A stretch of DNA of 30,106 bases from an uncultured Mesoterricola sp. (GTDB lineage: Bacteria; Acidobacteriota; Holophagae; Holophagales; Holophagaceae): the NCBI GenBank assembly GCA_964479495.1, contig CAYZND010000003.1, positions 1 to 30,106 of the forward strand. Reading direction: 5' to 3'. The notes below the pieces were generated by a model. That model was not told the DNA's origin and made no database searches. It saw nothing but the letters and a program-made list of their open reading frames with translations. Within the stretch, counting starts at the first letter, position 1. Every line of letters starts with the position of its first letter. The translations under genes and the position numbers were made by a program. Positions 1-30,106 of this stretch are shown one piece after another.

Positions 1-2
1 GC

Positions 3-764
3 CCCAACGGCGAGAAGGTGGCCTTCTTCTGCACCAACGACGGCCACACCGAGCCTCTCCTCAAGCGCCTGCTGGAATCGAAGAATGGCCTCTTCGTGGA
101 GGCCGATCTGCCTTCCCCGCTGATGGGCTATCCCGGCGCGCTGGGCCTGGACCTCTCCAAGGAAATGGGGAACTTCCCCGCGATCCTGAAGAAGGTCGAG
201 AGCTCTGTCGTCTCCAAGGGCGGCGCCGGCCGCTTCGGGACCTGGGCCTTCAGCTATGGCTACACCGTGACCGCCGGTCTGGGCGAATATGCCATCCGCG
301 TGGCCGAAGGCAAGGCGCAGAAGAACAGCCTGAAGGATGTGTTCGCCGCCTATGGCAAGTGGACCCCCGGCGCCAAGTGGAACGGCGCGTACTACACCGA
401 TGCGGCCACCAATGTCCGCTACCGGAACATGATCCTGATGTACATGGACACCTACATCCTGGGGGGCCTCAAGGGCAAGCAGTTCCTCCCCACGACGACC
501 CTGAAGGTGCCTGAGAAGTTCTTCAACGCCAAGGCCGCCACCGTGGCCGCTCCGGCCATCGCGGCTCCCGCCGGCGCGAAGACCGCCACCGTGCTGAAGC
601 GCGTCAAGCTGAACGTGCGCAGTGGCCCCGGCACCACCAACAGCATCGTGGGCACCCTGGAACCCGGCACGCCCGTGGTCATCTATTCCACCCAGGGCGA
701 CTGGTGCAAGATCAGCACCACGGAGAACCGCTGGGTCTCCGCTCGCTACCTCGAACAGCAGTAG
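3..764 (+). CDS. DUF3798-family substrate-binding protein (5'-truncated by window edge) with C-terminal Ala/Pro linker and SH3b-like domain
   Basis: Frame is open from base 3 (PNGEKVAFFCTNDGHTEP). It aligns by eye with the C-terminal half of 19390..20610 (TNDxHTEPL, LPSPLxGYPGALG, TPGAKW, DTYIxG). The tail LNVRSGPGT...GTLEPG...GDWCKI...WVSARYL is the bacterial SH3 pattern. Confidence 0.85.
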   Translation, partial: PNGEKVAFFCTNDGHTEPLLKRLLESKNGLFVEADLPSPLMGYPGALGLDLSKEMGNFPAILKKVESSVVSKGGAGRFGTWAFSYGYTVTAGLGEYAIRVAEGKAQKNSLKDVFAAYGKWTPGAKWNGAYYTDAATNVRYRNMILMYMDTYILGGLKGKQFLPTTTLKVPEKFFNAKAATVAAPAIAAPAGAKTATVLKRVKLNVRSGPGTTNSIVGTLEPGTPVVIYSTQGDWCKISTTENRWVSARYLEQQ

Positions 765-774
765 CATCGAGACG

Positions 775-819
775 CACGAACAAAGCCCGGATCGCTGCTG
801 GATCCGGGCTTTGTTCGTG
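775..819. terminator. Probable bidirectional intrinsic terminator between convergent genes
   Basis: Perfect 19-bp inverted repeat CACGAACAAAGCCCGGATC / GATCCGGGCTTTGTTCGTG with a 7-nt loop, lying between the stops at 764 (+) and 823 (-). Confidence 0.85.
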
Positions 820-822
820 TGC

Positions 823-1551
823 TCAAAAGACGGCGTCGGCTCCGCCATCCACGGGGATCACGGTCCCGGTGGTCCAGCGGCTCTCGTCCGAGAGCAGGTG
901 CGCGGCCAAGGCGGCGACCTCTTCGGGACGGCCCAGGCGCTTCATGGGGTTCACGGCCGCAAGCCTGGCTAGGTCGCCCACTGGATCGAGGGCCTTCTTC
1001 AAGCGTTCATCCACCATGGCGGTATGGATGGGTCCCGGGGCGATGGCATTGCAGCGGATCATCCGGGGCGCCCACTCCAGGGCCAGCACCCGGGCCAGCA
1101 TGTGTACGCCGGCCTTGGCGACGCTGTAGGCCGCGGATTCGGGAATCGCCCGGAGCCCGATGTTGGAGCCCACGAGCACGACACTCGAGCCCTCCCGCAG
1201 GCGGGCTCCGAGGTGGTGACACAGGAGCCAGGGACCACGGAGGTTGGACGCGATCATCCGGTCGAAATCCTGGATGGACGTCGATTCGACCGAACCTGTG
1301 ACCAGTTCGCCAGCGCAGAGGAACAGGCCATCCAGGTCGGGGCACTCCAGGGCGAACGTCGCCACCGCGCGGTCATCCCCGTGGTCCAAGGCGAAGGTTC
1401 GGGCCGAGGGGAGCGTTTCCAGCAGCGACTCGCGATGTCGACCCAGCAGGATCGGTTCAGCGCCTAGATCCGAGAAAAGCCGCGCCGCCGCCCGTCCGAG
1501 ACCGCTTCCTGCGCCAGTGACGAGGATGCGTTTCCCGGCGAGGGCGTTCAT
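823..1551 (-). CDS. SDR family NAD(P)-dependent oxidoreductase
   Basis: TGAGSGLG Rossmann motif, YSVAK catalytic motif, NAIAPG. Start trimmed to the ATG at 1551 (MNALAGKRILV), which overlaps the DUF502 stop (ATGA). Confidence 0.92.
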   Translation of the reverse strand: MNALAGKRILVTGAGSGLGRAAARLFSDLGAEPILLGRHRESLLETLPSARTFALDHGDDRAVATFALECPDLDGLFLCAGELVTGSVESTSIQDFDRMIASNLRGPWLLCHHLGARLREGSSVVLVGSNIGLRAIPESAAYSVAKAGVHMLARVLALEWAPRMIRCNAIAPGPIHTAMVDERLKKALDPVGDLARLAAVNPMKRLGRPEEVAALAAHLLSDESRWTTGTVIPVDGGADAVF

Positions 1552-2168
1552 GGTTGCGTCCCGTTTTCCCGGGAAGGAGCCACCACGCCCCCGGAGACGG
1601 CCCAGGTGAAGGCTTCCTCGGGGCGCACGTCCACGGGCTTGATCCGGCCCTGGTCGATCATCACGACATAGCCGGACGTGGGGTTGGGCGCTGTCGGGAT
1701 GTAGACGGCGACCATCTTCTCGCCGCCCTCCATGGCCCAGGCGCAGTCCCGGCGGGCGATGAAGCCCAGGGTGTACGAGCCGGGGTGCGGCCACTCCACG
1801 AGCACGACCTCCTTGAAGCTGCCGCCGCCGCCGCTCTGGATGGCCGTCATCAGACGCTTCGTGGCCCCGTAGATGCCCTTGATCACGGGGATGTTGTCCA
1901 TGATCTCGTCCATCCAGGCCACCAGCTGCTTGCCCAGGAAGTTGCCCATGAGGAAGCCCACCACGAGAACGATCACGGCGGTTCCCAGGGCGGAGGCCAG
2001 GGCGATCTCCCAGTAGACCGGGGGCTTCATCTCCATCTGGAGCGACGCCCAGGTGAGGGGTTCCCGGAAGGCGTCCACCAGGATGGTGAAGATGGCCTTC
2101 ACGATCCAGACCGTCACCACCAAGGGCAGAAGGGTGAAGCAGCCCACGATGAAATACTTGCGGATCAT
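1548..2168 (-). CDS. DUF502 domain membrane protein
   Basis: MIRKYFIVG..LLPLVVT, two hydrophobic helices, IPVIKGIYGATKRL, VVLVEWP, VYIPTAPNPTSGY motifs. Start at 2168 overlaps the pgsA stop (ATGA). Confidence 0.88.
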   Translation of the reverse strand: MIRKYFIVGCFTLLPLVVTVWIVKAIFTILVDAFREPLTWASLQMEMKPPVYWEIALASALGTAVIVLVVGFLMGNFLGKQLVAWMDEIMDNIPVIKGIYGATKRLMTAIQSGGGGSFKEVVLVEWPHPGSYTLGFIARRDCAWAMEGGEKMVAVYIPTAPNPTSGYVVMIDQGRIKPVDVRPEEAFTWAVSGGVVAPSRENGTQP

Positions 2169-2830
2169 TTCTTGTCCAAGGGCTGGGCAGGGGTGTCCTG
2201 GTGGGTGAGCTTTCCCTGCCCGGTGAGGATGCTGAAGCCAAGCTTCTTCCAGAAGGCGCGGAAGTAGGAGATGGCGCTCCAGACGGCCAGGATCATGGCC
2301 GCCCACAGCAGCAGCACGCCCATGCCCACGAAGAAGCTGTAAGGCTTGTTGAGCTGGATGAACAGCTGGAATATGCCCCACTTCGTCCACAGGTACAACC
2401 AGTTGTCGAGCTGGGGCCCTAGGATCAGACAGGAGATCGAGGCGATCTGGGCTCCCATCTTCCACTTGCCCATGGTGTCCGCTGCGATGGTGATGCCCTC
2501 TTCGGAGGCGATGCCCCGGAGTCCGGTGATGGCCATCTCCCGGGCCAGGATGATGAAGACCATCCAGGCGGGAGCCAATCCCAGCTCCACGAGGGAGATC
2601 AAGGCGCCCGAGACCAGGAGCTTGTCGGCCAGAGGGTCCAGCAGCTTGCCCAGGGTCGTCACCTGCTTCCACCGGCGCGCCAGGTAGCCGTCCAGGAGAT
2701 CCGTGATGGAAGCGATCCAGAAGACCACCACCCCGATAATTTCATAGGACTGCACCTTGGTCATGAGGACCACGACCAGGATCGGGACCATCAGGATGCG
2801 CGCGAAGGTCAGATAGGTGGGTAGATTCAT
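2165..2830 (-). CDS. pgsA: CDP-diacylglycerol--glycerol-3-phosphate 3-phosphatidyltransferase
   Basis: MNLPTYLT..RI start; CDP-alcohol phosphotransferase motif DLLDGYLARR..GKLLDPLADK; ILAREMAITGLR; GKWKM. Confidence 0.93.
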   Translation of the reverse strand: MNLPTYLTFARILMVPILVVVLMTKVQSYEIIGVVVFWIASITDLLDGYLARRWKQVTTLGKLLDPLADKLLVSGALISLVELGLAPAWMVFIILAREMAITGLRGIASEEGITIAADTMGKWKMGAQIASISCLILGPQLDNWLYLWTKWGIFQLFIQLNKPYSFFVGMGVLLLWAAMILAVWSAISYFRAFWKKLGFSILTGQGKLTHQDTPAQPLDKK

Positions 2831-2956
2831 CGTTCCTCGAAGGACGTCAGGCTGGTTTCAGGGTATTACCGGATGCTCCAAGCCCCAAATGTCCTTTCAT
2901 GAATGCCGGTGCCTTCCGCTGGCGGGGTAGCGCAGGCGGTGATCGCAGTACTTGGG

Positions 2957-3544
2957 TCAAACAATCGTGGCATCTCCGCGGGCGGCAAGGGCGAGCCACT
3001 CTTCGTCCTCGATGATATCGAATCCACCGGGGGATGTTTGCAGGAATGCCAGACTGGAGCGGGAAAGCCGCACGGGAATACCCTTGGCCTGTAAGGAGGT
3101 AAGGACCTCGAGGGCGATGGGGTCGTCCAGCAGGTCGATGGCTTCGTGGGCCAAGGCCACCCAGGGCACGGGGTGCGAAACCGAGCGCAGCAGTCCCAGC
3201 AGGAGCTGCCGGCCCAGGGCGCGCTCGCCCGGGACGAAGGCGCTCCGGAGCAGCACCAGGGGGCGAGGCTGGGCGACCGGGAGCACGGGCGCAGGGATGG
3301 GTTGGAGCGAGATGGCGGGGCGTGCGGTCGGCGCGATGTCCAATTGCCAAAGGGTGCCCACGGGGGTGGACGTCACTTTGCGCTCCTGGCGCTCCAGGAA
3401 CCGCTGGAGGTTGTGGAGCACCATCTCTTCGCCCTCCAGCAGGATGCGGAGCGGCAGGCCGGGGTGCTGCTCCAGGGCGCGGTTGGCCTCGGTCAGGGCT
3501 TGGGAGACCGTCACATCGAAGAGCTCAAGCGTCAGGATGTCCAT
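2957..3544 (-). CDS. YedF-like protein (TusA/SirA-like N-domain + DsrE-like C-domain), divergent and cysteine-free
   Basis: Two-domain layout with a Pro-rich linker. GERALGRQLLLGLL resembles the YedF G..ELG..L..F segment, followed by ALAHEAIDLL and LTSLQAKGIPVRLS. No Cys anywhere in the 195 aa. Confidence 0.6.
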   Translation of the reverse strand: MDILTLELFDVTVSQALTEANRALEQHPGLPLRILLEGEEMVLHNLQRFLERQERKVTSTPVGTLWQLDIAPTARPAISLQPIPAPVLPVAQPRPLVLLRSAFVPGERALGRQLLLGLLRSVSHPVPWVALAHEAIDLLDDPIALEVLTSLQAKGIPVRLSRSSLAFLQTSPGGFDIIEDEEWLALAARGDATIV

Positions 3545-3633
3545 TCGATTCTCACCGGAGACGGGCTCATGGGAGTATGGCTGCCCCGGACCCGGTATGG
3601 TAGCTGAGGGTTCCTCCCCTTGGACGTACTGCG

Positions 3634-4578
3634 ATGGCCTCTGTTAACCCTGTGACAAAGGAATGGCTCCAGGATCGAGCCCGCGCCCACGGTTTCCTCC
3701 GGGTCGGGTTCTGCGGTTGCGAGCCCTTCGAGAGCGAACGGGAGAGGCTCACCCAGTGGCTTGCGGAAGGCGGCAGCGAGCTGTTCCCTTACATGGGGCC
3801 GGAGGAGCGGCTGGATCCCTGCGCCCTGTTGGAAGGGGCGGAAACGGCCCTGGTGGGGTTCTTTCCCTATGCGAGGCCGGAGGCCATCCCGGGCGGTTCG
3901 CCGGGGAGTCTGAAGCTCAGCCGCTACCTGTGGGGTCGCGACTACCACCAGACGCTGAAGGCGCGGCTCCAGAAGCTCCTGGCCGAGGCCCAGGCCCTGG
4001 ACCCCCGTGTGCAAGGGCGGATCTGCGTGGACACGGCCCCGCTGCTGGAGCGGCAGATGGCCGTGAGGGCAGGGCTGGGCTGGCAGGGTCGGCATACCCT
4101 CCTCATCGCCGGCAAGGATGGCTCCTGGGGCTTCCTCGGTGTGCTGCTGCTGAACCTCAGGCTGACCTTCGACGACCCCTTCCCGGGGCAGCGCTGCGGC
4201 GCCTGCCGAGCCTGTCTGGACGCCTGCCCCACGGGGGCCCTGTCCGACTTCCGCCTGGATCCCCGGCTCTGCCTGACCACCTACAACCTGGAAACGGAGA
4301 CGGAGCCGCCACGGGAGGTGGTGGAGGGCATGTGCAGGAGCCGCTGGGTCGAAGGCTGCGATGCGTGCCAGGAGATCTGTCCCTGGAACCGGGCGCCCCT
4401 CTGGGGGGACGAGAAGCTCTGGGGAGGGGACAGCCCGCTGCACACGCTGCCCGCCCAGGAACTGCCCAGGACCACGGCCCAGTGGCGGAAGCTGACCCGC
4501 CGGTCCGGTCTGCGCCGGGTGCGTCACCGCCACTGGCTGGCCAATCTGAAGCGGGTTTTGGGAGACTCGGAAGAATAG
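3634..4578 (+). CDS. queG: tRNA epoxyqueuosine(34) reductase
   Basis: SRYLWGRDYH, CVDTAPLLERQMAVRAGLGWQG, and 2x[4Fe-4S] motifs CGACRACLDACPT..C and GCDACQEICPWN. Confidence 0.93.
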   Translation: MASVNPVTKEWLQDRARAHGFLRVGFCGCEPFESERERLTQWLAEGGSELFPYMGPEERLDPCALLEGAETALVGFFPYARPEAIPGGSPGSLKLSRYLWGRDYHQTLKARLQKLLAEAQALDPRVQGRICVDTAPLLERQMAVRAGLGWQGRHTLLIAGKDGSWGFLGVLLLNLRLTFDDPFPGQRCGACRACLDACPTGALSDFRLDPRLCLTTYNLETETEPPREVVEGMCRSRWVEGCDACQEICPWNRAPLWGDEKLWGGDSPLHTLPAQELPRTTAQWRKLTRRSGLRRVRHRHWLANLKRVLGDSEE

Positions 4579-4651
4579 AGCCGATTTTTCGTTGGATTAA
4601 TCCGCCGGTTTTCCTTATAACGAGCTTCATGCCTAGGGGAGGATCGTCTAG

Positions 4652-6550
4652 ATGGCCATGAAACACTTCACGCTTCAGGATGCGATGACGATGTACGGCG
4701 TGAAGGAGTGGGGCTACGACTTCTTCGGCATCAACAGCAAGGGACACCTGGAGATCTATCCCACGCAGGATGAGAACCTGTGCTGCGATCTGTACGAGGT
4801 CGTGCAGCACTTGAAGAAAAAAGGCATCAGCACACCGCTGGTCCTCAGATTCCCGCAGATCCTCTCCCGGCGCGTGACAGAGCTCAACGAGGCCTTCCGC
4901 AAGGCCATGAAGGAGTACGACTACGAAGGCGACTACCAGGGCGTCTATCCGGTCAAGGCGAACCAAGTGAAGGAGGTCGTGGACCAGATCGTGAAATCTG
5001 GCCACAAGTACCGCTTCGGCCTGGAAGCGGGTTCCAAGCCCGAACTGATGATCGCCCTCTCCATGAACCTCCATCCCGAGGCGCTGGTCACCTGCAACGG
5101 CTACAAGGACGAGGCCTTCATCCGCATGGCCCTGCTGGCCCTCAAGGCCGGGCGCAACGTGCTCATCACCGTCGAGAAGATGACGGAGCTGGCGCTCATC
5201 CTGAAGGTGGCCAAGGAGCTGAAGGTGGAGCCCCTGCTGGGCCTGCGCTTCAAGCTCAACGCCATGGGCAGCGGCAAGTGGGAGGAATCCGCAGGGGACA
5301 ATGCCAAGTTCGGGCTCAACACCCAGGAGATCCTGGAGGCCATCGCCACCATGGAGAAGCGCGGCATGCTGGAGTCCATCCAGGAACTCCATTTCCATGT
5401 GGGCAGCCAGATCACGGACATCCGCAAGATCAAGGTGGCCATGAAGGAGGCCACGCGGATGTACGCCAAGCTGCGCAAGCGCGGCGTGCCCCTCAAGTAC
5501 CTCAACGTGGGCGGCGGCATGGCCGTGGACTACGACGGCAGCCGCACCACCTTTGCCAGCTCCATGAACTACACGCTGACGGAATACGCCGCCGACGTGG
5601 TCTATGCCACCAAGGACATCTGCGCCCAGGAGCAGGTGCCGGTGCCCATCCTCATGAGCGAGTCGGGCCGGGCCATCACGGCCTACCACGCCGTGACCAT
5701 CGTGGACATCGTGGGCCTCATCGACACGACCCACACCAAGTACAGCGTGGAGCTCACGGGCCAGGAACCCCAGGTCCTGAAGGAGTTGGCCTACACCCGC
5801 GACAACATCTCCGTGAAGAACTTCGCCGAGATGTACCACGACGCCATCACCCAGAAGGACGAGCTCATCACCATGTTCAACCTGGGCTACCTGTCCCTGG
5901 ATGACCGGGCCAAGGGCGAGATCGTGTTCTGGGAGGTCTGCCGCAAGCTCTCGCGCATCCTGAGCTACAAGAGCATGAAGTACATCCCCGAGGAGTTCCA
6001 GGACCTGAACAAGTCCCTGGCGGACAAGCTCATCGCCAACTTCAGCGTCTTCCAGTCCCTGCCGGATCAGTGGGCCGTGGACCAGCTCTTCCCCGTCATG
6101 CCCATCCACCGCCTGAAGGAGAAGCCCACCCTCTCCACCACGCTCTGCGACATCACCTGCGACTCCGATGGCAAGATCGACAAGTTCATCGACCTGAAGG
6201 ATGTGCGCGACGAGATCCCGCTCCATGAGCCCAAGGCCGGGGAACCTTACTACCTGGCCATCTGCCTCACGGGCGCCTACCAGGACACGCTGGGCATGCG
6301 GCACAACCTCCTGGGCACCATCACGGAGGCCCACGTGGTGATCACGGACGATGAGGAGTTCCGGATCCAGCAGATCGTGCCGGCCCAGACCATGGACGAC
6401 GTCCTGCGCAGCGTCCACTACGACCCGGACGAGCTCGTGGAGAGCCCCCTGAAGAAGCGGCGCTCGGGGTCCCAGCCCGATGCCGCCGAGGCGCTCAGGT
6501 CCCTGCTCACCGAACAGCGGAAGCTCCATACCTACCTGGACATGCACTGA
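4652..6550 (+). CDS. speA: Biosynthetic arginine decarboxylase
   Basis: GVYPVKANQ (PLP lysine), GLEAGSKPEL, HFHVGSQI, NVGGGMAVDYDGS, SESGRA, FSVFQSLPDQW, CDITCDSDGKID, GAYQDTLG..HNL. RBS GGGGAGG upstream; start could be 4652 or 4658. Confidence 0.96.
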   Translation: MAMKHFTLQDAMTMYGVKEWGYDFFGINSKGHLEIYPTQDENLCCDLYEVVQHLKKKGISTPLVLRFPQILSRRVTELNEAFRKAMKEYDYEGDYQGVYPVKANQVKEVVDQIVKSGHKYRFGLEAGSKPELMIALSMNLHPEALVTCNGYKDEAFIRMALLALKAGRNVLITVEKMTELALILKVAKELKVEPLLGLRFKLNAMGSGKWEESAGDNAKFGLNTQEILEAIATMEKRGMLESIQELHFHVGSQITDIRKIKVAMKEATRMYAKLRKRGVPLKYLNVGGGMAVDYDGSRTTFASSMNYTLTEYAADVVYATKDICAQEQVPVPILMSESGRAITAYHAVTIVDIVGLIDTTHTKYSVELTGQEPQVLKELAYTRDNISVKNFAEMYHDAITQKDELITMFNLGYLSLDDRAKGEIVFWEVCRKLSRILSYKSMKYIPEEFQDLNKSLADKLIANFSVFQSLPDQWAVDQLFPVMPIHRLKEKPTLSTTLCDITCDSDGKIDKFIDLKDVRDEIPLHEPKAGEPYYLAICLTGAYQDTLGMRHNLLGTITEAHVVITDDEEFRIQQIVPAQTMDDVLRSVHYDPDELVESPLKKRRSGSQPDAAEALRSLLTEQRKLHTYLDMH

Positions 6551-6563
6551 CAACGAACCGATC

Positions 6564-7211
6564 ATGGGGGGCGTGGGATACCGTCTTCGCGCTCTCCTCA
6601 AGGGATTGGTCCGCCTGGCCCTGATCGGATTGGGGTTCGCGGCGCTGTTCATGGGATGGCGAGCCTTCCTTCACTACGGACCGGGCCGGACCCAGCAGGC
6701 GATGTTCTGGTTCCACGCCAAAGCCCTGGTGCACGAGCGCGCCTCCTTTCCCCGTCCCGCGGTCGAGGTCCTCCTGCCTGTTCCCAGGAGCATGTCCAGT
6801 GCCGACGTGCAGCTGAGGCTCATGAAGTGGCGCGAAGGGAACCGCTGGATGCCCGAGGCGCTGAGCCGGGGCGAGGAGTCGAAGGGAGGGCTCCGCCTGC
6901 GCTCGGGGGAGCTCCGCCTCGTGGACATCACCCGGGTCGGCCCCGCCGAGATCCAGGAGGGGGCCACGGTCTGCACCGTGTCATGTCGGGTCCGCTGGGA
7001 CTTTCCCCAGGAGCTGCAGGAGATGCTGCGGGTCAAGGAGATCGTGGAACTGCGCCTGCCCAAGGGGCTCGGGCCCGGTCAGACCGGAGAGGTTGCCTGC
7101 ACGTTCAAGCAGGTGGGCTGGCGCTGGGAGCTGAGCTCCGTGGATTCCCCCTGGGGCGGGAAGCTGGACCTGAAGGCTGAACCCCGAGGCTGGTTCGACT
7201 GGCTGTTCTAG
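6564..7211 (+). CDS. Hypothetical membrane-anchored protein
   Basis: 215-aa frame starting 13 nt after the speA stop, with one N-terminal TM helix (LVRLALIGLGFAALFMGW). No family recognised. Confidence 0.7.
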   Translation: MGGVGYRLRALLKGLVRLALIGLGFAALFMGWRAFLHYGPGRTQQAMFWFHAKALVHERASFPRPAVEVLLPVPRSMSSADVQLRLMKWREGNRWMPEALSRGEESKGGLRLRSGELRLVDITRVGPAEIQEGATVCTVSCRVRWDFPQELQEMLRVKEIVELRLPKGLGPGQTGEVACTFKQVGWRWELSSVDSPWGGKLDLKAEPRGWFDWLF

Positions 7212-7216
7212 TCCGA

Positions 7217-7642
7217 TCAGTCCCAGCCATCCTTCCGCTCCTTCCGGATCCGTGCGGCATGCCGCTTGGCATCCACGCGGCGCTGCTGGCTTGCGCGGGT
7301 CGGGCGCGTCTTCGTCCGGAGGATCGGGGCCCGCAACGACTTCTCCACGGCGCGGAGCACCTTCTCCCTGGCATCCTCCAGGTTCAGGAGCTGGTCGCGG
7401 GTGGCTGAGCTGACCACGAGCCAGCATCCGTCCGCATCCAGCTGGTTCCGGACCGCATGCCGGAGGCGCTCCAGAGCCCCCTGGTCCAGGCCTTCGATCA
7501 GGTCCAGGTTCACCCGCAGCTCCACCTTCGAGGCGACCTTGTTGACGTTCTGCCCGCCGGGGCCCCCCGAGCGCACCGCCTTCATGCGGATGGCCTGGGC
7601 AGGGACCACGACACCGGAAGCGACAGGGATGGGGTCGGCCAT
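7217..7642 (-). CDS. arfB: Alternative ribosome-rescue aminoacyl-tRNA hydrolase
   Basis: RSGGPGGQNVNKVASKV (GGQ motif), RDQLLNLEDA, and basic tail TRPTRASQQRRVDAKR. Confidence 0.93.
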   Translation of the reverse strand: MADPIPVASGVVVPAQAIRMKAVRSGGPGGQNVNKVASKVELRVNLDLIEGLDQGALERLRHAVRNQLDADGCWLVVSSATRDQLLNLEDAREKVLRAVEKSLRAPILRTKTRPTRASQQRRVDAKRHAARIRKERKDGWD

Positions 7643-7649
7643 GCGGAGG

Positions 7650-7955
7650 TCAGTCGATGATCGCGAAGAGCTTCTCGAACTGCACCATCTCGAGGATCGT
7701 CCGCACGCCGGTGGAGGGCCGCAGGAGCTTGATCGAAATGCTCTTGGCCTGGGCTTTCTCCTTCAGGGCGATCAGCATGCTGAGGGCATTGGAGTCCATG
7801 TAGGTGGAACCGCTCAGGTCGATGTCGATCTCGGTGATCCAGTGTCCTTCGAGAATGCCCTTGGTCGCCGCCTTGAAGGCTTCGTATTCCTGGAAGGTGA
7901 GATGGCCCTCAACCTTGATCAAGCCGACGGCGCCTTGAATTTGGGTTGTGATCAC
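7650..7955 (-). CDS. STAS domain protein (anti-sigma factor antagonist type)
   Basis: VEGHLT..IDLSGSTYMDSNALSML..VRTILEMVQFEKLF. GTG start at 7955 with AGGAGG 8 nt upstream. Confidence 0.88.
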   Translation of the reverse strand: MITTQIQGAVGLIKVEGHLTFQEYEAFKAATKGILEGHWITEIDIDLSGSTYMDSNALSMLIALKEKAQAKSISIKLLRPSTGVRTILEMVQFEKLFAIID

Positions 7956-8057
7956 CGGATCCACCTCCTGTCCCCTATCGGACGCTTCCAACGTATGTTT
8001 AGAACGTATCGGGTCCTGACGCAACGTTTGTGGAATACTCATCGACCGGGAGGTCCC

Positions 8058-8384
8058 ATGGCGATCCCCATCCCCTTTGCTTCCGGACAGCTGGTGGTGC
8101 TGGTCCTCCGCGACCCCAAGGAGCGGATCTGGGGACGGCTGCTCGGCCTTGAAGCGTCTGGCATCGCCATCCGGGGCGTGGAGCTCACCCCCTGGGAGGA
8201 GATCCTGACCCTGGTGAAGCATGGCGAGCCGGACCAGACGGCGCTGGGGACGCGTTTCGTCCCCATGCACCGCGTGGACCATCTGTACCTCGACGAACCC
8301 AGCTCCGGCGTAGGGAGCCTGGCGGACGAATTCATGCAGCGCACGGGCCGGTCGCCAGAGGAATTCCTCGCGGATCTGGCATGA
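8058..8384 (+). CDS. Conserved hypothetical protein (possible Sm-like beta-barrel)
   Basis: 108 aa with GGAGGT RBS. Pattern VVLVLRDPKERIWGRLL..IAIRGVEL..RFVPMHRVDHLYLD resembles small Acidobacterial hypothetical proteins I recall. Confidence 0.75.
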   Translation: MAIPIPFASGQLVVLVLRDPKERIWGRLLGLEASGIAIRGVELTPWEEILTLVKHGEPDQTALGTRFVPMHRVDHLYLDEPSSGVGSLADEFMQRTGRSPEEFLADLA

Positions 8385-8391
8385 TGGCGGC

Positions 8392-8973
8392 ATGACCCCC
8401 ATCGCCTTCTTCATCTCAGGAACCGGCGGCAACGCCTTGAACCTGCTGCGGGCCTGCCGGGATGGGAGGGTTCCTGCCCGGCCGGTCGGGGTGGTGTCTT
8501 CCAGCGGCAAGGCGCTGGGCAACGAGCGGCTCCTGGCGGAAGGGCTGCCTGTGAGCGTGCTGCTCCGCAAGGACTTCGAGTCGGACGAGACCTACTCTGC
8601 CGCCTGCTTCGGTGCGGTTGAGGCCCAGGGAGCCCAGGTCATCTGCCTCTGCGGCTGGCTCAAGCGACTGGTGATATCGCCCCACTGGGAGGGGCGCATC
8701 CTCAACATCCATCCGGCCCTGCTGCCCAAGTTCGGGGGCGAGGGCATGTACGGGATGAACGTCCACCGGGCTGTGGTGGCCGCTGGGGAGAGGGAGTCCG
8801 GCTGCACCATCCACCTCGTGGACAACGTCTATGACCACGGCCGGATCCTGGCCCAGGCGAAGGTGCCCGTGCTCGAGGGTGATACCCCGGAGGACGTCCA
8901 GAAGCGGGTCTACGAGCAGGAGATGCGACTGTATCCCGAGGCCCTCGCCGATTTCCTGAGGCGGCCCGGATGA
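8392..8973 (+). CDS. purN: Phosphoribosylglycinamide formyltransferase
   Basis: FISGTGGN, ICLCGWLK, ILNIHPALLPKFGG.GMYG..VH, SGCTIHLVD..YDHGRILAQ. Confidence 0.95.
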   Translation: MTPIAFFISGTGGNALNLLRACRDGRVPARPVGVVSSSGKALGNERLLAEGLPVSVLLRKDFESDETYSAACFGAVEAQGAQVICLCGWLKRLVISPHWEGRILNIHPALLPKFGGEGMYGMNVHRAVVAAGERESGCTIHLVDNVYDHGRILAQAKVPVLEGDTPEDVQKRVYEQEMRLYPEALADFLRRPG

Positions 8974-9044
8974 CATTCGTCTAGGCTGGATCCGGTGCGG
9001 TCCAGCCCTGGGCCCGGAGCCGCTGAACCTTTGAAGGAGTCGAA

Positions 9045-10007
9045 ATGGCCAAACTGCGCGTCGCCGTATCCGGAGTCGGAAGCCTGGGACAGCATCATGC
9101 CCGCATCGCCGCAGCATCGGAGCGGACGGAGCTTGTGGCCGTGGTGGACCCCAACGAGGTCCGAGGCCGGGAGATCGCGGAGAAGTTCGGCACGAAGTGG
9201 GTGGCCACCCTCGAGGAGGTCCTGCCCCAGGTGGATGTGGTGCAGATCGCGGCGCCCACCGGCTTCCACCACGGCATCGGCGTGACGGTGCTGAAGGCTG
9301 GCAAGCACGTGATCATGGAAAAGCCCCTGGCGGCCACCCTGGCCGAAGGCGAGGCCCTCCTGGCGTCCCTGGCGGAAGCCCGCAAGGTCAACCCCAACCT
9401 CGTGGCCGCCGTCGGCCACCTGGAGCGCTTCAACCCTGCCGTCCAGAAGCTGCGCGACCTGGGCTTCAAGCCCCGGTTCGCCGAGGCCACCCGGGTGTCT
9501 CCCTTCCCCATGCGCAGCATGGAGGTGGACGTGATCATGGACGTGATGATCCATGATCTGGACCTGCTCCTGGCCCTGGTGGGCAAGCCCGTGAAGAGCG
9601 TCGAGGCCGTGGGGATCCCCGTGCTCACGAAGTATGCCGATGTCGTGAACGCCCGCCTGAAGTTCGAAGGCGGCGGTTTCGCCACCGTCACGGCCAGCCG
9701 CGTGGCCCGCAAGAAGGAGCGAACCCTGCGCGCCTTCGGCGAGAACGCCTACGCCAGCCTGGATTTCGCCGCCCAGAAGCTCGAGCTGCTCAACCTGGTG
9801 AACGGACCCGAAGGCCCCCAGGTCCAGCCCCAGACCGTGGATATCACCGAAGGCGAGCCCCTCAAGCTCGAACTCGAAGCCTTCTACGCCGCCTGCCTGG
9901 GCGAAGGCCAGAACTTCGTGCCCTGGAAGGAGGCCTTCGAGGCCATGCGCGTGGCCGATCAGGTCCAGAAGTCCGTGGCGGAGAGCCTGCGCGAGATGCA
10001 GGGCTGA
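9045..10007 (+). CDS. Gfo/Idh/MocA family oxidoreductase (GnnA-like UDP-sugar dehydrogenase type)
   Basis: GVGSLGQHHARI, EKPLA, VGHLERFNPAV, DVIMDVMIHDLDL, TASRVA. AAGGAG RBS. Confidence 0.9.
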   Translation: MAKLRVAVSGVGSLGQHHARIAAASERTELVAVVDPNEVRGREIAEKFGTKWVATLEEVLPQVDVVQIAAPTGFHHGIGVTVLKAGKHVIMEKPLAATLAEGEALLASLAEARKVNPNLVAAVGHLERFNPAVQKLRDLGFKPRFAEATRVSPFPMRSMEVDVIMDVMIHDLDLLLALVGKPVKSVEAVGIPVLTKYADVVNARLKFEGGGFATVTASRVARKKERTLRAFGENAYASLDFAAQKLELLNLVNGPEGPQVQPQTVDITEGEPLKLELEAFYAACLGEGQNFVPWKEAFEAMRVADQVQKSVAESLREMQG

Positions 10008-10018
10008 TCCCGATGCTC

Positions 10019-10050
10019 GCGTCGCCCGGCCCGATGGGGCTGGGCGACGC
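10019..10050 (+). other. Strong GC hairpin after the oxidoreductase gene (terminator or mRNA-stabilising)
   Basis: 14-bp stem GCGTCGCCCGGCCC / GGGCTGGGCGACGC (one G-U pair), GATG loop, no clear U-tract. Confidence 0.55.
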
Positions 10051-10081
10051 ATACTTGAGGCATCCCCCCTCGAGGTCTGCC

Positions 10082-11806
10082 ATGGGCGCCTGCCGAGCCT
10101 GCTTCGCATGGATCCTGCTCGGGATGTCCTGCCTGTTCCTGCCGGCCCAACCCACGACCTTGCCGGTGCGGGCGATCCAGGTCCAGGGAAGGCCGGCCGC
10201 CGCAGGGGAACGCCGCATCGCGCTGGTGATCGGCAATGGCGCCTACAAGAGCGCACCCCTGGCCAATCCGGTCAACGACGCACGGGGCATGGCCGAGTCC
10301 CTCCGCCAGTGCGGATTCACGGTCACCAAGCTGGAGAATGCCAGCCGGGACCAGATGGCCACCGCCCTAAGGGACTTCGGTGACCAGATCTTGGCCGGCG
10401 GGGTGGGGCTCTTCTATTACGCCGGCCATGGGATGCAGGTTCGGGGGAAGAACTACCTGATCCCCGTCAATGCGGACATCCAGCGGGAGGACGAGGTCTC
10501 CTACCAGGCCCTGGATGCGGAAGCGGTCCTTGCCAAGATGGAGACCGCCCGGAACCGGCTGAACATCGTCATCCTGGATGCCTGCCGCAACAACCCCTTC
10601 GGCCGCAGCTTCCGCTCCGGAGCCCAGGGGCTGGCCCAGATGGATGCGCCCAAGGGCACCTTCATCGCCTTCTCCACCGCGCCGGGGCGGATCGCCAGCG
10701 ATGGCACGGGGCGGAACGGGCTTTACACGCGGTACCTCCTGGACAACCTCGCCACCCCCGGGCAGAAGCTCGAGGACCTCTTCAAGCGGGTGCGGGCGGG
10801 CGTCCTCAAGGACTCTGCCGAACAGCAGATGCCCTGGGACAGCAGCTCGCTCATGGGCGATTTCTACTTCGTACCATCGGAGGGTTCGCCCGGTTCCGCG
10901 CCTCCCGTCGTCATGGGCACGGAGGCTTCCGGTGCGGCCGCCCTGGAGCTCGCGTTCTGGAACAGCATCAAGGACAGCACTCTGCAGGCCGACTTCGAGG
11001 CCTACCTGAAGCGCTTCCCCGACGGCACCTTCGCGGGCCTCGCCCGCAACAGGATCGCGACGCTGAACCCTCCCCCCACCGCACCCTTTCCTGAGGAGCT
11101 GACCCGGGGCGCGTATCTGGGCATCGTGATCCAGGAGCTGAACGAGGACCTCCATCCCATTTTCGGCGCCACCGAAGGCGCCCTGGTTACGGATATCCAG
11201 GCCACCTCCCCCGCCGAGAAGGCCGGGCTCAAGCCGCTGGACCTGATCACGGGGCTGGATGGGCGCAAGGTCTCCAAGCCGGCGGAAGTGGTGGAGTGGG
11301 TCAGGGCCCATCGCAAGGGCGACCAGGCGCGGTTGCAGGTGCTCCGGGAGCGGAAGTCCTTCGAGACGACCGTCGTCCTGGCGAGCCATTCCACCACCCT
11401 CATTGCGGCGAAGCAGGCCCCATCCTTGGCGGAAGGCCAGCAGATGCCTGCGGAAATGCAGTCCAAGTCGAAAGCCCTTCCGCAGGGAGACTTCTTCGAA
11501 GCCTTCTTCGCCACGAAGACCCCTTATGGCTTCAGCGTTGGCCTTTTGACGGCGCAGCAGCGTCAGGAGGTCAAGGAGGGCGTTAGCGTCGCCACCGTGG
11601 ATGACAAGGGACCGGCCAAGGTGCTTCTGTTCCCGGGTGACGTGATCCTGGCCGTGCTGAGCCCTTCAGGGCGAGAGAGTGTGAAGGACCCTGAAGGGTT
11701 CCTGAAAGCCGCCCGGTCGGCGGCAGGGAAGACTTTGGTAATCCTGGTGCGGCGGGGGGACCAAGCCTCCGTGCTGGTGGTGCCTGTCCTCCCGCCCAAG
11801 CCTTGA
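10082..11806 (+). CDS. Exported caspase-family (peptidase C14) protein with two C-terminal PDZ domains
   Basis: Hydrophobic N-terminus; RIALVIGNGAY..LANPVNDA; His-Cys dyad in YAGHG and LDACRNNP; ELAFW..FPDGTF helical motif; PDZ1 YLGI..SPAEKAGLKPLDLI; PDZ2 GFSV..PGDVILAV. Start taken at 10082 (GAGGT RBS) because the longer ORF start runs through a hairpin. Confidence 0.88.
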   Translation: MGACRACFAWILLGMSCLFLPAQPTTLPVRAIQVQGRPAAAGERRIALVIGNGAYKSAPLANPVNDARGMAESLRQCGFTVTKLENASRDQMATALRDFGDQILAGGVGLFYYAGHGMQVRGKNYLIPVNADIQREDEVSYQALDAEAVLAKMETARNRLNIVILDACRNNPFGRSFRSGAQGLAQMDAPKGTFIAFSTAPGRIASDGTGRNGLYTRYLLDNLATPGQKLEDLFKRVRAGVLKDSAEQQMPWDSSSLMGDFYFVPSEGSPGSAPPVVMGTEASGAAALELAFWNSIKDSTLQADFEAYLKRFPDGTFAGLARNRIATLNPPPTAPFPEELTRGAYLGIVIQELNEDLHPIFGATEGALVTDIQATSPAEKAGLKPLDLITGLDGRKVSKPAEVVEWVRAHRKGDQARLQVLRERKSFETTVVLASHSTTLIAAKQAPSLAEGQQMPAEMQSKSKALPQGDFFEAFFATKTPYGFSVGLLTAQQRQEVKEGVSVATVDDKGPAKVLLFPGDVILAVLSPSGRESVKDPEGFLKAARSAAGKTLVILVRRGDQASVLVVPVLPPKP

Positions 11807-11817
11807 AGCGAGATGCC

Positions 11818-12777
11818 ATGGAGCCCTTCTTCGATCTCGCATCCCTGGCGAAACCCCTGGTGACGGCCCCTCTGGCGCTCGCGCACCTGGATCTCGACCG
11901 GGATCGAAGGTCGCAGCTGGGCTTTTCGGACCGGTTGGAGCCCCTGACCGTCCGTCAGCTTCTGTCCCACTCCGCGGGGCTTCCGCCCTGGTTGCCGTAC
12001 ACGGGGGAACCCCTGGCCGCCCAGCTTGTCCGGGGCGTTCCCTATGGCGCCCACCCCCTGCTCCGGGCGTCAAGGACAGGCCTCAGCACCTATTCGGATC
12101 TGGGTTTCCGGCTGCTGGGGGAACTGCTGGAGCTGGAAACCGGACGGTCCCTTCTGGAACTGGGCTCAGAATCCTCGGGTCTGAGCGCTGCGCCCTGGGA
12201 GATCGCACCCACCGCCATCCCGGATGGCCCCGATGCGGAGGCCTGGCCCCTCGCCGCTCCGGATGTGCCGCTTCCCCCGCGTTCCCCCTTCCTGCCCCAT
12301 GATGCCAATGCCCGTGCGGGCATGCGGGGGCATGCCGGATTCGCTGCCACGCCCAGCCAAATGCGGAGGGCACTGGAACGGTGGACCGCGGCTGGGTTCC
12401 CCCAGCGCATGGCGGTGGAGACCGCCCGCGCCGAGGACGGGATCCGATGGGGGCTCGGCCTGCAGCGGGTCCTGGCCGGACCCGGACGGCTGGGAGGGCT
12501 GCTGGCTCAGTTGCCCGCGACCTTCGCGGGGATCCATGTCCACGTCTCCACCGACACAGATCTGGCTCCGGAAGCGCCACCGGTTTCGACGGATCCTGGC
12601 ACACCCACGGAGTGGTGGATGCACTTCGGCTTCACCGGCCCCGCGCTCTTCGTGCGTCCCCGGGACGGTACGGCCATCGTCCTGCTCCTGCACCGGCGGG
12701 GACCCGCAGGGGAGATGCTGAACCTCTCGCAGCTCCAGGCCCGGCGCTGGCGGGCGCTCTCGACCTTCCTGCCCTAG
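11818..12777 (+). CDS. Serine hydrolase, beta-lactamase/AmpC-like family (unusually short N-terminus)
   Basis: FDLASLAK (SxxK), TVRQLLSHSAGL, YSDLGF (YxN-position motif), HFGFTG. Start 11818 or 11803. Confidence 0.82.
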   Translation: MEPFFDLASLAKPLVTAPLALAHLDLDRDRRSQLGFSDRLEPLTVRQLLSHSAGLPPWLPYTGEPLAAQLVRGVPYGAHPLLRASRTGLSTYSDLGFRLLGELLELETGRSLLELGSESSGLSAAPWEIAPTAIPDGPDAEAWPLAAPDVPLPPRSPFLPHDANARAGMRGHAGFAATPSQMRRALERWTAAGFPQRMAVETARAEDGIRWGLGLQRVLAGPGRLGGLLAQLPATFAGIHVHVSTDTDLAPEAPPVSTDPGTPTEWWMHFGFTGPALFVRPRDGTAIVLLLHRRGPAGEMLNLSQLQARRWRALSTFLP

Positions 12778-12813
12778 GCCGGGGCTTTCCTCCGCGTGGT
12801 TTATGCTGGAGGC

Positions 12814-14922
12814 ATGATGCTGCGACCGATGCTTGCCCTCTGCCTCTCTGCCGCCTTGCCCCTGGCGGCCGAGATCACCCTGCGGATCGGGCTGGATACG
12901 CAGGCCACCGAGTGGATCGTGAGCCTCGAAGGGGGTGGCGAGGTGCAGACCCGGAGCGGGAAGCCGGTCCTGAAGCTGAAGGATGGCGAGAAGCTGCGCA
13001 TCTGGTGGGACAGCCGGGGCGAAGCGGATCCCACGGACGAATACCGCGTGCAGGTGGGACCTCCCCTGTTGCAGAAGGAGGCCGATGCGCTGATGGGAAA
13101 GCTCCGTCAGCTGGGCGAGCAGCCGGAGAAGGTCCGGGTTGCCGATGGCGACACCTGGCGCATCCTCACGGGGCACTTCGAGAAGGCGGAAGAGGCGGAC
13201 CTCCTGGTCCGGAAGCTCAATGCCAGCGGCTACGAGGAGCTGTGGATCTCGACAGAGTCCAGGCCCGGCAAACCCCGGAAGGGGCGGGCGCTCTACGGCA
13301 TCACCGAGCGCTACGAGCGCCGGGCGCTGCCCTCGGAAGGCGTGCGGCTGGTGCCTGCGGGTGAATTGACCACCGTGGCGGGGAAGGGCCGGTACCGGGG
13401 CCGGATCGACCTCTACCCGAACGCCCAGGGTCGGCTCACGGTCATGAACACCATCGAGCTGGAGACCTACTTGCGGGGGGTCGTGCCACGGGAGATGGGG
13501 GCCTGGGAGTACCCCGCCCTGGAAGCGTTGAAGGCCCAGGCCGTAGCGGCGCGGACCTACGCCGTGGCGAACCGGGGCAAGCGGGAGCGGGAAGGCTTCG
13601 ACCTGGTGGACACGGTCGCCGATCAGGTCTACGGGGGCCGGGACGGGGAGCAGAGCCTCACGGATCGCGCCGTCGAGGAGACCAAGGGGCTGGTGGCGAC
13701 CTACGGCGGGCGGCCCATCCAGGCCCTGTTCATGGCCTCCAGTGGTGGGCACACCGTTGATAACACCTATGTCTTCGGGGGCGGCTACCCCTACCTCAAG
13801 GGGGTCTCCAACTACCTTCGGTCGCCTCAGGCGCTGCCTTTCAAGGGAACCGTGGCGCCGCGGGGAGATCAAGGCTGGCTCACCTGGGAGATTCTTCGAA
13901 TGGCCGCCGCGGACCTGGTACCGGCGGAACTCCTGGATGCCGAGCGCATGGCCCAGCCCCTGAAGTCGTCGGACCTCCGGCTGCCGCTGGAGGGGCTGGC
14001 CAAGCGCCTCAACCTGTCGGTGCCGGCGCGTTCGCTGGAACAAGGGTCGCGCCTGTACCTCTGGATGGCGCGAAGCCTGGGCTTCGATCAGGTAGTCGAA
14101 GGCATGGAGCGATCCCAGGATGGGGACTACTTCCTGGGCGAGACGGACCTGAAGCCCGGCGAGCGCCTTCTGGCGGGCTTCCTGGCCCGGCGGGGCCTGG
14201 TGGGTGCCTCGGCCTGGAAGGGACAGGCGCCAACCTTGGCCCAGGGACTCCAAGCCCTGGGCCGCCTGTGGCAGGAACTGGAGCCCCTGGAGCTCACCGA
14301 GGGAACGCTGCTGCGGGATGGCCAGGTGCGCGTGAAGAATGGAGGGCCCGGTCCGCTGATCCTGGCTCCCTCGATCCTTCTGGCCGAAGAGGCGCCAGGA
14401 AGCGTGCTCCGGCTGCTACCTGAGGCGGCCATCCAGGTAGGGGACCGGGTCAAGTGGATCTCCCGGGATGGCGGGTCACGGCTGCTGGTGCGACGCCTGG
14501 ATCCCGATGGCGCGGCACTGGACCGCTACAACCCCACCGCCCACTGGAAGGTGGAGCTCAAGGAAGCGGACCTGCTGGACAAGCTGAGACAGAAGGGCGG
14601 GATCCAGGGCTTCAGTGGAATTGAGCTCACCCACAACGACCAGGGGCGCGTCCTGGAGATGATCGTGCGGGATGCCACCGGGCGCAGCCACCGCTTCACC
14701 GGCATGCGCATCCGCAACTTGCTGGGGCTCAAGGACAACGTCTTCCGCTACATCCAGGTGGGAGAGAAGCCCTTCCGCCGCTGGATCTTCTACGGCCGTG
14801 GCTGGGGGCACGGCGTGGGCATGGATCAGACGGGCGCCTACGGCTACGCGCTGGAGGGCTGGACCTTCGAACAGATCCTCAAGCACTACTACCAGGGCAT
14901 CGACCTCACTCCCGTGGAGTGA
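12814..14922 (+). CDS. SpoIID/LytB-domain lytic transglycosylase with signal peptide and SPOR-like repeats
   Basis: Signal peptide; SPOR-like YRVQVG / WRILTGHF..A..L..KL; YRGRI..LETYLRGVVPREM..EALKAQAVAARTY; DQVYGG; C-terminal GRGWGHGVGMDQTGA..ILKHYY. GGAGG RBS. Confidence 0.9.
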   Translation: MMLRPMLALCLSAALPLAAEITLRIGLDTQATEWIVSLEGGGEVQTRSGKPVLKLKDGEKLRIWWDSRGEADPTDEYRVQVGPPLLQKEADALMGKLRQLGEQPEKVRVADGDTWRILTGHFEKAEEADLLVRKLNASGYEELWISTESRPGKPRKGRALYGITERYERRALPSEGVRLVPAGELTTVAGKGRYRGRIDLYPNAQGRLTVMNTIELETYLRGVVPREMGAWEYPALEALKAQAVAARTYAVANRGKREREGFDLVDTVADQVYGGRDGEQSLTDRAVEETKGLVATYGGRPIQALFMASSGGHTVDNTYVFGGGYPYLKGVSNYLRSPQALPFKGTVAPRGDQGWLTWEILRMAAADLVPAELLDAERMAQPLKSSDLRLPLEGLAKRLNLSVPARSLEQGSRLYLWMARSLGFDQVVEGMERSQDGDYFLGETDLKPGERLLAGFLARRGLVGASAWKGQAPTLAQGLQALGRLWQELEPLELTEGTLLRDGQVRVKNGGPGPLILAPSILLAEEAPGSVLRLLPEAAIQVGDRVKWISRDGGSRLLVRRLDPDGAALDRYNPTAHWKVELKEADLLDKLRQKGGIQGFSGIELTHNDQGRVLEMIVRDATGRSHRFTGMRIRNLLGLKDNVFRYIQVGEKPFRRWIFYGRGWGHGVGMDQTGAYGYALEGWTFEQILKHYYQGIDLTPVE

Positions 14923-14925
14923 AGG

Positions 14926-15618
14926 GTGACCATCTACCGCCTGAACCGGACGCCCATCTTCCCCGATCCCCGGGAGGCGGATGCGAACGGGCTGCTGGCG
15001 GTGGGAGGCGACCTGTCTGTGCCGCGGCTGGTGAACGCCTATGCCCACGGCATCTTCCCCTGGTTCGGCGAAGAGGATCCCATCCTCTGGTGGTCGCCCC
15101 CGGTGCGGGCCCTGGTCCTGCCCGGGCGGGAGCACCTCTCACGCCGGACCCGCCGCGCCCTGAAGCATGCCGGGTTCGAGGTGCGCATCGACACGGACTT
15201 CAAGGCCGTGATCGAAGCCTGCCGGGGCGTTCCAAGGCCCGGCCAGGACGGCACCTGGATCACGGAGGCCATGCTCCGCGCCTACGTCGAGCTGCACGGG
15301 GCGGGTCTTGCCCACTCCTTCGAGACCTATTTCGAAGGGGAGCTGGTGGGTGGCCTCTACGGGGTCTCCCTGGGAGCGGCCTTCTTCGGCGAGAGCATGT
15401 TCTCGAAGGTGGACTATGCCTCCCGGGCTGCGTTCAGCCGGCTGTGCGACACGGTCTGGGCATGGGGCTTCCACTTCATCGATGGGCAGCTCCCCAACGA
15501 CAACCTGCGGCAACTGGGGGCAGTGAACATGGAGCGGGAAGCGTTCCTGGAGCAGCTTCAGACGGCTTTGACGACCCCGACCCGCAAAGGGAGCTGGAGC
15601 CCCTCCCCGGCCCCGTGA
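14926..15618 (+). CDS. aat: Leucyl/phenylalanyl-tRNA--protein transferase
   Basis: GLLAVGGDL, AYAHGIFPW, ILWWSP..R, GTWIT, AHSFE, LVGGLYGV, FFGESMFS. GTG start. Confidence 0.95.
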   Translation: MTIYRLNRTPIFPDPREADANGLLAVGGDLSVPRLVNAYAHGIFPWFGEEDPILWWSPPVRALVLPGREHLSRRTRRALKHAGFEVRIDTDFKAVIEACRGVPRPGQDGTWITEAMLRAYVELHGAGLAHSFETYFEGELVGGLYGVSLGAAFFGESMFSKVDYASRAAFSRLCDTVWAWGFHFIDGQLPNDNLRQLGAVNMEREAFLEQLQTALTTPTRKGSWSPSPAP

Positions 15619-15642
15619 CATCCTGGGGATGGGAGCGGAGCA

Positions 15643-17670
15643 ATGAAGAAGGTCGTGGTGCTCAGCATCGGGAAGCTGGCGGGGGACGTCATCGTCGGTC
15701 AGATCCGGCGCTTCTTCCGCGACACCGTGGCCGTCGAGCGCTACTGCCTCCATGATGAGTTGGACTTCTCCCCGGATGAAGTGATCGCGGTGCTGACGGG
15801 AGAGCAGGCCAAGGCGAGGCCCAGGGTGATGGAGATGATCCGGGCGGGGATGGACTACCTCATCGCCCGGCGGGCCATCGACTACACGCGCATCCAGGAT
15901 GTGCTCGCCCTGCCCGATGGCATGGACGTGCTCCTGGTGAACGACTACGAGTCCAGCACGAATGCGGCCATCGACCACCTCAAGCGCGTGGGGCTGGATC
16001 ATGTGAACTACTTCCCCTACTACCCGGGCATTTCCGACTACAAGCCTCTCAAGGTGGCCATCACGCCCGGGGAGCCGACACTCATGCCCTCCTGCGTGGA
16101 GAAGTTCATCGACATCGGCACCCGGCAAGCGGACATCTCCACCATCGTGGAGCTCGTACAGCGCCTGGGCCTGATGGAGAAGCTGGGGGACTCCATCTCC
16201 TCCCAGCATCTGCGCGAGATCACGCGGCTGCTCCGGGAGATCGATCAGGCGGGCAAGCGGGTCTCCCACATGCGGGACACCCTTCAGGTGCTCGCGGACT
16301 ACGCGCCGAACGGCATCCTCTACACGGATCTCTCGGGCCGCATCCTGCTCGGCAACCACACCATGGGCACGGTCCTGCGCATGGAGCCGGAAGCCATGAC
16401 CGACCGGCTCATCACGGACATCGTGCCCGGGATGCCGACCTCCCCGGAGGCCCTGGAGTCGAGCACGGTCCTCTCCATCGGCGGCCAGGAGATGGTGGTG
16501 TGGGAGAAGCCCGTGAAGCAGGACGAGGCCATCGTCGGCCACATCTATGTCTTCGAGACCAGCCACACCATCCAGACCCTGGAATACGAGCTGCGGCGGA
16601 AGGCGCGCAAGCTGGAGCACGAGGCGCGCTACACCTTCCACGACATCCTGAGCAAGAGCGCCCAGATGGACCGGGTCTTGGCCTATGCCAAGCGGGTGTC
16701 CCAGAGTGACTCCACCATCCTGATCCAAGGCGAGAGCGGCACCGGCAAGGAGCTCTTCGCCCAGGCCATCCACAATGCCTCCAAGCGACGGCAGGGGCCC
16801 TTCGTGCCCGTGAACTTCGCGGCCTTTCCCCAGAGCCTCCTGGAAAGCGAGCTCTTCGGCTACGAGGATGGCGCCTTCACGGGAGCACGAAAAGGCGGGC
16901 GACGGGGCCTGTTCGAAGAAGCCCACGGGGGCACCATCTTCCTTGACGAGATCGGGGACGCACCGCTGGAGTTTCAGGTGCGGTTGCTGCGGGTGCTCCA
17001 GGAGCGTCAGGTTCGCCCCGTGGGTGGCCGCAAGCAGGTGCCCATCGATGTGCGCGTCATCGCCGCCACCCACAAGGATCTCGCTGCGGAGGTGAAGCAG
17101 GGGAACTTTCGCGAGGACCTCTACTACCGTCTCAGCGTCCTGCCCTTGCGCATGCCCAGCCTGCGGGAGCGGCGGGAGGATGTACCGCTGCTCATGGAAC
17201 AGTTCATCCGGCGCTTCAGCCACGGACGGCTCGCCAAGGCCAGCGCGGTCATGACCCCGGAGACCTTGGAGCATCTCTGCGGTTACGCATGGCCCGGCAA
17301 CATCCGGCAGCTCATGAATGTGGTCGAGTTCCTGATGCACCTCCGGGAGGACCACAAGCTGGTGCAGATGGAGGATCTGCCGGAGTACTTGCTGCAGGAA
17401 GAGCCCGTGAAGGATCAGCAGCTGGTGCACGAGCTGCTGGGACCGGACATGGCATGGGTCCTGAGGAAGTTCTGGGAGCATGGCCACATCGGACGGCGCC
17501 ACCTCGCGCAGCTGGCGGTCCGTGAGCAACCCCATCTCACCGAGGGCATGATTCGTGGCTTGCTGCAGACGACGGAATCCCTGGGACTGACCAAATCGGG
17601 CAAGGGGAGGACAGGGTCGGCCATCACCGAAAAGGGGAAGCGAGCAGCAGACAAATGGGCAATAGGGTGA
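15643..17670 (+). CDS. Sigma54-dependent enhancer-binding protein (unknown N-domain, PAS-like domain, AAA+, atypical C-terminal DNA-binding domain)
   Basis: Walker A GESGTGKE, ESELFGYEDGAFTGA, Walker B FLDEIG, RVIAAT, FREDLYYRL, WPGNIRQL. C-terminus GRRHLAQ..EGMIRGLL..GRTGSAIT is winged-helix-like rather than Fis-like. Confidence 0.93.
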   Translation: MKKVVVLSIGKLAGDVIVGQIRRFFRDTVAVERYCLHDELDFSPDEVIAVLTGEQAKARPRVMEMIRAGMDYLIARRAIDYTRIQDVLALPDGMDVLLVNDYESSTNAAIDHLKRVGLDHVNYFPYYPGISDYKPLKVAITPGEPTLMPSCVEKFIDIGTRQADISTIVELVQRLGLMEKLGDSISSQHLREITRLLREIDQAGKRVSHMRDTLQVLADYAPNGILYTDLSGRILLGNHTMGTVLRMEPEAMTDRLITDIVPGMPTSPEALESSTVLSIGGQEMVVWEKPVKQDEAIVGHIYVFETSHTIQTLEYELRRKARKLEHEARYTFHDILSKSAQMDRVLAYAKRVSQSDSTILIQGESGTGKELFAQAIHNASKRRQGPFVPVNFAAFPQSLLESELFGYEDGAFTGARKGGRRGLFEEAHGGTIFLDEIGDAPLEFQVRLLRVLQERQVRPVGGRKQVPIDVRVIAATHKDLAAEVKQGNFREDLYYRLSVLPLRMPSLRERREDVPLLMEQFIRRFSHGRLAKASAVMTPETLEHLCGYAWPGNIRQLMNVVEFLMHLREDHKLVQMEDLPEYLLQEEPVKDQQLVHELLGPDMAWVLRKFWEHGHIGRRHLAQLAVREQPHLTEGMIRGLLQTTESLGLTKSGKGRTGSAITEKGKRAADKWAIG

Positions 17671-17773
17671 ATAAAAGGGTAAAACATTAACCCATATCAA
17701 CCGGTGGGACGACCATTGGCTTCGGGGAGCATGGCGATGCCCCTTGGAGACTCATGATTGAAACATCAAGCGG

Positions 17774-17806
17774 CACTTTCGTTCCTCGCCTGAGTGAACG
17801 AAAGTG
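17774..17806. promoter_or_regulatory. Inverted repeat upstream of the iadA sigma54 promoter (candidate activator site or hairpin)
   Basis: Perfect 11-bp arms CACTTTCGTTC / GAACGAAAGTG with an 11-nt spacer, ending 59 bp before the -24 box. Confidence 0.45.
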
Positions 17807-17864
17807 GCGCCTGTAGGGGGTTTGGGAGATCCTCCCGGGAAGTCCATCGGGAGGACGAGCCCCC

Positions 17865-17880
17865 TGGCGCCGATCTTGCA
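17865..17880 (+). promoter_or_regulatory. Sigma54 (-24/-12) promoter of iadA
   Basis: TGGCGCCGATCTTGCA has exact GG-N10-GC spacing and TTGCA, 63 nt before the ATG at 17944, directly downstream of a bEBP gene. Confidence 0.85.
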
Positions 17881-17943
17881 TTCCGGTGCGAAAGCCTGGT
17901 GTTGAACGATCGTCGTTTCCGCTGCTGCCAAGGAGTCTTGTTG

Positions 17944-19206
17944 ATGAGTGCCGTTTCCCGCGATGCGTCCATCTTGAAGTTGATCGAAGGACCCGACATC
18001 TATGCTCCGGAATTCCTGGGACCCATGAACGTGCTGGTCGCGGGCGATGTCATTGCGGTGGTTCAACGGGAGCCGATCCGTGTAGGAAACCTGGAGGTGG
18101 AGGTCATCGATGGCCGGGGGAAGTGCCTCGTCCCGGGCTTCATCGACGGCCATGTCCATCTCCTCGGGGGGGGCGGCGAAGGGGGCTACGCCTCACGCAC
18201 GCCGGAGATCATGCTCACGGACATCACCACGGGGGGCGTCACCACGGTGATCGGCTGCCTGGGAACCGACGGCACCACCCGGACCATGGCCAACCTGGTG
18301 GCGAAAGCCCGGGGGCTGGAAGCCGAGGGGATCACCACCCACATCTACACAGGCTCCTACCAGGTTCCCGTTCCGACGGTGACCGGCTCCATCCTGGATG
18401 ACATCGTGCTCATCGACAAGGTTCTTGGCGTGGGCGAGGTGGCCCTGTCCGATCATCGCTCCTCCCAGCCCACGTTCGACGAGTTCGCACGGATCGCTGC
18501 GGCGGCCCGGGTCGGCGGGATGCTCTCCGGAAAAGCCGGTGTGGTCAACGTCCACATGGGCGATGGGGAGCGGCTGCTGTCCATGATCGAGCGGGTCATC
18601 GGTGAAACGGAGATCCCCGCCAAGCACTTCATCCCCACACACATCAACCGGAACAGCCGGCTCTTCGAAGCGGGGATGGCCTATGCCAAGCAGGATGGCG
18701 GGAAGGGTCGCTACATCGATCTGACGACGAGTTCCGTGCCTGACGATCCGAACCGCTCCTGCGGGGCTGCCCTGAAGCGGCTCCTGGAGGCCGGGGTGTC
18801 GATCCACAGCATCAGCTTCAGCTCCGATGGCCAAGGTAGCCTGCCGATCTTCAATGAGGCCAGGGAATACATGGGGTTGGGCGTGGGCAAGGTGTCCACG
18901 CTCTTTGCGGAAGTCAAGAAGGCCATCCGGGTCCATGGCGTGCCATTGGAGGAGGCGATCCGCACGATCACCTCGACACCCGCCACCTATCTTGGCCTCT
19001 CCTCCAAAGGGGCGATCCGTGTGGGCGCCGATGCGGACCTCGTGCTGCTGGATCCCGACTTCGAGATCGATACGGTCCTGGCCCGCGGCCAGGTGATGGT
19101 GCGGGGACACCGGATCCAGCGTTTCGGTACCTTCGAGCGGGACGTGATGAACAACCTCGAGTCCAAGAGAGGATTCATGGAGAGCCGGCAACGGACCTGC
19201 GGTTAA
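17944..19206 (+). CDS. iadA: Isoaspartyl dipeptidase (beta-aspartyl peptidase, amidohydrolase family)
   Basis: PGFIDGHVHLLGGGGEGG..SRTPE, GCLGTDG, GEVALSDHRSSQP, VHMGDG, PTHINR, SSDGQGSLP, GADADL, GTFE. AGGAG RBS. Confidence 0.95.
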   Translation: MSAVSRDASILKLIEGPDIYAPEFLGPMNVLVAGDVIAVVQREPIRVGNLEVEVIDGRGKCLVPGFIDGHVHLLGGGGEGGYASRTPEIMLTDITTGGVTTVIGCLGTDGTTRTMANLVAKARGLEAEGITTHIYTGSYQVPVPTVTGSILDDIVLIDKVLGVGEVALSDHRSSQPTFDEFARIAAAARVGGMLSGKAGVVNVHMGDGERLLSMIERVIGETEIPAKHFIPTHINRNSRLFEAGMAYAKQDGGKGRYIDLTTSSVPDDPNRSCGAALKRLLEAGVSIHSISFSSDGQGSLPIFNEAREYMGLGVGKVSTLFAEVKKAIRVHGVPLEEAIRTITSTPATYLGLSSKGAIRVGADADLVLLDPDFEIDTVLARGQVMVRGHRIQRFGTFERDVMNNLESKRGFMESRQRTCG

Positions 19207-19319
19207 AAACAGGCATGATGTCCAGTCCGGAGGCTGAAAGCACCAGGATGCTGTGATTAATTCATAATTGTTAACGAGCGCTTGCGTCTCTGTACTTGAG
19301 TCCACGGCGTTCGCCCCCT

Positions 19320-19335
19320 TGGCATCCCTCTTGCT
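19320..19335 (+). promoter_or_regulatory. Sigma54 (-24/-12) promoter of the DUF3798 ABC operon
   Basis: TGGCATCCCTCTTGCT has GG-N10-GC spacing and is near consensus, 54 nt before the ATG at 19390. An AT-rich tract lies at about 19256-19275. Confidence 0.87.
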
Positions 19336-19389
19336 CTTCTGTCTTTCTAATCCCGATCCATCCTTCGGTGGAACTTTCTAGGAGGCTCT

Positions 19390-20610
19390 ATGATGAGCGT
19401 ACGTAAGGCGATGGCGCGGTTCGCGCTCGCCCTTTGCGTGGCTGCGCCGGGCACCATGGCGATGGCCGCGGCCAAGTACCACGTGGGAATCGTCACCGGC
19501 ACGGTGAGCCAGAGCGAGGATGACCTCCGCGGCGCCGAAGCCATGATCAAGGAATACGGCGACGTGAAGAACGGGGGCATGATCCAGCACCTGACCTACC
19601 CCAACAACTTCATGGCCGAACAGCAGACCACGATCTCCCAGATCGTGTCCCTCGCCAATGACCCGCTGATGAAGGCGATCGTCATGAACCAGGCCGTGCC
19701 GGGCGCCGCCGAAGGCTTCCGCCGCGTGCGCGAGATGCGCCCCGACATCCTCCTGCTGGGCGGCGTGCCCCAGGAAGATCCCCTCGTCGTCGCCAAGACC
19801 GCCGACCTGATCATGCGCAACGACTTCGTGTCCGCGGGCTACCGCGTGATCTGGGCCGCCAAGCAGCTCGGCGCCAAGACCTTCGTGCACATCTCCTTCC
19901 CCCGCCACATGAGCGTGGAGACCCTGACCCGCCGCCGGATGATCTTCGAGCAGGCCTGCAACGACCTGGGCATCAAGTTCGTGTTCGAGACCGCTCCCGA
20001 TCCGACCTCCGATGTGGGCATCGTCGGCGCCCAGCAGTTCATGCTCGAGAACGTGCCCAAGTGGGTGGCCAAGTACGGCAAGGACGCCTGCTTCTACGCC
20101 ACCAACGACGCCCACACCGAGCCCCTCATCCGTCAGGTCGTGGAATACGGCGGCATCTTCGTGGAAGCCAGCCTTCCCTCCCCGCTGCTGGGCTACCCCG
20201 GCGCCCTCGGCATCGACCTCAAGGCCGAGAAGGGCGACTTCCCCGCCATCATGAAGAAGGTTGAAGCGGCCGTGGTCGCCAAGGGCGGCAAGGGTCGGCT
20301 CGGCACCTGGTCCTACTCCTTCGGCTACAGTGCCACCGTGGGCCTCACCCAGCACGCCATGAACGTGGTGGAAGGCAAGTCGAAGATGACCAACATGAAG
20401 GACATCTTCAAGGCCTTCGCCAAGTACACCCCCGGCGCCAAGTGGGGCGGCTCCTACTACGTGGACGCCTCCACCGGCGTGAAGCTGGAGAACTTCGTGC
20501 TGCTGCTCCAGGACACCTACATCTTCGGCAAGGGCTACATCAAGTCCGCCGAGGTCAAGGTGCCCGAGAAGTACCTCAAGATCTCTTCCGGCCTCAAGAA
20601 GAAGCCGTAA
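19390..20610 (+). CDS. DUF3798-family periplasmic substrate-binding protein
   Basis: Signal peptide; YHVGIVTGTVSQSEDDLRGAE, TYPNNFMAE, HISFPRH, APDPTSDVG..GAQQF, TNDAHTEPL. AGGAGG RBS; first gene of an ABC operon. Confidence 0.88.
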   Translation: MMSVRKAMARFALALCVAAPGTMAMAAAKYHVGIVTGTVSQSEDDLRGAEAMIKEYGDVKNGGMIQHLTYPNNFMAEQQTTISQIVSLANDPLMKAIVMNQAVPGAAEGFRRVREMRPDILLLGGVPQEDPLVVAKTADLIMRNDFVSAGYRVIWAAKQLGAKTFVHISFPRHMSVETLTRRRMIFEQACNDLGIKFVFETAPDPTSDVGIVGAQQFMLENVPKWVAKYGKDACFYATNDAHTEPLIRQVVEYGGIFVEASLPSPLLGYPGALGIDLKAEKGDFPAIMKKVEAAVVAKGGKGRLGTWSYSFGYSATVGLTQHAMNVVEGKSKMTNMKDIFKAFAKYTPGAKWGGSYYVDASTGVKLENFVLLLQDTYIFGKGYIKSAEVKVPEKYLKISSGLKKKP

Positions 20611-20639
20611 CACGCATCAGCCTCAACAGCCGGCGCACC

Positions 20640-20663
20640 GGGGGCAGCCTTTTGGCTGCCCCC
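20640..20663 (+). other. Intercistronic stem-loop between binding-protein and ATPase genes
   Basis: Perfect 10-bp stem GGGGGCAGCC / GGCTGCCCCC with a TTTT loop and no downstream U-tract. Confidence 0.6.
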
Positions 20664-20695
20664 GCCGCGGCGGCCTCCTCACGCGGAAGGAATCA

Positions 20696-22312
20696 ATGGA
20701 AGCGGTACCGATCCTCAGTTTGCGGAACATCGGAAAGGCCTTCTACGAGAACCGGGTCCTGGCGGATGTCTCCTTCGACGTGGCGCCCGGCGAGATCATC
20801 GGTCTCGTGGGAGAGAACGGGGCGGGCAAGTCCACCCTCATGAAGATCCTCTTCGGCATGCCCGTGATCCGGGAGACCGGCGGATTCGAGGGCAGCATCC
20901 TGATCGATGGGAAGGAAGTGGACTTCCGCACGCCCTTCGATGCGCTGGATGCGGGCATCGGCATGGTCCACCAGGAGTTCTCCCTCATCCCCGGCTTCAC
21001 GACGACGGAGAACATCCTCCTCAACCGCGAGTCCTTCCAGAACTCCATCCTCATCGACATCTTCGGCCCCCGCATCAGCGCCCTGGACCGCATGACCATG
21101 GAGAGCCGCTCCAAGAAGGCCATCGACAAGCTGGGCGTCACCCTCGACCCCAACATGCTCATCAAGGAGATGCCCGTCGGACACAAGCAGTTCACGGAGA
21201 TCGCGCGGGAGCTCGGGCGCGAGAACGTGAAGCTGATCGTGCTGGACGAACCCACGGCCGTGCTCACGGAAAGCGAGGCGGAAACCCTGCTCGCCTCCCT
21301 GCGCATCCTCTCGGCGGAAGGCATCGCCATCATCTTCATCTCCCACCGGCTCCGCGAGGTCGTGGAGCTGTGTCACCGCGTGGTGGTGCTGCGGGACGGC
21401 CACCTCGTCAAGGACTACCCGGCCAAGGGGACCACCACCAAGGAGATCGCCTCCCTCATGGTGGGCCGCAGGATGGAGAGTGCCGCCGAGGAGACTCACC
21501 GCAAGGACATCGGCAGCGGATCCGTCCTGACCGTCGAGAAGCTCTGGGTCGACATGCCCGGTGAGCGGGTCCGGAGCGTGGACCTGGACATCAAGCAGGG
21601 CGAGATCTTCGGGATCGGCGGCCTGGCGGGGCAGGGGAAGCTCGGCATTCCCAACGGCCTCATGGGGCTCTACCCGGCTGGCGGCACCGTGACCCTGCAC
21701 GGGCAGCCGGTCCCCCTGAACGCTCCCCGCGCGGTGCTGGAGCGCAAGATGGCCTTCGTGTCCGAGGACCGGCGCGGGGTCGGCCTGCTCCTGGACGAGG
21801 GCATCGACTGGAACATCGCCTTCACCGCCATGCAGGTGCAGGACAAGTATGTGAAGCCCATCCTGGGCGGCCTGTTCCTGTGGCGGTCCGACTCCGCCAT
21901 GGTGGACCTGGCGAAGGAGTACATCGACCTCCTGGAGATCAAGTGCACCGGTCCGGGCCAGCGGGCGGGAACCGTCTCCGGGGGCAACCAGCAGAAGGTG
22001 TGCCTGGCCAAGGCCTTCGCCCTGCGTCCGGACCTGCTGTTCGTGTCCGAGCCCACCCGGGGCATCGACATCGGCGCCAAGCACCTGGTGCTCGACACCC
22101 TCCGGAAGTACAACCGCGAGTATGGAACGACCATCGTGATGATCTCCAGTGAGCTGGAGGAGCTGCGCTCCATCTGCGACCGGATCGGCATCGTCTACGA
22201 AGGCCGCATCGAAGGGATCCTCCCGAGCACGGCTCCCATCGAGGAATTCGGCATCCTGATGGCTGGCGCGGACAAGGATGTAGCACCGGCTGTGGCCGGC
22301 GGAGGGAACTGA
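20696..22312 (+). CDS. ABC transporter ATP-binding protein, tandem-domain sugar (RbsA/MglA-like) type
   Basis: GENGAGKS, VHQE, LDEPT, ISHRL in domain 1; VSEDRR, SGGNQQKV, EPTRGIDIGAK, ISSELEEL in domain 2. Confidence 0.93.
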   Translation: MEAVPILSLRNIGKAFYENRVLADVSFDVAPGEIIGLVGENGAGKSTLMKILFGMPVIRETGGFEGSILIDGKEVDFRTPFDALDAGIGMVHQEFSLIPGFTTTENILLNRESFQNSILIDIFGPRISALDRMTMESRSKKAIDKLGVTLDPNMLIKEMPVGHKQFTEIARELGRENVKLIVLDEPTAVLTESEAETLLASLRILSAEGIAIIFISHRLREVVELCHRVVVLRDGHLVKDYPAKGTTTKEIASLMVGRRMESAAEETHRKDIGSGSVLTVEKLWVDMPGERVRSVDLDIKQGEIFGIGGLAGQGKLGIPNGLMGLYPAGGTVTLHGQPVPLNAPRAVLERKMAFVSEDRRGVGLLLDEGIDWNIAFTAMQVQDKYVKPILGGLFLWRSDSAMVDLAKEYIDLLEIKCTGPGQRAGTVSGGNQQKVCLAKAFALRPDLLFVSEPTRGIDIGAKHLVLDTLRKYNREYGTTIVMISSELEELRSICDRIGIVYEGRIEGILPSTAPIEEFGILMAGADKDVAPAVAGGGN

Positions 22313-22314
22313 AC

Positions 22315-23355
22315 ATGGAAGGCCTCAAGCGTTTCATCGCCGACTTCGGTCTGCCGCGGCTCATCATCGCCGTATTCCTCTTCCTGCTGTTCGCCGTCGC
22401 CCCCTTCGTGGGAGTGAGCCTTCCGGCCGCCATCTCCGACACGCTGATCCGCGTCGGCATGAACGGCATCATGGTCCTGGCCATGATCCCCATGATCCAG
22501 TCGGGCTGCGGCCTGAACTTCGGTCTCTCCCTGGGAGTCATCGCAGGCCTCCTGGGTTCCACCATCAGCATCGAGATGGGACTGGTGGGCCTCCTGGGAT
22601 TCCTGATGGCCGTGCTGCTCTCGCAGGGGTTTGGGGCGGCCTTCGGTTTCGGCTATGGCAAGCTGCTCAACCGCGTCAAGGGCGGCGAGATGATGATCGC
22701 CACCTACGTGGGCTTCTCCTCCGTGATGATCATGTCCATCGCCTGGCTGGTGCTGCCCTACAAGAGCCCCACCATGATCTGGGGGTTCGCGGGCACGGGG
22801 CTGCGGACCACCATCTCCGTGGAGGGCTTCTGGCGGCACATCCTGGATGACTTCCTGGCCATCCAGATCGCGGACTTCAAGTTCCCCACGGGCGCGATCC
22901 TGGTGTTCCTGCTGGTGGCGCTGGCCGTCTGGGCCTTCTTCCATCTGAAGCTGGGCACCGCGGTCACGGCGGTGGGCTCCAACCCGATCTACGCCAAGGC
23001 CTCGGGCATCAGCGTCAACAAGATGCGCATCGTCAGCGTCATGATGTCCACCATGCTCGGCGCCCTCGGGATCGTCGTCTTCCAGCAGAGCTTCGGCTTC
23101 ATCCAGCTCTACGACGGTCCCCTCTACATGGCCTTCCCGGCAGTTGCGGCGATCCTCATCGGCGGCGCCTCGGTGAACAAGGCGACGCTGACGCACGTCT
23201 TCCTCGGCACGCTGCTCTACCAGGGCATCCTCACCATGACCCCGTCCATCTTCAACGCCGTCATGAAGGTGGACATGTCGGACGTCATCCGGATCATCGT
23301 CTCCAACGGCATGATCCTCTACGCGCTGACCCGCAAGACGAAGGTGGCGAAATGA
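22315..23355 (+). CDS. ABC transporter permease (BPD_transp_2-like)
   Basis: Multiple TM helices, GLNFGLSLG, KLGTAVTAVGSN..A.ASGI, PAVAAILIGG. Confidence 0.9.
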   Translation: MEGLKRFIADFGLPRLIIAVFLFLLFAVAPFVGVSLPAAISDTLIRVGMNGIMVLAMIPMIQSGCGLNFGLSLGVIAGLLGSTISIEMGLVGLLGFLMAVLLSQGFGAAFGFGYGKLLNRVKGGEMMIATYVGFSSVMIMSIAWLVLPYKSPTMIWGFAGTGLRTTISVEGFWRHILDDFLAIQIADFKFPTGAILVFLLVALAVWAFFHLKLGTAVTAVGSNPIYAKASGISVNKMRIVSVMMSTMLGALGIVVFQQSFGFIQLYDGPLYMAFPAVAAILIGGASVNKATLTHVFLGTLLYQGILTMTPSIFNAVMKVDMSDVIRIIVSNGMILYALTRKTKVAK

Positions 23356-24488
23356 ATTCCAAGCTCCGGCTCTTCCTCATCGAGAACGCGGTCGTCATTC
23401 TCTTCATCATCCTCATCGCCTTCGCCATCCCCGTTTCCGAGCTCCCGGCAGGCTTCCTGCTGCAGGAGATCCTGATGCGGATCGGTCCCAATGCCTTCCT
23501 GGTGATCGCACTCCTGCTCCCGATCATGGCGGGCATGGGCCTGAACTTCGGCATGGTGCTTGGGGCCATGGCAGGCCAGATCGGACTCATCTTCATCACG
23601 GACTGGGGCATCGTGGGCATCCCCGGTGTGCTGCTCGCCATGATCATCTCGCTGCCCATCTCGGTCTTCCTGGGCTGGGTCTGCGGTTCGATCATGAACC
23701 TAGCCAAGGGTCGCGAGATGGTGACGGGCTTCATCCTGGCCTTCTTCATGAACGGCATCTACATGATCGTCGTCCTCTACGCCATGGGCAGCATCATCCC
23801 CATCCTGAACCCGGAATTGCTGCTGTCCCGCGGCTACGGCATCCGCAACGTGGTGGGCCTGGATGGCGTGCGGCAGTCCCTGGACAACCTCATCCCCCTG
23901 AAGTTCAACCTGTCCTTCCTCACGCCTCCGTTCGTCAAGGTGCCCATCTTCTGCTTCGTCATCGTGGCCCTGGTCTGCCTGTTCATCGTCTGGTTCCGCA
24001 AGACCAAGCTGGGCCAGGACATGCGGGCCGTGGGACAGGATCGGGCCGTGGCGGACGCCGCCGGCATTCCCGTCGAACGCACGCGCATCCTGGCGATCAT
24101 CATCTCCACCGCCCTCGCTGGCATCGGGCAGGTGATCTTCCTGCAGACCATGGGAACCATCAATACGACCGCCTCCCACGAGCAGATCGGCATGTTCTCC
24201 ATCGCCGCGCTGCTGATCGGCGGCGCCTCCGTGACGCGCGCCTCCATCCCCAATGTGCTCATCGGCGTCATCCTGTTCCACCTGCTGTTCCTGGTCTCGC
24301 CCATGGCCGGCAAGAACCTGGTGGGGTCCGCCCAGCTGGGCGAGTTCTTCCGCCAGTCCGTGAGCTACGGCGTCATCGCCGTGGCCCTGGTGCTCTACGA
24401 GTGGAAGCGGCAGACCCAGGAGCATGAGTCCCGCGCGGACCTGCGTGGCGAAACCGAACCGGCCAAGAAGGCGGGAGGTGCCGCATGA
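23352..24488 (+). CDS. ABC transporter permease (second subunit)
   Basis: Multiple TM helices, GLNFGMVLG, TKLGQDMRAVGQD..A.AAGI, FSIAALLIGG. ATGA overlap with the previous gene. Confidence 0.9.
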   Translation: MNSKLRLFLIENAVVILFIILIAFAIPVSELPAGFLLQEILMRIGPNAFLVIALLLPIMAGMGLNFGMVLGAMAGQIGLIFITDWGIVGIPGVLLAMIISLPISVFLGWVCGSIMNLAKGREMVTGFILAFFMNGIYMIVVLYAMGSIIPILNPELLLSRGYGIRNVVGLDGVRQSLDNLIPLKFNLSFLTPPFVKVPIFCFVIVALVCLFIVWFRKTKLGQDMRAVGQDRAVADAAGIPVERTRILAIIISTALAGIGQVIFLQTMGTINTTASHEQIGMFSIAALLIGGASVTRASIPNVLIGVILFHLLFLVSPMAGKNLVGSAQLGEFFRQSVSYGVIAVALVLYEWKRQTQEHESRADLRGETEPAKKAGGAA

Positions 24489-24988
24489 CCCGGCGCAGCC
24501 TCATCCAGCGCAGCGCGGTGTTGCTCGGCCTGATGGGCCTGGCGGTCTTCCTGTTCTACATCGGCAAGGGGCATACCCTCCTGCTGGACACCAACGCCAT
24601 CACCATCAACGGCCAGGAGATCTCCTCCGCCGATAACGTCGAGGTGAGCGTCGACGGGCAGGAGCCCAAGTCCATGGGGCGCGCCGAGCGCACCATGGTC
24701 TCCGTGGGCGGACCCAGCCACACCATCCAGATCGAGGTGATCGACGGGGATGGCCGCAAGGTGGAAGCGAAGTTCACCGTTCCGACCTTCATGGACATGG
24801 CGGTGGTCTCCATCCCGGCGATTCTCGAGAAGGCGCCGCGGGAGCACTGGGTGACCAAGTTCACGCCTCCTCCACCGGAGGAAGCCGCTGCGGAGCAGAT
24901 GGAGATGCAGGACGACACGCCGGTGGCACCCGCGCCGGGGATGGAGCTCAAGCCCACCCCCGAAGCGCCAGCCCCAAAGGCTCCCTGA
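24485..24988 (+). CDS. Membrane-anchored accessory protein of the ABC operon (recalled as DUF6672-like)
   Basis: ATGA-coupled to the permease. One TM helix, then GKGHTLLLD.., a beta-rich domain and a Pro/Glu-rich tail. Family name from memory and unverified. Confidence 0.75.
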   Translation: MTRRSLIQRSAVLLGLMGLAVFLFYIGKGHTLLLDTNAITINGQEISSADNVEVSVDGQEPKSMGRAERTMVSVGGPSHTIQIEVIDGDGRKVEAKFTVPTFMDMAVVSIPAILEKAPREHWVTKFTPPPPEEAAAEQMEMQDDTPVAPAPGMELKPTPEAPAPKAP

Positions 24989-25006
24989 AGCGGTGCATGG
25001 CTTTGA

Positions 25007-25048
25007 ACCTGGGCGGGGAATGGTAACCTTGACGTTTCCCGCCCAGGT
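25007..25048. promoter_or_regulatory. Inverted repeat enclosing an extended -10-like element upstream of the GNAT gene
   Basis: 11-bp arms ACCTGGGCGGG (25007-25017) / CCCGCCCAGGT (25038-25048); the loop contains TGGTAACCT. Confidence 0.4.
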
Positions 25049-25053
25049 GCTCC

Positions 25054-25545
25054 ATGGATTCCACCCTTCAGCCCCTCACCGAGGCGCATCGGCAGGCAGT
25101 CATCGACATCTACAACCATCATGTTGATCACGGCTTCGCCAGCTACCGTGAAGTCCGGTTGCCCTACGAAGCCTTCGATCGGTTCCTGGCCATCGCCAAG
25201 GGGTATCCGGCCTACGTGAATGTGCGGTCCGACGGCGAAGTGGACGGCTTCGGATTCCTCCATGCCTGGCATCCATCCGAGTGCTTCCAGCGCACCGCCG
25301 AGATCACCTATTTCTTCCACCCTGGCGCCACCCGCCAGGGCTCGGGCTCGCGCCTGCTGGCACGGCTGCTGGAGGAGGCTGCGGTCCTGAAGGTCGATCG
25401 CATCCTTGCCAGCATCTCGTCACGGAATCCCGAGAGCATCGCCTTCCACCGCAAGCACGACTTCGTGGAGTGCGGCCGCTTCCCCCAGGTGGGCCACAAA
25501 CACGGCGTGGACTTCGACGTGGTGTGGATGGTCAGGCATCTGTGA
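25054..25545 (+). CDS. GNAT N-acetyltransferase (phosphinothricin/YncA-like)
   Basis: IDIYNHHV..FASYRE, TAEITYF, RQGSGSRLL, NPESIAFHRKHDF..CGRF..VGHKHG..DVVWM. Confidence 0.88.
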   Translation: MDSTLQPLTEAHRQAVIDIYNHHVDHGFASYREVRLPYEAFDRFLAIAKGYPAYVNVRSDGEVDGFGFLHAWHPSECFQRTAEITYFFHPGATRQGSGSRLLARLLEEAAVLKVDRILASISSRNPESIAFHRKHDFVECGRFPQVGHKHGVDFDVVWMVRHL

Positions 25546-25635
25546 AGCATCGCATCATCGCTGGCCTTGGCCGTGGCTTGTGATCCATTGATCCTGCCGA
25601 TTGCGCGAACCTCTAGAGACGCCAAGGAGCCTTCC

Positions 25636-26526
25636 ATGCTCAAGACCAATCGTGCCTCCATCGTGGAGTTCCTCCTCCAGTGCCAGCCCGGACCGCCTGT
25701 GACGCGGGGGCAGTGGGGTGTGGATCATGAAGGCAGGCCGTTCCTCCTGCCTTCCATCGGGGGCATCACACTGAACATCCAGGTGGGGGACTCCGCGTTC
25801 GGCTGGGCGGGGGACCATATCGAGCCCGGCGTCAGCTGCACGGCGGACACCCAGAAGCCCTTCGAGCACCCGAACACGTCGCTGCAGCTCTTTGCCTGCG
25901 TCGGGAACACGGCACGGATCGTCTCCGGCGAAGCCAAGGGCGAGAGCGGTGTCGTACTCGGCCACCACGGCGGCTCGGAGCATGTGATCGTCGACTTCCC
26001 CAGGGCGGTGAAGGAGAAGCTCACCTACGACGACAAGATCATCATCCATTCGAAGGGGCAGGGGCTGGCGCTCCTGGACTACCCCGAGATCAAGCTGTTC
26101 AACCTGGATCCCTCGCTCCTGGAGCGGATGGCGATCCGCAAGGCCGGCAGGACCAGGCTGCAGGTGCCGGTGACCACCCTCGTCCCGGCTGCGTGCCTGG
26201 GCTCGGGCATCGGATCGAGCCATGTGGGCTCCGGGGACTACGACATCGTCACCAGCGATCCGGCCTCGGTGGACAAGTACGGCCTGGACAAGCTCCGATT
26301 CGGCGACTTCGTGGCCCTCCTGGACCACGACAACCGCTATGGGCGCGCCTACCGTCAGGGTGCCGTGTCCATCGGCATCGTGGTGCACAGCGACTGCCTC
26401 AAGGCGGGTCACGGCCCCGGAGTTACCACGCTCATGACGTGCAAGACGCCCCTCATCGAGCCCGTAATCGACCCGAAGGCGAACCTGGCCGATCTCCTGG
26501 GCATCGGGACGCCTTTCAGACCCTAG
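25636..26526 (+). CDS. DUF4438-family protein
   Basis: [82 protein letters not shown] before the ATG at 25636. Confidence 0.85.
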
Positions 26527-26732
26527 TTCAGCTCGGCGGACAGGATCCCCTTGCACCAGGGGCAGATGATGACATGGCCGCGGCGCGGCAGGGTGGAGAC
26601 GAAATCGACCCTCGTCCGCAGCAGCCGCACCACGGCGACGGACCGGATCTCCTCCTGGCAGTGGTGGCACTTCAGCGCCATTTCCAGTGCATATTCGGCT
26701 TCTCCAACGGACGGGGTGTCGGCAATGGACAT
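26523..26732 (-). CDS. Small Zn-ribbon protein (CxxC...CxxC)
   Basis: 69 aa with KCHHC and ICPWC, GGAG RBS before the ATG at 26732. Its stop overlaps the DUF4438 stop in CTAG. Confidence 0.78.
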
Positions 26733-26771
26733 GGGGTCTCCGGGGCCTCTGGGGGATCTCATCGCTATTTA

Positions 26772-26787
26772 AGCGAGCTTCATGCCA
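26772..26787 (-). promoter_or_regulatory. Candidate sigma54 promoter of the Zn-ribbon gene
   Basis: Minus strand reads TGGCATGAAGCTCGCT with GG-N10-GC spacing. The -12 box is TCGC instead of TTGC; it lies 39 nt before the ATG. Confidence 0.55.
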
Positions 26788-26791
26788 GGTA

Positions 26792-27808
26792 TCACTTCAC
26801 AAATCGCCCCGGGATGGACCTCCCACAGGTCTCGCAGGCGGCCTCTCTGAGGCGGAGGCGCGAAATGCGGTAGCCTTCCCGGATGATCACGGCTTCGCCG
26901 CAGCCGGGACAGAAGGTCGTCCCGCCCTCCTCGCTGCGGACATTCCCTAGATAAACGAAACGAAGGCCGGCGTCCCGCGCCAGACGCCGGGCCTCCAGCA
27001 AGGTGGGCAGGGGCGTCGGTCCACGGTCCAGGAGCCGGTGATCGGGATGGAAAGCAGAGAAGTGCAGGGGGACATCGGGCCCCAGGTGTTCGGCGACCCA
27101 CGCCGTGAGGGCGCTCAGTTCGTCGGTGGTGTCGTTGGCTCCGGGGATCAGGAGGTTCGTGATCTCGAGCCAGACCTGGGTCTCCCCCGCCAGGTATTCC
27201 AGGGTCTCCAGGACGGGCGCCAGGCGGGCTCCGCAGTAGTGGCGATAGAAGGCGTCCGTGAATCCCTTCAGGTCCACATTGGCGGCGTCCATGCCCTGGA
27301 AGAAGTCCCGCCGAGCCCTGTCGGAAATGTAACCGGCCGTGACCGCGATGGTTTTGAGGCCAGCTTCTCGGCAGGCCTGCGCGACCTCGAGGCAGTATTC
27401 GGCCGAGATGATGGGCTCGTTGTAGGTGAAGGCCACCCCGGAGCAGCGGTGAACCAGGGCCATCTTGACGATGTCCTCGGGGCTGGAGGGCTGCAATCGA
27501 CCGTATTCCTCGGCCTGGGAGAGGTTCCAGTTCTGGCAGAAGAGGCAGCCCAGGTTGCAGCCCACGGTGCCGAAGGACAGCACCGCGGTTCCGGGCAGGA
27601 AGTGGTAGAGGGGCTTCTTCTCGACCGGGTCCAAGCACAGGCCGCTGGTGGCGCCGGTGACGGCGGAGCGGAGAACCTCGCCATCATTGATGCGGACCCC
27701 GCAGTAGCCTTCCTGCCCCTCCGCCAGGGCGCAGGTCCTGGGGCAAAGGTCGCAGACGACCCGCCCGCTCTCCTCCCGGTGCCACCAGCGGGCCTCGTGG
27801 AAGGTCAT
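26792..27808 (-). CDS. amrS: AmmeMemoRadiSam system radical SAM enzyme
   Basis: N-terminal CDLCPRTC..G.CGVR, LDPVEKKPLYHFLPG, radical SAM motif CNLGCLFCQNW, AFTYNEP, HFSAFHP, VYLGNV, C-terminal CPGC..CETC. Confidence 0.93.
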   Translation of the reverse strand: MTFHEARWWHREESGRVVCDLCPRTCALAEGQEGYCGVRINDGEVLRSAVTGATSGLCLDPVEKKPLYHFLPGTAVLSFGTVGCNLGCLFCQNWNLSQAEEYGRLQPSSPEDIVKMALVHRCSGVAFTYNEPIISAEYCLEVAQACREAGLKTIAVTAGYISDRARRDFFQGMDAANVDLKGFTDAFYRHYCGARLAPVLETLEYLAGETQVWLEITNLLIPGANDTTDELSALTAWVAEHLGPDVPLHFSAFHPDHRLLDRGPTPLPTLLEARRLARDAGLRFVYLGNVRSEEGGTTFCPGCGEAVIIREGYRISRLRLREAACETCGRSIPGRFVK

Positions 27809-28608
27809 GGGCGAGCCTCCTTCAGCACGGCCACCAGATAGCCGACCCCGAAGGGGGCCTCGTACGAGAGGAACCGCTGCCCTGGCCGGTCCGGTCCGAG
27901 GGCGCCATCCGCGGTCTCCAGGGATTCCACCACGTCCTCGGCCGCGAGGTTCCGGAGCTCCGCCTCGATGCCTGAGAGGTCGCCCAGGCGGCCGTCCTGG
28001 ACGCAGGAGACCACCTGCTCATCGAACAGGTGCGCCCTCGGGTGGAAGCCCGCCGGAGCGCCCTGCTTCAAGGCATGGCTCATGTCCCCGGAGGCCAACA
28101 GCGCCCAGGTGCGATCCAGGGAGTCCATGGCCGAAGTGATGGCCTCGCCGAAGCGCCGACTGTCCCCGGGCTCGCTGTCCCAGGGGAAGCCGAAGACGGC
28201 CACGCGACCCTGGAAGCCTGCCTGTCGGAGGAACCACAGGGGCACCAGGGCGCCATGGTCCAGGTTCTGGACGTTCGCCGGGGCCGCCGACAGCCCCGCA
28301 CGCTCGACGTGCCGGGCGATGGTGGCGGCCGCCGCCGCATCCGCCTTGAAGGTGGCCTCGAAGCCATGGATGCCGAAGGTGTGGAAGTCGCCCCTCAGCG
28401 TCTCCCCGGTCACGAAGCCGTAGGCCTGCCGATGGCGGGGCGTGTGGGGCGAAACCACCACGACCGTCTCCACCTCCGAATCCAGGATGGCCTGGGCGGC
28501 CGTCTCCATGGCCGTGGTCGTCTCCGCGCAGTCGGGCGCCCGGCTGCCCCCGATGGGCGGGATCACGATGGGCGCGTGACACATCAGGACCGCAACGCGG
28601 GGGGCCAT
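27805..28608 (-). CDS. Class III extradiol dioxygenase/Memo-fold protein (AmmeMemoRadiSam-associated)
   Basis: MCHAPIVIP, VVSPH, LDHGALVPLWFL, LLASGDMSH, SYEAPFGVGY. GGAGG RBS before the ATG at 28608; ATGA overlap with amrS. Confidence 0.85.
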   Translation of the reverse strand: MAPRVAVLMCHAPIVIPPIGGSRAPDCAETTTAMETAAQAILDSEVETVVVVSPHTPRHRQAYGFVTGETLRGDFHTFGIHGFEATFKADAAAAATIARHVERAGLSAAPANVQNLDHGALVPLWFLRQAGFQGRVAVFGFPWDSEPGDSRRFGEAITSAMDSLDRTWALLASGDMSHALKQGAPAGFHPRAHLFDEQVVSCVQDGRLGDLSGIEAELRNLAAEDVVESLETADGALGPDRPGQRFLSYEAPFGVGYLVAVLKEARP

Positions 28609-28708
28609 GGTTCCTCCCGAAGTGGACTCCCCCTGAGTATCCGCCCGGGGAGCCGGCGCGCAAGCCGACCGCTTCCCATGACCCCGGAGGCAGGCGAAGC
28701 TGGAGGAC

Positions 28709-29392
28709 ATGTCTGAACGGATGACCGTCCCGCCCCTTCCCCCTGTCTGGCCCTATGCGCCCAGGGGGGAATCCGGTGAGTTGCAGGAAGTTACCTCCAG
28801 CCTCCTGGGTTCCGGATGGGTAATCTGCGCCAAGGGGGGCCTGCTCCTGGAAGGAGAGGCGAGGCCCCTTCCAGAAGCGTTCGGGCGGGGAGGCATCCTG
28901 CAGCTGGGGACCATCGTCGTCCGCCCCTATCGACGCGGAGGCATGCTCCGGCACGTCAATGCGCGCATCTATGCCTCCCCGCGCCGGTTCCGCGATGAGT
29001 ACGTGGTTCACCAGGCCCTTTGGACTGCGGGCTTCCCCACCGTCGAGCCGCTGGGTTATGGCTACCGCAGGCGGCTCTGGGGGGTGGAGGGGGTCTTCCT
29101 GACCCGGCTTGCGGAAGCCCGGCCCTGGCCATCCTGCTGGCACGAGAGTGCTCGCGTGCTGCCCCAGCTCCACCAGCTGCTGGACGCCCTGGCCGCGTGG
29201 GGGCTTCATGCGCCCGACCTCAATGCGACCAACGTGCTGATGGGCTCGGACGGTCGCGTCCTCGCCCTGGATTGGGACCGGGCGCGATGGATCTCCGGAT
29301 CGGACTTGAAGGAACGGTACCGGCGGCGGCTGCTGCGCAGCCTCCAGAAGCTGCAGGCGCCGGATGCGGTAATCGCCTCCTTCACTTCGTGA
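28709..29392 (+). CDS. Lipopolysaccharide kinase, Kdo/WaaP family (KdkA-like)
   Basis: FGRGG, VVRPYRRGG, RFRDEY, HAPDLNATNVL catalytic loop, LDWDR, RLLRSLQK. GGAGG RBS. Confidence 0.8.
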   Translation: MSERMTVPPLPPVWPYAPRGESGELQEVTSSLLGSGWVICAKGGLLLEGEARPLPEAFGRGGILQLGTIVVRPYRRGGMLRHVNARIYASPRRFRDEYVVHQALWTAGFPTVEPLGYGYRRRLWGVEGVFLTRLAEARPWPSCWHESARVLPQLHQLLDALAAWGLHAPDLNATNVLMGSDGRVLALDWDRARWISGSDLKERYRRRLLRSLQKLQAPDAVIASFTS

Positions 29393-30104
29393 GGTTCAGG
29401 GTGGCGCCATTCACCGCCAGCGCCGCGAGGGCGGAGAGCCCATAGGTCCATGGAGCGCCGAGCTTCGGTAGCGCTGCACCCACCACGATGAAGAAAGCCG
29501 CGAAGCCGAAGAGGCTGATGGCATGCCCGCGCAGGAAGTGACGTGTGGTGTGGGCCCCCTGCTGGCGGTGGGCGAAGACGGCGAGCACGGAACCGAAGAT
29601 CGGGAAGGGCGTAAGGAGGCCGCTGAGCTGCGGGCCCAGGGCCGAGGCCGAGGTGGTCAGGGTGAAGACGAAGATGGTGGCCACCAGCATGCGGGCGGGG
29701 ATATCCCAGCGGGGAACCGTTGCGACTGGCGGGGCGGAGGTTTCATTCGGGATCAAGCGGATCACCAGACCATTGATCGCCAAGGCGATGAGTACGGTCG
29801 GCCAGAGCCTCAGGGTGAAGTGGCCCCAGAGGCTGGTTGCAATGAGATAGGCACCGATGGCTGAAGCCAAGCTGAGCCCGGCTCCCGCCGACCGAGAGAC
29901 AAACGTGTAGACGAGACAGAACGTGCTAATGCTCGCCAGACCGCCCAGGTTTCCTACGGCGGCCTGAGCGGCGAAGCCCGGGCCGTGTTGAAGCGCCAGG
30001 ATGATGGAGACTGGTCCCGAGGTGAGCGGGAAGCCGGTGAACCAGCCGCTCACCGCAGGTCCCCAGCGCCGCCCCGCCAACGTGGCCAGGGCGATGAGGA
30101 GAGG
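29382..30104 (-). CDS. Conserved hypothetical multi-pass membrane protein (5'-truncated by window edge)
   Basis: Frame is open to the window end (PLLIALATLAGRRWG). It has about 8 hydrophobic helices and two related halves (G.FTGFPLTSGP / GLLTPFPIFGS). Confidence 0.8.
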   Translation of the reverse strand, partial: PLLIALATLAGRRWGPAVSGWFTGFPLTSGPVSIILALQHGPGFAAQAAVGNLGGLASISTFCLVYTFVSRSAGAGLSLASAIGAYLIATSLWGHFTLRLWPTVLIALAINGLVIRLIPNETSAPPVATVPRWDIPARMLVATIFVFTLTTSASALGPQLSGLLTPFPIFGSVLAVFAHRQQGAHTTRHFLRGHAISLFGFAAFFIVVGAALPKLGAPWTYGLSALAALAVNGATLNLTK

Positions 30105-30106
30105 TG

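Follow-up and report, generated by a model that had tools for sequence, protein, structure and literature searches.

The window analysed here, a stretch of 30,106 nucleotides, is contig C3, read from its first base, of a metagenome-assembled genome (G000; 475 contigs, 96.7% complete, 3.5% contaminated) of a soil or sediment Acidobacteriota of the family Holophagaceae. Its first open reading frame (3..764, plus strand, frame +3) is open at the contig start and closes with a TAG stop at 762-764. Pfam matched residues 3-79 of the 253-residue fragment to DUF3798 (E 1.7e-24, 87.2 bits against a cut-off of 24.6, profile positions 196-271) and residues 203-251 to SH3_3 (PF08239; E 1.5e-13, 51.1 bits against a cut-off of 27, profile positions 3-54 of 54). 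SH3_4 likewise scored above its own Pfam cut-off on this fragment. By BLASTP, the fragment aligned with the DUF3798 paralogue encoded at 19390..20610 of the window (53% identity over 172 residues, E 9e-70), and the alignment stops at '...KVPEKF/Y', exactly where an Ala/Pro stretch begins. The original prediction had described this gene as the C-terminal half of a homologue of that paralogue, continuing past the paralogue's end through an Ala/Pro linker into an SH3b-like domain, and all three parts of this description were borne out by the Pfam scores and by the end point of the BLASTP alignment. The linker measures about 17-25 residues and its composition is kept in five orthologues. The features are collected in Table 1.

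Table 1. Features of the fusion gene, its downstream neighbourhood and the distant DUF3798 cassette (window coordinates)
Feature	Position	Strand	Evidence or remark
DUF3798 / type I periplasmic binding protein, C-terminal 175 residues, fusion gene	3..527	+	Pfam, paralogue identity, contig overlap
Ala/Pro-rich flexible linker, 17 residues (aa 176-192), AKAATVAAPAIAAPAGA	528..578	+	Read from sequence
C-terminal SH3b (SH3_3) domain	579..761	+	Pfam match nt 609-755, AF2, Foldseek, dN/dS
24-bp stem-loop, probable (bidirectional) terminator	769..824		Folding, conservation
Convergent short-chain dehydrogenase (SDR) gene	823..1551	-	Conserved downstream neighbourhood, outside system
DUF502 gene	1548..2168	-	Downstream neighbourhood
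pgsA-like gene	2165..2830	-	Downstream neighbourhood
DUF3798 SBP of distant cassette	19390..20610	+	Pfam, 417 bits
Double ABC ATPase	20696..22312	+	Pfam; 69% identical to C285 ATPase
BPD_transp_2 permease 1	22315..23355	+	Pfam
BPD_transp_2 permease 2	23352..24488	+	Pfam
DUF6672	24485..24988	+	Pfam

The whole gene and its neighbourhood

Contig C3 begins at base 1 of the window, so that the truncation of the gene is a product of assembly and does not exist in the organism. A second contig, C148, ends in a DUF3798 gene of which it covers the first 256 codons, and C148:7439..8178 encodes the N-terminal 229 residues together with the signal peptide and overlaps window positions 1-55. This N-terminal half scored 341.7 bits against DUF3798 (profile positions 1-210). 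The last 55 nucleotides of C148 (L007 8124-8178) match the first 55 of C3 exactly, and the identical 55-mer also forms the first 55 nucleotides of reverse-complemented contig C285 (L008 4814-4868). The shared 55-mer is a three-way fork in a k=55 de Bruijn graph, produced by a local identity between two DUF3798 paralogues. On a 30.5-kb contig from an independent ENA assembly (L023) the gene is uninterrupted (P0003, 482 aa); it agrees with the joined C148+C3 sequence at 99.4% identity, and the match spans the junction. The gene order of L023 matches C148 followed by C3 and runs two-subunit FAD oxidoreductase, pseudouridine synthase (-), proC (-), fusion gene (+), SDR (-), DUF502 (-) and pgsA (-); the core of this order is also found on a 182-kb JGI contig (L022). 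C148 is therefore joined to the C3 branch of the fork on the strength of the independent L023 contig. The N-terminal half of the C285 sister gene was not found in the MAG bin. The DUF3798-SH3b fusion is real, and the whole protein of 482 residues consists of a signal peptide, DUF3798, the linker and SH3b.

The fusion gene is monocistronic. In G000, L022 and L023 it is flanked by divergent proC and rluB-like genes and by convergent SDR, DUF502 and pgsA genes, and no cognate permease or ATPase gene lies beside it in any of the three. On L022 and L023, no ABC genes were found within about 7 kb upstream or 10 kb downstream. This agrees with the earlier claim that no permease follows the gene, the next genes being the convergent SDR, DUF502 and pgsA. 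A complete transporter operon of its own was also looked for upstream and is absent, C148 and L023 showing proC and the pseudouridine synthase on the opposite strand. No riboswitch or known RNA was matched upstream of the gene in C148 and L023 at the Rfam gathering thresholds.

The hairpin at 769-824 has a folding energy of -45.7 kcal/mol (z -9.65) and occurs once in the genome. A hairpin at the same site, with compensatory changes in the stem, was found at four other loci, the one in G001 having a T8 tail. A consensus terminator scanner made no call at the window hairpin because the U-tract is absent there. The hairpin is probably a terminator common to the convergent fusion and SDR genes. 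Folding of the 24-bp stem and the conserved hairpin at this site support the strong terminator that had been noticed after the gene, though here it comes without a U-tract.

Further upstream on C148 (2193-5557), a two-subunit FAD/Fe-S oxidoreductase is encoded by genes for a 735-aa Fer2_4/Pyr_redox_2/Fer2_BFD protein and a 385-aa DAO protein, a pair that resembles opine oxidase or archaeal-type proline dehydrogenase pairs. It adjoins proC (C148 6270-7088, minus strand), and this order is kept in L022 and L023 and not in G002.

Export, fold and domain relatives

The N-terminus encoded on C148, MRTLTKVAATLVPAAMFLTGTNALA followed by QAKFHVG, was read by eye as a Sec-type signal peptide with a basic n-region, a hydrophobic core and a cleavage site between A-L-A and Q. 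No lipobox cysteine was found in the signal cleavage region of the fusion protein, and no hydrophobic or transmembrane segment follows the signal peptide. From these features, the product is predicted to be a secreted, soluble periplasmic protein.

To describe the fold, the AF2 model of an orthologue (P0001, 82% identical) was used. The model (mean pLDDT 84) comprises a confident two-lobe alpha/beta domain, a linker with a pLDDT of about 50 and a separate SH3 barrel (74-85). Modelled alone, the SH3b tail forms a small beta-barrel of 7-8 short strands (pLDDT 78-89). Foldseek matched the binding-protein part of the model to 3QI7 (E 1e-24, TMt 0.87), which is also the only solved relative by sequence (E 1e-26); the next structural matches were CUT2 sugar binders, LsrB and LivJ-type proteins. 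For the tail, the top Foldseek matches were the SH3b structures 2kt8, 9ovi and 2krs, the NlpC/P60 structure 6biq and the endolysin structure 4krt, with TMq values of 0.57-0.65 and a probability of 1.00 but modest E-values of 1e-3 to 1e-1. The best of these neighbours (E 1e-3 to 3e-2) belong to surface proteins of Clostridium perfringens and Bacillus anthracis, to NlpC/P60 enzymes and to the Psm endolysin.

The N-terminal 400 residues of the fusion correspond to a full-length member of DUF3798 (PF12683), the family of 3QI7, a 'putative transcriptional regulator' of Clostridium difficile. About 95 columns were invariant in an alignment of 27 sequences, and the family-invariant residues are all retained in the eight fusion proteins. 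The usual context of the family, a substrate-binding protein (SBP) gene followed by genes for an ATPase, two permeases and DUF6672, occurs twice in this genome. Compared with ordinary members, the fusion protein has no cassette of its own and adds a C-terminal linker and SH3b domain. The tail belongs to the same Pfam family and has the same fold as the SH3b domains of NlpC/P60 enzymes and endolysins (PMC4600125; 6BIQ, 4KRT, 2KT8, 2KRS). Those domains are attached to a wall-cutting enzyme; the partner of this one is a transport receptor, the host is a diderm, and wall binding is putative. What is new here is the addition of an SH3b module to an orphan ABC receptor; both parts are of known kinds.

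Distribution and origin of the fusion

The fusion was found in four of four species genomes of one Holophagaceae genus, the orthologues in the three other species being 81-82% identical; one of these congeneric genomes, G002, is labelled 'Holophaga sp.'. No match to the fusion query (E <= 0.001) was found in 57 further genomes, covering 28 other genera of the family and class. Among the best 120 matches from 5.8 billion clusters, DUF3798 and SH3_3 occur together in five (29 members, unnamed or 'hypothetical'), and the other 115 are proteins of 305-434 aa, mostly 400-411, with no SH3. An SH3 tail is likewise present in 3 of 80 genome loci, the other 77 ending at about 400-410 aa. Longer tblastn matches that run past residue 406 (L028, L045, L058, L062, L066, L047 and L094) were rejected as candidates, being ordinary ends or frameshifted tails with no SH3. 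HMMER gave no other DUF3798+SH3 protein in the best 150 of 1.84 billion 50%-identity representatives; the SH3 matches in that listing were the giant multi-SH3 proteins P0252 and P0261. The architecture was also found in no Atlas cluster of at least 50 members. A literature search found no description of DUF3798+SH3 or SBP+SH3b fusions, and the papers found to mention DUF3798 included none on its function. The fusion had been put forward as one not known to have been described, and its rarity holds in the literature, among large clusters and in its restriction to one genus. The fusion is confined to a single Holophagaceae genus.

Some DUF3798 tails in other Holophagaceae MAGs (L028, L043 and L031) are frameshifted or aberrant, for example '...KIPAKSLRHQEAV' against '...KYYAIKKQ', and are probably sequencing or assembly errors and not extensions. 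The DUF3798 family itself is widespread, with members in spirochaetes (including Treponema), Fusobacteria, Synergistota and Firmicutes. The closest relatives outside Holophagaceae are spirochaete proteins (Rectinema, Treponema; 70-77% identity, loci L032-L102); this identity is unusually high across phyla, which suggests horizontal transfer of the cassette.

The second paralogue at the assembly fork identifies a probable parent of the fusion gene. Contig C285 holds the C-terminal half of this paralogue, which is 88% identical in nucleotides and 89% in amino acids to the shared half of the fusion, ends normally at '...KVPEKYLNMKKQ' before its stop codon and has no SH3b. It heads a five-gene ABC cassette encoding the SBP, an ATPase, two permeases and DUF6672. 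A tree built on the C-terminal half common to both places the genus's fusion and operon paralogues in a single clade (100/98), nested inside the operon SBPs of other Holophagaceae. In the full SBP tree, seven of the eight fusion proteins cluster with one another (85/94), and an AU test did not reject the monophyly of the full set of eight (p-AU 0.51). The fusion gene thus appears, from its sequence and position in the trees, to be a recent duplicate of the C285-type operon SBP, and the simplest account would be a single duplication-plus-fusion in the ancestor of the genus. The SBP gene of a DUF3798 ABC cassette would have been duplicated in that ancestor, and the copy would have gained the SH3b tail and moved to its own locus between proC and the SDR/DUF502/pgsA operon.

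The binding domain has hardly diverged from that of its sister. Of the 379 positions of the mature SBP, just one, directly next to the linker, separates the eight fusion sequences from 11 non-fusion sequences, and fusion-to-sister identity (83.8%) is about the same as identity within groups (85%). With a single separating position, the ligand and the docking surface are probably unchanged. Across five orthologues (dS 0.5-1.4), dN/dS came to 0.06-0.17 (SBP half), 0.09-0.40 (linker) and 0.14-0.46 (SH3b). All three parts are thus under purifying selection, which marks the tail as a maintained functional domain rather than read-through junk.

The two copies in G003 (JANYIU01; L025 and L026) differ patchily, third-codon-position identity ranging from 0.3 to 0.9 in 20-codon windows, while residues 121-280 of the fusion and operon paralogues are 98% identical. 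This pattern suggests repeated, patchy gene conversion between the unlinked copies, and such conversion would account as well for the common 55-mer at which the assembly broke.

As for the source of the tail, the other SH3_3 genes of the genome (on C122 and C119) encode small secreted proteins with an N-terminal SH3 and were set aside, having no particular similarity to the fusion tail. A search of 5.8 billion clusters with the tail only returned the fusion family and one weak match, and nothing else.

Permease partner and possible role

The original prediction held that the receptor may share the permease and ATPase encoded 19 kb away. The C285 sister SBP is, however, 89% identical to the fusion, compared with 53% for the SBP of the window cassette, and from these identities the C285 sister cassette appears the likelier permease partner. 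The proposed sharing is thus weakened by the closer sister, but G002 keeps the window cassette in contention. In that genome (93% complete) the fusion is kept under purifying selection, the sister SBP and sister permease were not found (best matches 62-63%), and on a single contig the fusion lies 17 kb from its nearest linked cassette, which is orthologous to that of the window. Since the fusion was found in G002 without its sister, the sister cassette may be dispensable as a partner, or the function may be something other than transport.

Both cassettes of the genome end in a gene for the small membrane-anchored protein DUF6672 (window 24485-24988; L008 1-387, minus strand; 130.6 and 97.5 bits), which looks, by this shared arrangement, like a conserved fifth component of the DUF3798 transporter type. 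The window cassette is preceded by an Amidohydro_1 amidohydrolase gene (17794-19206) and followed by a GNAT acetyltransferase gene (25054-25545), both possible clues to its substrate class.

Duplicated binding proteins that share one permease are familiar from Enterobacteria, in which HisJ and ArgT share HisQMP2 and LivJ and LivK share LivHMGF. As in these systems, the fusion is a duplicated SBP (84-89% identical to the operon SBP) encoded apart from permease genes. Unlike them, with their differing ligand ranges and no extra domain, it has an undifferentiated binding domain to which an SH3b has been added.

The best explanation of the whole is that the protein is a periplasmic orphan receptor which binds the same ligand as its sister, works with a permease in trans and is localised on the envelope by its SH3b domain; we consider the chances of this reading to be about even. 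The SBP of the fusion would most likely bind the sister's small ligand and deliver it in trans to a DUF3798-type ABC permease, preferably that of the C285 cassette. The role of the SH3b domain would be localisation: with the linker as a flexible leash, it would fix the receptor to a structure of the envelope, peptidoglycan being the most plausible one. An anchored receptor could keep captured ligand near the membrane, instead of diffusing freely. By analogy, peptidoglycan would be the default target of an SH3b domain. The more specific version, in which the leash holds the receptor non-covalently on peptidoglycan and the sacculus serves as a capture surface feeding a permease elsewhere, is offered tentatively and is somewhat doubtful. 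A peptidoglycan-bound receptor must reach the inner membrane, and by our estimate the linker, at about 6-8 nm, plus the domain would be only roughly adequate. SH3b domains also mediate protein-protein and intramolecular or interdomain contacts (PMC4600125), which makes a protein tether, such as DUF6672 or a sensor, a live alternative to the wall.

Some receptors of ABC transporters are already known to be tethered, either as the lipoprotein SBPs of monoderms and spirochaetes or as SBP-permease fusions of the GlnPQ and OpuA types, whereas the SBPs of Gram-negative bacteria are textbook free-diffusing periplasmic proteins. The logic proposed for the fusion, a receptor kept near the membrane or envelope rather than diffusing, is that of the tethered ABC receptors. 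The means would differ, since the fusion has no lipobox cysteine and no transmembrane segment and would depend on a putative non-covalent SH3b tether on a flexible linker. If true, this would be a third way to immobilise SBPs, besides lipid anchors and permease fusion. An SBP with a wall-binding-type domain maintained by selection would show that receptor positioning in the periplasm is tunable. The near-identical sister without a tail provides a natural matched control within the genus, and setting it against the fusion could offer an entry point to the uncharacterised DUF3798 transporter family. Any effect is likely to be modest, and only one uncultured genus has the fusion.

Binding proteins can also report to membrane sensors, as LuxP, ChvE, TorT and MBP-Tar do. 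The fusion could in this way be a signalling co-receptor, an orphan SBP that reports its ligand to a histidine kinase, chemoreceptor or cyclase, with the SH3b docking the partner. Its monocistronic gene, unlinked to any permease, would fit this role, as would the capacity of SH3b domains for protein contacts and the retention of the fusion in G002, where no sister cassette was detected. In L022 the second gene upstream of the fusion encodes a small Cache-domain protein, and in P0154 DUF3798 is fused to a GerE HTH, which makes the module regulatory elsewhere. However, no sensor gene conservedly adjoins the fusion, the Cache gene being absent from L023 and C148, and an SBP with no fixed difference from its transporter-linked sister suggests that the permease-docking surface is still constrained. 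We regard a signalling role as unlikely, although it deserves more weight than the alternatives that follow.

The wall itself could be the source of the ligand, the option that the original prediction named second, after tethering. The SH3b domain of a scavenger would recognise peptidoglycan stem peptides or glycan while the SBP binds a compound derived from the wall or trapped in it. In structure the tail comes closest to the wall-binding SH3b domains of NlpC/P60 enzymes and endolysins, which points in this direction, and the SH3b of recycling NlpC/P60 enzymes takes part in stem-peptide recognition (PMC4600125). Nothing, however, ties the DUF3798 cassettes here to murein recycling, their neighbours being the amidohydrolase, GNAT and DUF6672 genes. 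The identical sister SBP works without an SH3b, and the long disordered linker speaks against a composite binding site. Scavenging of this kind is consequently quite improbable. An artefact or a decaying gene, whether an assembly chimera at the fork or neutral read-through into a remnant SH3 gene without function, could draw on the position of window base 1 at a three-way fork, where the end of C148 fits both the start of C3 and the end of C285, and on the fragmentation and contamination of the MAG, but is scarcely credible given the unbroken gene in the 30.5-kb contig and in the 182-kb JGI contig, the fusion in the genomes of each of the other three species and the purifying selection on the tail; the independent contiguous assemblies and the congeneric genomes rule out a chimera outright.

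The preferred reading, an orphan receptor held on the envelope, has parallels elsewhere in the DUF3798 family. In Treponema primitia, a homologue carries a signal of lipoprotein type whose last residue is cysteine. P0141 carries an N-terminal Cu_amine_oxidN1 domain, P0144 and P0163 carry N-terminal BspA-type LRRs, and the GerE/LuxR HTH of P0154 is C-terminal. In these four proteins, as in the fusion, DUF3798 is joined to a surface-association or effector domain, but they come from other lineages and their partner domains are different ones, mostly N-terminal and none of them SH3b. The surface or wall modules and the lipoprotein signals suggest that several lineages tether the DUF3798 receptor in different ways, which would fit a repeated need to position it. 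Tandem double-SBP DUF3798 proteins of 800-1000 aa were also observed, among P0135, P0138 and P0140.

Follow-up and report, generated by a model that had tools for sequence, protein, structure and literature searches.

In Pseudomonas aeruginosa, the AotJQMP importer, which is under ArgR control, takes up β-Asp-Arg for the hydrolase AotO/CphZ (PMC9974463). Cyanophycin-scavenging gene clusters combine a cyanophycinase with iadA or iaaA and with amino-acid transporters; DUF3798 is unmentioned in the literature on these clusters (PMC10206079).

DUF3798 proteins form a Pfam family of about 870 clusters at 50% identity, with a sole structure, 3QI7, to which no function is attached. The initial annotation of the locus described here stated that the family has no assigned ligand, and within the searchable literature, where no DUF3798 ligand was found, this holds. 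The family is common in spirochaetes, Synergistetes, Thermotogae, and Clostridia, and occurs also in Treponema pallidum. Related uptake systems are of other transporter types: Escherichia coli has an iaaA-gsiABCD operon, whose Gsi importer belongs to the Opp/Dpp family and uses an SBP_bac_5 protein; Salmonella uses β-Asp-Leu through peptide permeases; and the Aot binding protein is of the SBP_bac_3 type.

The locus lies at 15643–24988 in a 30,106-nt stretch of DNA (the window) from an uncultured Mesoterricola sp. (GCA_964479495.1 CAYZND010000003.1:1-30106), a Holophaga-like bacterium whose genome is 96.7% complete. Pfam and NCBIfam profile searches confirmed seven co-oriented genes on the + strand, each matching the family first named for it: a σ54 activator (bEBP); IadA; a DUF3798 binding protein (SBP); a fused ATPase; two BPD_transp_2 permeases; and DUF6672. 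The arrangement is conserved in other loci, which supports the cluster as a genuine unit. Judged from sequence and gene neighbourhood, it probably is a catabolic uptake unit for β-aspartyl (isoaspartyl) dipeptides.

The product of 17944–19206 (+ strand) can be assigned firmly, by sequence, as an isoaspartyl (β-aspartyl) dipeptidase. It matches the TIGR01975 equivalog at 501 bits (cut-off, 331; model positions 2–389) and, over its full length, the solved IadA structures 7CF6, 8DQN, 5XGW, and 1ONW (E-values 2e-105 to 8e-88). In the match to 7CF6 (E = 2e-105 over residues 8–388), the HVH, GGGGEGG, CLGTDG, and SSDGQGS motifs are identical; we assign the HxH metal motif and GGGGEGG loop the roles they have in the E. 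coli enzyme. The ATG at 17944, preceded by AAGGAG at 17930–17935, is a likelier start than the GTG at 17794.

The DUF3798 protein (19390–20610; PF12683 and PF27194) scores 417 bits against a PF12683 gathering cut-off of 24.6, and carries a Sec-type signal peptide, the mature form starting at about residue 27. Its structure model (pLDDT 94) lies nearest to 3QI7 (TM 0.77/0.87). The next fold matches, to LIVBP-like and to allose- and ribose-binding proteins, reach TM values of ~0.45; no close relative with a bound ligand emerged from the fold search, which counts against a dipeptide ligand. The ATPase (20696–22312) contains two ABC_tran stretches, representing two fused nucleotide-binding domains, and is followed by the BPD_transp_2 permeases (22315–23355 and 23352–24488). 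The fused double ATPase, paired permeases of this family, and type-I binding protein are the features of CUT2-type importers, whereas none of the Opp/Dpp families (SBP_bac_5, BPD_transp_1, oligo_HPY) occurs among the window genes. Family profiles therefore support the original description of a CUT2-like, not Opp/Dpp-like, importer. That description also invoked a sugar-type architecture repurposed, and here the CUT2-like type stands, but the degree of surprise does not: BPD_transp_2 permeases serve also in importers of urea and, in the Liv type, of amino acids, and among the substrates of CUT2-like systems are nucleosides and riboflavin.

DUF6672 (24485–24988; PF20377, 131 bits) has a single N-terminal transmembrane helix (residues ~11–27), and clustering places it after the second permease at 47 of the 80 loci. 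Co-folding with the permeases gave a score of 0.40 (best control, 0.00), weakly supporting its candidacy as a single-pass fifth importer subunit.

Could such an importer simply carry a sugar, nucleoside, or vitamin, as its CUT2/Bmp relatives do, with iadA adjacent fortuitously or for purely regulatory reasons? The architecture would fit. The best NCBIfam matches of the ATPase are xylose (xylG), GguA, and ribose (RbsA-like) ATPases, at 347–368 bits and all under their cut-offs; by language-model comparison the SBP lies near Bmp/PnrA clusters and clusters of sugar SBPs, at scores of ~0.83 that amount to no more than a lead; and spirochaete DUF3798 operons mostly stand alone, without a catabolic gene. 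However, family neighbours elsewhere are peptidases and not sugar or nucleoside enzymes, and isoaspartyl hydrolases have come to lie beside such transporters independently at least three times, which chance is very unlikely to explain. This explanation is highly improbable.

Those juxtapositions came from a neighbourhood census covering the 80 best DUF3798 loci together with metagenome contigs. Co-occurrence with iadA across the family, on which the initial annotation had staked its ligand beforehand, proved rare: iadA adjoins the DUF3798 gene in 3 of the 80 loci, which counts against dipeptide uptake family-wide. Any ligand proposal is confined to a single clade and does not extend to DUF3798 overall. 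This clade, A (16 rows in the SBP tree; SH-aLRT 100; longest inner stem, 0.48), contains all of the hydrolase-linked SBPs in the tree. It differs from other DUF3798 proteins at four charged positions: E126 to V; N143 to R; R149, invariant outside the clade, to A; and T152 to R. Neither iadA nor iaaA stands beside an SBP outside clade A, in any of 69 GTDB loci or in any metagenome locus.

Within clade A, the order bEBP-iadA-SBP recurs in Holophagaceae, at L033, L037, and L041 as well as at thirteen metagenome loci (L013–15, L031, and L032 among them). In Rhodocyclaceae the order is RpiR-IaaA-SBP, co-oriented in five loci and divergent in two; the RpiR regulator is an HTH_6 plus SIS protein, and IaaA has its nearest match in E. 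coli EcAIII (379 bits, versus ~130 bits for glycosylasparaginase). Synergistaceae locus L113 has the order permease-DUF6672-iadA (TIGR01975, 431 bits), whereas the iadA of L133 (415 bits) lies directly 5′ of the SBP gene and encodes a protein 64% identical to the L113 enzyme and 40% to the window's. Synergistaceae-like contigs thus harbour a second IadA type, 40% identical to the window's, at two different positions. The clade-A SBP operons that adjoin IaaA (Rhodocyclaceae) or this other IadA lineage are 76–90% identical to the window's. Such swapping of unrelated isoaspartyl hydrolases beside near-identical transporters favours a β-aspartyl dipeptide substrate, and suggests that this one branch of DUF3798 may capture β-aspartyl dipeptides. 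The proposed import of these compounds, and with it a ligand for DUF3798, thereby gains ground within clade A and loses it for the family as a whole.

The linkage varies in extent. Of the clade-A metagenome contigs that reach far enough upstream, 9 carry iadA, 6 iaaA, 2 RpiR only, and 8 none of these, so that ~60% of evaluable contigs have one isoaspartyl hydrolase. Six other clade-A operons have no adjacent hydrolase, a further count against dipeptide uptake; the genomes harbouring two of them (L040 and L043), which are MAGs of unestablished completeness, show neither iadA nor iaaA anywhere.

Peptidases of other kinds also accompany the family. PepQ (NF010133, 411 bits; cut-off, 339) lies 3′ of DUF6672 in L013–15, L032, and L037, and the end of a pepQ gene lies directly 5′ of the clade-A SBP gene in L128; an S41 peptidase and M14 carboxypeptidases adjoin other clade-A SBPs. 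In the Mesoterricola genome itself, an M24 Xaa-Pro peptidase follows a paralogous DUF3798 gene. Paralogues and other clades adjoin M24 peptidases, GGT, an AstE-like enzyme, or OppD/F-type ATPases, one distant DUF3798 gene being 3′ of OppD/OppF-type ATPases. These neighbours would suit an importer of broad dipeptide range in a Dpp-like role, whose SBP would not be β-aspartyl-specific, and for which IadA and PepQ would cut bonds (β-Asp-X and X-Pro) beyond general peptidases; the PepQ genes that end some Holophagaceae operons fit this wider range, and count against a narrow one. Nevertheless, so broad a role is unlikely: the independently recruited hydrolases are isoaspartyl-specific types (IadA twice, IaaA once), PepQ is restricted to one Holophagaceae sublineage, and the genome already has a Dpp/Opp-type system.

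Quite improbable, too, is import of a non-peptide β-aspartyl compound or a free amino acid (asparagine, aspartate, or glycosylated or glycated asparagine), with IaaA acting as an asparaginase or amidase and RpiR sensing a sugar-derived effector. IadA is not known to be an asparaginase, the Rhodocyclaceae IaaA is of the EcAIII type and far from glycosylasparaginases, and no sugar kinase, isomerase, or deglycase was found in clade-A loci with annotated flanks. Yet asparagine is also hydrolysed by enzymes of the IaaA family, sugar systems are the nearest to the ATPase and permeases, and the SBP fold is intermediate between sugar binders and LIVBP-like binders of amino acids. The usual signals of RpiR regulators are phosphosugars; the presence of one in the Rhodocyclaceae loci is odd for a dipeptide system.

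Elsewhere in the genome, a second iadA (contig C117) has as neighbours a bEBP paralogue and a peptide ABC importer of the Dpp/Opp type, matching the SBP_bac_5, BPD_transp_1, and oligo_HPY families; the same logic therefore occurs twice. The bEBP paralogues adjoin GGT and a C26 peptidase; a Liv-type amino-acid ABC importer; and methylaspartate ammonia-lyase. A search for cyanophycinase, proposed with the initial annotation, found none encoded in the locus or the genome (best TIGR02069 match, 25.9 bits; cut-off, 126.6). Cyanophycin synthetase (cphA) likewise yielded no match over cut-off in the whole genome, and two related Holophagaceae genomes have neither. This too counts against dipeptide uptake.

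The bEBP (15643–17670, + strand) was parsed from profiles, motifs, and a structure model with fold search into an N-terminal α/β domain (residues ~1–175), a coiled coil, a PAS domain (~224–306), an AAA+ domain, and a winged-helix-like C-terminal tail. The AAA+ domain matches PF00158 (Sigma54_activat) at 237 bits, with both the Walker A sequence GESGTGKE and the GAFTGA loop present. Matches of the tail to wHTH families are weak, and the α/β domain matched no Pfam family. The top NCBIfam match is PrdR (357 bits, residues 201–592), far short of the equivalog cut-off of 795.

Scanning the whole window for TGGCAC-N5-TTGC (≤1 mismatch) returned two matches, 17865–17879 and 19320–19334, each with one mismatch; 2.1 are expected by chance, so the promoter case depends on position and conservation. 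Both −24/−12 elements are on the + strand, each in one of the two short gaps between genes; the distance to the start codon is 65 nt for iadA and 56 nt for the DUF3798 gene. Both occupy the same aligned positions in L033, L037, L041, and L032; L031 retains the first only, and the second is absent 5′ of clade-A SBP genes beyond Holophagaceae. With one element per gap, conserved in related Holophagaceae, and rpoN encoded in the genome, the two promoters originally claimed are borne out as sequence elements.

Directly 3′ of the bEBP stop codon, a GGGT-N9-ACCC palindrome (17677–17693) may serve the iadA promoter as its upstream activator site. It is kept in 6 of 6 Holophagaceae loci, its distance from the −24 element being either −91 or between −175 and −188; its exact matches in the window, two, are about the chance number, so the evidence lies in conserved position, not count. 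Comparison of the iadA and DUF3798 promoters revealed no recognisable shared upstream activator site, another point against dipeptide uptake. Induction of hydrolase and importer together by a single signal, also proposed initially, therefore is not supported by the promoter sequences.

Additional elements flank the SBP gene. Alignment of six iadA–SBP gaps identified a conserved AT-rich box (19254–19275; TTAATT core) ~55 nt 5′ of the second −24 element, which may be an architectural-protein site or an operator. The leader (19357–19387) contains a short hairpin, UCCAUC-CUUC-GGUGGA, and then the ribosome-binding site. Clade-A leaders of Holophagaceae and Rhodocyclaceae share this hairpin at a constant −33 relative to the ATG, and its variants preserve pairing; its single-sequence fold is not significant (z = −1.2). 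In the SBP–ATPase gap, a GC-rich 10-bp hairpin without a T tract (20640–20663), read directly from the sequence, probably is an intra-operon attenuator or mRNA stabiliser. Metatranscriptome contig depth, a rough measure only, is 10–130 for the SBP gene versus 2–9 for the ATPase gene, and the SBP gene is far better represented than iadA.

These features suggest a model for the uptake of β-aspartyl dipeptides, in which we infer the ligand, the direction of transport, the activator of the second promoter, and the signal sensed by the activator. The periplasmic clade-A protein would bind β-Asp-X dipeptides, released when aged protein is degraded or when other members of the community break down cyanophycin, and hand them to the CUT2-like importer of two permeases, fused double ATPase, and membrane-anchored DUF6672. 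Cytoplasmic IadA would then split them to aspartate and an amino acid. The PrdR-like bEBP would activate the σ54 promoter 5′ of iadA, probably from the palindrome, whereas the second σ54 promoter, the leader hairpin, and the post-SBP hairpin would provide separate, higher SBP expression.

If correct, this would add a second, unrelated scavenging route for β-aspartyl dipeptides beside Pseudomonas Aot, provide a case of peptide transport by a "sugar-type" ABC chassis, and bear on the recycling of cyanophycin nitrogen and aged-protein isoaspartyl peptides in anoxic communities and wastewater sludge. DUF3798 being structurally solved and functionally blank, the clade-A ligand hypothesis and clade-specific charged residues could open its annotation. 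A broader and more tentative view is that five-component DUF3798/DUF6672 importers might represent an unrecognised peptide and isopeptide uptake class on a CUT2-like chassis, with SBP clades tuned to "awkward" peptides (β-Asp-X, X-Pro, γ-glutamyl). Clade A might then be a horizontally mobile β-aspartyl dipeptide importer, feeding anaerobes of sediment, peat, and activated sludge on their neighbours' cyanophycin and damaged-protein debris.

How does this locus compare with known systems? The Clostridia PrdR-type activators share its PAS and AAA+ domains and control amino-acid catabolism; the bEBP differs in scoring 357 against the cut-off of 795 and in an N-terminal domain outside Pfam families. 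CUT2 importers (ribose RbsABC, xylose XylFGH) and the related Bmp/PnrA systems for nucleosides and riboflavin share the fused ATPase, two BPD_transp_2 permeases, and type-I (cluster B) fold. Here, however, the proteins miss all NCBIfam equivalog cut-offs, the SBP falls in a Pfam family distinct from theirs, a fifth, membrane-anchored DUF6672 is added, and the neighbours are peptidases rather than sugar or nucleoside enzymes. The iaaA-gsiABCD operon likewise places an isoaspartyl hydrolase gene before an ABC importer for an isopeptide-containing peptide, but its Opp/Dpp type resembles the C117 iadA locus and not the one described here.

Cyanophycin-scavenging clusters also group iadA or iaaA with a transporter for the dipeptide products (PMC10206079), whereas this locus and genome have no cyanophycinase and a different transporter type. 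As in the aot operon, an ABC importer is encoded together with a cytoplasmic hydrolase, that for β-Asp-Arg serving scavenging by an organism that makes no cyanophycin (PMC9974463). The parts are different: a polar-amino-acid-type ABC importer, an M14/AstE-type CphZ, and ArgR in Aot; a DUF3798 SBP, a CUT2-like importer with DUF6672, IadA, and σ54/bEBP control in this locus.

The gene list of the initial annotation is borne out by ORF listing and family scans. The locus opens with a bEBP (15643-17670) bearing Walker A and GAFTGA motifs, followed by iadA, whose best start is the ATG at 17944, preceded by AAGGAG, and whose product matches TIGR01975 at 501 bits (cut-off, 331). Next come the DUF3798 substrate-binding protein (SBP; 19390-20610), with a Sec signal peptide and a PF12683 match of 417 bits; an ATPase; two permeases; and DUF6672, a single-pass membrane protein. 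The CUT2-like importer parts described earlier hold up: the ATPase is a fused double domain, and both permeases belong to BPD_transp_2. The best ATPase matches are xylose, multiple-sugar, and ribose ATPases, every one below cut-off. The window spans its entire 30-kb contig, from a MAG of 96.7% completeness that also encodes rpoN. Within the species collection, a Holophaga sp. is the nearest relative, sharing the gene order and having an SBP 94% identical.

Downstream of DUF6672, beyond a hairpin at 25008-25047, lies a GNAT acetyltransferase gene (25054-25545), kept only in the closest Holophaga relatives (loci L033, L116, L118, and L152). Its product is nearest to arsinothricin and phosphinothricin N-acetyltransferases (77 bits, below cut-off); one speculative role would be the detoxification of amino-acid analogues taken up in peptide form.

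Modelled with confidence (pLDDT 94), the SBP has a single close structural relative, 3QI7, whose deposition states no function. In the fold search, LIVBP-like and sugar binders score equally at TM ~0.45, so that a ligand is not transferable from either; protein-atlas neighbours, Bmp or sugar SBP clusters at 0.83, serve as a lead only. In most loci DUF6672 comes after the second permease. Co-folded with both permeases it scores 0.40, against 0.00 for the best control, and its transmembrane helix is predicted to contact permease 2. Of the solved complexes, 51 of 78 reach the mark applied, as do 2 of 108 mismatches; only 5 of the 78 do so with 0.60 or less, hence a weak pass. DUF6672 is probably a fifth importer subunit.

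Does DUF3798 as a family bind isoaspartyl dipeptides, as initially proposed? The family is of modest size (873 clusters at 50% identity), and literature searches on DUF3798, 3QI7, DUF6672, and PF12683 returned no functional study, in keeping with the earlier statement that it has no assigned ligand. Its loci were surveyed in cross-phylum collections, with a locus search built from a 14-sequence alignment. Among the best 80 loci (one-genome-per-species collections, identity of at least 60%), the SBP-ATPase-permease-permease core is near-universal and DUF6672 is common. Frequent co-occurrence with iadA, initially named as the outcome that would lend support, is not found: iadA is adjacent in only 3 of the 80, all Holophagaceae. 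By that initial criterion, the census at the family level goes against the beta-aspartyl idea. Conserved neighbours of the spirochaete operons outside the SBP-tree branch that holds the window protein (clade A) are adenylate cyclase, LeuRS, an AMP-binding enzyme, and TPR, GGDEF, and MCP proteins, which are uninformative about the ligand. The neighbourhoods of P0145 and P0156 yielded only short contigs or uninformative neighbours. Many representatives (P0121-P0135, P0021, P0059, and P0061) have 800-1000 residues and two matched stretches, that is, tandem-duplicated binding modules; some long ones carry a Peripla_BP_3 domain with the source label LacI/PurR.

Clade A tells a different story, and it is to this clade that the proposal may apply. 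In a tree of 107 SBPs it is sharply set apart (SH-aLRT, 100; stem length, 0.48), taking in the window protein along with Holophagaceae, Rhodocyclaceae, Desulfovibrionaceae, Synergistaceae, three spirochaetes, and one deltaproteobacterial MAG. Identities of 76-94% across these phyla point to horizontal spread. Eight loci (L034-L040 and L043) in Rhodocyclaceae, Desulfovibrionaceae, and Spirochaetota encode SBPs that share 85-89% identity with the Holophaga protein. PF12683 was found in none of 250 further genomes sampled from the phylum to which the window belongs; taken with this cross-phylum likeness, that points to the transporter as a whole having been transferred horizontally in recent times.

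All of the hydrolase-linked SBPs fall in clade A; the hydrolases themselves include non-homologous types. Ca. Accumulibacter UBA704 (SBP, 89%) and Propionivibrio (88%) carry an Asparaginase_2 gene directly upstream, plus an RpiR regulator. The sole NCBIfam match of this Rhodocyclaceae protein is the E. coli-type beta-aspartyl peptidase IaaA, and its best PDB match is EcAIII (379 bits, versus ~130 bits for glycosylasparaginases). One Synergistaceae contig encodes a clade-A-type permease, DUF6672, and then IadA (431 bits), and a metagenome contig (L133) has IadA (415 bits) directly upstream of the SBP; the latter enzyme is 64% identical to that of Synergistaceae and 40% identical to that of the window. 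Of the clade-A metagenome contigs that extend far enough upstream, nine have iadA, six have iaaA, two have RpiR only, and eight have none of these. Six clade-A operons lack an adjacent hydrolase, and two of these genomes show neither iadA nor iaaA; neither gene was found in the non-clade-A loci examined. An AstE/AspA-like gene beside a Rectinema DUF3798 pair was tried as a third hydrolase type, CphZ. Its PDB matches are Mlr6093 and DABA deacetylases, with no CphZ at E <= 0.001, and so it is not counted as evidence.

The strongest argument for a beta-aspartyl dipeptide substrate is drawn from gene linkage: at least three lineages, using several gene arrangements, have recruited two unrelated enzymes that share beta-aspartyl dipeptide hydrolysis. 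Charged positions also set clade A apart from the other clades (E126V, N143R, R149A, and T152R); if they lie in the pocket, these substitutions would suit an additional ligand carboxylate. A beta-aspartyl dipeptide ligand is a good, testable hypothesis, and a moderately probable one, for clade A but not for DUF3798 as a whole. The co-occurrence of PepQ fits a broader dipeptide range. Genes beside DUF3798 paralogues and members of other clades encode, in addition to PepQ, M14 carboxypeptidases, an S41 peptidase, an AstE-like enzyme with GGT, and OppD/F-type ATPases. The RpiR regulator in clade-A loci is unexpected for a dipeptide system.

Cyanophycin had been put forward as one source of such dipeptides. 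The window's genome encodes neither cyanophycinase nor cphA, and both are likewise absent from the two other Holophagaceae genomes examined, so that any cyanophycin link would be through cross-feeding. Two Rhodocyclaceae genomes (G256, of locus L034, and G251, of L036) each have two tandem cphA genes (~980 and 770 bits), with no cyanophycinase above cut-off. The presence of cphA there agrees with a published report of this gene in Accumulibacter and Propionivibrio (bioRxiv 10.1101/2023.08.22.553871).

The window's genome offers a parallel. Contig C117 (L011, 280-9523) carries a second iadA (53% identical; TIGR01975, 514 bits). Divergently oriented to it is a paralogous bEBP, behind which come all the parts of a Dpp/Opp-type peptide ABC importer. 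Two parallel units of iadA, activator, and importer, with unrelated transporter types, are thus present in this genome. Further bEBP paralogues on C17, C25, and C46 (L160, L161, and L162), 36-39% identical and unchanged in architecture, neighbour GGT and a C26 gamma-glutamyl hydrolase; a Liv-type amino-acid ABC system; and methylaspartate ammonia-lyase. These neighbours indicate that the activator family serves amino-acid and peptide catabolism in this genome. The genome also holds several DUF3798 paralogues. A C-terminal fragment at 3-764 of the window may continue a gene cut at the end of C148, where the DUF3798 gene lies near proC and a DAO/Pyr_redox_2 proline-dehydrogenase-like pair. On C6 a paralogue precedes an M24 Xaa-Pro peptidase and a metallo-beta-lactamase-fold protein, and C285 bears a second full transporter (ATPase identity, 69%).

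How might the locus be controlled? The pattern TGGCAC-N5-TTGC, with at most one mismatch, occurs twice in the whole window (17865-17879 and 19320-19334), a number equal to chance expectation. Both matches are on the coding strand inside the two short intergenic gaps, and both recur at aligned positions in the Holophagaceae loci L033, L037, L041, and L032 (L031 has the first only). From position and conservation, they are taken as real sigma-54 promoters. The best enhancer-site candidate is a GGGT-N9-ACCC palindrome immediately 3' of the bEBP stop, whose conserved position is -91 or ~-180 relative to the -24 element of iadA. In a search for a site shared by both promoters, the palindrome was found solely upstream of iadA, with no counterpart before the SBP promoter. 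Between palindrome and iadA promoter lies an inverted repeat (17767-17813; 18-nt arms, 89% complementary); it sits in a stretch missing from most orthologous loci, hence the larger enhancer-promoter distance in the window and L033. Fold searches with the bEBP sensor model matched PAS domains only, and its N-terminal alpha/beta domain matched no fold.

Around the SBP promoter, an AT-rich box and a leader hairpin (19357-19387) are conserved instead, the hairpin at a constant -33 from the ATG and immediately 5' of the ribosome-binding site. The hairpin recurs in clade-A SBP leaders (L033, L037, L041, L032, L042, L034, L035, L117, L119, L121, L130, and others), and is common to Holophagaceae, with the sigma-54 promoter, and Rhodocyclaceae, without a sigma-54 element. 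Its variants retain pairing (UCCAUC/GGUGGA, UCCAC/GUGGA, CCACC/GGUGG, and UCCAUU/GAUGGA), and its single-sequence fold is no better than shuffles (z = -1.2). It may act as an mRNA stabiliser or translational element. In sediment metatranscriptomes, contig depth, a rough measure, is 10-130 for the SBP, versus 0-3.6 for iadA and 2-9 for the ATPase, which fits a separate promoter and a GC-rich hairpin at 20640-20663.

Among described systems, the P. aeruginosa aot operon, where CphZ is encoded alongside an importer of beta-Asp-Arg (PMC9974463), is alike in function, and cyanophycin-scavenging clusters (PMC10206079) share this functional likeness. CUT2-like importers have the same parts, to which the window unit adds a novel SBP family, a probable extra subunit, and sigma-54 control.
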